A stretch of 58,914 bases of DNA from Candidatus Limnocylindria bacterium (lineage in GTDB: Bacteria; Chloroflexota; Limnocylindria; QHBO01). This document shows positions 1 through 58,914 of the stretch, piece by piece. Under the pieces are notes generated by a model. It did not search any database and was not told where the DNA came from. It saw only the letters and a program-made list of their open reading frames with translations. Position numbers and translations under genes: made by a program. The stretch is from positions 1 to 58,914 of the forward strand of contig JBIOTW010000037.1 in the NCBI GenBank assembly GCA_044866355.1, given 5' to 3'. The first letter of the stretch is position 1. Each line of letters begins with the position of its first letter.

Positions 1-661
1 GCAGCTGGAGAGCGCTGGGCGCGGCGTTGATGATGTTCGCCGCGTTGGCGAGTTGCTCCGCGGCCAGGAATTCGCCCTCGGCGTTGATGATCTTCGCCCG
101 CTTGTCGCGTTCGGCCTCCGCCTGGCGGGCCATCGCGCGCTTCATCTCCTGCGGCAGCTCGACGTCCTTGACCTCGACGATGCTGACCTTGATGCCCCAC
201 GGCGCCGTTTGCTCGTCGATGATCTGCTGAAGGCGCGTGTTGATCTCTTCGCGCTTGCTGAGCAGCTCGTCCAGCTCCGATTGGCCGAGCACGGAGCGCA
301 TCGTGGTCTGCGCGATCTGAAGCGTGGCGACCAGGAACTTCTCGACCCGCACAACCGCCGCCTCAGGGTCGACGACGCGGAAATAGCAGACGGCGTTGAC
401 GCGCACCGTGACGTTGTCGCGGGTGATCGCCTCTTGGCTCGGGATGTCGAGTGTCACGACCCTCAGGTCGATCTTCACCATGCGGTCGATGAACGGGATG
501 ATGAAGAACAGCCCCGGTCCTTTCGCGCCGACCAGTCGGCCGAGCCGAAAGATCACGCCGCGCTCGTACTCCTGCACCACCTTCACCGCGGCGCCGACGA
601 GGCTCACGATGATGACCGCCGCGACGCCAAGGACCGGCAATAGACCGATGAGGTCTTCCAT
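1..661 (-). CDS. Slipin / SPFH (band 7, stomatin-like) protein, 3' end runs off the window
   Basis: Read manually on the minus strand from ATG at 661: [91 protein letters not shown]. Typical stomatin N-terminus, abutting the nfeD stop. Confidence 0.93.
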
Positions 662-2002
662 CTAGCTCTCCTTCTGGTCGGCTGCCTCCGGCAGCTGCTC
701 CACGATGAGGTCGAGTCCCTCTCGACCGATGATGCGGACATGATCTCCCGGCCTCAAGGCCGTGTCCGCTTCGGCAGGACGCGCGCGCCACAGCTCGCCC
801 TCGACGAAAACCGATGACGTCCCGCGCACGCTGCCCTCGCGCCCGACCATGTCCCTGCCGCCGATAAAGGCGGGTCGCCGTCGAGTTCGCATGACGGCCC
901 GCAGCGCAAACAGGACGAATGCCACGAGAGCCAGGGTGATGCCGAAGATCAGCGGCCGACTGATCTCCAGAAACGGCGCTTGGCTGTCGTCGACCAGGAT
1001 CAGAGCCCCGAGCACGAACGCGATCGCGCCACCGATGCCCAGCACGCCCCCGGACGCGACCCAGATCTCGGCGCCCAGCAGCGCCAGTCCCAAGACGAGC
1101 AGCGCCAGCCCGGCATAGTTGATCGGCAGCGTGCCCAGACTGAATAGCGCCAGGATGAGGGCGATGGCGCCGAAGATGCCTGGAAAGAAGGCGCCCGGGC
1201 TGCTGAGCTCGAAGTAGATGCCGAGGGTCCCAAGGCTGAGCAGGATCAGCGCGATGTTCGGATCGGAGAGGACGACCAGGAACTCCTCGAAGGGCGACAT
1301 CGGTTCCTCGACCACCACTGCGCCGCTGGTGGCCAGCGTGACGTCGTCATCGAGCAGGCGAACGGTCATGCCGTCGATGACGTCGAGCAGCTCGACCCGA
1401 TCGCGCGCGACGAGGTCCACCACGTCGAGCTCCAGGGCCTCCGTCGCCCCGACCGATACGCCGTTGCGAACCGCCTCCTCTGCCCAGTCGGCGTTTCTGC
1501 CACGCGCCTCGGCGATGCTGCGGGCGTAGACGGCCGTGTCGTTGATGATCTTGGTGCGCAGGTCATCCGGGAGCTCCTGGCCCTCGCCGCTGACGGGTGT
1601 GGCCGCCCCGATCCGCGTGCTTGGCGCCATGGCCGCCACGTGCGCTGCCATGGTGATGAACGTGCCGGCCGAGGCCGCGTGCGAGCCTGCCGGTGTCACG
1701 TACACGATCACCGGGAGTCGCGCGTTGAGCAGCGCGCCGGTGATCTCCTGGGTCGCGTCGAGCAAGCCGCCGGGCGTATCCAGCTCGATCAGCACCGCGG
1801 CGTCACCTTCTTCGGTGGCCTCCTCGATGCCGCGCACCAGGTAGCGTGCCGAGACGGGATTGATGATGCCGTCCACGATGAGCACGCGGACCTCACCCGC
1901 GGCGGCGCTCACATCACTCGGAGTCCCGATGCCGAGCGACAGGACACCAAGGCAAAGTGCCGCGAGCGATAACCCGCGTCTGAGCGTGCGCGCGAGAGGC
2001 AT
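662..2002 (-). CDS. nfeD: NfeD family membrane-bound ClpP-like protease (long form)
   Basis: LDTPGG, AASAGTFI and AAMAPSTRIGAATPV motifs, multiple TM helices, C-terminal OB fold (VFVEGELWRA). Start uncertain (2002, 2023 or 2065). Confidence 0.92.
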   Translation of the reverse strand: MPLARTLRRGLSLAALCLGVLSLGIGTPSDVSAAAGEVRVLIVDGIINPVSARYLVRGIEEATEEGDAAVLIELDTPGGLLDATQEITGALLNARLPVIVYVTPAGSHAASAGTFITMAAHVAAMAPSTRIGAATPVSGEGQELPDDLRTKIINDTAVYARSIAEARGRNADWAEEAVRNGVSVGATEALELDVVDLVARDRVELLDVIDGMTVRLLDDDVTLATSGAVVVEEPMSPFEEFLVVLSDPNIALILLSLGTLGIYFELSSPGAFFPGIFGAIALILALFSLGTLPINYAGLALLVLGLALLGAEIWVASGGVLGIGGAIAFVLGALILVDDSQAPFLEISRPLIFGITLALVAFVLFALRAVMRTRRRPAFIGGRDMVGREGSVRGTSSVFVEGELWRARPAEADTALRPGDHVRIIGREGLDLIVEQLPEAADQKES

Positions 2003-2179
2003 TCGTCTACCTAGCGTCGTCACGGTCAAAATAGAAGCCACCGGCCATGCGCCAGCAGTCTCCACCTTACGCCTGATAGGGAAGGACGTCGCTTCCGGGG
2101 CCAGATGGTCCGCCGCCCACTCGTCTGCGGACTCGATTCGCGATCGGGCGATTTCGGCAGTTCCCTCTCGATCCGCCGA

Positions 2180-2209
2180 TTGACCCTCGGATGACCGGAT
2201 CGGTATCCT
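2180..2209 (+). promoter_or_regulatory. sigma70-type promoter for tRNA-tilS
   Basis: TTGACC (2180-2185), 18-bp spacer, TATCCT (2204-2209), 12 nt upstream of the tRNA. Confidence 0.7.
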
Positions 2210-2221
2210 CTGTGATCGCGT

Positions 2222-2296
2222 GGCGGAGTAGCTCAGTGGTAGAGCAGGGGACTCATAAGCCCTTGGTCGGTGGTTCGAATCCGCCCTCCGCTACCA
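2222..2296 (+). tRNA. tRNA with CAT anticodon (most likely elongator Met; Ile2 not excluded)
   Basis: GGCGGAG acceptor pairs with CTCCGCT; D arm GCTC-AGTGGTA-GAGC; anticodon loop CT-CAT-AA; T loop TTCGAAT; encoded CCA. No C1:A72 mismatch, so not initiator. Confidence 0.95.
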
Positions 2297-2316
2297 GATC
2301 CCCCCTCCTCGCATGG

Positions 2317-3243
2317 ATGGCGGACGGGGCCGCCCGGACCGGCATCCCGGATGGCGCTCCGCTGGTCCTGGCCGTGTCGGGTGGCCCGGACTCGATGGCG
2401 CTGCTGCATGCGGCCCTCCGCCTGGCACCGGACCGAGGCTGGCAGCTGGTGGTCGCCCACCTCGACCACGGCCTGCGGCCGGACTCGGGCTCGGACGCCA
2501 CGTTCGTGACCGATGCCGCCGATGCCCTGTCGCTGCCCTGGCGCCTGCGGCGGACCGATGTCGCCGCCCAGGCGGCGACCGACGGGGTGGGGATCGAGGA
2601 GGCCGGCCGCGCCGCGCGCTACGCGTTCTTCGACGAGGTCGCCGACAGCCTGGGTCCGGAAGCCCTGATCGTCACGGCGCATACCGCCGATGACCAGGCC
2701 GAGACCGTGCTCATGAACCTGGTCCGGGGCAGCGGGCAGCACGGTCTGCGCGGGATGCCGGCGCGGCGCGGCCGCGTGGTGCGGCCCCTGCTCGATGTCC
2801 GCAGATCCGATCTGCGGGAGGCACTGGAGGCCGCCGGAATCCCGTACCGCGTGGATCCCTCGAATGCGGACGCCGACCGCTCGCGGGCATGGGTGCGGGC
2901 CGAGCTGTTGCCGGCGCTCCATCGCCTCAACCCGTCTGCGGTGGCGGCGCTCAACCGCTACGCCGAGCTGGCGGCAGAGGACGACGACCTGCTGGATGCG
3001 TTGGCGGCGGAGGAGCTGGTGCACCGGCGTAACGCCGATGGGACCATCGACTGGCGCGTTCCGCCGCCGACTTCGCTGGGGCGACGCGTCCTGCGCCTGG
3101 CGATCGGGGATCCGGCGCCGGCCGCGGATCGCATCGAGGCGGTCCTGGACGCGGCCAGCGGCCCGCGTGGCGGGCTCGTCATCGAGCTCGGTCGGGGACG
3201 GACGGCGACGATCCGCGGCCGGCGCATCCGTATCGGTCCGTGA
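2317..3243 (+). CDS. tilS: tRNA(Ile)-lysidine synthetase (short form)
   Basis: AVSGGPDS PP-loop, HLDHGLR, TAHTADDQAETVL and RPLL motifs. Start placed at the first plausible in-frame ATG after the tRNA. Confidence 0.93.
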   Translation: MADGAARTGIPDGAPLVLAVSGGPDSMALLHAALRLAPDRGWQLVVAHLDHGLRPDSGSDATFVTDAADALSLPWRLRRTDVAAQAATDGVGIEEAGRAARYAFFDEVADSLGPEALIVTAHTADDQAETVLMNLVRGSGQHGLRGMPARRGRVVRPLLDVRRSDLREALEAAGIPYRVDPSNADADRSRAWVRAELLPALHRLNPSAVAALNRYAELAAEDDDLLDALAAEELVHRRNADGTIDWRVPPPTSLGRRVLRLAIGDPAPAADRIEAVLDAASGPRGGLVIELGRGRTATIRGRRIRIGP

Positions 3244-3272
3244 ACCTATCGGGGTAGTCCCATCGACTCCAT

Positions 3273-3301
3273 TTGTTGCTATGGGTGAGCGTCCCTATAC
3301 T
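3273..3301 (+). promoter_or_regulatory. sigma70-type promoter of ftsH
   Basis: TTGTTG, 17-bp spacer, TATACT (3296-3301). Confidence 0.6.
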
Positions 3302-3333
3302 CAGGTCCGGTCGTCCCCCCTTCTTGCATTGGA

Positions 3334-5304
3334 GTGCGCCCCCGCCTCGTGAACAGCCGACTCGTCCGCAGCAGCATCCTGATCGTGGTCGCCCTGTTCG
3401 CGATGGCCATGCTGTGGACCTACCTCATGGGCTCGAACGAGGGTGAGCCGTACACGTACAGCCAGCTCCTGACCGATGCGCAAGAAGGTCAGGTCAAATC
3501 CGTCACCCAGGACGGCACCACCTTGACCGTCGACTTCGTCGACACATCCGTCGAGCCGAAGACGGCCGTCGTCCCATCGGACAACATCAACGTCTTCACC
3601 GAGGTGTGCGCCGCAACTGGCCATGAGCCAGGCCCGACGTGCCCGATCGTGTACGAAGCGGTCGCGGCCAGCGGGACGGGCCAGCTGCTCGGCTACCTGA
3701 TCACGGCCCTTGTGCCGGTCCTCCTCATCGGCGCCTTCTTCTTCTTCATGATGCGCCAGGCCCAGGGCACCAATAACCAGGCCATGAGCTTCGGCAAGAG
3801 CCGAGCCCGGATGTTCCTGGGCAGCAAGACGGTCGTCACCTTCGCCGACGTGGCCGGGGTCGAGGAGGCTAAGCAGGAGCTGACCGAGGTGGTCGAGTTC
3901 CTGAAGTACCCCGAGAAGTTCAACGCGCTCGGGGCCCGCATCCCGCGCGGCGTGCTGCTGGTCGGCCCGCCGGGCACCGGAAAGACGCTCCTCGCCCGGG
4001 CGGTGGCCGGCGAGGCGGGCGTCCCGTTCTTCTCGATCTCCGGGTCGGAGTTCGTGGAGATGTTCGTGGGCGTGGGTGCCAGCCGGGTGCGCGACCTGTT
4101 CGAGCAGGCCAAGCGCAACTCCCCGTGCATCGTGTTCGTGGACGAGATCGACGCCGTCGGCCGCCAGCGTGGCGCCGGCCTGGGCGGGTCGCACGACGAG
4201 CGCGAGCAGACCCTGAACCAGATCCTGGTCGAGATGGACGGCTTTGACACGAACACGAACGTCATCGTGGTGGCCGCCACCAACCGGCCGGACGTCCTGG
4301 ACCCCGCCCTCCTGCGACCAGGTCGGTTCGACCGCCAGGTGGTGCTGGATCGGCCCGATATCAAGGGTCGCCGCGAGATCCTCGACGTCCACGTCAAGGG
4401 CAAGCCCCTGGACAAGACGGTCGACCTGGACGACCTGGCCCGCCGCTCCCCGGGATTCTCGGGCGCGGACCTCGCCAACCTGGTCAACGAGGCGGCCATC
4501 CTCGCCGCGCGGCGCAACAAGAAGACCATCACCCAGCCCGAGTTCACCGAGGCGGTGGACCGCGTGATCGCCGGTCCCGAGCGGCGCAGCCGGATCATCA
4601 CCGAGGACGAGAAGAAGATCATCGCCTACCACGAGGGCGGTCACGCCGTCGTCCAGCGCGCGCTTCCCAAGTGCGACCCGGTCACCAAGGTGACCATCGT
4701 GTCGCGCGGGATGGCCCTGGGCTACACCATGAGCCTGCCCAGCGAGGACCGATACCTCCACAGCAAGACCGAGTTCGAGGACAAGATCGCCGGCATGCTG
4801 GGCGGCCATGTCTCGGAGGAGATCGTGTTCGGCGACACGACCACCGGCGCCAGCAACGACATCGAGAAGGCCACCAACCTGGCGCGGGCCATGGTCACCC
4901 AGTACGGGATGAGCGATGCGCTGGGCCCGCTGGCCTTCGGCAAGAAGGAAGAGATGATCTTCCTGGGCCGCGAGATCTCCGAGCAGCGCAACTACTCCGA
5001 CGAGGTGGCGGCCAAGATCGACGTCGAGGTGCGCCGGATCATCGACCAGGCCTATGAGCGGGCCCGAGTGGCTCTGACCGAGCACCGCGCCGTCCTTGAC
5101 CGCCTGGCCGATCTGCTGGTGGAGAAAGAAACGATCGAGGCGGCGGAGTTCGAAGCCCTGTGGGACGGGGTCCTGCCGCCGCGCGACCTGGGCGGTCCCA
5201 AGCCGGCCGAGTCGGCCCCGGTGGACGAGCTTCCCGAAGCGGCCGGCGAAGAAGAAACCGCTGCCCCGCGCCGCCGACGCGGCCCCGCGCCCCAGCCAGC
5301 CTGA
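3334..5304 (+). CDS. ftsH: ATP-dependent zinc metalloprotease FtsH
   Basis: Two TM segments, Walker A GPPGTGKT, Walker [28 protein letters not shown] zinc motif. Confidence 0.98.
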
Positions 5305-5453
5305 GCCCCACCCGGCCGGGAGCGGTCGCGGCACCCGGACGGCGCTAGTCCTATCGGCCCATTCCAGTTCGTGAAGGGGTGGTCGTATACTCGCCACTGG
5401 TGCGTCTGGGCACCTGCCCGGAGCCCGGCACGACAGCGAGGCCGACCTCCCAC

Positions 5454-6533
5454 ATGATCGACGAATCGCCCGCTCCGCAGGCCGTCGCCGCGGACTGGAA
5501 GCTCGAGACCAACGGCGCCGCGCTCGACCCTCGCAGCGCGCTGGAAGTCCTGACCAATCTCAATGAGCGCGTGTCGGAGGGCAAGGTCGGCGACCTGCAG
5601 CCCATCGCCACCGGCTTCGTCCCGTTCGACAAGGCCATCGGCGGCGGGCTGCGAGCCGGGGAGCTGATGCTGATCGGCGGGGCCCAGGGCTCGGGCAAGA
5701 CGACCCTGGCCCTCCAGATGGCCCGCAACATGGCCGCGTCGGGCCAGGCCAGCGTGCTGTACGTGTGCTTCGAGCACGAGGAGGACTACCTCGTCCAGCG
5801 CATGATCGCCATGGAGTCCGCGCTCGCCGCCCTGCCCAAGAAGACCGGTGCGGTGAAGATCCAGGATGTCCGCCAGGAGGTGCTCTCCACCTTCGAGGCG
5901 GCCGCTGAAGCCGGCCAGACCGCCAAGCTGGGCGCCAACCCGCGCCTGCGACCCAGCCTGGAGCGGATCGCGCGCTACGGCAACTCGATGTACCTCATGC
6001 GCGGCACGGCCACCGACCACACCGTTGACAACCTGCGCGCCCTGGTCGAGACCCGCGCCGACGGCGAGGACCGGCGACTCGTCCTGTTCGTGGACTACCT
6101 TCAGAAGGTGCCGGTCATCCCGGAGCCGACGACCGAGGAGGAGAAGGTGACCCGGGTGGTGAACGGGCTCAAGGACATCGCCCTGGCCACTGAGATCGCG
6201 GTGGTGGCCATCGTGGCGGCCGATCGGGAGGGCCTCAAGGCCAAGCGCCTGCGGAACCACCACCTGCGCGGCAGCAGCGCCATCAACTACGAGGCCGACA
6301 TCATCCTGATCCTGAACGACAAGTACAACATCGTGGCCAAGGTCAACATCGAGTTCAACCCGTACCAGGCCCAGCGCTACCGCGACTGGGTGGTGGCCAC
6401 GGTCGAGAAGAACCGGGGCGGGCAGGACAACATCGACTTCGAATGGCAGAAGCTCTTCCAGTACAGCTGCTTTGATCCGAACGGCCGCATCACGGCCGAG
6501 AAGCTGATCGAAGAGCGCCTCTACACCGAGTAA
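5454..6533 (+). CDS. DnaB-like (SF4/RecA-fold) ATPase, C-terminal domain only
   Basis: IATGFVPFDKAIGGGLRAGEL, Walker A GAQGSGKT, Walker B LFVDYLQ, LRGSSAINYEADIILIL and KNRGG arginine finger. No DnaB N-terminal domain. TATACT at 5386-5391 upstream. Confidence 0.8.
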   Translation: MIDESPAPQAVAADWKLETNGAALDPRSALEVLTNLNERVSEGKVGDLQPIATGFVPFDKAIGGGLRAGELMLIGGAQGSGKTTLALQMARNMAASGQASVLYVCFEHEEDYLVQRMIAMESALAALPKKTGAVKIQDVRQEVLSTFEAAAEAGQTAKLGANPRLRPSLERIARYGNSMYLMRGTATDHTVDNLRALVETRADGEDRRLVLFVDYLQKVPVIPEPTTEEEKVTRVVNGLKDIALATEIAVVAIVAADREGLKAKRLRNHHLRGSSAINYEADIILILNDKYNIVAKVNIEFNPYQAQRYRDWVVATVEKNRGGQDNIDFEWQKLFQYSCFDPNGRITAEKLIEERLYTE

Positions 6534-6630
6534 CGGCGCCGCCGCGCCATCCTGGGCAAGATGGCGATGGGCGCTGCCTGACCGACGGCCTGGCGGCGAG
6601 TCCTCTCGCCCCCGGGTAGGCTCTAACCCG

Positions 6631-7386
6631 ATGTCCGATTCCAGCTCGCCGCGTCCGCCGCTGCGGGCGGTCTTTCTCGACGTGGGCGAAACGCTCATGC
6701 ATCCGCAGCCGACCTGGGAGCACGTCTACGCGCGGGCGTTCGCCGATTTCGGGGTGGCGGTCGAGATGCCGGCGCTCCAGACATCCCTGCGTCGCGTCTA
6801 TCGGGGTGGCGGCTACGGCTTCGACGGCAGCCTGGTGCCCAGCGCCGACGCGAGCCATCGACGCCTGGTGGAGATGGATCAGACTGCGTTCAACGAGGTT
6901 GGGATCGGCCCGCTTCCGGAGGAATTCTTCCGGCACCTCGCGAACCTATTCATGGATCCCGCCACGTGGTACGTCTTCCCTGACGTCCGGGTCGTATTGC
7001 CCCAGCTGAAGGACCGCGGCCTGGTGCTGGGCGCGGTGTCCAACTGGGCGTGGCAGCTCCCCGAGCTGCTCGACGCGCTGGATCTGGGCCGATACCTGGA
7101 ATTCGTGGCCGCCAGCGCGCGGATCGGCTTCGACAAACCACACCCCGGCATCTTCCGCTGGGCACTGGACCGGGCCGGGGTGGCCCCCGAATCGGTCATG
7201 CACGTCGGCGACCACGTGGATGCCGACGTGGCCGGCGCACGGCAGGTGGGGATCGAGCCGATCCTCATCGACCGTCGCGGCCGATACCAGCCACCACCGG
7301 ATGACGTGCCGGTGATCCGGACCCTCGACGAGCTGCTGCCGATGGTGGATGGCCGAATGCCCGCGGCGCCACGCGCCTCTGGCTGA
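6631..7386 (+). CDS. HAD-IA family hydrolase
   Basis: FLDVGETL, VSN, KPHP and HVGDHVDADVAGA motifs. Confidence 0.9.
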   Translation: MSDSSSPRPPLRAVFLDVGETLMHPQPTWEHVYARAFADFGVAVEMPALQTSLRRVYRGGGYGFDGSLVPSADASHRRLVEMDQTAFNEVGIGPLPEEFFRHLANLFMDPATWYVFPDVRVVLPQLKDRGLVLGAVSNWAWQLPELLDALDLGRYLEFVAASARIGFDKPHPGIFRWALDRAGVAPESVMHVGDHVDADVAGARQVGIEPILIDRRGRYQPPPDDVPVIRTLDELLPMVDGRMPAAPRASG

Positions 7387-7408
7387 GGTACGGACGGGGC
7401 GCCGACTC

Positions 7409-7990
7409 GTGCAGGAAACGTGGCGTTGCTTCGTCGCCGTGCCGCTGGCACCCAAGCTGCGGACCGATCTCGAAGCCGCGGCCGGCGCATGGCGGGCATT
7501 GGGACATGCACCTGATCTGCGCTGGACCGATCCCAACGGCTGGCACGTGACCCTCGCCTTCCTGGGCGCGACCGACGCGTCGGCTGTGCCCGGACTGGTC
7601 GCCTCGCTGCGCAACGTCGCGGCCGAGACGTCGCCCTTCCGGGTTTCGACTGGCGGTGTGGGCGCCTTTCCGCGGCCGGGAGCCGCGCAGGCCATCTGGT
7701 ACGGCGTGTTCGACCCGGATCGTCGCCTGAAGGACCTCGCGTCGCGCGTCCAGGCCGCGGTCCTGCCTCCCGGGCCACCCGCCCGCTTCCGCGCCCACGT
7801 CACGCTGGCTCGGAGCCGGGTCCGGCGCGGTGAACCGCTGGGCCCGTGGTTGGCGACGCTCGAGCCGCCGCCGGGGACATTGGCGGTGAACGCGCTGACC
7901 ATGTTCCGGAGCCACCGTGGGCGTGGCCCGGCCCGCTACGAGGTCCTTGCCAGGCTGCCACTGCGCGGCGCAGGATCGGGGCATGGTTGA
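7409..7990 (+). CDS. thpR: RNA 2',3'-cyclic phosphodiesterase (2H phosphoesterase)
   Basis: RCFVAV start and two HVTL motifs (WHVTLAFLG, FRAHVTLAR). Confidence 0.9.
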   Translation: MQETWRCFVAVPLAPKLRTDLEAAAGAWRALGHAPDLRWTDPNGWHVTLAFLGATDASAVPGLVASLRNVAAETSPFRVSTGGVGAFPRPGAAQAIWYGVFDPDRRLKDLASRVQAAVLPPGPPARFRAHVTLARSRVRRGEPLGPWLATLEPPPGTLAVNALTMFRSHRGRGPARYEVLARLPLRGAGSGHG

Positions 7991-8516
7991 GCCCATCGTT
8001 CGGGAGCCGCGGCCACCAGCGGTCGCCGTCATCGGCGACGGCGATCCTCGCGGGCCCGATGCCCACCGGATCCTGGAGTGGGCCGAAGAGGTCGGGCAGC
8101 TGCTGGCCCGCGGCGGGGCAACCGTCATCACCGGCGGTCTCGGCGGAGTCATGCGGGCCGCCTCGCGCGGCGCCCGGGTCGCGGGCGGCTCGACGATCGG
8201 AATCCTGCCCGGGGCCGACGCCGCCGATGCCAACGAGTTCGTGCAGCTGGCGATCCCCACCGGCCTCGGCGTCGTGAGGAACCTGGTGGTCGTGACCGCA
8301 TCCGATGCGGTCGTGGCCGTCGGCGGGCGGCATGGCACGCTCTCGGAAATCGGTCTGGCGCTGCGCATGGGACGCGAGGTGGTCGGCCTCGGGTCGTGGC
8401 GGATCGAGGCCGATCAGCGCGTCGGCGGTCCGCGCCTGCATCGGGCGCGCGACCCGCGCGAGGCGGCCCAGCTCGCCCTTCGGCTGGCCAAGGCAGGACC
8501 CACCACCACGGCCTGA
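7983..8516 (+). CDS. TIGR00725 family Rossmann-fold (LOG/SLOG-like) protein
   Basis: VAVIG, ITGGLGGVMRAASRGA, TIGILPG, RN and GTLSEIGLAL motifs. Confidence 0.88.
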   Translation: MVEPIVREPRPPAVAVIGDGDPRGPDAHRILEWAEEVGQLLARGGATVITGGLGGVMRAASRGARVAGGSTIGILPGADAADANEFVQLAIPTGLGVVRNLVVVTASDAVVAVGGRHGTLSEIGLALRMGREVVGLGSWRIEADQRVGGPRLHRARDPREAAQLALRLAKAGPTTTA

Positions 8517-8522
8517 ACCAGA

Positions 8523-8546
8523 ACGCCGGCCCTCGCGGGCCGGCGT
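8523..8546. terminator. Hairpin between convergent genes (probable bidirectional terminator)
   Basis: ACGCCGGCCC-TCGC-GGGCCGGCGT, a perfect 10-bp stem. Confidence 0.7.
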
Positions 8547-8570
8547 CATCGTTTCAGCGGCTCCTCGCCT

Positions 8571-10160
8571 TCAGTCGACGATGCCGCGCTGTGGCAGTTG
8601 ATACAACGATCTCGGATCGTATGGCATCAGGATCTCGCTGTTTCCCACGATCTTCCATCGGTAACTCACGATCTGTACGGCCGCGATGTCGCCGCTGACT
8701 GTACCGCTCCCGTTCAGGGTGACGAGTTGATCGGCTGCGTAGATCGTCCCACCAATGGCCAAGGCCTGTGTGCCACCGCCAAGTTTGATCTCGCACGCTA
8801 ACAGCGGACAACTGGCTCTCCAGTCGTGCCACAGCAGCATTCCCTTAAAGGGGCACGTTGTGGGATCGACGCTGCACGCGTAGTCACCAATCGCGTATGC
8901 CTGGAACTTGATGCCCGATGTGAAATCGATTCCAGACTGGCAATGCTTATCCGGTTCGGCGATCCAGTCGGCGGCGCACCCCGCCGCGTACAGTGGGTTA
9001 TCGGTGTTGTAGATCATCACTTGCGCGGTCGACGGACCTCCGGCGCCGGCAATGGCCTCGATTACGCTTCCCGTTTGCTTGATGCCGCCACCCGCGATGA
9101 TGTAGATGCCTGGCTCCATCTGGATCCGATACTTGTCCGTACTCAGCTGCCAGCCCCCGTAATAGACGCCCGGCGACAGCGTCACGCATCGGATCGAGGC
9201 ATCGTCTGCGCACGGCACCCAAGTCCAATTGATGCCGCCGGCCCCGCACCCCTGGCTCGCCACAGCGGTAGTCTGAGGTCCGGACGCCCCGCAGCGCGCG
9301 CCAGGCGTTGAGGCGCTCACTGCTGGGCCACGAAGGCTCGCCATTGGGTCATAGACGGGCAGAGCTCCTTGGTATACCTGGCTGCCGTCCTCGGTGGTGA
9401 TGGTTGCGCCACCATTCAGCGCGCAATCGCCATAGGTGTAAGCAGCCGGGGCGGTAAGGCTCGATGAGCCCGACACCTTGAGAGCACCCGATCCGCCACC
9501 ACAGTCTGCCAGCCCTTCAGGACTCACCGGGCCGTCACAGTCCGAATTGATGTGCAGGTATCCACCATCAAACGGCAATCCGGTGTCGGGGTCGATGATG
9601 GGCTCAATGGTCACCTTGGCGCCCGTGCTGGGGCCGCCGTTCCCCTGAATCATTCCCGCATCGCAACCATGTGGGTCGAGCGCGTGAAGAGAGGAGCCGT
9701 AGCCTCCGTCGTCCGTGTTCGCCGCCGTTGCCCCAGTGGTAACTATCGCGGTGTCTTGCCCGAACAGCCGCCCAAAGAAGAGCGGATGAGTTGCATGAAT
9801 AATCACCTGCACGAAGCCATTGCGACCCCTAAATGCCCCGCTGATTGGCGGAGTTTTGACTTGAAGATCCCCCGACGCGAGGGCGGCCGCGCAGTTTGCA
9901 TCCGTCTGGAAGAAGCCGTTCTCCTGGACATAGAAGCACGCGTCGGCCTCCATCGCGGGCATGTTGACCGTGGGGTTCCCCGTGACCGGGTCGCGGAGCC
10001 ATCTGGCGGCCGCGATCGCGGCTGGATCTACCGCATTCTGCTCATGGCGACGGAGCATCCAGGAGAAGCCCAGGTCCATGACAAGCGCCGCGATGCCGAG
10101 AAGGACGACCATCCCGGCCGCAACGACGATCAGGATTTGACCGCGCGGCTCGGACTTCAT
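8571..10160 (-). CDS. TadG-like pilus assembly / minor pilin with large Cys-rich extracellular domain
   Basis: Prepilin-like RG|QILIVVAAGM, then ALVMDLG...QNAVDPAAIAAA (Tad domain). C-terminus with beta-rich adhesin-like motifs (LSPGVYYGG, PGIYII, GTIYA). Confidence 0.85.
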   Translation of the reverse strand: MKSEPRGQILIVVAAGMVVLLGIAALVMDLGFSWMLRRHEQNAVDPAAIAAARWLRDPVTGNPTVNMPAMEADACFYVQENGFFQTDANCAAALASGDLQVKTPPISGAFRGRNGFVQVIIHATHPLFFGRLFGQDTAIVTTGATAANTDDGGYGSSLHALDPHGCDAGMIQGNGGPSTGAKVTIEPIIDPDTGLPFDGGYLHINSDCDGPVSPEGLADCGGGSGALKVSGSSSLTAPAAYTYGDCALNGGATITTEDGSQVYQGALPVYDPMASLRGPAVSASTPGARCGASGPQTTAVASQGCGAGGINWTWVPCADDASIRCVTLSPGVYYGGWQLSTDKYRIQMEPGIYIIAGGGIKQTGSVIEAIAGAGGPSTAQVMIYNTDNPLYAAGCAADWIAEPDKHCQSGIDFTSGIKFQAYAIGDYACSVDPTTCPFKGMLLWHDWRASCPLLACEIKLGGGTQALAIGGTIYAADQLVTLNGSGTVSGDIAAVQIVSYRWKIVGNSEILMPYDPRSLYQLPQRGIVD

Positions 10161-10170
10161 GACCTCACTC

Positions 10171-10875
10171 CTACTGCTGGCGCTGAATGGGCTCGGTGAT
10201 CACCCCTCTTAGAATCACCGTCTCCGGGATTAACAGAAAACCGGCCATGGGCGGTCCCCAGGCATAACACGCATAGGCGGTGACCTGGTTGGCGACGATT
10301 CGGCCTTGGCCCTCAGAGAGGTCGCTGGCCGTGTCTGTTGTCGCGTTGTAGAGACCCGCGTGGCAGGCGATCAGCTCGGGGTTGAGTCCCGGGTCGTGGC
10401 CGTCAATGAGGCAGGGCGCCCACGTGCTCGACTGCCCGGCGACGGTGCCGTTCGGCGGTGCGTCGATGCTTCCAGTGGCGTCGTCGACCCATCCAGACCA
10501 GCACGCCGTGACATTCAACGCCGAGGCAGGAAGGCCGAATACTTTGTCCCGGGCGGCGTTCGTCATTTCCGGCCACGGGTCGGGGTTCCCACTCCCGTCC
10601 AGCGTCTCGGGCGCATCACAGCGGTAGTACCTGCCCGTTCCGCTAGTCGGATCGATCACTGGGTCGAGGGTCGAAACAGTCGGACATTGCGCGGTGGCGC
10701 TGTGGATTGCGGCATGACGCGCCGCCTCGCGGGCGGCATTGGTCACCTGCTGCTGATAGAAGACGCCGATCCCGATGACGATGATTCCCATGAAGACGAC
10801 CAGGAAGAGTGGAAAGGCTAGCGCCAGTTCGACCATGGTCTGTCCCCGCGTTGAGCGAGCGGTCAGGCGCAGCAT
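10171..10875 (-). CDS. TadE family minor pilin
   Basis: RG|QTMVELALAFP...NAAREAARHA. Confidence 0.9.
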   Translation of the reverse strand: MLRLTARSTRGQTMVELALAFPLFLVVFMGIIVIGIGVFYQQQVTNAAREAARHAAIHSATAQCPTVSTLDPVIDPTSGTGRYYRCDAPETLDGSGNPDPWPEMTNAARDKVFGLPASALNVTACWSGWVDDATGSIDAPPNGTVAGQSSTWAPCLIDGHDPGLNPELIACHAGLYNATTDTASDLSEGQGRIVANQVTAYACYAWGPPMAGFLLIPETVILRGVITEPIQRQQ

Positions 10876-11498
10876 CAGTAGTCGCCCACGACAAAGTGCC
10901 GGTCACGCTGCATCCAGATGTCACCAAGGGAAAGCGACGCACCAAATGGGAGTTCGAAATGGAGGTTGAAGAGTGTGGTGAAGTGGTAGCAGGCGCGCAC
11001 CTCGACATATGGCACCGCAGTTAGACCTGGTGGCGCCGGAGCCACATTCGAGGGGTCTGCTGTCGCCGCCCAAGCGTCGATGGCGGTGCATTCCGGCGGG
11101 ACGGCAGCTTTGGGCTGGCCGCATGAAGGATCGGCACCGTACTGATCGTGCACGCAGGCGGCGGCCACCGGCATGGTGCAGTTTCCCGAACCGTCAACCG
11201 CTAGGTTGGGGAGTACCTGCGCCTCGCTGCAAAGTACGTCCAGCGCAACGTCGTGGATCCGTTGGTAGTCCGTCGCTGAAGGCGCGGGAGTGTTACGGAT
11301 AACCTGCTGAAGTTCCTGGGCGGCGGCCTCGGCTGCGTCCCGCGCGGCGGCTTCCATCGTGATGCCAGCAGTGAAGACCCTGCCGAAATCCACGACACCC
11401 AGGAGAATCACGAGGAGCAGCGGGAGAATAAGGGCGAACTCGACGAGAGTCTGCCCCCCTGGGTGTTCCGTTCTGCCTCGTGCTGCTCGGACGATCAT
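10875..11498 (-). CDS. TadE family minor pilin
   Basis: GG|QTLVEFALILP...DFGR...AAARDAA. TGATG coupling to the next gene. Start 11498 (alternative 11537). Confidence 0.9.
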   Translation of the reverse strand: MIVRAARGRTEHPGGQTLVEFALILPLLLVILLGVVDFGRVFTAGITMEAAARDAAEAAAQELQQVIRNTPAPSATDYQRIHDVALDVLCSEAQVLPNLAVDGSGNCTMPVAAACVHDQYGADPSCGQPKAAVPPECTAIDAWAATADPSNVAPAPPGLTAVPYVEVRACYHFTTLFNLHFELPFGASLSLGDIWMQRDRHFVVGDY

Positions 11499-11687
11499 CG
11501 CTCCCCCCACCAATCGTCTGACCGGGCAGCGCTGCATTCCCTGGGCTGACTTTAGTACCGTCGCTGCACAGTACGATCGGCGGGCACGGAGTGTAGACCG
11601 GCCACGCTTGCAGGCAACCTTACAGAACCGGCCCTAACTCAACCCCCGGCGCGCGCGCGCACCACTTTCGGACGGCCCCATTCGAGC

Positions 11688-12284
11688 ATGGAACGTGTAC
11701 TCGTCCTCCCACGCGAATCGGTCCCTGGAGGCTGCGACTTCCTTGGGCTGAAGCCGATGGGCGACTCCGATCTCGGGGACATCCGCCGCGCGGTGGCCGC
11801 CGATGGCCGCTGGCTCGAACGCAGTCGCGCCGAGGAGGACCCGAGCCACAAGCAGCCGATTCCCTACGTCGTGGTGCGGGATGCGGACCAGGTGTTCCTG
11901 ATGGAGCGAACCGACGCCGGTGCCGATGCACGACTCCACCGGCGGGCCACCATCGGGGTGGGTGGCCATCTCAACCCGGTTGACGCCGGCCCCGACCCGC
12001 TTGGATCCGGGCTTGGGCGCGAGTGGGGCGAGGAGCTCAGCGCGGACTGGGAGCCCGAATTCATCCCCATCGGCCTCCTCAACGACGATCGGAACCCGGT
12101 CGGATCGGTCCACTTGGGGATCGTCTTCGGGGTGGAGGCGGGCGGGCGTCCGATTGACGTGCGAGAGAAGGCCAAACTGTCCGGCCACCTCGCTCCCATC
12201 GAGGAGGTTTGGGCTGCCTGGGACCGGCTCGAGACGTGGTCGCAGCTGGTGGTCGAAGCGCTGTGGGGTCGTCAGCCCGGCTGA
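11688..12284 (+). CDS. NUDIX-like phosphoesterase (COG4112-type)
   Basis: AEEDPSHKQPIPY, IGVGGHLN, REWGEEL and VGSVHLG motifs. Confidence 0.85.
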   Translation: MERVLVLPRESVPGGCDFLGLKPMGDSDLGDIRRAVAADGRWLERSRAEEDPSHKQPIPYVVVRDADQVFLMERTDAGADARLHRRATIGVGGHLNPVDAGPDPLGSGLGREWGEELSADWEPEFIPIGLLNDDRNPVGSVHLGIVFGVEAGGRPIDVREKAKLSGHLAPIEEVWAAWDRLETWSQLVVEALWGRQPG

Positions 12285-12319
12285 CGGGCAGCTGGGCCGC
12301 CCGGCCCTATACTCGATCC

Positions 12320-13672
12320 GTGGCTTCGCTGCGACGAGCTGCCCTCCTGGCCCTCATTCTGCTCGGTATTGGTGGGGTGGCGGCAGCCGGCGAGCCGTCG
12401 GTCGCCGAGGTCGAGCTCACCGGGGTCATCGACCAGGTCAACGCCGCGTACGTGGAAGAGTCGGTCGAGGCCGCGGCCGCGGCCGGCGCGGTGGCCATCC
12501 TGATCGAGATCGACTCACCCGGCGGTGAGCTGACGAGCACCGACCGCATCGTCAAGGCCATCCTGAACAGCCCCATCCCGGTCATCACCTGGGTATCGCC
12601 ATCCGGCGGCCAGGCCGCGTCGGCGGCCACGTTCATCACGCTGGCGGGGGACGTCGCCGCCATGGCGCCACTGACCACCATCGGCGCCGCATCGGTGGTC
12701 GGCTCGGGAGGCGAAGAGCTGCCCGAGACCCTGTCCGCCAAGATCACGAACGACCTGGTGGCGGAGATCCGCGACCTGGCTGAATCACACGGCCGGAATG
12801 CGGACTGGGCCGAGTCGGCGGTCCGGGACGCGGCGAGCATCGGTGCGGACGACGCCGTAGAGCTGAGCCCACCCGTCGTGGACCTCACCGCATCTACGAC
12901 AGACGACCTGTTCGCTGCCATCGATATCGGCGAACGAGCCGACGGGTATGCCTATCGCTTCGAGGGCGAGTCCCTGCCGACCCTGAGCGGCCGTCCGCTC
13001 CTGCCGATCACCATGAACGTGGGCCAGGAGCTGCTCCATGTCCTGAGCGACCCGAACATCGCGTTCCTGCTGTTCACGATCGGCTTCTACGGGATCATCG
13101 CCGAGCTGTTTCACCCGAACTTCTTCTCGGGCATCGTGGGCGCGATCGCCATCGTGCTGGCCTTCATCGGCTCCAACAGCCTGCCCCTCAACCTGGGTGG
13201 CCTGCTGCTGGTCCTGATCGGGCTTGGCCTGTTCGCCCTCGAGCTGGTGATCACCTCGCATGGACTGCTGGCCGTGGGCGGAGCCATTGCGTTCATCTTC
13301 GGCGCCTTCGCGCTGTACACCGGCGTGGATGGGACGGATGCCATCCAGATTGAGCTGAACCCGATCTTCATCGTGCTTCCATTGGTGGTCGCCGTCGGGT
13401 TTCTGATTCTGGTCACACGTGGCATGGTCGAGATTCGCCGACGTCCGGCGCCCACTCAGCCCATGCTTGCGCTGGTCGGGGTGGCGGGCACGGCCCAGAC
13501 CCCGATCGCCCCCATCGGCATTGCTTCGGCAGCCGGCGAAACGTGGAGCGCCCGCAGTCGCGAAGGTCCCATTCGCCCCGGCCAGGCGTTGCGCGTGGTT
13601 GGGGTCAATGGATTGGAGTTGATCGTTGAGCCCGCCGACTCGGCGGACCGACCCACCACCGAGGAGGACTGA
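12320..13672 (+). CDS. nfeD: NfeD family membrane protease (second copy)
   Basis: IDSPGG, AASAATFI and AMAPLTTIGAAS motifs, TM block, OB-fold tail. GTG 6 nt after TATACT (12308-12313). Confidence 0.9.
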   Translation: MASLRRAALLALILLGIGGVAAAGEPSVAEVELTGVIDQVNAAYVEESVEAAAAAGAVAILIEIDSPGGELTSTDRIVKAILNSPIPVITWVSPSGGQAASAATFITLAGDVAAMAPLTTIGAASVVGSGGEELPETLSAKITNDLVAEIRDLAESHGRNADWAESAVRDAASIGADDAVELSPPVVDLTASTTDDLFAAIDIGERADGYAYRFEGESLPTLSGRPLLPITMNVGQELLHVLSDPNIAFLLFTIGFYGIIAELFHPNFFSGIVGAIAIVLAFIGSNSLPLNLGGLLLVLIGLGLFALELVITSHGLLAVGGAIAFIFGAFALYTGVDGTDAIQIELNPIFIVLPLVVAVGFLILVTRGMVEIRRRPAPTQPMLALVGVAGTAQTPIAPIGIASAAGETWSARSREGPIRPGQALRVVGVNGLELIVEPADSADRPTTEED

Positions 13673-13675
13673 CCG

Positions 13676-14584
13676 ATGGAATCCATCATCCCCATCATCA
13701 TCCTGGTCGTCGCGCTGGCCGTCGTGCTGTGGCTGCTGTACAGCGCCATCCACATCGTCCGCGAGTACGAGCGCCTGGTCGTCTTCTTCCTGGGCCGGCT
13801 CCAGGGAGCCCAGGGCCCGGGGCTGGTGCTGCTGATCCCGGTCATCCAGCAATCGGTCAAGGTGGATCTGCGTGAGCGATTCCTGGAGATTCCCCAGCAG
13901 AGCTGCATCACCAAGGACAACGCTCCAATCAGCATCGACTTCCTGGTCTATTCCAAGGTCTTCGAGCCGGAGACGACGGTGACCCAGGTGGTGGACTTCA
14001 CGGGCGCCTCGCAGGCGCTGGCTGCGACCACCCTGCGAGCCGTGATCGGGGACATCCCATTGGACGACGTGCTGGCCAAGCGGGAGGAGATCAACACCAT
14101 CCTGCGCACCAAGCTCGACGAGACGACGCACCGCTGGGGCGTCAAGATCACGACTGTCGAGATCCGCGAGATCGTCCCGCCGCGCGACATCCAGGACGCC
14201 ATGAATCGCCAGATGAGCGCCGAGCGCAACCGGCGGGCGGTGATCACCGAGTCGGAGGGCACGCGGCAGGCCTCGATCAACGTAGCCGAGGGTGACAAGC
14301 AGAGCACCATCCTGCGGGCCGAGGGTGACAAGCAGAGCGCCATCCTGCGGGCCGAGGGCGAGCGCCAGGCCCAGGCTCTGCGGGCCGAGGGATACGGCAC
14401 GGCCCTGACTACGATCTTCGGGGCGGCCAGCGGAGTGGACGAAAAGACGATGCAGATTCAGTACCTCGAGGTCCTCAAGTCGCTTGCCAACTCCGAGAGC
14501 AAGACCTGGGTGGTGCCGATGGAGCTGACCGATCTGACGCGCCGGATTGGCGCCTCCCTGATCGGCGGTTCGGAGGATCGCTGA
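13676..14584 (+). CDS. SPFH domain protein (QmcA/paraslipin-like)
   Basis: VREYERLVVFFLGR, ITKDN, WGVKITTVEI and AMNRQMSAER motifs. SD GAGGAGG. Confidence 0.92.
   Translation: MESIIPIIILVVALAVVLWLLYSAIHIVREYERLVVFFLGRLQGAQGPGLVLLIPVIQQSVKVDLRERFLEIPQQSCITKDNAPISIDFLVYSKVFEPETTVTQVVDFTGASQALAATTLRAVIGDIPLDDVLAKREEINTILRTKLDETTHRWGVKITTVEIREIVPPRDIQDAMNRQMSAERNRRAVITESEGTRQASINVAEGDKQSTILRAEGDKQSAILRAEGERQAQALRAEGYGTALTTIFGAASGVDEKTMQIQYLEVLKSLANSESKTWVVPMELTDLTRRIGASLIGGSEDR
14285..14383 (+). repeat. 33-bp in-frame tandem repeat (AEGDKQSxILR-like x3) in the SPFH gene
   Basis: GCCGAGGGTGACAAGCAGAGC(A/G)CCATCCTGCGG twice plus one degenerate copy. Confidence 0.85.
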
Positions 14585-14592
14585 TCACGCGA

Positions 14593-15522
14593 TTGGCCGG
14601 GATCGGGCGTCGCGGCCTGCTGGCCTGGCTGGGCGGGCTGGGATCGGCGCTGGCCGCGGGCTATCTCGGCTACCTGGGGGTGGTTGGATCCCGTCGTGTC
14701 GTAGCGCCGACCCTCCATGCCCTGGACGAGGTCGAAGGGTTGGCGGGCTCGCCTGCCGAGCTGGGCCTTCCTCACGAGGAGATCCGCTTCACAACCGATG
14801 ATGGGGTGACGCTCGACGGCTGGCTGATCCCGGCCGCGCGCGAGACCCGGGCCGCGGTGATCCTCCTTCACGGCTTCTCGTGGCATCGCCTGCCGTGGCT
14901 GTCGTTCTTCGTCCCGTGGCTCCGGCAGCGCTACCACGTCCTCCAGTTCGATTTCCGCGGGCATGGCGCGTCGGACCCGGCCGCCATCACGCTCGGGACG
15001 AGGGAGCGGCGCGACGTGGCCGCAGCCGTCCGCCTGCTCGAGGGGCGTGGCCTGGGACCGATCGCCCTGTTCGGGGTCAGCATGGGCGGCGCGACAGCCA
15101 TCATCGCGGCGCCGGAGCTGCCGGTGGCCGCGGTCGTCGCCGATGCGGCCTACGCGGACATTCGCCACCCAATCGCCAACCGGATGCGCGAGCTGCGCCT
15201 GCCGTTTCCCGGACTCGGCTCGCGGCTGATCATCGCCGGCGCCGCGCTGCGCTCTCGGACCCGGCTCATCTCGCCGATCGATCGAGTTGCCGCGATTGCG
15301 CCGCGCGGCCTGCTCCTCATCGCGCCGCGGCTGGATCGGCTCGTCAGCTGGCGCCAGTCGGTTCGTCTGTACGAGTCTGCGGGTGACCCGAAGGAGCTCA
15401 TGGTGGTGGATGGGGCGGAGCACGGAGAGGCTCGGGCCGTTGGGGGAGACGCCTACGAGCGACGGGTGCTCGGATTCCTCGAGCGGTATCTCGAGCCGGG
15501 GACTTCCCGGACCCTGGCTTAG
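14593..15522 (+). CDS. Alpha/beta fold hydrolase, N-terminally membrane anchored
   Basis: LHGF, FDFRGHGAS, nucleophile GVSMG, distal His in GAEH. Confidence 0.9.
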   Translation: MAGIGRRGLLAWLGGLGSALAAGYLGYLGVVGSRRVVAPTLHALDEVEGLAGSPAELGLPHEEIRFTTDDGVTLDGWLIPAARETRAAVILLHGFSWHRLPWLSFFVPWLRQRYHVLQFDFRGHGASDPAAITLGTRERRDVAAAVRLLEGRGLGPIALFGVSMGGATAIIAAPELPVAAVVADAAYADIRHPIANRMRELRLPFPGLGSRLIIAGAALRSRTRLISPIDRVAAIAPRGLLLIAPRLDRLVSWRQSVRLYESAGDPKELMVVDGAEHGEARAVGGDAYERRVLGFLERYLEPGTSRTLA

Positions 15523-15603
15523 GAGCGCGTGGGCAGCCGACTATAATCCGCGCCACCCGGGCCGGGCGGACCTGCCGGACCGGCCGGGCTCGCGCGAGGG
15601 CCC

Positions 15604-16785
15604 ATGGCAGTCAAGGTCCTGGTCGTCGACGACGACCTGAACATCCAGCGTGTCCTGAGCTTCACCCTCAAGCAGGAGGGTTTCGAGGTTCTGCTCGCCG
15701 GAGATGGGGAGAGCGGGGTAGCGGCCGCCGCCGAGCAGTTGCCCGACCTGATCCTCATGGACGCCGCGCTGCCGGGCATCGACGGCTACCAGGCCATCAC
15801 TCAGATTCGTGCCGCGGAGCACGCCGGTCGACGTGTCCCGATCCTCCTCCTCACCGCCGAGGCCGACATCGGGCTGCGGGTCAAGGGCCTGCGGGCGGGC
15901 GCCGATGACGACATCGTCAAGCCCTTCCACCCCGCCGAGCTCATGGCTCGGATCAAGGCCCTCCTGGCCCGCAGCGGGCTGGGCGGCACGCGGGCGGACG
16001 CCGCGCAGGCCACGCTCCGGCGGGTGGTTGTGTTCTACGGGGCCAAGGGAGGCGTCGGCAACACGACGTTGGCCATCAACACTGCCATCGCGCTTGCCGC
16101 GGAGCACCAACGCCGGGTCGCCCTGGTGGACGCCAACCTGCAGTTCGGTGACCTGCGGGTCTTCCTGGACCTCAAGCTCGATACCGCGTCGATCGTGAAC
16201 GCCATATCCGAACCCGAGCTCGACGCCGATCTCCTGCGCCGGCTGGTGCTGTCCCATGCGTCCGGCGTGGACCTCCTGCTGGCGCCGACGGCCCCGGAGC
16301 AGGCCGACCTGGTCATGGAGAGCCATCGGAGCTCCCCGGACGCGCTGACCAACGTGCTCGAGATCATGCGTGGGCTGTACGACTACACCGTCATCGACGC
16401 CGCGCGCAGCCTCGATGACGTGACGATCCACCTCTTCGACGAGGCCGACGTCGTGTACGTGGTCCTGACCGCCGACCTCTCGTGCCTGAAGAACGTCCAG
16501 CTCGTGCTGAAGACGATGACCGAGCTGGGGTATTCGCGCGACAAGGTCCAGCTCGTCCTGAACCGATCGAATGCGTTCACCGGGATCAACATCGCGAACG
16601 CAGAGAGCGTGCTGGGGCGGCCCATCCAGCACAAGGTCATCAACGAGTACCGCGCCGCCATCGGGTCCCTGAACTCCGGCGCGCCGTTCATGATCAGCCG
16701 CCCCGGGAGCCCGCTGGCGCGGGCGGTTGGGGACTTCGCCAATGCCGTGGACCGCGAGCTCTCGAAGGTGGAGGTCGAAGCCTGA
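15604..16785 (+). CDS. Response regulator receiver fused to CpaE/TadZ (MinD-like) ATPase
   Basis: VLVVDDD...DLILMD...KPF receiver; GAKGGVGNTT deviant Walker A; LVDANLQFGD; GVDLLLAP. TATAAT at 15542 upstream. Confidence 0.88.
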   Translation: MAVKVLVVDDDLNIQRVLSFTLKQEGFEVLLAGDGESGVAAAAEQLPDLILMDAALPGIDGYQAITQIRAAEHAGRRVPILLLTAEADIGLRVKGLRAGADDDIVKPFHPAELMARIKALLARSGLGGTRADAAQATLRRVVVFYGAKGGVGNTTLAINTAIALAAEHQRRVALVDANLQFGDLRVFLDLKLDTASIVNAISEPELDADLLRRLVLSHASGVDLLLAPTAPEQADLVMESHRSSPDALTNVLEIMRGLYDYTVIDAARSLDDVTIHLFDEADVVYVVLTADLSCLKNVQLVLKTMTELGYSRDKVQLVLNRSNAFTGINIANAESVLGRPIQHKVINEYRAAIGSLNSGAPFMISRPGSPLARAVGDFANAVDRELSKVEVEA

Positions 16786-16949
16786 CCGAGGCGCCCCGGA
16801 CAAACCCGGTCTGACAAGCGCGGCCTAAGCGCCCGATAACGCCCCCGACCCAGACTGCATCCCGCCGGTCGCCGCCGGATCAGGGAGGCGAGCAGGCGGC
16901 GCGCCGGCACTTCCATCTCGACGCTGCGCCTCCACGCGGGGTGGAGCGG

Positions 16950-18449
16950 TTGCTGGCGGAAACGGTGAGTGCCTCGCTCCGCGGCGTGGAGGCGGTGCCG
17001 GTCCGGGTCGAGGTGGACGTTGCCTTTGGCCTGCCCGGGCTGACGATCGTGGGCCTGGCCGGCAGCGCCGTGCAGGAGGCGCGCGAGCGAGTCCGTAGCG
17101 CCGTGCGGAACAGCGGGTTCGAAGTCCCGGCCCGGCGGATCACCGTCAACCTGGCCCCGGCCGATCTGCCCAAGGAAGGCACCGCGCACGACCTGGCCAT
17201 CGGCATCGGGCTGCTGGCAGCTTCGGGCCAGCTCGACGCGGACCTGGCCCACACGGCGCTCCTGGCCGAGCTGGCCCTCGACGGGTCGCTGCGGCCGGTG
17301 GCGGGAACCCTGGCCCTGGTGGCCGCGGCTCGCGACGCCGGCCGCCGATCTGCCGTCGTGGCGCGTGACGATCTGGTCGAGGCGGCGGCCGTTCGCGGGA
17401 TCGCCGTGCACGGTGCCACCTCGCTCGGCGAGGCCGTGGCCCACCTGGCCGGTGTCCGCAGGCTGCCCGCGGCGGACCCCACACCGCTGCCGGCTCGGCA
17501 GCCGGTGGGACCCGGCACCGACCTGCGCGATGTCATCGGTCAGCCCCTCGCCCGGCGCGCGCTGGAGATTGCGTTGGCCGGCGGCCACAACCTGGCCCTG
17601 GTCGGCCCGCCGGGTGTCGGCAAGACCCTGCTCCTGTCGTCTGTCCCCGGTCTGCTACCGCCGTTGGACGACCAGGAGGCGGTGGAGGTCAGCCGCATCT
17701 ACTCCGTGGCGGGGCTGGTCGACCGTCGCCGGCCGTTGACGCGCCTCCGGCCCGTCAGGGCGCCCCACCACACCGTCTCGGTGCAGGCCCTCGTGGGCGG
17801 GGGCGAGCGGATTCGACCCGGCGAGGCCAGCCTCGCCCACCGGGGCGTGCTGGTCCTGGACGAGCTTCTCCAGTTTCGGCCCGATGCCCTCGACGCGCTC
17901 CGACAGCCCATCGAGGCGGGGGAGGTGGCCATCGCTCGGGTCGAGGGCTCGCTGCGCCTGCCGGCCCGCTTCACGCTGCTGGTGGCCTTCAACCCCTGCC
18001 CGTGTGGGTGGCTCGGGTCGCGCTCTCACGCGTGCGACTGCGACCCATCCGCCGTCCAACGCTACGTACGTCGGCTCTCGGGCCCGCTGCGCGACCGGAT
18101 CGACCTGTGGGTCGTGCTCGACGAGCCTCGTCGACTCACGGCGGACGCGAGCACGGAGGCGAGCGCTGCCGTGGCCGCGCGCATCGAGGCTGGATGGTCG
18201 TGCCAGCGCTCACGGCAGAGCGGACCCAACGCCGCGCTGGGCCCGGAAGCGCTGGATCCGGAATTCGGCTTCGGACCGGAAGCAATGCGCACCCTGACGG
18301 CGCTGGCGCGCGGCCTGCGGCTGTCTCCGCGTCGAGTGCATCGGGCCGCCTGGATGGCGCGGACGATCGCTGACCTGCAGAGCGCGCCATCTGTTCGGAC
18401 CGAGCATGTCGAGGAGGCGTTGCGGTATCGCCCGCCGGCGGTGCGGTGA
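16950..18449 (+). CDS. comM: ComM/YifB Mg-chelatase-like AAA+ ATPase
   Basis: RITVNLAPADLPKEG, GPPGVGKT, RAPHH, PGEASLAHRGVLVLDE, NPCPCG and LSGPLRDRID motifs. Start TTG 16950 or GTG 16941. Confidence 0.95.
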   Translation: MLAETVSASLRGVEAVPVRVEVDVAFGLPGLTIVGLAGSAVQEARERVRSAVRNSGFEVPARRITVNLAPADLPKEGTAHDLAIGIGLLAASGQLDADLAHTALLAELALDGSLRPVAGTLALVAAARDAGRRSAVVARDDLVEAAAVRGIAVHGATSLGEAVAHLAGVRRLPAADPTPLPARQPVGPGTDLRDVIGQPLARRALEIALAGGHNLALVGPPGVGKTLLLSSVPGLLPPLDDQEAVEVSRIYSVAGLVDRRRPLTRLRPVRAPHHTVSVQALVGGGERIRPGEASLAHRGVLVLDELLQFRPDALDALRQPIEAGEVAIARVEGSLRLPARFTLLVAFNPCPCGWLGSRSHACDCDPSAVQRYVRRLSGPLRDRIDLWVVLDEPRRLTADASTEASAAVAARIEAGWSCQRSRQSGPNAALGPEALDPEFGFGPEAMRTLTALARGLRLSPRRVHRAAWMARTIADLQSAPSVRTEHVEEALRYRPPAVR

Positions 18450-19753
18450 TCGGCCGCCTACCGCGGTCTCCGGGGTGGACCGGTCTCAAGCTCGACCAGC
18501 TTGATGCGGAGCGCGAGCGCCCGTACTGGATCGCGTTGTCCCAGGTGCCGGGCCTGGGGCCGGCGGCCTTTGCCAGGCTGCTGGCCACCGCGGGGACGCT
18601 GCGCGCGGCCTGGGGTGAGGGTGCCGTCGACCTGGCGATAGCGGAGCTTCCTCCGGCGACCGCCCCTGCCGCGGCCGAGACGGTCCGTGCCATTCGTGGC
18701 CGGGGCGTGCGTCGCGCGGCGGCTGACCTGATGGCCCAGGCGCGGCGCCACGGCGCCCTGGCGATCACGGCTCTTGACCCACTCTACCCGCCATCCCTCG
18801 CCCACCTGGACCCGCGTCCCCCGGTCCTCTGGGCGTCCGGCGACCATGCCGCTTGGCAGACCCCAGGCGTCGCGGTCGTCGGGACCCGGCGCCCCAGCGG
18901 CTACGGGCGCGCCGCCGCCGAGGAGATCGGCGACGAGCTGGCTCGCGCCGGTGTGGTCGTGATCTCGGGTCTGGCCGTTGGCGTCGATGCGGTCGCCCAT
19001 GCGGCCGCGGTCGCGGCCGGCGGACGGAGCACGGCCGTCCTCCCCTCACCCATCGACCGCATCTATCCGCCCATCCACCGCGAGCTGGCGAACCGAATGC
19101 TGGCGGCGAAGGGCGCGCTGCTCACCGAGCTGCCGCCAGGTCGCCGGCTGGGACGTCCCGACTTCGCGCGCCGGAATCGGATCATCGCCGGCCTGGCCGA
19201 AGCGGTGGTCGTGGTCGAAGCGCCGGATCGATCAGGGGCCCTGCTGACCGCGGATGCTGCGATCGCCCTCGGCCGCGAGCTGTTCGCGGTGCCGGGTCCC
19301 ATGGACGCGGCCACCTCGCGCGGCACGAACCGCCTGATCGCCGACCACCTGGCAACCCTCGTGACCTCACCACCTGCCCTGCTGCACATGGTCGGCCTGC
19401 GTCGCGGCCGAATGCCGGTCAGTGTCCGTTCGCTGTCCGAGGCCGAGGGCCTGGTCCTGGCCGCCGTCCTGCGTCGGTCAGCGTCCATCGAGGAGCTGGT
19501 GGACGGCACCCAGCTGTCCACCTCGGCCCTGGCGGCCACGCTCACCATGTTGGAGGCGCGCGGGCTCGTGACGGCCTACGCGGGCGCCACATTTCACCCT
19601 ACCCTGGCCGCCCGCCGCAGCGGCTGGGGGCGACGCCCCGGTGACAAAGCGCACCAGTCAGTTGACCGCGTCGGGCTATACTCCCGCGATCCTACGACTC
19701 CCGGGCCGTCCGAAAGGCGGACCCGCCGGTCCGCAGGAGCAATTGTCTATTGA
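18446..19753 (+). CDS. dprA: DNA-processing protein DprA
   Basis: AVVGTRRPSGYG, ISGLAVGVDAVAH, FARRNRIIAGL, SGALLTA and FAVPG motifs, C-terminal winged helix. Confidence 0.95.
   Translation: MIGRLPRSPGWTGLKLDQLDAERERPYWIALSQVPGLGPAAFARLLATAGTLRAAWGEGAVDLAIAELPPATAPAAAETVRAIRGRGVRRAAADLMAQARRHGALAITALDPLYPPSLAHLDPRPPVLWASGDHAAWQTPGVAVVGTRRPSGYGRAAAEEIGDELARAGVVVISGLAVGVDAVAHAAAVAAGGRSTAVLPSPIDRIYPPIHRELANRMLAAKGALLTELPPGRRLGRPDFARRNRIIAGLAEAVVVVEAPDRSGALLTADAAIALGRELFAVPGPMDAATSRGTNRLIADHLATLVTSPPALLHMVGLRRGRMPVSVRSLSEAEGLVLAAVLRRSASIEELVDGTQLSTSALAATLTMLEARGLVTAYAGATFHPTLAARRSGWGRRPGDKAHQSVDRVGLYSRDPTTPGPSERRTRRSAGAIVY
19640..19682 (+). promoter_or_regulatory. Internal promoter with CRP/FNR-like site
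   Basis: GGTGA-N6-GCACC at 19640-19655 and TATACT at 19677-19682. Confidence 0.5.
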
Positions 19754-21390
19754 CCTCTCCGCCGACACGCGTCGCGGGGGAATTCGGCCGGTTGGTCGTG
19801 GTGGCTGAGCCGCTGCGACGTCACCAGGCCTTCACGCATCTGCTCATCACCATCACGGCGCTGGCTGTCGCGGTGGTGTTCGCGCTGCCCACCGCCCCCC
19901 TCATCCAGGCCGGGTTGCGCACGCCCTCTCGGCAGGGATCGATCCTCCCAGCCAACCTGGGCGCCGGCGTGGCGAGCACCGAGGGCGTGGTCCTCCAGTT
20001 CCCCGGCCCCATGGACCGGGACTCGGTCCGCTCGCGCCTGGGCCTGGCGCCGGCCACCGATGTGCGGTTCCTGTGGAGCGCCGACTCCAGCTCGGTGACC
20101 ATCGTCCCCTCGGTCCATTGGGCCACGGACCAGCGCTACGCCATTCACGTGCCGGCGGGCACGGTCATGGCCGATGGCGGAGCCTTGACGGCGGATTGGC
20201 GGGCGTCGTTCACGACCCAGACCGCCCCGCGCGTGCTGAGCCTCGCCGTTTCGGGCGTGACGGGCACGCCCACCGCGGACACCCCCATCGTCATTCAGGA
20301 GGTGATGGCCTCCGCGGGCTATCCCGATTCAGCGCTCAGCGCCGCGACTGACGACGTCGCCGTCGATGCCAGCGCCGGCTCAGCGATCGGCCTCACCTTC
20401 AGCGCTGCCATGGACCGCATCCAGACCGAGAAGTCGTTCTGGATCACTCCCGCGGTGACCGGTGTGTTCGGCTGGCAGGGGACAACCCTGTGGTTCACTC
20501 CTGACCAGCGCCTGGTGCCCGGGGTGCGGTACTCCATCAGCGTGGCCGGTGGCCGTGACGCGGACGGCGCCCGCCTCGGCGGCGACACGAGCTTCTCGTT
20601 CACCACCCGGCCTGGCGGCCAGGCATTGACCGTCAGCCCGGCCATTGGAGAGACCGGCATCAGCGGACAGACGGTGACCATCGGCTTCAGCCAGCCCATG
20701 GACCGCGACGCGACGGCCGCGGCCTTCGTCTTGGCGGACACCGTCACCGACGAGCAGCTGGCGGGCCAGTTCGCCTGGAGTGCTGACTCGCGGACCCTGA
20801 CCTTTACCGCCGCCGACGCCCTCGTGGCCGGGCGAACGTACGCCGCCCGGCTGGATCCTGGGGCCCGCGACGCGGATGGCAATCCGGTCGGCATCGCATG
20901 GCAGTTCACGACTGCAGGTCCAGCCCCAGCGCCAGCGCCAGCGCGCTCGTTCGCACCCGCTCCCGCGGCGTCAGCCGCATCCGACATGGTTCAGTACGCC
21001 TTGAACCAGGTCAATGCCGCCCGTGCGTCCTACGGAATTGCGCCGCTGAGCCTGGATTCGGCCATCTCCGCGGTCGCCTACGCCCACGCCGCGGACATGC
21101 TGGTCAACGGCTACTTCAGCCACACCTCGCTGGACGGCACCACGTACAAGCAGCGGCTCACGAACGCGGGCATCTCGTATGGTTGGTCCGGTGAGAACCA
21201 GTGCTACCTCGGCTACGGCGGAGGCGTTCAGGCCACCCTGGACTGGTGTCACGCCCAGTTCTGGGCCGAGCCCTACCCGGGCGGCGGGAACCACAAGGAC
21301 AACATCCTGAACCCCAATTTCCGGCGTATCGGAATCGGGATCGCGGTGGGCTCAAACAAGGTGATCGTGGTCTGGGACTTCACCGACTGA
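19750..21390 (+). CDS. Membrane-anchored protein with tandem Ig-like (Big_5-like) domains and C-terminal CAP domain
   Basis: One TM helix, three F-x-x-x-M-D-R repeats ending in FTT, PA linker, CAP motifs VNAARASYG, HAADMLVNGYFSH, GEN and HKDNILNPNFRRIGIG. SD AGGAG. Confidence 0.87.
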   Translation: MTSPPTRVAGEFGRLVVVAEPLRRHQAFTHLLITITALAVAVVFALPTAPLIQAGLRTPSRQGSILPANLGAGVASTEGVVLQFPGPMDRDSVRSRLGLAPATDVRFLWSADSSSVTIVPSVHWATDQRYAIHVPAGTVMADGGALTADWRASFTTQTAPRVLSLAVSGVTGTPTADTPIVIQEVMASAGYPDSALSAATDDVAVDASAGSAIGLTFSAAMDRIQTEKSFWITPAVTGVFGWQGTTLWFTPDQRLVPGVRYSISVAGGRDADGARLGGDTSFSFTTRPGGQALTVSPAIGETGISGQTVTIGFSQPMDRDATAAAFVLADTVTDEQLAGQFAWSADSRTLTFTAADALVAGRTYAARLDPGARDADGNPVGIAWQFTTAGPAPAPAPARSFAPAPAASAASDMVQYALNQVNAARASYGIAPLSLDSAISAVAYAHAADMLVNGYFSHTSLDGTTYKQRLTNAGISYGWSGENQCYLGYGGGVQATLDWCHAQFWAEPYPGGGNHKDNILNPNFRRIGIGIAVGSNKVIVVWDFTD

Positions 21391-21454
21391 CGGAATAGGC
21401 CGATAAGGGGCTCGTAACGGGGCCCCGCAGACCCGGTGCTACACTCGCCGACCG

Positions 21455-23707
21455 ATGGCGGGACCCCGGAGCACGGGCGGCGACCTCGTGATCGTCGAGT
21501 CGCCGGCCAAGGCGAAGACGATCGAGCGCTACCTCGGCGACGGATATCGCGTGCTGGCGTCATACGGCCATGTCCGCGATCTTCCCAAGCGTGGGCTGGG
21601 TGTGGACCTCGAGCACGACTTCGCTCCGCGCTACGAGCCCCTGCCCGATCGCAAGGACGAGCTCAAGCGCCTGACCGATGCGGCCCGCTCGGCGGGCCGG
21701 GTATGGCTGGCCACCGACCTGGACCGCGAGGGGGAGTCCATCGCGTGGCACATCGCCGAGCACGCCGGGCTGGCGGACGACCGCATTCGACGGGTGACCT
21801 TCAGCGAGATCACGCGTCCCGCCATCGAGAAGGCATTCGCCAGCCCGCGCGACCTGAACCACGACCTCGTGGACGCCCAGCAGGCACGACGCATCATCGA
21901 CCGGCTGGTGGGGTACAAGCTGAGCCCCCTGGTCGCCAGCAAGATCCGACGCGGCCTGACCGCCGGTCGCGTCCAGAGCGTGGCGGTCCGGATGGTGGTC
22001 GACCGCGAGCGCGACATTCAGGCCTTCACCGCGATCGAGTACTGGACCATCGCCGCCGACCTGCGTCGCCCGACGTCCGAGGCGCCATTCCGGGTGGGCC
22101 TGACCAGGATTGACGGCGAGAAGGCCCAAATCGGATCCCAGGCAGAAGCCGATACCCACGTCGCGGCCCTCCGAGAGGCGAGCTACCGCGTATCGGACGT
22201 AACCAAGACCAAGCGTCGCCAGGGACCGCCCGCTCCCTTCACGACCAGCACGCTCCAGCAGGAGGCGTCCCGCAAGCTCGGCTTTTCGGCCCGGCGGACG
22301 ATGTCCGCGGCCCAGGCCCTGTACGAGGGCATCGCGCTTCCCGGTGGCCAGGAGGGACTGATCACCTACATGCGCACCGATTCGGTGGCCATGGCCGCCG
22401 GCGCGGTGGCCGAGGCCCGCGGTGTCATCGCGAAGCGGTACGGCGCCGATTTCGTCCCGGAACGGCCGAATGCCTTCCGGACCCGGACCCGCGGGGCGCA
22501 GGAGGCGCACGAGGCCATCCGGCCGTCGAGCTTCGCGCGGACGCCGGAATCGGTGCAGGCCGCCCTCAAGCCGGACCAGTTCCGCCTGTACGACCTCATC
22601 TGGCGCCGGGCCATGGCCAGTCAGATGGCCGCGGCCCTGTTCGACCAGGTGGGCGTGGACGTCGAGGCCGGACGGTACCTGCTCCACGCCGGTGCGAGGC
22701 GCCGGGTGTTCGACGGATATCAGGCGGTCTACATCGAAGGCCGAGACGAGGAGGAGGACGAGGGCGCCACGCGGCTTCCGGAGCTGGCCGTCGGCGAGGC
22801 GTTGGAGCTGGTCGAGCTGGCCGCCGAGCAGCATTTCACCGAGCCGCCGCCGCGCTACAGCGAGGCGACCCTGATCCGGGCCCTGGAGGAACACGGCATC
22901 GGCCGCCCCTCCACCTACGCCCCGACCATGGAGGTCATCCGGGCTCGGGGCTATGTGACCGTCGAGGACCGCCGGCTGCATCCCACCGAGGAGGCCTTCC
23001 TGCTGACCGATCTGCTGACCGGCCACTTCGCGGATGTCGTCGACCCGGCGTTCACCGCCCGCATGGAGACCCAGCTGGACGAGGTGGCCGGCGGACGGCG
23101 CGAGTGGGTACCCATGGTGCGGGCCTTCTGGGAGCCGTTTGCCGAGCAGGTCGAACGCGGCAAGGTCGCGATTCCCAAGCAGGTCGAGGAGACCGACATC
23201 ATCTGCCCGGTCTCGGGACACCCGATGCTGAAGCGGCTCGGCCGCAACGGATGGTTCCTCGGCTGCAGCGGATACCCCGAGTGCAAGTTCACGATGCCAC
23301 TCCCCGGGGAGGAGGACCCGGCCATGGACCTGCCCGGGGCTGGGGAAACCTGCCCGCAATGCGGCCAGGGGACGCTGACCGCGAAGCGAGGCCGATACGG
23401 TCCCTTCGTGGGGTGCAGCCGCTACCCGGACTGCAAGTACATCCATCGCCCGGCGACGGCCACCAACGGCGATGCAGCCTCGGCTCCGCTCCCGGACCTG
23501 CCCGGCACGGGCGAGACATGCCCCGAATGCGGGAAGGGAACGCTCACCGCCAAGCGAGGCCGATACGGCCCGTTCGTGGGGTGCAGCCGCTACCCGGACT
23601 GTCGGTACATTCACAAGGCCGCGAGGACCGGCTCACGGCGCTCGGGCAAGGCGCGTGGGCGGGCGACGGGCCGTACGGCGGGGCGGCGGACCACCCGGCG
23701 TGGCTGA
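21455..23707 (+). CDS. topA: DNA topoisomerase I
   Basis: [37 protein letters not shown] and QEAHEAIRP motifs, three C4 zinc ribbons. Confidence 0.98.
23326..23610 (+). repeat. Duplicated zinc-ribbon coding segment in topA (about 117 bp, period 168)
   Basis: [40 protein letters not shown] occurs twice with near-identical DNA. Confidence 0.85.
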
Positions 23708-24734
23708 CCCGGCCGGACCCAAACCGCGCCACGCCGATGCCGCTATCGAGGGATTCCTCTCCCATCTCGCCACGCGGAACGCCGCCCCGGGCACGCTGAC
23801 CGAATATCGCCGCAACGTCACCGAGTTCCTCGATTTCGTGACCGGCCGCGGCGTGGACTGGCACGCTCCCGACCGCGCGACCGTGCGCGCCTGGCTGTCG
23901 GGCCTGGCCGAACGTGAGCTCTCCGCGTCGGCGGTCGGCTCCCGCCTCAGCGCGGTGCGGACCTTCTACCGCCACGCATCCCGCCAGGGGTGGATCGACG
24001 TGGATCCGCTGGCCGGTGTGCGGTCGCCGCGCCGCCCCGGGCGCCTGCCGAGGGTGCTGAGCCTCGACGAGGCCACCCAGCTGGTAGAGGCTCCATCACG
24101 TTGGACGCAGGACGGGCTCCCAACGCCGTCCGACGCCGCGCCCGGGCGCCGGCGCCGGCCAAACGTCGACCTGGACGCGTCCCTGTTGCGCCGCGACGCG
24201 GCCATCCTCGAGCTCCTGTACGCGACGGGCATGCGCATCAGCGAGCTCTCGGGGCTGACGCTGCCCGACATCGACCTCGGGCGCCGGCGACTGCGCGTGC
24301 TCGGCAAGGGCCGCAAGGAGCGGGACTTGATCTTCGGCCGTCCCGCGGCGGCGGCGCTGGGCGCCTACCTCGCCGGCGCGCGATCGTTCCTCGCCGCGCG
24401 CGCGCCCGCCTCCCGGACCGCGGGGGACGCCGCGTTCCTGAATGCCGCCGGGGGGCCGCTGTCCGCGCGCGGGGCCCGCATGGTCGTCGCCCGTTGGGTC
24501 GGCGCCACCCAGCCCGGGGGACGCACCTCGCCCCACACCCTGCGTCACACGTTCGCGACCCACCTCCTGGAAGGCGGCGCCGATCTGCGCACGGTCCAGG
24601 AGCTGCTGGGACATGCATCGGCCCAGACGACCCAGATCTACACCCACCTTTCGGATGCCGCCCTGCGCGCCGCATACCGCGCCTCGCATCCGCGCTCGGC
24701 TCGACGTCCATCCGAACCCTCGCGTGACCGCTGA
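23700..24734 (+). CDS. xerC: Tyrosine recombinase XerC-like
   Basis: [34 protein letters not shown] and LLGHAS..TTQIYTH motifs, downstream of topA. Confidence 0.88.
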
Positions 24735-24747
24735 CCGACCACCGGAC

Positions 24748-26316
24748 GTGACCGGCGCCGCCAGCGTCGTCCTGCGCGCGAGCCTGGTGATGAGTGTCGC
24801 CGCCGTCGCCAGCCGACTCCTGGGATGGGTCCGGCTGTTGGTCATCGGCGCGGAGTTCGGCGCCACCAACGAGCTGGACGCCTACCTCGCGGCGTTCCGC
24901 ATCCCGGACGCCATCTTCCAGCTCGTGGTCGCCGGCGCGCTGTCCGCGGCCCTCATCCCGGTGTACGCGGGGTATCGGGCTCGGGGCGAGGAGGCGGAGG
25001 GCTGGAAGCTGGCCGGCCACGTCATCAACCTGGTGGTCCTGGCCCTCGCCGCCCTCAGCGCCGTGATGGCCGTCGGCGCCCCGCGGCTGGTTCCGATCGT
25101 GGCCCCCGGCTTCGACGCGGAGACGACCGCACTCACGGTCCGACTGACCCAGGTGATGCTCCTGAGCCCGGTGTTCATCGGTCTGGGAGCCGTCGTCAGC
25201 GGCCTGCTCCAGACCCACGGCACCTTCGGGCCCACCGCCGTCGCGCCCCTGGTCTACAACCTGGCGATCATCGCCGCGGCGGTCTTCCTGGCCCCGGCGC
25301 TCGGAGTCGAAGCCCTCGCTGCCGGGGTCGTGGTCGGCTCCATCGGCCACCTGGTGGTCCAGCTCCCCGCGCTGCGACGGTTGGAGCCGGCCTGGCGCCC
25401 GCGCATCGACCTGCACCACCGGGGCGTGCAGCGCGTCGCGGGCCTGATGGGCCCGCGCCTGTTCGGCCTCGCGGCCGGCCAGGTCAACCTGATCGTGAGC
25501 ACCGCGCTGGCTTCCGGGCTGGCGGCGGGGAGCATCACGGCGTTCACCTACGCCTTCCAGCTCAGCCAGCTCCCGGTCGGCATCATCGGCGTATCGATCG
25601 CGGTCGCGCTGTTCCCCACCCTGTCCCGGGACGCGGCCCTCGGCCGCGCGTCGGAGATCCGGAGACAGGTCAATGCCAGCCTCCGCGTCCTGTTCTTCGT
25701 GGCCGCGCCCCTGGCCGCGCTGATGGTCGTTCTCCACGACCCGGTGGCATCGGTCTTCTTCGAGTACGGCCTGTTCAGCGCCGAGTCGGCGGACCGCACC
25801 GCATCCGCCCTGGCCTGGTTCGCCATCGGCGTGCCCGCCCACGTCGTGGTCCACGTCCTGACCCGGGCGTTCTATGCCATGCAGGACACGCGCACACCCG
25901 TCACCTGGGCGGTGGTTGCGGTCGTCGCCAACATCGGCCTCATGGTTCTCCTCATCGGTCCCATGGGCGTGGAAGGCCTGGCCCTGGCCATCTCGATCAG
26001 CGCCACGGTGGAGGTGGTTGGCCTCCTGTGGGCCCTCCGCATGCGGTTGGGTGGCCTCGACGGCTGGTCCCTCCTGGCGTCCGTGGCTCGATCAGGGATG
26101 GCCACCGCGGTCGCTTCGGCCGTGATGGCCGCCGCCTTCCTGGGGTTGGGCGCCGTACTGCCGGACCTCGAGGGGCATGCCGTGGGGCGGCTGCTGACCC
26201 TTCTCATCCCGGCAGCCGCTGGCGGGGCCGCCTATGTCCTGGTCGCCGCCGTCCTGCGCGCGCCCGAGCTCGCAACGCTGCGACGCATCCCGGGCCGTCC
26301 AACGGGTGGCGCATGA
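24748..26316 (+). CDS. murJ: Lipid II flippase MurJ (MviN)
   Basis: SRLLGWVR, AAFRIPD, GALSAALIP, QLPVGIIG and RAFYAMQDTRTP motifs. Confidence 0.95.
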   Translation: MTGAASVVLRASLVMSVAAVASRLLGWVRLLVIGAEFGATNELDAYLAAFRIPDAIFQLVVAGALSAALIPVYAGYRARGEEAEGWKLAGHVINLVVLALAALSAVMAVGAPRLVPIVAPGFDAETTALTVRLTQVMLLSPVFIGLGAVVSGLLQTHGTFGPTAVAPLVYNLAIIAAAVFLAPALGVEALAAGVVVGSIGHLVVQLPALRRLEPAWRPRIDLHHRGVQRVAGLMGPRLFGLAAGQVNLIVSTALASGLAAGSITAFTYAFQLSQLPVGIIGVSIAVALFPTLSRDAALGRASEIRRQVNASLRVLFFVAAPLAALMVVLHDPVASVFFEYGLFSAESADRTASALAWFAIGVPAHVVVHVLTRAFYAMQDTRTPVTWAVVAVVANIGLMVLLIGPMGVEGLALAISISATVEVVGLLWALRMRLGGLDGWSLLASVARSGMATAVASAVMAAAFLGLGAVLPDLEGHAVGRLLTLLIPAAAGGAAYVLVAAVLRAPELATLRRIPGRPTGGA

Positions 26317-27374
26317 GGTTCCGGCCGGCCCAGGAAGAGGATCGGGATGCCTGGCAGGAGCTCCTCGGCAGCGTGCCCAGTGGGGACTTCCTCCACGACT
26401 GGGGATGGGCCGCGGTCGCGGCGCACGACGGAACGCCGCAGCGCCGCTACGTCCTGCTCGACGGCGACAACCCGGTAGCCCTGGCCGCGGCCCAGGTGCG
26501 GCCCATCGCGTTGGGGCGGAGCTTCTGGTACGTCCCGCACGGCCCGGTGACCGATTACGCAGATCCAGCGGCGGGTGCGAGACTCCGCGCCCTGGTCGAG
26601 GGGCTGGTCGAGGAGGCACGCGCGGACGGGGCGGTGGCGCTCCGCCTCGAGCCACGCGTCGCAACCGATACTCTCGAGGTCGCGACCCTGGACGACGTCG
26701 CGGGCCGGGTCCCCGAGCGGCTGCAGGTGGGCCAGACCCGAATCGTGGACCTGGCCGATGACGAGACCCTGCTGGCCGGATTTGACGCCGACACGCGATA
26801 CGCCGTGCGCCGGGCGGCTCGCGACGGCGTGGAGGTCGGCATCGTCACCGACCCGGAGGACCACTCGGCCGTGGAGCGGCTCCACGAGCTGGTGCGTGCC
26901 ACCCAGCGCCGCGCCGGGTTCCGTCTGCCCCCGCTCGACCGATACTGGGCCGCGTGGCAGGCCCTGGCCGGGGCCGGACGAGCGTGCCTGATGGAGGCCC
27001 GGCGGGACGGCGAGGTGCTCGCCAGCGGGATGCTCGTGATTGAGGGCGCACAGTCGTTCTACCTGTTTGCCGGCTCGCGACGGGAGGCCGCGGGGGAGCC
27101 GAAGCACTACGCCTCATACGCCGCGCAGTGGGCCATGATGCGCGAAGCCCGGGCGCGGGGTGCCGCGCGCCACGACCTGTGGGGCGTGGCACCGGCCGGT
27201 GTCGGCCCGGATCATCCGTGGTATGGGGTGGGGCTGTTCAAGAAGGGATTCGGGGGTCGTGAGGTGACCTGGGCGGGGAGCTGGGAGATCGTGGTCGACC
27301 CCCTCGCGTACCGCCTGCGCGCCGCCGTGGCCCGCCTCCGCGGCCGGCGCCGAACCCCGCAGGACGTGCCATGA
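26313..27374 (+). CDS. FemAB/FemX family peptidoglycan bridge aminoacyltransferase
   Basis: FLHDWGW, YVPHGPV, DLWG and GVGLFKKGFGG motifs. ATGA overlap with murJ. Confidence 0.9.
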   Translation: MRFRPAQEEDRDAWQELLGSVPSGDFLHDWGWAAVAAHDGTPQRRYVLLDGDNPVALAAAQVRPIALGRSFWYVPHGPVTDYADPAAGARLRALVEGLVEEARADGAVALRLEPRVATDTLEVATLDDVAGRVPERLQVGQTRIVDLADDETLLAGFDADTRYAVRRAARDGVEVGIVTDPEDHSAVERLHELVRATQRRAGFRLPPLDRYWAAWQALAGAGRACLMEARRDGEVLASGMLVIEGAQSFYLFAGSRREAAGEPKHYASYAAQWAMMREARARGAARHDLWGVAPAGVGPDHPWYGVGLFKKGFGGREVTWAGSWEIVVDPLAYRLRAAVARLRGRRRTPQDVP

Positions 27375-28876
27375 CCGAGCGAACGATGGGCCTCGGGGCC
27401 CTGGCCGACGTCGTGGCTCCCGACCGTGTGCTGGGCGTGCCCGCGGGAGACGTGACCGCCCTCACCCTCGACAGCAACGACGTGGTACCCGGCGCGGTGT
27501 TCTTCGCCATTCCCGGCCACGTCCATGACGGCTGGACCTTCGTTCCCGAGGCCGCCTCCCGCGGCGCGCTGGCGGTGGTGGCCGAGCGCGAGACGCCAGG
27601 CCTGGCGATCCCCCAGCTCATCGTGTCGAATGCTCGCCACGCGGTGGCTGATGCGGCCGATGCCTGGTTCGGCAAGCCATCCGAACGACTGCGGGTGTAC
27701 GGGATTACCGGGACCGATGGGAAATCCACCACCGCCTTCCTGGCCGTGGGCATCCTGCTCGCCGCCGGTCGGAAGCCGGGCCTGGTGGGAACCGTCGATG
27801 TGCGGGTGGGTGACCAGCAGACGGCTTCCACCAGCCGGACCACGACGCCGGAGGCCATCGAGCTGCAACGCCTGCTGGCCGACATGGTCGACGCGGGGAA
27901 CGACAGCGTCGTGATCGAGGCCACCTCCCACGGGCTCGCGCAAGCGCGCGTCCGCAACTGCCGATTCCGGGTGGCGGTGGTGACGACCATCACCAGCGAG
28001 CACCTGGAGTTCCACGGCACGGTGGAGGCGTATCGAGACGCCAAGGCGATCCTGGTCGAGGAGGCGCCGGTCGCCGTCCTCAACCGCGACGACGCCAACT
28101 TCGAGTTCCTGCGCGAGCGGGCGACAGGCGCCGTCATCGGCTACGGCATCGAGGCTGAGGCGGACCTCCGCGCCTCGGCCCTTGATCTGGGGCCCCACGG
28201 CAGTCGGTTCCACGTGACCGGTCCGCGGTGGGCCGGCCCGGTGACGATCCAGCTCCCAGGTCGATTCAACGTCAGTAACGCCCTCGCCGCGCTGGGCCTC
28301 GCCGAAGCCGAGGGCCTGGATCCCGAGCAGGCCGCAGTGGCGCTGGGCCAGGTGCGCGGCGTCCCGGGGCGCATGGAGCGCATCGACCTCGGTCAGCCGT
28401 TCGGCGTCATCGTTGACTACGCCCACACGGCAGATGCATTGGGCAAAGTCCTCCGCGAGCTGCGGCCCCTGACCGCGGGGCGCCTGATCGTGGTGTTCGG
28501 GTCCGCCGGCGACCGTGACCGGACGAAGCGTCCGGTCATGGGCCGGGTCGCCGGGGAGCTGGCCGACCTGGTGGTGGTCACCGACGAGGACCCGCGCACC
28601 GAAGCGCCATGGGAGATCAACGAGGAGATCGCGCGGGGCGCTCGCGAGGCCGGAGCCAAAGACCGCGAGACGCTGTGGACGATCGACGACCGACGCACGG
28701 CCGTCGCCCACGCCCTGCGCCTGGCCGAGGCCGGCGACATGGTCCTCCTGGCCGGCAAGGGCCATGAGCCGAGCATCATCTACGGCGACGACCGGCGCTG
28801 GTGGGACGAGCGCGAGGTTGCGCGCCAGGAGCTGCGCGCGATCGGATATGGGACCGATGAGCAGCCCGCCGCCTGA
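27371..28876 (+). CDS. murE: UDP-MurNAc-dipeptide amino acid ligase MurE
   Basis: GITGTDGKST, TTPE, EATSHGL, HLEFH, VPGRME, VDYAHT, GDRDRTKR, EDPR and LAGKGHE motifs. Confidence 0.95.
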   Translation: MTERTMGLGALADVVAPDRVLGVPAGDVTALTLDSNDVVPGAVFFAIPGHVHDGWTFVPEAASRGALAVVAERETPGLAIPQLIVSNARHAVADAADAWFGKPSERLRVYGITGTDGKSTTAFLAVGILLAAGRKPGLVGTVDVRVGDQQTASTSRTTTPEAIELQRLLADMVDAGNDSVVIEATSHGLAQARVRNCRFRVAVVTTITSEHLEFHGTVEAYRDAKAILVEEAPVAVLNRDDANFEFLRERATGAVIGYGIEAEADLRASALDLGPHGSRFHVTGPRWAGPVTIQLPGRFNVSNALAALGLAEAEGLDPEQAAVALGQVRGVPGRMERIDLGQPFGVIVDYAHTADALGKVLRELRPLTAGRLIVVFGSAGDRDRTKRPVMGRVAGELADLVVVTDEDPRTEAPWEINEEIARGAREAGAKDRETLWTIDDRRTAVAHALRLAEAGDMVLLAGKGHEPSIIYGDDRRWWDEREVARQELRAIGYGTDEQPAA

Positions 28877-29951
28877 GACGGGCAGCTTCCGATCGTGGCC
28901 GGTGACCGATGCGAGCGCGTGGGACGCCTTCGTCGAGGCCGCCGAACATCGGGCCTTCCCCCAGCTGTGGTCCTGGGGTGAGCTGCGCCGCGAGGCGGGG
29001 TGGCGGCCGCTCCGCCTGGCGGTGGGTAGCGACCCCGCCCACCCGCTGGCCGGCGTCCAGCTGCTCCTGCGTCGCGTGCCACTCACGGGCTGGTCGCTGG
29101 CGTATGCGCCGCGGGGCCCCATCGGCGACCTGGATGAGCCTGCGGCGCGCGAGGCCCTGATCGACGGCCTCCGCGCGGTGGCTGACGAGCACCGGATCGG
29201 GAGGGTGCGGGCCGATCCCGAGGTGACGGGCATCGAGCCGTATGGGGCCTCCCTCCTGGCGAAGCCGTGGCGCGCGGCGCCCAACGTCCAGCCGCCGATG
29301 ACCCGCCTGATCGACTTGACCCGGCCGCAGGACGAGCTGTGGTCGGCGCTGGCCCGCAAGCATCGCCAGTACGTCTCGAAGGCGGGACGCGAGGGAGTGA
29401 CCGTCGAGCGGCTCAACCCCGGCGCCGCCCCGGCCGAGACGGCGGCCGCGCTGGCGGAATTCGACCGCATCTACCGCCACACCGGCGAGCGGGCCGGTTT
29501 CGCGGTCCGGATCCCGACCTACTACCAGCGGCTGTGGGCCACGTTCGGCGGAGCGGGGCGGGCGCGACTGTTCTTCGCCGTGGCCCACGGGGAGCGAGTC
29601 GCGACCCTGCTCCACCTGGTGTGCGGCGACCGCATCGCCGAGGTGTACGGGGGGATGACCGAACGCGGAGGCACCTCCCGGGCCAACTACCTGCTGAAGT
29701 GGGAGGCCATCCGCGCGGCGCAGGCCGAGGGGCTGCGCACCTACGACCTGTGGGGCCTGGCCACCGGCGGCATCCAGAAGTTCAAGGAAGGCTTCGGGGG
29801 CACGGAGGTGACCTGGGTCGGGGCCCGTGACCTGCCGCTCAGTTGCCTCGGCGACGCGGTCCTCAGCCTGGCCCTGGCCGGCTATGAAGCCCGTCGCCGG
29901 CTGCTTGCGATCGGGCGCACGCCAGGACGAGCCGCACCCGGACCCGATTGA
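28857..29951 (+). CDS. FemAB/FemX family protein (second copy)
   Basis: FPQLWSW, YAPRGP, ANYLLKWEAI and YDLWG...FKEGFGG motifs. Confidence 0.9.
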   Translation: MSSPPPETGSFRSWPVTDASAWDAFVEAAEHRAFPQLWSWGELRREAGWRPLRLAVGSDPAHPLAGVQLLLRRVPLTGWSLAYAPRGPIGDLDEPAAREALIDGLRAVADEHRIGRVRADPEVTGIEPYGASLLAKPWRAAPNVQPPMTRLIDLTRPQDELWSALARKHRQYVSKAGREGVTVERLNPGAAPAETAAALAEFDRIYRHTGERAGFAVRIPTYYQRLWATFGGAGRARLFFAVAHGERVATLLHLVCGDRIAEVYGGMTERGGTSRANYLLKWEAIRAAQAEGLRTYDLWGLATGGIQKFKEGFGGTEVTWVGARDLPLSCLGDAVLSLALAGYEARRRLLAIGRTPGRAAPGPD

Positions 29952-30034
29952 CCGGGCGGATCGGGCCTGATCGACTCGAGGCCCCTTCGGGGTCCGCGGA
30001 GCCCGATCGGGCCCGTGCTAGGATCGAACGAACC

Positions 30035-32251
30035 ATGGACCTGGCCCGCCTCCGCGCCGCGCCGGCCGCCGTCGTCCAGCGCATCACGCGGACCGGCGAG
30101 CCACCCCCTGCACCCGGCCCCGAGCTGAGCGACCTCATCGCCGAGGCGCGGCGCCATCGGCCCACCATCAACGTGCCCCTCATCGAGCGCGCTCACGAGG
30201 TGGCGAGCACCGCCCACGAGGGGCAGCTGCGCGCATCGGGCGAGCCCTATGTCAGCCATCCCACCGCCGTCGCGTTCGAGCTGGCCACGCTCCAGATGGA
30301 TGCCGAGACCTTGGCCGCCGGCCTTCTGCACGACGTCCCCGAGGACACGACCTACCCGTTGGCCGACATCGAGAAGCGTTTCGGCCGGGAAGTGGCCCGC
30401 CTCGTCGACGGGGTTACCAAGCTCTCGAAGTTCAGCAGCGCCCGGTCAACCGAGGAGCAGCAGGCCGAGAACATCCGGAAGATGTTCATGGCCATGGCCG
30501 AGGACGCGCGGGTGGTCATCATCAAACTCGCGGATCGGCTCCACAACATGCGGACCCTCCAGTTTCTGCCCACCGACAAGCAGGAGCGGATCGCGCGCCA
30601 GACGATGGAGATCTACGCCCCGCTCGCCCATCGGCTCGGCATGTGGCAGGTCAAGTGGGAGCTCGAGGACCTGTCGTTCAAGGTCCTCGATCCGGACACC
30701 TACGCCCGCCTGGCGGGGATGCTGGCCGACAGCCGCAAGGCGCGCGAGACGTTCATCAACCGCTCGATCTCGATCCTTCGCAAGGAGCTGGCCTCGGTGG
30801 GCATCCAGGCCGAGATCAGCGGCCGTCCCAAGCACATCTACAGCATCGTCAAGAAGATGGAACGCAAGGGGGCCGAGTTCAGCGAGATCTACGACCTCCA
30901 CGCCATCCGGGTCCTCGTCGACGACGTGAAGGACACCTACGGGGCGCTGGGCGTGGTGCACGCCATCTGGCGACCGATCCCCGGACAGTTCGACGACTAC
31001 ATCGCCATGCCCAAGGCCAACCTGTACCAGTCGCTCCACACCGCGGTCATCGGTCCGGACGCCAAGCCGCTCGAGGTCCAGATCCGGACTCGCCAGATGC
31101 ACGAGGTGGCCGAAGCCGGCATCGCGGCCCACTGGCGGTACAAGGAGGGCAGCCGCGCGGACCGCCGATACGACGAGAAACTGGCCTGGGTTCGCCAGCT
31201 CATGGAGTGGCAGCGCGAGGTTTCCGACGCGACCGAGTTCGTGGAGGGTCTCAAGCTCGACGTCTTCCAGGACCAGGTCTTCGTGTTCACCCCCAAGGGC
31301 GACGTGAAGGACCTGCCCGCCGGCGCCACCCCGCTCGATTTCGCCTATCGGATCCATACCGATGTCGGGCACCGCACCATCGGGGCCAAGGTCAACAACC
31401 GCCTGGTGCCGCTGGACTACCGGCTCCGCAACGGCGACATCGTCGAGATCGTGACCACCAAGGCGTCCCACGGCCCGTCGCGCGACTGGCTGGCCATCGT
31501 CCAGACCAACCAGGCCCGCGAAAAGATCCGCCAGTGGTTCAAGCGCCAGCAGCGCGACGAGAACATCGCGCAGGGCCGTGAGCTGCTCGACCGCGAGCTG
31601 CGGCGGCTGGCCCATGAGACCCTGGCCACGGTGGATGCCGCGCGCCTGACCGATATCGCCGGCCAGCTCCACTTCCGCGAGCTCGACGATTTCTACGCCG
31701 CGATCGGGTACGGCGCCGTCAGCCCGGCCGCGGTCGTTAGCCGGCTGGGGATCCACGACGACGTGGAGATCAGCCTGCCGGAGGTCGCGCCGCCGGCCGC
31801 GCCCAGCACGGCCGGCGTGCGGGTCAAGGGAGTGGGCGACCTGCTGGTCCGGTTTGCGAACTGCTGCAGCCCGATCCCGGGCGACGAGATCTCCGGCTAC
31901 GTGACGCGGGGCAAGGGCGTGACCGTGCATCGGGCCACGTGTCCCAGCGTCCTGTCCGAGAAGGACATCGAGCGCCTGATCGAGGTCGAATGGGAAGTCG
32001 CGGCCCAGCAGACCTATCCGATCACGATCCGGATCGAAGGCGTGGACCGGCCCGGGCTGCTGAACGAGATCACGAACGTGGTGGCCGAGAACAAGGTGAA
32101 CATCGTGGCCGCCTCGGTGGGCACCCACCCGGACGGCACCGCCACCATCACCCTGACCCTGAAGGTGACTTCACTGCAGCAGCTGTCCAAGGTGCTGGCT
32201 CGGATTGAGAGCGTGCGCGACGTGACCGGCGTCACCCGGGAGCAGCACTAG
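30035..32251 (+). CDS. relA: Bifunctional (p)ppGpp synthetase/hydrolase Rel
   Basis: RASGEPY, intact HD motif LLHD, IKLADRLHNMRT, YQSLHT, EVQIRT, TGS FAYRIHT and ACT domain. Confidence 0.97.
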   Translation: MDLARLRAAPAAVVQRITRTGEPPPAPGPELSDLIAEARRHRPTINVPLIERAHEVASTAHEGQLRASGEPYVSHPTAVAFELATLQMDAETLAAGLLHDVPEDTTYPLADIEKRFGREVARLVDGVTKLSKFSSARSTEEQQAENIRKMFMAMAEDARVVIIKLADRLHNMRTLQFLPTDKQERIARQTMEIYAPLAHRLGMWQVKWELEDLSFKVLDPDTYARLAGMLADSRKARETFINRSISILRKELASVGIQAEISGRPKHIYSIVKKMERKGAEFSEIYDLHAIRVLVDDVKDTYGALGVVHAIWRPIPGQFDDYIAMPKANLYQSLHTAVIGPDAKPLEVQIRTRQMHEVAEAGIAAHWRYKEGSRADRRYDEKLAWVRQLMEWQREVSDATEFVEGLKLDVFQDQVFVFTPKGDVKDLPAGATPLDFAYRIHTDVGHRTIGAKVNNRLVPLDYRLRNGDIVEIVTTKASHGPSRDWLAIVQTNQAREKIRQWFKRQQRDENIAQGRELLDRELRRLAHETLATVDAARLTDIAGQLHFRELDDFYAAIGYGAVSPAAVVSRLGIHDDVEISLPEVAPPAAPSTAGVRVKGVGDLLVRFANCCSPIPGDEISGYVTRGKGVTVHRATCPSVLSEKDIERLIEVEWEVAAQQTYPITIRIEGVDRPGLLNEITNVVAENKVNIVAASVGTHPDGTATITLTLKVTSLQQLSKVLARIESVRDVTGVTREQH

Positions 32252-33462
32252 CCGGGTCGGGTCGCGGCCCGTTGGTCCCCGCTATCGGGGTGGGCCGACC
32301 CGGCTAAGGCGCTGCCGGCCCCGGTCAGACCCAGCCGGACGAGGGTCAGCGCCGATCCGAACAGCAGGATGGCCAGGACCCACACCATCCACGGCGCCGT
32401 CAGGAGCGCGGTGAGCTCCACGGGGAGCGTGAACGGGGTCGTCAAGACCAGGGCGCGGAGCAACGTGCCGACGAATCCGATCGATAGCGCCACGTAGGCG
32501 GCCAGGCTGCGGAGGTCCACGGCCGCCAGCGGAGCCGCCACCGCGAACGCCGGGAACAGGTAGCGCTCGTGGACGCGGGTCGGCAGGAAGTAGAACGCGA
32601 ACGCCAGCATCATCCCGACCGTCAGCACGGTGGCCAGGTCGCGGCCGCGGCGCAGCGGGACCAGTGAGGCGATGAGCCCCGCGCCCAGCAGCAGGGCACC
32701 GATCCCGACGTATGGCGCGTCGTCGATCTCGAATCCGACCAGGACGCCCCACAGGTTGATGGCATTGAGCGAGGTGTCGGGCTGGAACCTTGCCGTGCCC
32801 GACAGGCCCTCCGCCCAGCGAATCGGGCTCAGGCCCAGGAAGGCGCCGATGGCCAGGGCGGCAACCGCCCCGCCGGCCACGGCCCCGGCGAGCGGCCGAA
32901 CGTCGCGCTGCTGCCACACACGCTGGCCAACGACCACCAGGACGGGGAGGGCGACCAGCCCGAACTGCGGCTTGGCGAGGCCGGCCACGATGGCGAGCCC
33001 GCCGGCGAGGCCGAATCGATCCCGGGAGAGCGCCACGAGTGCGAGGAGGAAGAACAGGGCGCCTGCGGCATCCACCTGGCCCCAGACCGGCCCCGCCAGG
33101 ATGAGCGCCGGATTGAGCACGTAGCACCCGGCGGCCACCAGCCCCGCGCCCCATCCGGCACGGCGGCCGACCACCGAGAACAGGGTGAAGCCGATGACGA
33201 GGTCGAACGGGATCGAGAGGCCCTTCACCGCGGTGGACAGCTCCTCGCCGTCGAAGAGGAGGCCCACGATCCACAGGAACGGCAGCAGGGCCGGGTAGAT
33301 GGACGAGTCGTGCTCGTAGAAGTGGCCCGGCCCGTACAGGACCAGGTTCTCGGCCCAGCGGGCCATGACCGAGACGTCCCCGAAATGGCCGGGAACCTGC
33401 AGCGCCGCCAGGCGGAGCCCGAGCCCGACCAGGAGCAGGACCACCAGGCCCATCGCTGCCAT
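32248..33462 (-). CDS. GT-C fold integral membrane glycosyltransferase (mannosyltransferase-like)
   Basis: About 10 TM helices with LNP, WGQVD, KPQ and PTRVHERYLFPA motifs. Confidence 0.8.
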   Translation of the reverse strand: MAAMGLVVLLLVGLGLRLAALQVPGHFGDVSVMARWAENLVLYGPGHFYEHDSSIYPALLPFLWIVGLLFDGEELSTAVKGLSIPFDLVIGFTLFSVVGRRAGWGAGLVAAGCYVLNPALILAGPVWGQVDAAGALFFLLALVALSRDRFGLAGGLAIVAGLAKPQFGLVALPVLVVVGQRVWQQRDVRPLAGAVAGGAVAALAIGAFLGLSPIRWAEGLSGTARFQPDTSLNAINLWGVLVGFEIDDAPYVGIGALLLGAGLIASLVPLRRGRDLATVLTVGMMLAFAFYFLPTRVHERYLFPAFAVAAPLAAVDLRSLAAYVALSIGFVGTLLRALVLTTPFTLPVELTALLTAPWMVWVLAILLFGSALTLVRLGLTGAGSALAGSAHPDSGDQRAATRPG

Positions 33463-33469
33463 CACCTAC

Positions 33470-33479
33470 ACGGTACCCT
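33470..33479. promoter_or_regulatory. Overlapping divergent -10 elements (bidirectional promoter)
   Basis: ACGGTACCCT gives TACCCT on + (6 nt before the hisS ATG) and TACCGT on - (7 nt before ATG 33462). Confidence 0.65.
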
Positions 33480-33485
33480 GCGGCC

Positions 33486-34757
33486 ATGCCCGCCATCCGC
33501 GCCCCGCGTGGCACCCGGGACCGCCTCCCCGAGGATGCGCCCGCGTGGTCACGCGTCGAGGCCGTCGCCGCCGACCTCGCCTCGCGGTACGGGTTCGAGC
33601 GGATCGACACGCCGCTTTACGAGGCGACCGAGCTCTTCGTCCGCGGGCTCGGGGAGGGGAGCGACGCGGTGGCGAAAGAGATGTTCCGGGTGGGCGGCGC
33701 GGCCGGCAGCGACGAGGAGGAGCCGGCCTGGGCGCTCCGACCCGAGCCCACCGCCGGCATCGTCCGCGCCTACCTGGAGCACGGGCTCCACGTGCGGCCG
33801 GGGCCGCTGCGGGTCTGGATGCTGGGCCCCATGTTTCGGTACAACCGACCCCAGGCCGGCCGCTTCCGCCAGTTCACCCAGTGGGACGTGGAGGTCATCG
33901 GTGACCCCGGACCCGCCGTCGACGCGGAGCTTGTCGAGCTCGCGGCGCGGTTCTGCGCCCAGGTCGGCGTGGACGTCGCGATCCACCTGAACTCCATCGG
34001 CGACGAGACCTGCCGGCCCGGCTACCGGGCGGCCCTGGTCGAGTACTTCACGCGCCACCGCGACGCCCTGGGCCAGGACGGCCGCCGTCGCCTGGACACC
34101 AACCCGCTGCGGATCCTGGACGACACGACGCTCGATGCCGACCTGGCCGCGGGGGCCCCGAAGTCGGTGGACCATCTGTGTGACGCGTGCCGTGCCCACT
34201 TCGCGGGGGTCACCGGCCTCCTCGACCGATTGGGGGTGGGCTACCAGCTCGACCATCGGCTGGTGCGGGGTCTCGACTACTACACCCGGACCACCTTCGA
34301 GGTGTTCCCTTCCGGCCGTTCCGGGAGCCAGGATGCGCTGGCCGGCGGCGGCCGCTACGACGGGCTGGTGGAGCTGCTGGGTGGCCCGCCAACGGCGGGG
34401 ATCGGTTTCGGAGTGGGCCTGGATCGGGTCGTGCTCGCCACCGTCCAGGGTGGGGTTCCCGGTGAACCTTCTCCCGCGCTGGTGGCCGTGGTCGGCACCC
34501 AGCCCGACGACGTCGCCGAGCGGCTCCTGGTGGCGGGCGCCCTGCGCGAGGCCGGTCTTCGGGTTCGCCCCGATGGATCCGATCGGAAGCTCGGGCGCCA
34601 GCTGGAGTCGGCCGCCAAGCTCGGGGCGCGGTGGGCGGTGATCGTCGGCGAGGAGCTGACGCGCGGGGCCGTAGTCCTCCGCGACCTGGCGGACGGCAGC
34701 CAGCGGGAGATCCCGCTCGACCAAATTGCGAGCGCAACGCGCGCCTCGCCGGCCTGA
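33486..34757 (+). CDS. hisS: Histidine--tRNA ligase
   Basis: APRGTRD, LRPEPTA, RPQAGRFRQFTQ, LVRGLDYYTRT and GGGRYDGL motifs. Confidence 0.98.
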   Translation: MPAIRAPRGTRDRLPEDAPAWSRVEAVAADLASRYGFERIDTPLYEATELFVRGLGEGSDAVAKEMFRVGGAAGSDEEEPAWALRPEPTAGIVRAYLEHGLHVRPGPLRVWMLGPMFRYNRPQAGRFRQFTQWDVEVIGDPGPAVDAELVELAARFCAQVGVDVAIHLNSIGDETCRPGYRAALVEYFTRHRDALGQDGRRRLDTNPLRILDDTTLDADLAAGAPKSVDHLCDACRAHFAGVTGLLDRLGVGYQLDHRLVRGLDYYTRTTFEVFPSGRSGSQDALAGGGRYDGLVELLGGPPTAGIGFGVGLDRVVLATVQGGVPGEPSPALVAVVGTQPDDVAERLLVAGALREAGLRVRPDGSDRKLGRQLESAAKLGARWAVIVGEELTRGAVVLRDLADGSQREIPLDQIASATRASPA

Positions 34758-34807
34758 CGACCCGCCGTCGCCGAGCCTCCATCGCCCTCGGCTACCATTC
34801 GACGCCG

Positions 34808-36646
34808 ATGCCGTCGCCCCAGGCCTTCCGCTCGCACACCTGCGGTGAGCTGCGTCCGACCGACGTCGGGAGCCGGGCGACCCTGGCCGGCTGGGTCCAT
34901 CGCCGCCGCGACCACGGCCACCTGACCTTCTTCGACCTGCGCGACCGGTACGGGATCACCCAGGTCGTGACCAACGCCGATGAGGCTCCCGACGCGCATC
35001 GCGCCGGAGCCGACGCGCGCGCCGAGTGGGTGATCCAGGTGGAGGGCGTCGTTCGGGACCGACCCGAAGGGACGGCCAACCCGGAGCTTCCGACCGGTGA
35101 GATCGAGGTCGGGGTGGATCGGCTCAGCGTCCTGAACCCGTCCAAGGTGCCGCCGTTCTACATCAACGAGGAGCAGCCCGGGCTCGACGAGTCCCTGCGC
35201 CTGACGTATCGGTACCTCGACCTCCGCCGGCCGCCCCTCCAGGCGCGCATGGTCCTCCGCAGCCGGCTGTCAGGGGCCGTCCGACGCCACCTGGAGAGCG
35301 TGGGATTCGTGGAGGTCGAGACGCCCACCCTCATTCGCTCCACGCCGGAGGGGGCGCGGGACTTCGTGGTCCCCAGCCGACTCCAGCCGGGCAAGATCTA
35401 CGCCCTGCCCCAGTCGCCGCAGGTGCTCAAGCAGCTGCTCATGGTGGCCGGCTTCGACCGCTATTACCAGCTGGCCCGCGCCTATCGAGACGAGGACTTC
35501 CGGGCCGACCGGGGACCGGAGCACACCCAGATCGACATCGAGATGAGCTTCGTCGGCGAGGCCGACGTCATGGCCACCGTCGAGGAGATGGTGATCCGGG
35601 TCAGCGCCGAGGTGGTTCCCGACCGGCCCATCGCCCAGGTGCCGTTCCCGCGGATGACCTACGCCGACGCCATTGCCCGATACGGGTCGGACAAGCCCGA
35701 CGTCCGGTTCGGGATGGAGCTGGTGGACCTCGGGTCGGCCGTGGAGGGCACGGACCTGCGGGTGTTCACCGACGCCCTGGCCGCCGGTGGCGCGATTCAT
35801 GGCCTGGTCGCGGCCGGCTGCGCGGGGTTCTCGAGGCGTCAGACCGATGAGCTGACCGATCTCGCCGTGCGCCATGGCGCCGGGGGCCTGATCCACCTCG
35901 CCGTCGAGCCGGACGGCAGCCTCAAGGGGCCGGTGGCCCGCCACCTGCCGCCGGCCACCCAGGAGCGGGTGATCGAGGTCAGCCGCGCCGCGCCCGGCGA
36001 CCTCATCCTGGCCGTGGCCGATGTGAACTCGCATCGCGGGGCCGAGGCCCTGGGCCGGGTCCGCCTCCAGCTCGGCGACGAGCTGGGGCTCCGGCAGCCC
36101 GGCGTCCTCTCATACGTGTGGGTCAACCGCTTCCCGATGTTCAAATGGGATGCCGAGGCCGACCGCTGGGACGCCACCCACAACCCGTTCAGCGCCCCGG
36201 TCTGGGAGGAGGCGGACGACATGGAGCGCGACCCGGGCGCCGTCCACGCTCAACAGTACGACCTGGCCCTCAACGGCTGGGAACTGGGTGGCGGGTCCAT
36301 CCGAATCCACCGCCGCGACCTGCTGGAGCGGGCGTTTGCCCTGATGGGCCACACGGTCGAGGGCATGCGCGATCAGTTCGGGGCGCTCCTCGACGCCCTC
36401 GAGTTCGGCGCGCCTCCCCACGGCGGGATTGCGATCGGACTGGACCGATGGAGCGCCCTGTTGACCGATCAGGACAACATCCGCGAGGTGATGGCGTTCC
36501 CCAAGACCCAGTCGGGGAGCGATCTCATGCTCGGCGCTCCCTCCTCCATCGCGCCGGAGCAGCTGGCCGAGCTGGGTTTGCAGCTCGCCGAGCAGCGGCC
36601 GGCGGGGCCGGCGGGGCCGGCGGATCAGGATTCCAAGGGCTCGTAG
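34808..36646 (+). CDS. aspS: Aspartate--tRNA ligase, probably non-discriminating
   Basis: RSHTCGEL, RRRDHG, RYLDLRR, TPEGARDF, YALPQSPQ and PPHGGIAIGLDR motifs. Confidence 0.97.
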   Translation: MPSPQAFRSHTCGELRPTDVGSRATLAGWVHRRRDHGHLTFFDLRDRYGITQVVTNADEAPDAHRAGADARAEWVIQVEGVVRDRPEGTANPELPTGEIEVGVDRLSVLNPSKVPPFYINEEQPGLDESLRLTYRYLDLRRPPLQARMVLRSRLSGAVRRHLESVGFVEVETPTLIRSTPEGARDFVVPSRLQPGKIYALPQSPQVLKQLLMVAGFDRYYQLARAYRDEDFRADRGPEHTQIDIEMSFVGEADVMATVEEMVIRVSAEVVPDRPIAQVPFPRMTYADAIARYGSDKPDVRFGMELVDLGSAVEGTDLRVFTDALAAGGAIHGLVAAGCAGFSRRQTDELTDLAVRHGAGGLIHLAVEPDGSLKGPVARHLPPATQERVIEVSRAAPGDLILAVADVNSHRGAEALGRVRLQLGDELGLRQPGVLSYVWVNRFPMFKWDAEADRWDATHNPFSAPVWEEADDMERDPGAVHAQQYDLALNGWELGGGSIRIHRRDLLERAFALMGHTVEGMRDQFGALLDALEFGAPPHGGIAIGLDRWSALLTDQDNIREVMAFPKTQSGSDLMLGAPSSIAPEQLAELGLQLAEQRPAGPAGPADQDSKGS

Positions 36647-37008
36647 CCACCATCCACGTGGCGCTCGGTCCCGCTCAGGGCCGGGTTGAAGATGCACACC
36701 AGGCGCGCACCGTCCGGGCTGCGCGCAACGTGGGCGTCGTGCTGGTCCAGCGCATACACCCCACCAGGACCGACCGTCTGCTCGCGCCCGCTGGCGAGCT
36801 CGGTGATGACCATGCTCCCCCAGACGACGTAGCAGGCCTCGAGGTGGTGGCGGTACTCGAGGTTCATCTCGAAGCCCGGCTCCAGCAGGACGTCGTTCAG
36901 CGAGAAGCCCATCGCGTCGGCCGCGGTCAGGATCCGACGGCTGGTCCAGTGTTCGCCGGACACCTCGTGCTGGGTGCCGGACACGTCATCGGCTGATCGA
37001 ATGATCAT
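36625..37008 (-). CDS. ectC: Ectoine synthase-like cupin (orphan EctC)
   Basis: MIIRS...WTSRRILTAADAMGFS...YRHHLEACY...YALDQHDAH...CIFNPALSGTERH matches the EctC signature segments. SD GAGGT upstream. Confidence 0.88.
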   Translation of the reverse strand: MIIRSADDVSGTQHEVSGEHWTSRRILTAADAMGFSLNDVLLEPGFEMNLEYRHHLEACYVVWGSMVITELASGREQTVGPGGVYALDQHDAHVARSPDGARLVCIFNPALSGTERHVDGGYEPLES

Positions 37009-37092
37009 GGGAACCTCACGCTGCGGGTGGGGAGTGATGGCGGGCCGATTGTGGCCCGTCGGGACGGCTGCGGCATAATCCTGACCACGACC

Positions 37093-38277
37093 ATGGCCAT
37101 CTACCTCGACCACGCCGCCACCACTCCCCTGCGGCCCGAGGTCCTCGAGGCCATGCTCCCGTACCTGACCGAGCACTTCGGCAACCCCTCCAGCCTCCAC
37201 GCCGCAGGCCGTCGTGCGCGGCAGGGTCTCGACGAGGCCCGTGACACGGTGGCCCAGAGCCTCGGCGCGAAGTTCCGGGAGATCGTCTTCACCTCCGGCG
37301 CGTCGGAGAACACCGGCCTGGCGATCAATGGAATCGCGTGGGCCCACAGCGCGCGTGGCCGCCACATCGTCACCACCGCGGTCGAGCATCGGGCCGTTCT
37401 GAACACCTGCGCCGTCCTCGAGCGCCACGGGTTCGAGGTGACCTACCTCCGGGTGGACCGATACGGGCAGGTGGACCCGACTGCCGTGGCCGAGGCCATC
37501 GGTGTGCACACCACCCTGGTCGCCATCGGCTATGCCAACAACGAGGTCGGGACCATCCAGCCCATCGCCGAGATCGGCGCCATCTGTCGCGAACGCAAGG
37601 TCGCCTTCTATACCGATGCCACCCAGGCGACGGCATCCCTGCCGCTCGACGTGGACAGCCTCCAGGTCGACCTGCTGGGCATCGCGGCCCACAAGATCGA
37701 GGGGCCCAAGGGCGTCGGCGCGCTGTTCATCCGCCAGGGGACGAACCTCATTCCCCAGCACCAGGGTGGGTCGCAGGAACGGCAGCGGCGGGCCGGAACG
37801 GAGAATGTGGCGGGTGCGGTCGGGCTCGGAGAGGCGCTGCGCCTGACGCGAGGCGACCCGGAGGGCATGGCTGCGGAGAACGAGCGCCAGCGCGGCTTGC
37901 GGGAGCGCCTGGCGAGTCGCCTCGAGGCGATTCCCGAGGGACACCTCACCGGGCACCCGGAGGCGCGCCTCCCCAACAGCGTGAGCTGGGTGTTCCGTGG
38001 CGTGGAGGGCGGTGACCTCGTTGCAGCCCTCGACCTGGAGGGCGTTGCAGCCTCCACCGGCAGCGCCTGCACCTCGGGGAGCGCCGAACCGAGCCACGTC
38101 CTGGCCGCCATGGGCATCCCGTCCGACCTGATCCGAGGCTCGCTCCGGCTGACCCTGGGACGGACGAACACCGCGACCGAGATCGACGAGGCGGCTGACC
38201 TGGTGGCGGCCTGCGTCGAGCGGGTGCGCGCCGCCCGACCGGTGGAGGCCGACGTCGCGGCGCCGGCTCGAGCCTGA
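37093..38277 (+). CDS. iscS: Cysteine desulfurase (IscS/NifS family)
   Basis: IYLDHAATTP, GNPSS, NNEVGTIQ, HKIEGPKG and STGSACTS motifs. Confidence 0.95.
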   Translation: MAIYLDHAATTPLRPEVLEAMLPYLTEHFGNPSSLHAAGRRARQGLDEARDTVAQSLGAKFREIVFTSGASENTGLAINGIAWAHSARGRHIVTTAVEHRAVLNTCAVLERHGFEVTYLRVDRYGQVDPTAVAEAIGVHTTLVAIGYANNEVGTIQPIAEIGAICRERKVAFYTDATQATASLPLDVDSLQVDLLGIAAHKIEGPKGVGALFIRQGTNLIPQHQGGSQERQRRAGTENVAGAVGLGEALRLTRGDPEGMAAENERQRGLRERLASRLEAIPEGHLTGHPEARLPNSVSWVFRGVEGGDLVAALDLEGVAASTGSACTSGSAEPSHVLAAMGIPSDLIRGSLRLTLGRTNTATEIDEAADLVAACVERVRAARPVEADVAAPARA

Positions 38278-38283
38278 GGCGAG

Positions 38284-39369
38284 ATGGCGCGCGTGGTGGC
38301 CGCCATGAGCGGCGGGGTCGACTCTAGCGTGGCCGCGGCCCTGCTGGCCCGCGAGGCTGGCGCCGGCGGGGACGAGGTGGTCGGCGTCTGGATGCGGACC
38401 CACCCGGATCGAGGCGAGGGCTGGGAGCCGCGTCGCGGCTGCTGCTCCACCGAGGCGGCCGACGACGCCCGGCGCGTCGCGCAGCGCATCGGTATTCCGT
38501 TCTACATCCTCAACGTGGAGCCCGAGTTCGGCGCCGAGGTCATCGACGCGTTCGCACAAGCCTACCTGGATGGGACCACGCCCAACCCCTGCCAGGCGTG
38601 CAACCAGAAGATCAAGTTCGATCTCCTCGCTCGTCGGGCCGTCGGCGCCTACGGAGCCGATGCGGTCGCCACCGGTCACTACGCCCGGATTGAGCACCGT
38701 GACGATGGGTGGCACCTCCTGCGAGCCGCGGATGGGGCCAAGGACCAGACCTACTTCCTTTGGAACCTGGACCAGCGCCAGCTGGCCGCCACCCGCTTTC
38801 CGCTCGGGGAGCTGACCAAGCCCCAGGTCCGGCAGATGGCTGCCGACCTGGAGCTGCCCACCGCCGGCACTCCCGAGTCCCAGGAGATCTGCTTCGTGCC
38901 GGCGGGGGACTACCGAGCGCTCCTCGCCGAACGCCGCTCGTACGTCGGGGAGTCGGGTCCCATCGTGGACGGGGACGGGCGGCAGCTTGGCACCCACACC
39001 GGGTTCGCGCACTACACGGTCGGCCAGCGGCGCGGGCTGGGTCTGGCCGGCGCCGAGCCGGTCTACGTGCGCGAGATCCGCCCCGAGACCAACGAGGTCG
39101 TGGTGGGATCCCGCGACGACCTGGCGGCGCGCCGCTTCGTCGCCGACGCGCGCCATTTCGTGGCCGGCACGCCGCCGGCCGACCGCTTCGAGGCCCGGGT
39201 CCGCATCCGCCACCGGGGAGCGGAGGTCGATTGCGAGGTCACCCTGGTCGGAACCGACCGGATGGTGGTCGAGACGACGGATCCGGTCTGGGCTCCGGCA
39301 CCAGGTCAGTCCGCCGTCCTGTACCGCGGGGAGGAGTGCCTGGGCGGAGGCCGGATCGCCCGGTCCTGA
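38284..39369 (+). CDS. mnmA: tRNA 2-thiouridine(34) synthase
   Basis: AMSGGVDSS, TPNPCQACN, ATGHY, KDQTYFL, ESQEICF and YTVGQRRGL motifs. Confidence 0.97.
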   Translation: MARVVAAMSGGVDSSVAAALLAREAGAGGDEVVGVWMRTHPDRGEGWEPRRGCCSTEAADDARRVAQRIGIPFYILNVEPEFGAEVIDAFAQAYLDGTTPNPCQACNQKIKFDLLARRAVGAYGADAVATGHYARIEHRDDGWHLLRAADGAKDQTYFLWNLDQRQLAATRFPLGELTKPQVRQMAADLELPTAGTPESQEICFVPAGDYRALLAERRSYVGESGPIVDGDGRQLGTHTGFAHYTVGQRRGLGLAGAEPVYVREIRPETNEVVVGSRDDLAARRFVADARHFVAGTPPADRFEARVRIRHRGAEVDCEVTLVGTDRMVVETTDPVWAPAPGQSAVLYRGEECLGGGRIARS

Positions 39370-39407
39370 GCCATGGTGCCTCAGCCATGAACCCTGAGCC
39401 GTGATCC
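39366..39407 (+). repeat. Imperfect 14-bp tandem repeat x3 encoding micro-ORFs MVPQP* and MNPEP*
   Basis: CTGAGCCATGGTGC / CTCAGCCATGAACC / CTGAGCCGTGATCC. Confidence 0.8.
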
Positions 39408-39706
39408 CCTGGATCATCTGGACCGTCCTGGTGGGGGCCATCAACCTGACCCTCTTCGTCGCGATCCGGGGCAGATGGGGTCGCGAGGCGATTGGGCTTG
39501 TCCTCGCGGCCCTTGCCGGAACGGCGGCCGGGGACAGCCTGGCGGGCCTGGTCGGGTTCGACCTGCTGCGGCTGGGAGAGTTCCATCTGGCCGGGGCGAT
39601 GATCGGCGCGCAGCTGGCCTTGGTGACGATCGCGGCGCTCTCGACCATCCTGGCCCCTCCGCGGACGTCTGACCGGCGACGCGACGGGGTAAGGCCGGGC
39701 CGGTAG
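39401..39706 (+). CDS. Small membrane protein, function unknown
   Basis: 101 aa with three hydrophobic helices, operonic position. Confidence 0.75.
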   Translation: MIPWIIWTVLVGAINLTLFVAIRGRWGREAIGLVLAALAGTAAGDSLAGLVGFDLLRLGEFHLAGAMIGAQLALVTIAALSTILAPPRTSDRRRDGVRPGR

Positions 39707-39757
39707 AATCGGTAGCCCACCACGACGTCCGCCCACGACGTCCCTTCGAGAGGAGCA

Positions 39758-40030
39758 ATGCACGCCATGAACGATTCCGGTTTCGGGAGTTTTCTGGCCG
39801 GTCTGGTCATCGGAGGCCTGATCGGCGCGGCAGTCGGGCTGCTCCTGGCGCCCGAATCAGGCGAAGACATGCGCGGCCAGGTCGGCGAGTTCGTCGACGA
39901 CCGGATGCGCGACTTCGGCGACGCGGTCAGCGAGGGAAAGGCAGCAGCCGAGCAGGCCCGCACGGCCATGCTCGCGGCGCTTCAGCGGGACGCCGCCACC
40001 GAGGCCTCCGCCGAGGAGAGCGCGAGCTAG
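39758..40030 (+). CDS. YtxH domain protein
   Basis: FLAGLVIGGLIGAAVGLLLAPESGEDMR signature. SD GAGGAG. TAGAAT at 39704. Confidence 0.9.
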   Translation: MHAMNDSGFGSFLAGLVIGGLIGAAVGLLLAPESGEDMRGQVGEFVDDRMRDFGDAVSEGKAAAEQARTAMLAALQRDAATEASAEESAS

Positions 40031-40073
40031 CCTTCATCGGTGACGACATCCGCATGCGCCTGACTGGGCGCAT

Positions 40074-42728
40074 GTGACCGGACGCATGCAGGCTCTGCCT
40101 GCTGCCGAGCTGCGCGAGCGCTACCAGCGCTTCTTCGAGGCACGTGGGCACACCCGGGTCCCGCCCGCCCCCCTACTGGCGCGAGACGACCCGACCCTGC
40201 TCTTCACGAACTCGGGGATGGTCCAGTTCAAGCGGGTCCTGACCGGCGAGGAGACCCGCGATTACAAGCGGGCCGTGGACAGCCAGCCCTGCCTGCGGGT
40301 GGCCGGCAAGCACAACGACTTCGAGGAGGTCGGCCGTACGCCCCGCCACCAGACCCTGTTCGAGATGCTGGGCAACTGGAGTTTTGGCGACTACTTCAAG
40401 ACCGAGGCCATCCACTGGGCCTGGGAATTCCTGACCCAGGACCTCGGCATCGACCCGGATCGGCTGGCCGCAACGGTCTATACCGATGACGACGAAGCCC
40501 ATCGGATCTGGTCCGAGGAGATCGGCCTGCCGGCCGATCGGCTCGTGCGCTGGGGCAACATCGCGGTCGGTGACGACCACAACTTCTGGCAGATGGCCGA
40601 CACCGGCCCCTGTGGGCCGTGCAGCGAGATCCATTTCGATCGAGGAGCCGAGTTCAGCGAGGGGCCCGACTGCATCCCCGACCATTCCGAAACATGTCCC
40701 CGCTGGCTCGAAATCTGGAACCTGGTGTTCATGCAGTTCGACCGGTCGATCGATGGAACGCTGACTCCGTTGCCCTTCCGGAGCGTGGATACCGGGATGG
40801 GACTCGAGCGCACCGCGTCCGTCCTGCAGGGGGTCGACAGCAACTACGGGACCGATCTGTTCGTCCCGATCATCGATCGGCTCCGGTTCCACCTGGGCCA
40901 CGATCCGGAGACAGTCGAGGCCGAGCGCTTCAGCTACCAGGTGGTGGCCGACCATTCGCGGGCCATGACCTTCCTGCTGGCCGAGGGAGTCCGGCCTTCG
41001 AACGAGGGCGCCGGCTACGTCCTGCGCCGCATCATGCGCCGCGCGGTGCGGCACCTCCGGCTGATGGGAATCACCCAGCCGGTGCTCGCCGAAACGTGTG
41101 CCGCGGTCATCGAGCTGATGGGACCTGCGTACCCGTATGTGGCGGAGCGGCGCGAGGACATCCTGGCCGAGGTCAACGCCGAGGAGAGGCGTTTCGCGCG
41201 GACGCTGGAGGCCGGAACCGAGCGCCTGGCGCAGCTGGTCGAGGCAGCGGGTCGAGGCGGCACGATCGGTGGGGAGGATGCGTTCAAGCTGCACGACACG
41301 TTCGGCTTCCCAATCGACCTGACGGTCGAGATCGCGGCCGAGTCCGGCGTCTCGGTCGACCGGGACGGTTTCGAGACGGCCATGGCCGCTCAGCGTGAGC
41401 GGTCGCGCGGCGACAAGCGGGCCGCGTACCTCACCGACCCGACCCTTGCCGCGCTCAGCACCGAGTTCGTCGGGTACCCGAACCAGACCCGGGCCGATGG
41501 GCTCGAGATCCTGGCCGTCCGGCCCGGGGACGCGGACACGCCGGCTGCCGTGGTGCTGGCCCAGACGCCGTTCTATGCGGAGGGAGGCGGGCAGGTCGGT
41601 GACCGCGGGCGGCTGGTGGGACCCGGCGGCGTTCTCGAGGTGAGTGACACACAGCGCGACGGGAACGCGATCGTCCACCTCGGCACCCTGGACGGTGAGC
41701 TGGCCGTGGGTGAGCGGGTCCAGGCCGAGGTCGACGAGGAGCGGCGCTGGGGCGCGGCGCGCAACCACACGGCGACCCATCTCCTGCATCGGGCCCTGCG
41801 TGACGTCCTGGGCGAGCAGGCCAAGCAGGCAGGCTCGTGGGTCGGACCCGAGGGGTTGCGTTTCGACTTCCCGGCGGACGCGCCCACGTCTCGGGAGACG
41901 CTGACCCGGGTCGAGGCGATCGTCAACGAGCAGGTTCGCCGGAACCTGGAGGTGACTCCAACCTGGATGCCGCTGGCCGAGGCGCAGACCTCGGGCGCGG
42001 ACATGTTCTTCGGTGAGAAATACCTTCCCGAATCCGTGCGGCTGGTGGCCTGCGGCGCGTACTCGCGCGAACTGTGCGGCGGCACCCACGTGGCGGCCAC
42101 CGGGCAGATCGGATCGTTCCGGATCATTGGCGAGTCGAGCATCGGTGCCGGGTTGCGCCGGATCGAGGCGGTGACCGGCGCCGGCGCGGAGCAGCTGATC
42201 GCCACCCGCCTCGACGTGCTGCGGTCCGCGGCCCAGCTGCTGGGCGTCCGCGACGAAGACGTCCCGGCTCGTGTGGAGGCACTGCTTGGTCGTCTCCGGG
42301 ACGCGGAGCGGAGCAGCGGCAGCGCACCGGCGTCAGGAGCTCGCCTGGATGCCGCGGCCGCGCTGCGCGACGCCCAGATGGCCGGTGAGACGTCCGTGGT
42401 CGTGCAGCGCTATCCCGACGCGGACGCCGCCGCCCTGCGCACGCTGGTCGACGATCTGCGCAGCGCCTCGGGGCGCTTCGTGGCCGTGGTGGCGGGCGCG
42501 TCGGACGGGCAGCCCACCCTCGTTGTCGCGGCCAGCCGCGACCTGGCCGGCGAGGGGTTTGACGCTGCCGACGTCATCCGCCAGGTGGCGCCGCTCATCA
42601 AGGGGGGAGGAGGGGGACGGGCCGACCTGGCGCAGGCCGGCGGGTCGGACTCGTCGGGCCTGGATCGCGCGCTCGCGGAGGCGACTCGTATCGCGCTCGA
42701 TTCGCTTCACGCGATCGAATCTGGCTGA
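40074..42728 (+). CDS. alaS: Alanine--tRNA ligase
   Basis: LLFTNSGMVQFK, FEMLGNWSFGDYFK, DTGMGLER, editing HTATH and ELCGGTH, GGGGG. Start GTG 40074 or ATG 40086. Confidence 0.98.
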   Translation: MTGRMQALPAAELRERYQRFFEARGHTRVPPAPLLARDDPTLLFTNSGMVQFKRVLTGEETRDYKRAVDSQPCLRVAGKHNDFEEVGRTPRHQTLFEMLGNWSFGDYFKTEAIHWAWEFLTQDLGIDPDRLAATVYTDDDEAHRIWSEEIGLPADRLVRWGNIAVGDDHNFWQMADTGPCGPCSEIHFDRGAEFSEGPDCIPDHSETCPRWLEIWNLVFMQFDRSIDGTLTPLPFRSVDTGMGLERTASVLQGVDSNYGTDLFVPIIDRLRFHLGHDPETVEAERFSYQVVADHSRAMTFLLAEGVRPSNEGAGYVLRRIMRRAVRHLRLMGITQPVLAETCAAVIELMGPAYPYVAERREDILAEVNAEERRFARTLEAGTERLAQLVEAAGRGGTIGGEDAFKLHDTFGFPIDLTVEIAAESGVSVDRDGFETAMAAQRERSRGDKRAAYLTDPTLAALSTEFVGYPNQTRADGLEILAVRPGDADTPAAVVLAQTPFYAEGGGQVGDRGRLVGPGGVLEVSDTQRDGNAIVHLGTLDGELAVGERVQAEVDEERRWGAARNHTATHLLHRALRDVLGEQAKQAGSWVGPEGLRFDFPADAPTSRETLTRVEAIVNEQVRRNLEVTPTWMPLAEAQTSGADMFFGEKYLPESVRLVACGAYSRELCGGTHVAATGQIGSFRIIGESSIGAGLRRIEAVTGAGAEQLIATRLDVLRSAAQLLGVRDEDVPARVEALLGRLRDAERSSGSAPASGARLDAAAALRDAQMAGETSVVVQRYPDADAAALRTLVDDLRSASGRFVAVVAGASDGQPTLVVAASRDLAGEGFDAADVIRQVAPLIKGGGGGRADLAQAGGSDSSGLDRALAEATRIALDSLHAIESG

Positions 42729-42752
42729 CCCGTGCGCTCAGGAGGGCGGGGC

Positions 42753-43172
42753 GTGGGCCGGCTGATCGGCATCGACCACGGTGAGCGGCGGATCGGGCTC
42801 GCGGTGGGAGACGAGGAGACCGGCATGGCGTTTCCACGACCGGCGGTCCGCGCCGGCAGGCGGGCGCTGGCGGCCATTCGGGAATTGGCCACCGAGGAGG
42901 GCACGAACCGGATCGTGGTGGGTCTCCCGCTCAACATGGACGGCAGCGAGGGCGCCCAGGCGGCCGCCGCCCGTGCCTTCGGCGCCCGCCTCGGAGCACT
43001 GGGATTGGACGTCACCTTCATCGACGAACGGCTGACGAGCTGGGATGCCGCCGAGCGCATCGCCCAGCACGGCGCACGCCAACCCGCCCCGGACGCGATA
43101 GACTCTGCGGCCGCCGCCCTCATCCTGGAGGAGTACCTCGCCGATCGCCGGCGTCGCCCCGAGGAAGCTTGA
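42753..43172 (+). CDS. ruvX: RuvX/YqgF family nuclease
   Basis: GIDHGERRIGLA, VVGLP, DERLTS and IDSAAAALIL motifs. Confidence 0.95.
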   Translation: MGRLIGIDHGERRIGLAVGDEETGMAFPRPAVRAGRRALAAIRELATEEGTNRIVVGLPLNMDGSEGAQAAAARAFGARLGALGLDVTFIDERLTSWDAAERIAQHGARQPAPDAIDSAAAALILEEYLADRRRRPEEA

Positions 43173-44488
43173 TGTACGACCCGTCTCTGACGCCTGCCGA
43201 GCAGGAGCAGGTCCGCAACGCGCGCATCCGCCGCCTTCGTGCGGAGCGGGAGGGGATTGCGCGACGCCAACGGGGGCGGGCTCTCCAGCCCCTCGTCCTG
43301 CTGGGCTGGGTCGGTGGCGTCATCGCCCTGACGGTCATCGCCCTGTACCTCGCCGTGCTGGCCCTGTCCCCCGCCATCATGGCCTGGGTCGAAGAGCGGC
43401 CCACCCTGATCCAGAACGAGCTGATCGTCGACTTCGTCAACTGGTACCAGCCAGACGCCATCGCCGACCAGCCGGCCAGCGACACCTATCGGCGCGTATC
43501 CATCGAGATCCCGCCGGGCGCGACCGACTCCTTCATCGGTGACCTGCTCGTCAACTACGGGCTCATCCACAGCAAGCTCGCGTTCCACCACGCGGTGTAC
43601 CAAGCCGATCGGGAAGGGGAGCTCCAGGCGGGCCAGTACGACCTGTCGCCCACCATGACCCCATCATTCATCATCGGCGCACTGCGCCAGGAGGCCGGTC
43701 CCGAGGTCACGATCACGATCCTGGAGGGCATGCGGCTGGAGGAGGTGGTCGCCTACCTGGGCACGACCGATCTCACCATGAACCTCGACGAGTTCGGCGC
43801 GTTGGTCACCGTCCCCCCGCCGGACCTCATTGCCGCCTATCCCTTCCTGGCCGAGCTTCCGGCGGGCCGGACCCTGGAGGGCTACCTGTATCCCGACACG
43901 TACCGCGTGTTCGCGAACGCCCGCCCGCGCGACCTCGTCGATCGGCTCCTGACGACGTTCGACCAGCGGCTGAGCCAGGAGATCCGGGACCAGCTGATCG
44001 CTCGTGGGCTGACGATCGATTACGCCGTCCGCCTCGGATCCATCGTGGAGCGAGAGGCGGTCCTCGACGAGGAGCGCGCCCTGATCGCCGGGGTCTACAC
44101 CCAGCGCCTGATCACCCCGGGATGGAACCTGGACGCCGACCCGACCCTGCAGTACGGGTTGGCGACCGCCGAGTTCGGCGCGCTGCCGATGGCCGAGTGG
44201 GGGACCGTTCGCTGGTGGAAGCCGCTCCCGGCCGGTGGCGCGGAGATCACCCTGCCCGAGGCGCTTCTGCCGTACCAGACCTACCTGGTAGGCGGCCTGC
44301 CACCCACGCCCATCTCCTCGCCCCGCCTGGCCTCGTTGGAGGCGGCCGCCTTCCCGGATACCAGCGCGGGCTACTTCTTCTTCGTGGCCGCCTGCCCCAA
44401 CGGCATCCGGGACGGCTCGCACCGTTTCGCGGTGTCGCTGGCCGAGCACGAGGCCAACATCGCGCAGATGAACTCGGAGTGCCCCTGA
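43172..44488 (+). CDS. mltG: Endolytic transglycosylase MltG
   Basis: TM anchor, LQAGQY, LEGYLYPDTY, SIVERE, LDADPT and GLPPTPI motifs. Confidence 0.93.
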   Translation: MYDPSLTPAEQEQVRNARIRRLRAEREGIARRQRGRALQPLVLLGWVGGVIALTVIALYLAVLALSPAIMAWVEERPTLIQNELIVDFVNWYQPDAIADQPASDTYRRVSIEIPPGATDSFIGDLLVNYGLIHSKLAFHHAVYQADREGELQAGQYDLSPTMTPSFIIGALRQEAGPEVTITILEGMRLEEVVAYLGTTDLTMNLDEFGALVTVPPPDLIAAYPFLAELPAGRTLEGYLYPDTYRVFANARPRDLVDRLLTTFDQRLSQEIRDQLIARGLTIDYAVRLGSIVEREAVLDEERALIAGVYTQRLITPGWNLDADPTLQYGLATAEFGALPMAEWGTVRWWKPLPAGGAEITLPEALLPYQTYLVGGLPPTPISSPRLASLEAAAFPDTSAGYFFFVAACPNGIRDGSHRFAVSLAEHEANIAQMNSECP

Positions 44489-44490
44489 TC

Positions 44491-45630
44491 GTGAGCGGCG
44501 CCGACCCGTTCGCCAGCGAACGACCGGCACGCCTGGCCGCACTCCGGGCTCTCCTGGGCCGGCTTGGGCTGGACGCGATTCTGATCCAGTCGCGCGCCAC
44601 CAGCCGCTACCTGTCCGGCTTCTCCCTCCGCCGGGGCGACGAGTCCACCTCGGGCTATTCGGGCGCCTTGCTGGTGACTGCGGATCGGAGCTGGATCCTG
44701 GCTGACAACCGTTACCTCGAGCAGGCCGCGGCGGAGGCGCCTGGGTGGGAGCTGGTTCACACCGCCACGGACCTCCCGGTGGAGCTGCCGCCGCTGCTTG
44801 CCAAGAGCGGAATCCGGCGGCTCGGCCTCGAGGCAAATCGCACGACGCATGCGGCGTGGGAGGCCATTACCGCGGCCGCCCCCGCGTGCGAGCTGGTGGC
44901 GATCGAATCCGAGCTGGCCGAGCTGCGCATCCTGAAGAGCGCGGCCGAGATCGACGCCATCGGTCGGGCCTGCGCGCTGGGCGATCGGGCGTTCGACCAC
45001 CTGGTTGTCACCGTACGGCCGGGCATGACCGAACGCCGGGTGGCCCGGCTCATCGCCGAGTTCTTCGAGGACCACGGCGCCGAGGATCTCGCCTTCGACA
45101 GCATCGTGCTGGTGGGCGCCCGGGCCTCGATGCCCCACGGGACGCCGGGCGACACCCCCGTCCAGGACGGCCACGTGCTGCTCATGGACTTCGGCTGCCA
45201 GGTCGACGGGTACCGGTCCGACATGACGCGCACCGTGTTCGTCGGGGAGCCGGACCCGGTGGCGAGCCGCCGCCTGGACCTGGTGGCTGGCGCGCAACAG
45301 GCGGCCCTGGCCGCCACCCAGGTCGGGGTGCCCGCCCGCGTCCCCTACCAGGCGGCCCGCGCGTTCCTCGCCGAAGCCGGCTATCCCGACGCGTTCACCC
45401 ACGGCGTGGGGCACGGAATCGGGCTCGAGACCCACGAGCCGCCCCGCCTGAAGACCTCGGAGGCCCCGCTCCGCGCCGGCATGGTGTTCAGCGTCGAGCC
45501 GGGCCTGTACCTGCCGGGCGAGATCGGGATCCGGATCGAGGACATTGCGGTCCTCGAGGAGGACGGTCCGCGGCTGTTGACCGCCTCACCCCGCCAGGCC
45601 GTGGTCATCGGTGAGCGACAGGCCGCATGA
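44491..45630 (+). CDS. Xaa-Pro peptidase (M24)
   Basis: DFGCQVDGYRSDMTRT, HGVGHGIGLETHE, SVEPG and IRIED motifs, upstream of efp. Confidence 0.95.
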   Translation: MSGADPFASERPARLAALRALLGRLGLDAILIQSRATSRYLSGFSLRRGDESTSGYSGALLVTADRSWILADNRYLEQAAAEAPGWELVHTATDLPVELPPLLAKSGIRRLGLEANRTTHAAWEAITAAAPACELVAIESELAELRILKSAAEIDAIGRACALGDRAFDHLVVTVRPGMTERRVARLIAEFFEDHGAEDLAFDSIVLVGARASMPHGTPGDTPVQDGHVLLMDFGCQVDGYRSDMTRTVFVGEPDPVASRRLDLVAGAQQAALAATQVGVPARVPYQAARAFLAEAGYPDAFTHGVGHGIGLETHEPPRLKTSEAPLRAGMVFSVEPGLYLPGEIGIRIEDIAVLEEDGPRLLTASPRQAVVIGERQAA

Positions 45631-46187
45631 TCAGCACCGGCGACATCCGCAAGGGGATCGTGATCGAGCTGGACGGCCAGCCCGTGCGCGTCCTGGACTG
45701 GACCCACATCAAGATGGCGAGGGGGTCGGCCCAGGTCCGGCTCAAGATCCAGAACGTGCGGACGGGCGCCATCACCGAGCGCACCTTCCAGGCCGGCACC
45801 CGTTGGCCCCGGGGCCGAGTGGAGCAGCGCAGGGTCCAGTACCTGTACACCGACGGCGACGCGTATCACTTCATGGACACCGAGACCTACGACCAGTTCG
45901 CGATCAGCGCGGCCAAGCTGGGCGATGACGCCCGGTATCTCAAGGAGAACACCGACGTCTTCGTGTCGTCATACGGTGGGGAGGTCCTGGGGGTCGATCT
46001 CCCGGTCAGCGTCGACCTGCGCGTGGTCCGCACCGAGCCCGGATTCGCGGGCGACACCGCCACCGGCGCCCGCAAGCCGGCGACCCTCGAGACCGGGCTC
46101 GTGGTCCAGGTCCCCCTGTTCGTGAACGAGGGCGACCTGCTCCGGGTGGATACCCGCAGCGGCGAATACCAGACCCGGATCCAGTAG
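45627..46187 (+). CDS. efp: Elongation factor P
   Basis: HIKMARGSA loop, FMDTETYDQ, GDTA...KPATLETG and VPLFV motifs. Confidence 0.97.
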   Translation: MISTGDIRKGIVIELDGQPVRVLDWTHIKMARGSAQVRLKIQNVRTGAITERTFQAGTRWPRGRVEQRRVQYLYTDGDAYHFMDTETYDQFAISAAKLGDDARYLKENTDVFVSSYGGEVLGVDLPVSVDLRVVRTEPGFAGDTATGARKPATLETGLVVQVPLFVNEGDLLRVDTRSGEYQTRIQ

Positions 46188-46198
46188 GGCATGGTCAG

Positions 46199-46240
46199 GC
46201 CAGACCGATGACGCCAGACCGATGACGCCAGACCGATGAC
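46199..46240 (+). repeat. Perfect 14-bp tandem repeat x3 (GCCAGACCGATGAC) encoding chained micro-ORFs
   Basis: Copies at 46199, 46213 and 46227. Each contains an ATGA start/stop overlap, and the last supplies the xseA ATG. Confidence 0.95.
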
Positions 46241-47480
46241 GACGGCTCCCCAGGCCAGCGCCGGGCCTCGGGTCTGGCGGGTGTCCGACCTCAACCGGCG
46301 CGTGCGCGGGCTGCTGGACGCCGACTCCGCGCTGGCCGACGTGTGGGTCGAGGGCGAGGTCAGCGGTCCCAGCTTCCCGCCGTCAGGCCACTGCTTCTTC
46401 ACCCTCAAGGATGCGCACAGCCAGATCCGGGCGGTCCTGTTCCGGGAGGAGCTCGAGCGGGCCACGGTCCGACCCCAGCACGGGGCGCAGCTGGTGTGCC
46501 ACGGCCGGGTACGCGCCTACGAGCCGCAGGGCGTGTACCAGCTGTACGTCGAGTCGGTGACGCCGGTGGGCGCCGGCGATCTCCACGCCCAGTACGAGGC
46601 ATTGCGCGCCAAGCTCGGGGCCGAAGGGCTGTTCGAGGAGTCGCGCAAGCGGCCGCTCCCGCGCTGGCCGCGCCGGATCGGGGTCGTGACGTCTCCGGTG
46701 GGCGCGGTGTGGGACGACATCTGCACTGTGCTCCGGCGCCGCTACCCGCTGGTCGAGGTGGTCCTGTCGCCCACGGCCGTGCAGGGCGGCGTGTCCGCGC
46801 CGGCCATCATCCGTGCCCTGAAGCGCCTATACGCGGTCGAAGGGCTGGACCTCGTCATCCTGGCCCGCGGCGGGGGGTCGATCGAGGATTTGTGGGGATT
46901 CAACGACGAGCACGTGGTCCGAGCCGTGGCCGCCTCTCCGATCCCGGTCGTGGTCGGGGTCGGGCACGAGAGCGACGTCACGCTCGCCGATTTCGCGGCC
47001 GACCGGCGCGCGCCCACGCCGTCGGCGGCGGCCGAGATCGCGGTCCCCGACGGGACCCAGCTGCCATCCATCCTGACCCGCCTCAGCGAACGGTCGGCAG
47101 CGGCCACCGCCGCCCGGCTGGAGGCGGCCCGGCGAGCGGTGCGGGGCGAGGGTCGCGCCTTGGTCGGACTGCGGCCCAACCTGGAGGCCGCCCGTCAACG
47201 CGCGGCCGAGCTCCTCGATCGCGGCCACCGGACACTGGGCGCGGACCTCGCGCGGCGGCGAGTCGCTGCAGCTGGTCTGCGTGACGCGCTGCGGGCCCTC
47301 GGGCCCCTGGCCACCCTCGATCGCGGCTACGCCGTCGCGCGCCGGCCAGGTGGCATGATCCTGCGCGATCCGGCCGACGTGGCGCCCGGCGACGACCTCG
47401 AGGTCATCGTCGCTCGTGGAGCGGTCGACGCCCGCATCACCGGCGTCCGGCCGGGCGACGTCGAGGAGGCGTTGGCATGA
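46236..47480 (+). CDS. xseA: Exodeoxyribonuclease VII large subunit
   Basis: VWVEGEVS, SGHCFFTLKD, RIGVVTS, ARGGGSIEDLWGFNDE, GVGHESD and APTPSAAAE motifs. Confidence 0.97.
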   Translation: MTTAPQASAGPRVWRVSDLNRRVRGLLDADSALADVWVEGEVSGPSFPPSGHCFFTLKDAHSQIRAVLFREELERATVRPQHGAQLVCHGRVRAYEPQGVYQLYVESVTPVGAGDLHAQYEALRAKLGAEGLFEESRKRPLPRWPRRIGVVTSPVGAVWDDICTVLRRRYPLVEVVLSPTAVQGGVSAPAIIRALKRLYAVEGLDLVILARGGGSIEDLWGFNDEHVVRAVAASPIPVVVGVGHESDVTLADFAADRRAPTPSAAAEIAVPDGTQLPSILTRLSERSAAATAARLEAARRAVRGEGRALVGLRPNLEAARQRAAELLDRGHRTLGADLARRRVAAAGLRDALRALGPLATLDRGYAVARRPGGMILRDPADVAPGDDLEVIVARGAVDARITGVRPGDVEEALA

Positions 47481-47737
47481 CCGGACCCGAGCCGAACGCG
47501 ACTGAGGACCTGGCCGGCCGGCCGTTCGACGAGCTCGTGGCCGAGCTGCAGCGCATCGTTCAGACCCTCGAAGCCGGCACGGTGGGGCTCGAGGAGAGCA
47601 TCGCCCTGTACCGCGAGGGCCTCCGCCTCCACGCCGCGTGCGAGGAGCGGTTGAAGGCCGCTGAGCTGGCAATCACCGAGCTGGGTCGTCGCGGCCTGGC
47701 CGGCGCCGAGGGTCCCGAGCCGACCGCCGGCGGCTGA
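47477..47737 (+). CDS. xseB: Exodeoxyribonuclease VII small subunit
   Basis: FDELVAELQRIVQTLEAG..LEESIALYREG..L...C...L..AE. Confidence 0.95.
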   Translation: MTGPEPNATEDLAGRPFDELVAELQRIVQTLEAGTVGLEESIALYREGLRLHAACEERLKAAELAITELGRRGLAGAEGPEPTAGG

Positions 47738-47743
47738 CCCGTT

Positions 47744-47779
47744 CCGATGCCCCGCGGGGCTGGCCCCGCGGGGCATCGG
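47744..47779. repeat. Perfect 17-bp inverted repeat abutting the dxs -10 element
   Basis: CCGATGCCCCGCGGGGC-TG-GCCCCGCGGGGCATCGG, followed by TATACT at 47782. Confidence 0.9.
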
Positions 47780-47797
47780 TCTATACTCGCCTCCGTT

Positions 47798-49771
47798 TTG
47801 ACCGCCACCAGATCGACCGTCCTGGAGCGAATCTCCGAGCCCGCCCAGCTTCGGTCGTTGACCGATGCCGAGCTGGACCAGCTGGCGGCCGACCTCCGCG
47901 AGAAGATGATCCGCACCGTTCACCAGACCGGTGGCCACCTCGCGTCGTCGCTCGGGGCGGTGGAGATCGCGATCGCCCTGCACCGGGTCATGGACTCCCC
48001 GCGCGACCGGATCGTGTGGGACACCGGGCACCAGGCCTACGCCCATAAGCTCCTCACCGGTCGGGCCCAGGCGTTCGACACCCTGCGCCAGGTGGGCGGC
48101 ATCGGCGGGTTTCCGCGCCGCTCGGAGAGCGAGCACGACGTGTTCGATGGCGGCCATGCCGGGACCGGGGTGAGCATCGCCTCCGGCCTGGCCGCGGCCC
48201 GGGACCTGCGGCCCGCGAACGACCCGCGCCGAGCTCAGCGGATCGCGGTGTGCGTGGGCGACGCGGCCGTGACCAGCGGGCTCACCCTCGAAGCGCTGAA
48301 TCACCTGGGCCATACCCACACCCGGCTCCTGATCGTGCTCAACGACAACGAGATGAGCATCAGCCCATCGGTGGGCGGGCTGTCGACCCGCCTGAACCGG
48401 ATCCGGCTCTCGCGCGCCTACCAGGAGACCAAGTCGCTCACGGCGCGGATCCTGCCCCGGGTGCCCCTCATCGGTAAGCCGCTGTACGCCGCCCTGGGCT
48501 GGGCCAAGGAGGGCTTCAAGCGCTCGTGGGCCAAGGTGTCGTTCTTCGAGGACATGGGGATCACCTACATCGGCGTCCTGGATGGCCACGACCGGGCCGA
48601 CCTGGAGAAGGCCTTCGAAGCCGCGTTCCACATCGACCGCCCGGTCCTCATCCACGTCAAGACCGTCAAGGGCCGTGGGTTTCTCCCCGCCGAGGAGGAC
48701 AGCCAGGCCTTCCACGGGGCGAGCCTGCCCCCGATCGACCTGGGCCTCATCGACCCGACCGAGGAGCCGCTGCCGGCCCCCGGTACGTCTCGGGGCAAGC
48801 CGAAGTCGTACACCCACGTCTTTGCCGAGGAGCTGATCCGGCTGGCGGAGTCCGATCCGCGGATCTGCGCGCTCACCGCCGGGATGCCCACGGGCACCGG
48901 CCTGGCCGCATTCCAGCAGCGGTTCCCGACCCGGTTCTTCGACGTGGGGATCGCCGAGCAGCACGCGCTGACCATGGCCACCGGACTGGCCCTGGCCGGC
49001 ATGCGCCCGGTGGTGGCCATCTACTCGACCTTCAGCCAGCGTGCCTTCGACCAGCTCGTCCACGACGTGTGCCAGAACAACGCCCCGGTGGTCGTGGCCA
49101 TCGACCGAGCGGGTCTGGTGGGGGAGGATGGGACCAGCCACCAGGGGATGTTCACCCTGCCGGCCCAGCGGGCCCTGCCCAACCTGGTCATCGGGTCACC
49201 CCGCGACGAACAGGAGCTGCGGGACATGCTCGTGACCGCCCTGGCGCACGATGGACCGATCTCGCTCCACTACCCGCGCGATGCCGGCGAGGACCTGCCC
49301 GACCGGGTCGGGCGGGCGCTGGAGATCGGGAAGGGCGAGGTCCTGCGCGAGGGGGCCGACCTGCTCCTGGTCGGCTTCGGTCCGATCGTGCAGCGCCTGA
49401 TCCGAGCCGCCGACCTGCTCCAGGCATCAGGTGTGGCATCCACCGTCGTCAACGCCCGCTGGGCGAAGCCCATGGATGCCGGGCTGCTGGCCCGCCTGGC
49501 GGCAGGGAAGCGCCTGGTCGTCAGTGCCGAGGAATCCGCGCCCATGGGCGGGTTCGGTGACGGGGTCCTGGACGTGCTCAACCAGGCCGAGGTGCACGCT
49601 CCAGTCCTGAAGGTCGCGCTCAGCGAGGGATTCGTCGACCACGGTTCGGTGGACGCCCTGCGCCGCGAGCAGCGCATCGACACCGACGGAATCGTGTCTC
49701 GCATCCGCGAGGCGCTGGGGATCGACGTGGCAGCCGACGAGAGCCGCGCCCCGACGTCGACCGCGGCCTGA
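47798..49771 (+). CDS. dxs: 1-deoxy-D-xylulose-5-phosphate synthase
   Basis: GGHLASSLG, WDTGHQAYAHK, LNDNEMSIS, DVGIAEQHA, YSTF and DRAG motifs. Confidence 0.97.
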   Translation: MTATRSTVLERISEPAQLRSLTDAELDQLAADLREKMIRTVHQTGGHLASSLGAVEIAIALHRVMDSPRDRIVWDTGHQAYAHKLLTGRAQAFDTLRQVGGIGGFPRRSESEHDVFDGGHAGTGVSIASGLAAARDLRPANDPRRAQRIAVCVGDAAVTSGLTLEALNHLGHTHTRLLIVLNDNEMSISPSVGGLSTRLNRIRLSRAYQETKSLTARILPRVPLIGKPLYAALGWAKEGFKRSWAKVSFFEDMGITYIGVLDGHDRADLEKAFEAAFHIDRPVLIHVKTVKGRGFLPAEEDSQAFHGASLPPIDLGLIDPTEEPLPAPGTSRGKPKSYTHVFAEELIRLAESDPRICALTAGMPTGTGLAAFQQRFPTRFFDVGIAEQHALTMATGLALAGMRPVVAIYSTFSQRAFDQLVHDVCQNNAPVVVAIDRAGLVGEDGTSHQGMFTLPAQRALPNLVIGSPRDEQELRDMLVTALAHDGPISLHYPRDAGEDLPDRVGRALEIGKGEVLREGADLLLVGFGPIVQRLIRAADLLQASGVASTVVNARWAKPMDAGLLARLAAGKRLVVSAEESAPMGGFGDGVLDVLNQAEVHAPVLKVALSEGFVDHGSVDALRREQRIDTDGIVSRIREALGIDVAADESRAPTSTAA

Positions 49772-49774
49772 CCG

Positions 49775-50620
49775 ATGCCCGGCCCCGGGCCGGGAGCCCG
49801 CGTCCGCGCCGACCAGCTGATCGTGGATCGCGGCCTGGCCAGGTCCCGGGCCGAGGCGCAGGCCCTCATCCTGGCCGGAGCCATTCGGATCGAGGGCGCG
49901 GAGGGCCGCCGCTTGTCGGCGGGGCAGCGCCTGGACCCGTCTCTGGGCCTGGTCCGCGAGGCGGGGCCGACCTGGGCGTCCCGTGGCGGAGAGAAGCTGG
50001 CGGCGGCGCTGGACGGGTTCCAGGTGGAAGTCGAAGGGCTCGTCTGCCTCGACGCCGGGGCCTCGACCGGCGGCTTCACCGATGTCCTCCTGGCGCGCGG
50101 GGCACGGCGGGTGTACGCCGTGGACGTCGGGCACGGCCAGCTCGTGCCGCGCCTGGCCCAGGAACCAAGGGTCGTGGTCCTGGACCGCACGAACCTCCGG
50201 AAACTCACATCCCTCCCGGAGCCGATCGACCTGGCCACGCTGGACCTGTCATTCATTTCGCTGCGCCTCGTGCTGGTGCCGGTCCGGCGCCTGCTGGCGC
50301 CCGGCGGGCGGGTCGTGGCGCTGGTCAAGCCCCAGTTCGAGGCCGGCCGCGCTGACGTGCCGCGGGGTGGCGTGATCCGCGATTCAGCCGTCCATCGCCG
50401 TGTCCTGGTCCGGTTGGCCGCCGACGCGCGGGAGGCGGGCCTGGCGGCGGTGGACCTGCTGTCCTCGCCGCGGACCGGACGCCAGGGCAACCGGGAGTTC
50501 CTGGCTCTCTTGCGGGCGGTTGGCCCCGAGGCCGCGGACGTCCCCTCGGACACGGCGGCGGAGGACGCGGCGTGGGGCAGGCTGGTCGACGGCGCCTTGG
50601 AGTCGCGTATTACGATTTGA
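49775..50620 (+). CDS. tlyA: TlyA family rRNA methyltransferase
   Basis: S4 domain, SRGGEKL, DAGASTGGFT, DLSFISL, LVKPQFEAG and GNREF motifs. Confidence 0.95.
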   Translation: MPGPGPGARVRADQLIVDRGLARSRAEAQALILAGAIRIEGAEGRRLSAGQRLDPSLGLVREAGPTWASRGGEKLAAALDGFQVEVEGLVCLDAGASTGGFTDVLLARGARRVYAVDVGHGQLVPRLAQEPRVVVLDRTNLRKLTSLPEPIDLATLDLSFISLRLVLVPVRRLLAPGGRVVALVKPQFEAGRADVPRGGVIRDSAVHRRVLVRLAADAREAGLAAVDLLSSPRTGRQGNREFLALLRAVGPEAADVPSDTAAEDAAWGRLVDGALESRITI

Positions 50621-50622
50621 CC

Positions 50623-50964
50623 GTGGCCAGGACCGCCGATCGCACGCCCAAGGACGAGCAGCTGAGCGTGGGATTCGACCTGGATCCCATCACCTCCGCG
50701 CCGGAGCTTCCGTCAGACACGATGCGCCAGATCGTCTCGATCCGGATGCCGGACGCCCTCATCGAGCGCGTGGACGCGGTCGCCCGCTCGCGGGGCGTCT
50801 CGCCCTCATCGCTGATGCGCGCCCTGATCGCGGCCGGCCTGGATCGCTCATACGCGGCGCTGACCGAGTCCGAGGCCGCCGCCGACCTCGCGTCTGAGCT
50901 GGCGGCGCTGCGCCAGCGGGTCGAGGACATCGCCACTACCCTGGCGGCTGAACGCCCATCGTGA
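50623..50964 (+). CDS. Ribbon-helix-helix (CopG-like) DNA-binding protein
   Basis: IVSIRMPDALIERVDAVARSRGVSPSSLMRALI followed by a coiled coil. TACGAT 6 nt upstream of GTG. Confidence 0.8.
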   Translation: MARTADRTPKDEQLSVGFDLDPITSAPELPSDTMRQIVSIRMPDALIERVDAVARSRGVSPSSLMRALIAAGLDRSYAALTESEAAADLASELAALRQRVEDIATTLAAERPS

Positions 50965-51812
50965 GCGAGGGGCGGCTCGGGCGCATCGGCTTCGCGGTCA
51001 GCCGATACAACCCACAGGCCGTCGCCGTCCTGGAGCGCGGTCGTGCCTGGTGCGCGGCCCATGGCATCCCGGCCTGGGACGCGGTCGCCGACGACGAGGA
51101 GCGGCTGAGCGCCGAGCTGGCGGGCAGCGACCTGGTGACGGTGCTGGGTGGAGACGGGACGTTCCTGCGCGTGGCCCGGGCCATCGGGGACACCCAGGTC
51201 CCGGCGCTGGGCGTCAACCTGGGACGGGTCGGATTCCTGGCCAAGGTCGAGCCCGACGACCTGGAGGCCGCGCTGGATGGCATGGCCGCGGGCCGCTACA
51301 CCCTGGCCGAGCGGATGCGGCTGGGCGCGACCATCTCCCGCCAGGACGGCAGCAGCCTGTCGGCCGCCTGCCTCAACGAGGTGGTGGTCGCCCGCGCCGC
51401 GCAGGTCCGCCTCATCCAGGTCGAGGTCGAGGTCAGCGGGAGCCACCTGGCCACCTACCTCGCCGACGGCGTGGTCGTCGCCACCCCCACCGGTTCGACC
51501 GCCTACTCGTACTCGGCCGGCGGCGCGGTCGTCGACCCGCGGCTGCGCAACCTGGTCATCACCCCGGTGGCCGCGTACCTGTCGGCCATCCACAGCGTGG
51601 TAGCCGGTGAGGACCACCTGATCCGTCTCCGTCTGCGCGAGGCGTTCGGCGGGGCCGTGGTCTCGTTCGACGGCCAGCGCGACGTGGCACTGGAGGTCGG
51701 GGAGTGGGTCGAGGTTCGCGCCCTGCCCAACCCCCTGCGCCTGGTCGAGCCCGAGGGCAGCACCCCGTTCTACGACCTGCTGCGCACCAAGGCCTCGCTC
51801 CTGCCGGACTGA
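50961..51812 (+). CDS. nadK: NAD(+) kinase
   Basis: LGGDGT, GVNLGRVGFL, LNE and DGVVVATPTGSTAYSYSAGG motifs. Confidence 0.96.
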   Translation: MSEGRLGRIGFAVSRYNPQAVAVLERGRAWCAAHGIPAWDAVADDEERLSAELAGSDLVTVLGGDGTFLRVARAIGDTQVPALGVNLGRVGFLAKVEPDDLEAALDGMAAGRYTLAERMRLGATISRQDGSSLSAACLNEVVVARAAQVRLIQVEVEVSGSHLATYLADGVVVATPTGSTAYSYSAGGAVVDPRLRNLVITPVAAYLSAIHSVVAGEDHLIRLRLREAFGGAVVSFDGQRDVALEVGEWVEVRALPNPLRLVEPEGSTPFYDLLRTKASLLPD

Positions 51813-51821
51813 CCTGTCCCC

Positions 51822-52718
51822 ATGGCGCCCCAGTCCCGCACCGATCCCCGCCTCCGGGCGGCGGTGGACGACTTCCTGCTCGAGCTCCGCGTGGAGCGCG
51901 GCCTGTCGCCGTTGACCATCGCGGCCTATCGGCGCGACCTCGACCAGTTCGCGACCGGCGCCGGCACCGCGTGGCGCGACGACCCGGCCACGGTGAGCGC
52001 CTTCGTGGCCCGCCTGCGCCGCCAGGGCCGCCGCGCGACGACCCAGGCACGCAAGGTGGCCGCCATCCGGAGCTTCTACGGATTCGCCCGGCGAGAGGGG
52101 ATCATCGATCGCAACCTGGCCGACCTCATCGACCCGCCACGCCCGGGGCGCTATCTCCCCGAGGTCCTGGCCCGAGACCAGGTCGAGCGCATCCTGTCGG
52201 CGCCGGGTGAAGACCCGTCCGACATCCGCGACGCCGCCATTCTCGAACTGCTGTACGCCTGCGGCCTGCGGGTCAGCGAGCTGACCGGGCTCGACCTCGA
52301 CCGCCTGAACCTGCCGGGCCTCGAGGTCCGGGTCATCGGAAAGGGCAACAAGGAGCGGCGCGTCCCGATGGGCGAGCCGGCACGGGACCGGCTGCATCGG
52401 TACATCAGCGGACCCCGCAAGGAGTGGAGCGCCGGCCATCCAAGCCCGGCCGTCTTTCTCTCACGGCGAGGTTCTCGCCTGGGTCGGGAAGCGGTGTGGC
52501 GCCTGGTGCGGCGCTGGGGCCGAGCCGGGATCGGCGAGGACGTCACCCCCCACACCTTCCGCCACAGCTTCGCCACCCATCTGCTCGAGGGCGGCGCCGA
52601 TCTCCGCGTGGTCCAGTCCCTGTTGGGCCATGCTAGCATCAGCACCACCCAGCTCTATACCCACCTGACCGGCGAGCGCCTGCGTGAGGTGTACGCTCGG
52701 GCGCACCCGCGAGCCTGA
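51822..52718 (+). CDS. xerD: Tyrosine recombinase XerD-like
   Basis: ERGLSPLTIAAYRRDL, LYACGLRVSEL, GKGNKER, PHTFRHSFATH and ISTTQLYTH motifs. Confidence 0.92.
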   Translation: MAPQSRTDPRLRAAVDDFLLELRVERGLSPLTIAAYRRDLDQFATGAGTAWRDDPATVSAFVARLRRQGRRATTQARKVAAIRSFYGFARREGIIDRNLADLIDPPRPGRYLPEVLARDQVERILSAPGEDPSDIRDAAILELLYACGLRVSELTGLDLDRLNLPGLEVRVIGKGNKERRVPMGEPARDRLHRYISGPRKEWSAGHPSPAVFLSRRGSRLGREAVWRLVRRWGRAGIGEDVTPHTFRHSFATHLLEGGADLRVVQSLLGHASISTTQLYTHLTGERLREVYARAHPRA

Positions 52719-52734
52719 GGAGCGCTACAGATCC

Positions 52735-53553
52735 ATGAGTTATGCCCGCAAGCTGCTGGCGCGAGGCGAGGAGATCGTCTTCGAGAGCGGCCAGCACTGG
52801 TTCGCGGTGGTGGGCCGGTCGTGGTGGGCCATCGCCATCGCGATCGTGGCCCTGGCCGTCCTGATGTGGGTGGCCGGCCCGCCCGAGGAGCCCCTCGACG
52901 GTCCCGCGGAGGTCGTCGCCCTGGGCCTGTTGCTGATCGCGTTCGCGCGCATTGGCTGGGTGATCTGGGGCTGGCGCAACACCGAGTTCCTGGTCACCAC
53001 CCGACGCATCATTCGGGCCGAGGGCATCCTGAACAAGCGGATGTCCGACTCCAGCCTGGAGAAGGTCAACGACGCGCACCTGACCCAGAACGTGTTCGGG
53101 CGGATCTTCGGATTCGGGGACCTCGACATCCTGACCGCCGCCGACGAGCTGGGCGGCATCGAGGACTTCCCGCTGCTCGCCGACCCGGTGGACTTCAAGA
53201 TCGCGATGCTCAACCAGAAGGAGCTTCTCGAGCGACCCGACCTGGCGGCACCCGCCTACCAGCGCCAGCCGGCGCCGACCATGCGTCCGGCTGAGCCGAT
53301 GTCGCCGCGGGCGGGCAGCGATCGGGTGACCGTCATCGACGAGCGGTCGGAGGCGGCTCCGGTTTCGGCTCCGGCGTCTTCGCCACCGCCCGCGGCTCCT
53401 CCCGCGCCAACTCCCGAGGCGCCCGCCCCGAGCGGGAATCCGGCTGATGACGCGGCCGCCACGCTCGAACGGCTGGCCTCCCTCCGCGATCGGGGCCTGA
53501 TCACGGCCGAGGAATACGACGCCAAGAAGCGCGAGCTCCTGGAGCGGATCTAG
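52735..53553 (+). CDS. Membrane protein with bacterial PH (bPH_2-like) domain and C-terminal SHOCT domain
   Basis: Two TM helices, VTTRRII..GIL, GRIFGFGDL, Pro-rich linker, LERLASLRDRGLITAEEYDAKKRELL. Confidence 0.85.
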   Translation: MSYARKLLARGEEIVFESGQHWFAVVGRSWWAIAIAIVALAVLMWVAGPPEEPLDGPAEVVALGLLLIAFARIGWVIWGWRNTEFLVTTRRIIRAEGILNKRMSDSSLEKVNDAHLTQNVFGRIFGFGDLDILTAADELGGIEDFPLLADPVDFKIAMLNQKELLERPDLAAPAYQRQPAPTMRPAEPMSPRAGSDRVTVIDERSEAAPVSAPASSPPPAAPPAPTPEAPAPSGNPADDAAATLERLASLRDRGLITAEEYDAKKRELLERI

Positions 53554-53554
53554 C

Positions 53555-54418
53555 GTGGCCGAAGCCCCGGCCACCGCACCGCTGGGCACGCGCATCGAGG
53601 CCGCCGCCGAGGTCATCGGCACGCGACTGGCGGTCGAGCCGGCGTTGGCCACGCCGCAGCTGGGACTGGTCCTGGGATCCGGGCTGGGGGCGGTGGTCGA
53701 CCTCCTGGACGCCGCGCCGCGGATCCACATCGCGTATCGCGACATTCCCGAAGTCCCCGTCTCGGGCGTGGCCGGCCATACCGGGGAGCTGGTGGCGGGG
53801 ACGGTCGGAGGCCGGCCGGTGCTGGTCCTGTCGGGCCGGGTGCACGCCTATGAGGGATACACCCACCGCGAGGTCACGATCCTGCTCCGCGCGGCGTTCC
53901 GGATCGGACTGACGACGGTCGTCCTGACCAACGCCGCCGGCGGGCTGAACCCGGCCTTCGAGCCCGGCGAGCTGATGCTCGTCAGCGACCACATCAACCT
54001 GTCGGGCGACAACCCGCTGTTCGGCCCCAACGTGGACGCGATGGGGCCCCGCTTCCCGGCCCTGACCGACGCGTACGACGCCGACCTGGCGGCGCGCGCC
54101 CGTGCCGCCGCCAAGCGCACCGGCGTCCGACTCCACGAGGGGGTGTACGTCATGCTCGCCGGCCCGAACTACGAGACCCGCGCCGAGCTGCGGATGCTGC
54201 GCGGCCTGGGAGCCGATGCCGTGGGCATGTCCACCGTGCTGGAGGTCATCGTCGCCCGCCACGCCGGCGTGCGCGTCCTCGCCATCTCCCTGATCGCCAA
54301 CAAGGCGACCCCTGACGTCGAGGTCGGCGCCAGCCACCAGGAGGTCATCGAGATGGGGAAGGTCGGCGCCGCGCGCCTGGCGACGCTGCTCGGCGACCTG
54401 CTGCCGGAGATCGCGTAG
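53555..54418 (+). CDS. Purine nucleoside phosphorylase
   Basis: LVLGSGLG, GRVHAYEG, LTNAAGGLN, GPNYET and DAVGMST motifs. Confidence 0.95.
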   Translation: MAEAPATAPLGTRIEAAAEVIGTRLAVEPALATPQLGLVLGSGLGAVVDLLDAAPRIHIAYRDIPEVPVSGVAGHTGELVAGTVGGRPVLVLSGRVHAYEGYTHREVTILLRAAFRIGLTTVVLTNAAGGLNPAFEPGELMLVSDHINLSGDNPLFGPNVDAMGPRFPALTDAYDADLAARARAAAKRTGVRLHEGVYVMLAGPNYETRAELRMLRGLGADAVGMSTVLEVIVARHAGVRVLAISLIANKATPDVEVGASHQEVIEMGKVGAARLATLLGDLLPEIA

Positions 54419-55033
54419 GTGCTGCTCCTGGGGCTGACCCCGGCGGAGATCGCCGGCATGGTCATCGGCCTGCTGCTGGGCATCACCTTCCACGAGTTCA
54501 GCCACGCCCTGGTGGCGGACCGCCTCGGGGACCATCGGCCGCGGGCCATGGGCCGCGTCTCGCTGAACCCGCTGCGTCATCTCGATCCGCTGGGCACGAT
54601 CCTGCTGGTGCTGGTCGGGTTCGGGTGGGGGCGTCCGGTCCTGGTCAACCCCTCTGCGCTCCGCGGGGGGCGAGAGGGAATGGCCATCGTCGCGGCCGCC
54701 GGGCCGGTGGCCAACGTGGTGATGGCCCTCGTCCTCGCCCTGGTGTTCCGGGTCCTGGAGGCGGCCGGCCTGGACGGCACGCTGGCCGTGGTCCTGGGCA
54801 CCGCCGTGTTCCTGAACCTGCTGCTCGCCATCCTGAACTTCATCCCCATCCCTCCCTTGGACGGCTACAACGTGCTGTTGGCCTTCCTCCCCGCGCACTG
54901 GGTCTTGACCGTCCAGCGCTACGCGCAGTGGGGGATCGTCCTGCTCGTCTTCCTGTTGATCCTGCCGGGAGGTCCACTCCGATGGTTGTTCAGCCTCGCG
55001 CAGCCGTGGACGCGGGCGCTGCTGGGCACGTGA
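54419..55033 (+). CDS. Site-2 protease family (M50) protein
   Basis: HEFSH, SLNPLRHLDP, AGP and NFIPIPPLDG motifs. Confidence 0.95.
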   Translation: MLLLGLTPAEIAGMVIGLLLGITFHEFSHALVADRLGDHRPRAMGRVSLNPLRHLDPLGTILLVLVGFGWGRPVLVNPSALRGGREGMAIVAAAGPVANVVMALVLALVFRVLEAAGLDGTLAVVLGTAVFLNLLLAILNFIPIPPLDGYNVLLAFLPAHWVLTVQRYAQWGIVLLVFLLILPGGPLRWLFSLAQPWTRALLGT

Positions 55034-55049
55034 CGCCCGCGCTCGACAC

Positions 55050-55556
55050 GTGATGCCCGCATCCGGCGTGCGGAGTCGCGTGCGCCAGTTCGTGACCCAC
55101 GTCACCGCGCGGGTCAGCCTCGAGGAGGAGCTGCAGGCCCGCGCCCTGTTGCCGGCGACGGCGTTCGAGCTGTTCGCGGGCATGCCCGTCGCGGACCGCC
55201 GTCATGCGCTCGACGTCTTGGCCCGCCTGCGTCAGGCGGGCGTGACCGATGCCGACGTGCTGACCGCTGCCCTGCTGCACGACGCGGCGAAGGGCAGCCG
55301 CCTGCGCCTGTGGCATCGGGTTGCGGTCGTCCTGGTCGAGGCGGTTGTGCCCGGCCGGCTGGCACGACTGGCCTCGCCGGATCCGAAATCCTGGCGCCAT
55401 CCGTTCCACCTCCACGTCCACCACGCCGAGCTTTCGGCTCGTGCGGCCCTGGACGCCGGCTGCAGCCCGCGCGCAGCGGCCTTCATCCACGGCACGCCGG
55501 GCGGGCCGGACGCGCAGCTGGCGGCCGCACTGCGCGCCGCCGACGCGGCATCCTGA
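55050..55556 (+). CDS. HD domain protein
   Basis: DRRH...AALLHDAAK...HAELSA...LRAAD. Confidence 0.85.
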   Translation: MMPASGVRSRVRQFVTHVTARVSLEEELQARALLPATAFELFAGMPVADRRHALDVLARLRQAGVTDADVLTAALLHDAAKGSRLRLWHRVAVVLVEAVVPGRLARLASPDPKSWRHPFHLHVHHAELSARAALDAGCSPRAAAFIHGTPGGPDAQLAAALRAADAAS

Positions 55557-55560
55557 GCAG

Positions 55561-56364
55561 GTGACGCGCTCGGAAACCACCGATCCGGTCCGCATGGCCG
55601 TCCCGATCCAGAGCGATCCCAGCGTCGCGGTGCCGGTCGGAACGCCGCCCGAGTTCCACGTCGAGCTACCGGTGTTCGAAGGGCCGCTGCCGCTCCTCCT
55701 GCACCTCATCGAGTCGGCCGAACTGGACATCCGCTCGGTGCCGCTGGCCACGGTCGCGGATGCGTACGTGACCTACGTTGCCACCCACCAGGTCGACGCG
55801 GCCAACCTCGCGCAGTTCGTGGCCACTGCGGCGCAGCTCATCCTCATCAAGTCGAGGACCGTGCTTCCCGCCGAGCCCAGCGGCCTGGAGGCGCCTGGCG
55901 TCGAGGACGTGGATGAGGAGGACCTGCGGCGGCGGCTGATCGCGTATCGGGCCATCCGAGACGCGGCTCGCGATCTGGCCGCGCGGGACCTGGTGGCGCC
56001 GATGTGGCGCCGGGAGCCACGCCTGTCCGACCTCCCCGAAGCTCCGCTGGCGCCGCTCGAGCCGGCGGAACTGCCCGACGCCCTGGCGCGCCTGGCGGCC
56101 GTGGCGGAGCCGGAGCCTGCCCCTCCTGAGGTCGTTCCCCGCGAGGTCACGGTAGGTCAGCAGATCGCCGTGCTGCGTGCCGCGTTGGGCGAGACCGGCA
56201 AGGTGGTGCTGCAGACCCTCCTGGCCGTGAGCTCGTCGCGGACCGAGCGCGTCGTGACCCTCCTGGCGGCCCTGGAGCTCATCCGACGGCGCGAGCTTCG
56301 GGCACGCCAGAAGTCCCTCTTCGGACCGATCGTCCTCGAAGTCATTCCTGAAGCCAGCCGATGA
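55561..56364 (+). CDS. scpA: Segregation/condensation protein A
   Basis: FEGPLPLLLHLI, ILIKSR and LAALELIR motifs. Start 55561 or 55594. Confidence 0.93.
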   Translation: MTRSETTDPVRMAVPIQSDPSVAVPVGTPPEFHVELPVFEGPLPLLLHLIESAELDIRSVPLATVADAYVTYVATHQVDAANLAQFVATAAQLILIKSRTVLPAEPSGLEAPGVEDVDEEDLRRRLIAYRAIRDAARDLAARDLVAPMWRREPRLSDLPEAPLAPLEPAELPDALARLAAVAEPEPAPPEVVPREVTVGQQIAVLRAALGETGKVVLQTLLAVSSSRTERVVTLLAALELIRRRELRARQKSLFGPIVLEVIPEASR

Positions 56365-56915
56365 GCAACGACGCCGGCCTGGTTGCCGCCCTCGAGGCCA
56401 TCCTGTTCGTGGCGGATCGACCGCTGGCGACCGGAGAGCTGGCCGACCTGGCCGAGGTCTCGCCGCGCGCCGCGGAAGACGCCCTGGCCGCCCTGGACCA
56501 CGCCCTGACGGGACGCGGGCTGCGCCTGCAGCGACTGGACGGCGCGTGGCAGCTCACCACCGCACCCGAGGTCGCGGACCGGGTCCGCCGCTATGCCGAA
56601 CGCGCGGAGGGGCGGCTCAGCCCAGCCGCCCTGGAGGCACTGGCCGTGGTCGCCTACCGGCAGCCGGTCACGCGTGGTGACGTGGAGCGGGTTCGGGGCG
56701 TGGATTCGGAATCGGTCATCCGTTCCCTGCTGCATCGGCGCCTGATCGAGGAGGTCGGGCGTCGCGACTCGCCCGGGCGCCCGATCCTGTACCGGACCAC
56801 GTTTGCATTCCTCGAGCGGTTCGGCCTCGAGGGCCTCGAACAGCTGCCCCCGCTACCGACTGAGGCCGCCGCCCTGGTGGCCGAGGTCGACGGCGCCGAC
56901 CTGCATGCCGGGTGA
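56361..56915 (+). CDS. scpB: Segregation/condensation protein B
   Basis: LEAILF, LSPAALEALAVVAYRQPVTR, RGV and PGRPILY motifs. Confidence 0.96.
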   Translation: MSNDAGLVAALEAILFVADRPLATGELADLAEVSPRAAEDALAALDHALTGRGLRLQRLDGAWQLTTAPEVADRVRRYAERAEGRLSPAALEALAVVAYRQPVTRGDVERVRGVDSESVIRSLLHRRLIEEVGRRDSPGRPILYRTTFAFLERFGLEGLEQLPPLPTEAAALVAEVDGADLHAG

Positions 56916-58356
56916 GCGTCTGCAGACCGTGCTGGCCCGCGCTGGGCTCGGATCGCGGCGAGAGGCAGATGGCTGGGTTGCCGAGGGGAGGGTCACGGTG
57001 AACGGCGTGGTCGCCACCCCAGGCACGCGAATCGATGCTGCGGTCGATCGAATCGCCCTGGACGGGCGACCGGTGGCGGTCACTGGCGCATCGGCGGTCC
57101 ATCTGGCGATTCACAAGCCGCGTGGCGTGCTGTCCTCGGCGAAGGCCGCACATGGGCGGGTGGCGGTGGTCGATCTTGTCCGGCCTCGACCCCAAGGACG
57201 GCTATGGCCGGCCGGGCGCCTCGATGCCGATTCCGAGGGGCTCATGCTCCTGACCAACGATGGCGCGTGGGCACAGCGGGTGCTGCATCCGCGGTATGGG
57301 ACGCAGCGGGAATATGTCGTGGAGCTCGACCGTCCGCCCCACCCGGCCGACCTTGATCGTCTTCTGGCCGGGGTGGAGCTCGACGGCGTGCCGGCCCGCC
57401 TGCTGTCGGCCCGCCCGGGGCGTCGCCCGCCCCAGGTTGAGCGCGACCAGGGACCGGAGGGCGCCTGGCTCACCGTGCAGCTGGGCGAGGGTCGCAACCG
57501 CGAGGTCCGCCGCCTGTTCGCCGCGATCGGCTACCGGGTCCTTCGGTTGGTGCGCATCGCGGTCGGCCCGGTCACGCTTGACGGCCTGCCGCCGGGCGCC
57601 TGGCGCCCGCTGACCGCGCGCGAGGTCGAGGCCCTGGGCGGCACGGCGCCCACTCCGCCTCGCCGAACGGGGGCATCCCATCGGCGAATCGCCGTTGACG
57701 GAACTTCCGGGTCGGGGAAGAGCACCGTCGGCCGGGCGCTGGCCGACCGGATCGGCGCGCGTTTCGTGGACACCGGTCTCCTGTACCGCACCGTGGCCCT
57801 GGCCGTGCTGGAAGCCGGGATCGACCCGGATGACGAGCCAGCCGTGGCACGCCTGACTCGAGCTGCCCGAATTGAGGTTGAGCCGACCGACCGCGAAGAC
57901 GCCGGGGGTGCCAGCGATCGGGTGACCCTCAACGGGCGGGACGTGACGGCCCACCTGCGCGAGCCACGAATCGAGCGCGCAGTTCCGGCCGTGAGCCGCC
58001 ACGCGGCCGTGCGTCGGGCCATGCTCAAGGTCCAGCGCGACGCCGCGCGCGGGCAGGACACGGTGATGGTGGGACGCGACATCGGGACCGTCGTCATGCC
58101 CGACGCGGACCTGAAGGTCTTCCTTACTGCGGCGGTGGAGACCCGGGCCCGCCGGCGCGCGGCCCAGATGGGGCGACCCGACCGGCTCGCCAAATACCGG
58201 CGCGAGATCGAGGAACGCGACCACACGGACATGACCCGCCCCGTGGCGCCGCTCCGCCGCGCTCCCGGTGCCCTCGTCCTCGACACCGGGGAGCTGGACG
58301 TCGACGCCTGCGTCGACGTCATCGTCGAGGCCCTCGAGTCACCTGCCCGCACATGA
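56905..58356 (+). CDS. Fused pseudouridine synthase (RluB/RsuA family) and cytidylate kinase
   Basis: S4 ERLQTVLARAGLGSRR, GRLDADSEGL and EGRNREVRR, followed in the same frame by IAVDGTSGSGKST, VDTG, GRDIGTVV and KVFLTA. Confidence 0.92.
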   Translation: MPGERLQTVLARAGLGSRREADGWVAEGRVTVNGVVATPGTRIDAAVDRIALDGRPVAVTGASAVHLAIHKPRGVLSSAKAAHGRVAVVDLVRPRPQGRLWPAGRLDADSEGLMLLTNDGAWAQRVLHPRYGTQREYVVELDRPPHPADLDRLLAGVELDGVPARLLSARPGRRPPQVERDQGPEGAWLTVQLGEGRNREVRRLFAAIGYRVLRLVRIAVGPVTLDGLPPGAWRPLTAREVEALGGTAPTPPRRTGASHRRIAVDGTSGSGKSTVGRALADRIGARFVDTGLLYRTVALAVLEAGIDPDDEPAVARLTRAARIEVEPTDREDAGGASDRVTLNGRDVTAHLREPRIERAVPAVSRHAAVRRAMLKVQRDAARGQDTVMVGRDIGTVVMPDADLKVFLTAAVETRARRRAAQMGRPDRLAKYRREIEERDHTDMTRPVAPLRRAPGALVLDTGELDVDACVDVIVEALESPART

Positions 58357-58914
58357 CTGCCAGGATGCCGCGGCTGTGGGCTTACCGCCCCGTGGGCGTC
58401 CTCGTCGCCACGCTCCTCCGCCTCCTCGGCGGTGTCCGGAGCGTGGGCCTCGAGAACCTGCCGCGCATCGGCCCCGTCATCCTCGTCGCCAACCACTACA
58501 CCCTGGCCGACCCGCTGGTCGCCGGCGTCGGCACGGGTTGGCGTATCGGTCGGGTCGTGCACATGGTCAGCAAGGTCGAGGTCCGCGGGTGGCCGCTCAT
58601 CGGCTGGCTGGGGACCCAGGGGGGCGTCATCTACGTCAATCGCCGGGTAGGGGACCTCGGCGCCCAACGCCAGGCACTCGCCGCCCTGGCCGCGGAGCGC
58701 ATGCTGTTGATCTTTCCGGAGGGCACGCGCAGCCCCACCGGAGCGCTGATTCCGGGCCGCAATGGGGCCGCCCTGCTGGCCATGCGCAGCGGCGCACCCA
58801 TCGTCCCGCTGGGTTTGACCGGCACCGAAGGCATGCTCAGCCCGCTGGCCATCTTCGGGCCGCGACCGCGAGTCACGGTCCGCATCGGTCAGCCGTTCTC
58901 GCTCCCGCACCGGC
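58353..58914 (+). CDS. plsC: Lysophospholipid acyltransferase (PlsC family), runs off the window
   Basis: Manual translation from ATG 58353: ...GLENLPRIGPVILVANHYTLADP...IFPEGTRS. ATGA overlap with cmk. Confidence 0.9.
   Translation, partial: MTARMPRLWAYRPVGVLVATLLRLLGGVRSVGLENLPRIGPVILVANHYTLADPLVAGVGTGWRIGRVVHMVSKVEVRGWPLIGWLGTQGGVIYVNRRVGDLGAQRQALAALAAERMLLIFPEGTRSPTGALIPGRNGAALLAMRSGAPIVPLGLTGTEGMLSPLAIFGPRPRVTVRIGQPFSLPHR

Follow-up and report, generated by a model that had tools for sequence, protein, structure and literature searches.

A strain-variable array of start-codon segments between efp and xseA in a Limnocylindria genome is one instance of a genome-wide class

The window, the whole stretch of 58,914 nucleotides that was analysed, is contig C37 of a metagenome-assembled genome of a Candidatus Limnocylindria bacterium (G000; 114 contigs, 1.98 Mb, 69% GC, 91% complete), and the sequencing runs matching the DNA of the locus are labelled soil metagenome, with no RNA run listed among them. 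At the locus, a gene resembling those of M24-type Xaa-Pro aminopeptidases is followed on the same strand by efp, xseA and xseB (Table 1). The best NCBIfam matches of the first gene, to aminopeptidase and PepQ models, fall under the curated cut-offs, and its TGA overlaps the ATG of efp in an ATGA, GCATGATC. The efp product ends in RIQ*, with a TAG stop codon at 46185–46187 that is followed by GGC. Read from its ATG, xseA encodes 414 amino acids; this ATG is the sole start codon between an in-frame TGA (46209–46211) and the conserved xseA N terminus, and codons 2–12 differ from those of congeners mainly in the third position, which indicates that the frame opened at 46236 is coding.

Table 1. 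Positions of the genes, micro-ORFs and array at the efp–xseA junction, of the other start-codon arrays of the same genome, and of inverted-repeat loci in related genomes
Feature	Position	Strand	Remarks
M24-type Xaa-Pro aminopeptidase-like (pepP-like) gene	44548..45630	+	open frame from 44122; true start uncertain
efp (elongation factor P)	45627..46187	+	TIGR00038 229.8 bits, cut-off 185.8
Micro-ORF 1, MVRPDR*	46191..46211	+	start 3 nt past efp stop
Tandem array, unit GCCAGACCGATGAC	46199..46241	+	perfect; units 46199-46212, 46213-46226, 46227-46240
Micro-ORF 2, MTPDR*	46208..46225	+	both ends ATGA-overlapped
Micro-ORF 3, MTPDR*	46222..46239	+	TGA overlaps xseA ATG
xseA (exodeoxyribonuclease VII large subunit)	46236..47480	+	TIGR00237 423.2 bits, cut-off 180
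xseB	47477..47737	+	TIGR01280 62.4 bits, cut-off 35; ATG overlaps xseA TGA (ATGA)
Other array (within L112-L120)	C1 7975-8030
Other array (within L112-L120)	C53 1571-1624
Other array (within L112-L120)	C65 565-643
Other array (within L112-L120)	C24 507-558
Other array (within L112-L120)	C25 38507-38529
Other array (within L112-L120)	C95 8587-8626
Other array (within L112-L120)	C40 47401-47422
Other array (within L112-L120)	C83 985-1023
Other array (within L112-L120)	C35 21567-21611
Inverted-repeat loci just upstream of xseA	L042, L046, L056, L078, L087, L092, L096, L102		other Limnocylindria

The space between efp and xseA is taken up by a tandem array of a 14-nt unit and by three micro-ORFs that run through it. 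Tandem Repeats Finder reports the array with a period of 14, 3.1 copies, 100% matches and a score of 86; among the 51 rows that it returned for the window, only a 33-nt array at 14285–14358 (score 141) scores higher. Each unit contains the word GACCGATG, at 46204–46211, 46218–46225 and 46232–46239. Measured from each stop codon to the next start codon, the spacing along the chain is +3, −4, −4 and −4 nt. An earlier note on this DNA had described the micro-ORF chain, and its coordinates, peptides, ATGA overlaps and perfect 14-nt repeat were all confirmed. Its arithmetic, by which any number of units keeps the chain, also holds: since a unit of 14 nt (2 mod 3) has an ATGA inside it, the frame opened by every added ATG is five codons long and stops on the next ATG. 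The window contains two other arrays with a 14-nt period, one at 39365–39408 (CCTGAGCCATGATC, 3.1 copies, 76% match), where an ATG/GTG chain leads into a long ORF, and one at 40061–40088 (TGACCGGACGCATG, two copies) at the start of an ORF of about 880 codons.

The 20 nt before each of the four ATGs contain no GGAG, GAGG or AGGA, in agreement with the earlier note, which had seen no clear Shine–Dalgarno (SD) motif before xseA; the sole AGG upstream of the chain ATGs lies 11 nt before ATG 46208. An SD 4-mer precedes 28% of 171 high-confidence starts in G000, compared with 14% at internal codons, and with SD motifs so scarce its absence before xseA is ordinary, despite the canonical anti-SD sequence of relatives. 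In the genome, 227 of 1574 coding-like ORFs overlap their successor by −4, and for 316 of the 1574 the spacing is within −4 to +3 nt. Termination–reinitiation coupling at overlapping stop and start codons was reportedly the subject of work by Huber et al. in 2019. A passage of Brown & Wade (2025; PMC12548453) gives −4 to +3 nt as the spacing at which coupling is most efficient, and states that a short ORF may serve only for the delivery of ribosomes to the next gene. The xseA chain resembles such junctions in its −4 steps, preceded by a first step of +3, and the operon has plain ATGA overlaps at the two adjoining junctions. It differs in being a series of consecutive putative reinitiations through repeat-made frames of five to six codons, whereas coupling in the known case concerns one junction of two genes.

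A scan of positions 45400–46500 detected no promoter-like or terminator-like site, and efp and xseA may be co-transcribed. The predicted RNA fold of 46150–46300 (−57.4 kcal/mol, z = −0.05) was no better than those of shuffled sequences. Within it, an 8-bp complement is paired: GCCAGACC, at 46199–46206 and in the two other units, is complementary to GGTCTGGC at 46271–46278, in xseA codons 12–14. A conserved structure formed by this pairing was rejected on the z-score of the fold and on seeing no covariation when the congeners were read by eye.

The array was compared with assembled contigs from X1, X4, X5 and X6 over a 701-nt stretch around it. Both X1, which may be the source sample, and X4, a further sample from that study, have Logan contigs in which the three units recur with 0 differences. 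A contig from another study (X5; 2312 nt, depth 7.8) spans the full stretch with 6 other letters and with 28 bases missing at 46199, and thus represents a strain of ~99% identity with a one-unit allele; ATG 46191 is retained in it, and MVRPDR* then stops directly on the xseA ATG. In X6, contigs break at the array, which has at least two units there. A window that comes from a genome in 114 contigs invites the suspicion that assembly or binning has brought together three units that do not lie in one molecule, but usual assembly k-mers exceed the 43 nt of the array, no change to it is seen in the independent contigs of X1 and X4, and that of X5 carries a clean allele shorter by 28 bases, which makes such an artefact extremely improbable. 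The array is real, and its copy number is polymorphic between strains, three units against one, as the earlier note had supposed of the repeat. In public metagenome contigs, a species-specific 23-mer had 0 matches, and a 17-mer of the last unit matched 120 stretches, none like the efp–xseA junction.

The array is also derived. Among 15 other species of the genus with a match at the junction (L010–L024), 13 have a single unit and a single ...ACCGATG... start without an upstream ATG; one of the 13, G016, is an unpublished genome whose junction is identical to that of the public record L031. In G006 and G016, GCCAGACCGATGAC-GACC stands in single copy at the xseA start. The identity of the unit with this single-copy sequence of congeners indicates that xseA's own start segment was copied in place, as opposed to an element having been inserted, and the 100% identity of the units suggests a very young array and not a long-kept device. 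The ATG of micro-ORF 1 is species-specific and shared with the X5 strain; congeners have CTGG, CTCG, CTTG or GACT at its position. Where the earlier note proposed a comparison of copy number in related genomes, variation was found between strains, but the array is absent from the 13 single-unit congeners. In G001 and G013, the junction contains a second ATG-bearing word. In two genomes (G015 and G008; L021 and L023), a second GACCGATG lies within xseA codons 5–7, as ACC GAT G. There the length is unchanged and the word came from substitutions and not from duplication, which means that it can also come about point by point.

Across the class, efp is followed by xseA in 98 of the 100 loci examined, and these 98 comprise 84 distinct junction sequences. 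The efp stop codon overlaps the xseA start directly (−4) at six junctions, and at many others the spacing is 0 to +5 nt; the spacer measures 19–25 nt in the genus of the window, where it is unbridged in congeners, and reaches 407 nt at some junctions. Among the distinct junctions with a spacer longer than 6 nt, 10 of 55 are chained by micro-ORFs, against 5.1 expected from shuffled spacers, which is a weak signal. In G023, a genome of another genus, ATGAGCCG units of 8, 9 and 8 nt form a separate relay that starts on the efp TGA. Extra ATG-bearing words are found at the efp–xseA junction in four lineages (G000, G001, G013 and G023). The micro-ORF bridge from efp to xseA is recurrent, not required; single units in 13 of 15 congeners and the small number of chained junctions show that the relay is no conserved requirement for xseA. 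In the spacer of several genera, an inverted repeat, ATTCGTAAC ... GTTACGAAT, is followed by TAGG or TAGC and the xseA ATG; this shared element is possibly a small hairpin of a mobile or regulatory kind.

It could be argued that no relay operates at all, that the upstream ATGs are silent and the micro-ORFs paper ORFs, and that ribosomes start xseA de novo, nowhere but at 46236. This would agree with the lack of an SD-like element before any ATG of the chain, with the chaining of only 10 of the 55 longer junctions and with the congeners managing with an unbridged spacer. The three unit ATGs, however, share an identical 14-nt upstream context, so that nothing marks the last one alone, and silent ATGs would leave without a reason the deficit of out-of-phase arrays at gene starts that is described below. 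We regard silent micro-ORFs as very unlikely.

The xseA array is one instance of a genome-wide class and is not specific to efp or ExoVII. G000 was scanned for ATG-only chains in which ATGA overlaps link micro-ORFs no longer than 12 codons, through two links or more, to an ORF of 100 codons or more. The scan returned 17 paths at 14 loci, several of which are tandem arrays, compared with 0 in the reversed genome; one-link ATGA chains numbered 270 and 8, respectively. Nine other arrays, with periods of 8–20, belong to unrelated genes, at whose starts or stop/start junctions they lie; they precede the genes for an OppD-like ABC ATPase, a nucleotidyl transferase, ChrB_C, an aminotransferase, GNAT, ETF-alpha, TsaD, GlpX and BacA/UppP. 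Read by eye, most of the nine appear to form relays through ATGA, GTGA, TTGA or TGATG overlaps. Units at other loci of the genome (GCGCGCCTGACCGATGA, GGCCCGATGAAGGAAGT, CCGACCGATGATGACCG and CTGATGGCTGACAT) differ from that of xseA, and most, although not all, share with it only the short word CCGATG(A).

Two proposals of the earlier note do not survive this comparison. In-phase arrays before at least nine unrelated genes of the same genome speak against a device of the efp–xseA pair. Motifs that depend on EF-P include polyproline, and the earlier note had raised, as speculation, the idea that proline-containing micro-ORF peptides sense EF-P; MVRPDR and MTPDR have no PP, and the ending ...PDR* recurs at the unrelated oppC/oppD-like junction, where an array of three 17-nt units encodes MSAPDR*. 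The proline is a reading of the flank of a genome-wide word (CCA/CCT GAC CGA TGA), which makes the link to EF-P coincidental.

The periods of the arrays at gene starts are biased in phase. In a set of 288 arrays from G000 (period of at least 5, at least two copies, at least 85% match), gene starts, as called by our own GC3 filter and not by a gene caller, account for 33, and the periods of these fall into 13, 4 and 16 for 0, 1 and 2 mod 3. One of the four arrays of 1 mod 3, reported by Tandem Repeats Finder with a period of 34, is visibly a 17-nt unit. The count of 2 mod 3 against 1 mod 3 is 16 versus 4 (binomial p 0.012), or 17 versus 3 (p 0.0026), compared with 32 versus 21 (p 0.17) for arrays that are neither at starts nor coding; these are small numbers, and the contrast between start and non-start arrays is borderline (Fisher p = 0.054). 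The remaining start arrays of 1 mod 3 seem, as far as their letters tell, to have stops inside the unit, so that extra starts would end early. Adjacent CCGATGA words no more than 21 nt apart are spaced by 8, 11, 14 or 17 nt in 16 cases and by 7 or 19 nt in 2, and among CCGATGA pair periods that are not multiples of three the count is 16 versus 4 in favour of 2 mod 3. Paired words were also counted in 41 genomes and exceeded the control everywhere; the rows listed are mainly from other families, which made a period census of the genus impossible.

Events at individual junctions follow the same phase. At the oppC/D-like junction, most of 17 congeners (G016 among them) retain a bare NTGA overlap (ATGA or GTGA), and at the etfB/A-like junction most of the 17 retain a bare TGATG overlap; G000 has two additional units at each, and its arrays there are derived expansions of an ancestral stop/start overlap. 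Independent in-phase events are an 8-nt duplication common to G015 and G008, a 14-nt duplication common to G011 and G002 (ATGA then GTGA) and a 22-nt insert in G004 that forms an MRGRI* bridge, while an 18-nt duplication in G001 is in frame. At three junctions, picked because G000 has arrays there, 10 events were counted, of which 8 are in relay phase, 2 in frame and 0 out of phase; without the three index cases of G000, 5 of 7 are in relay phase (p = 0.045), with the related genomes not being independent and the numbers small.

The word GACCGATG is itself unusually abundant. Together with CATCGGTC it occurs 1173 times in the 1.98 Mb of G000, compared with 33 for the reversed control; it exceeds a 5-mer × ATG expectation 7.45-fold and is among the commonest 8-mers of the genome despite its three A/T letters. 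Its extended form is C[AT]GACCGATG[AC], and AGACCGATGA alone has 104 copies, against 6 expected, or 18 times a Markov-2 expectation. Counts per genome are 357–1687 in 24 relatives of the same family and 84–417 in other families of the class, which have larger genomes; the unpublished genome G021 contributes one family row to this count. The density of the word in G000 is similar in sense, antisense and non-coding DNA. In four congeners, 4/10, 5/10, 4/7 and 6/9 of its sites in 20 kb of the window are kept, compared with 20–28% for all 8-mers. The GACCGATG context is the top 5-mer before ATG starts (10 of 86 high-confidence starts versus 14 of 2683 internal ATG/GTG) and the top context at ATGA junctions (10 of 118), and the core of the word is found in at least 12 of the 83 best tandem arrays. 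It is not complementary to the 16S 3′ end, which has the canonical GGATCACCTCCTTTCT in three relatives; G000 has no assembled 16S. An oriented word of the Chi or KOPS kind was ruled out, the word having no strand skew and per-contig forward and reverse counts that are not overdispersed (chi2 65.5, 57 df).

Lineage-specific hyperabundant words are known from cyanobacteria (HIP1, GCGATCGC) and from Neisseria and Pasteurellaceae (DUS/USS). Like these, GACCGATG is 8–10 nt long, occurs about once per 1.7 kb on both strands, in coding and non-coding DNA, and is confined to one family; unlike them, it is non-palindromic, contains ATG, is the top start-codon context and recurs in tandem arrays. Its spread inside genes points to a cause at the DNA level; in favour of a translational side are its excess at starts and the 2 mod 3 spacing of its pairs. 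Were the word selected or driven as an uptake-type, methylation-linked or protein-binding signal, the frame geometry of the arrays would be a mere constraint. The abundance, family-wide distribution, strand symmetry, site conservation and association with arrays of the word all suit such a signal, which nevertheless has only a slender chance of being the explanation, as the word has no known binding partner and its pair periods have a translational and not a DNA-helical signature. ComEC and DprA are present in the genome, but both occur in most bacteria and so do not discriminate for an uptake word. That C[AT]GACCGATG(A) is an SD-independent initiation or reinitiation element, and its short, slippage-prone junction arrays genome-wide, copy-number-tunable modules for relaying or loading ribosomes, equivalent at the level of translation to contingency loci and serving many housekeeping genes, ExoVII included, seems quite unlikely; should the word have a translational role, the arrays may not be neutral. 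Literature searches returned no paper on start-codon arrays of 8–20 nt or on this word, which offers a separate lead, either as a new initiation context or as a new lineage-specific DNA word.

The reading that we favour, and hold to be modestly probable, is that the array is a young junction VNTR born of slippage, which has been kept because its period holds termination and reinitiation in phase, and which belongs to a class frequent in the lineage. The 14-nt start-codon segment of xseA would have been tandemly duplicated in recent time, most likely by replication slippage, from an ancestral single copy, GCCAGACCGATGAC-GAC, that congeners still carry. Ribosomes could come into the chain from efp, restarting 3 nt past its stop codon at ATG 46191, or could load directly on one or other of the identical ATGs of the units. 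Each would terminate within 15–18 nt on top of the next start and reinitiate, step by step, until ATG 46236 is reached, and with such stepwise termination and reinitiation the duplication would cost xseA little and be nearly neutral. More generally, start and stop/start junctions in this lineage of Limnocylindria would often carry GACCGATG(A) and repeatedly gain short local duplications, of which only two kinds would pass selection, those of 0 mod 3, which are in frame, and those in relay phase (2 mod 3 or self-terminating).

The extra ATG-bearing words in four lineages could alternatively point to selection for arrays at the efp–xseA junction. In that case the array might be a tunable translation module, a broader form of the attenuator of the earlier note, in which the number of units sets the flow of ribosomes to xseA, attenuating it if reinitiation is imperfect at each step or amplifying it if more units offer more sites for loading, and slippage supplies selected, heritable and reversible expression variants. 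Copy numbers of three and one in strains of ~99% identity agree with a tuner, as do the recurrence of such words at this junction, the genome's commonest ATG-start context (10 of 86) in each unit and the fact that every allele keeps the chain, which would make the variation graded and not on/off. Tuning is nevertheless unlikely: the array is not kept across species, one unit being the state of 13 of the 15 congeners, the same architecture precedes nine functionally unrelated genes, and the identical units suggest a very young array.

Contingency loci of Neisseria, Haemophilus and Campylobacter, in which slipped-strand mispairing switches genes on or off by frameshift or promoter spacing, keep the repeat tract at the locus. 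Like them, the efp–xseA array is a hypermutable tandem repeat that lies 5′ in its gene and varies in copy number between close strains. It differs in that the one-unit and three-unit alleles both keep the xseA frame and the ATGA chain, and in that the tract is not kept, 13 of 15 congeners having a single unit.

On the young-VNTR reading, nothing special follows for ExoVII. If the phase rule holds, the arrays would be natural experiments on the use of stop/start overlaps by ribosomes in an uncultured phylum, and operon junctions would tolerate no insertions but those in relay phase. Very short VNTR markers for strain typing in abundant soil Chloroflexota are a further use of the arrays.

The closest precedent is the MIRU (mycobacterial interspersed repetitive unit), with units of tens of bases, for which the original paper is said to be that of Supply et al. 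in 1997. In a passage of the source cited above (PMC12548453), MIRU-VNTRs are repeats at a gene start or junction with an internal small ORF coupled at −4 and thought to be of low cost, and the MIRU is described as one mobile element with dispersed copies. The xseA array shares with them its place at a start junction, an internal ORF coupled at −4 and a copy number that varies between strains. In contrast to a mobile element, the units here are of 8–20 nt and locus-specific except for a shared word of 7–10 nt, they are duplications of each gene's own start segment, and the host is one of the Chloroflexota, not a mycobacterium. The arrays have a MIRU-like logic without a mobile element. Two arrays with a 50-nt period, at C95 6401–6571 (3.4 copies) and C111 1890–2049 (3.2 copies), could be a longer, MIRU-like unit; that on C95 lies at a gene start and has a near-word, CAGACCGATCG, with GTGA/ATG overlaps.
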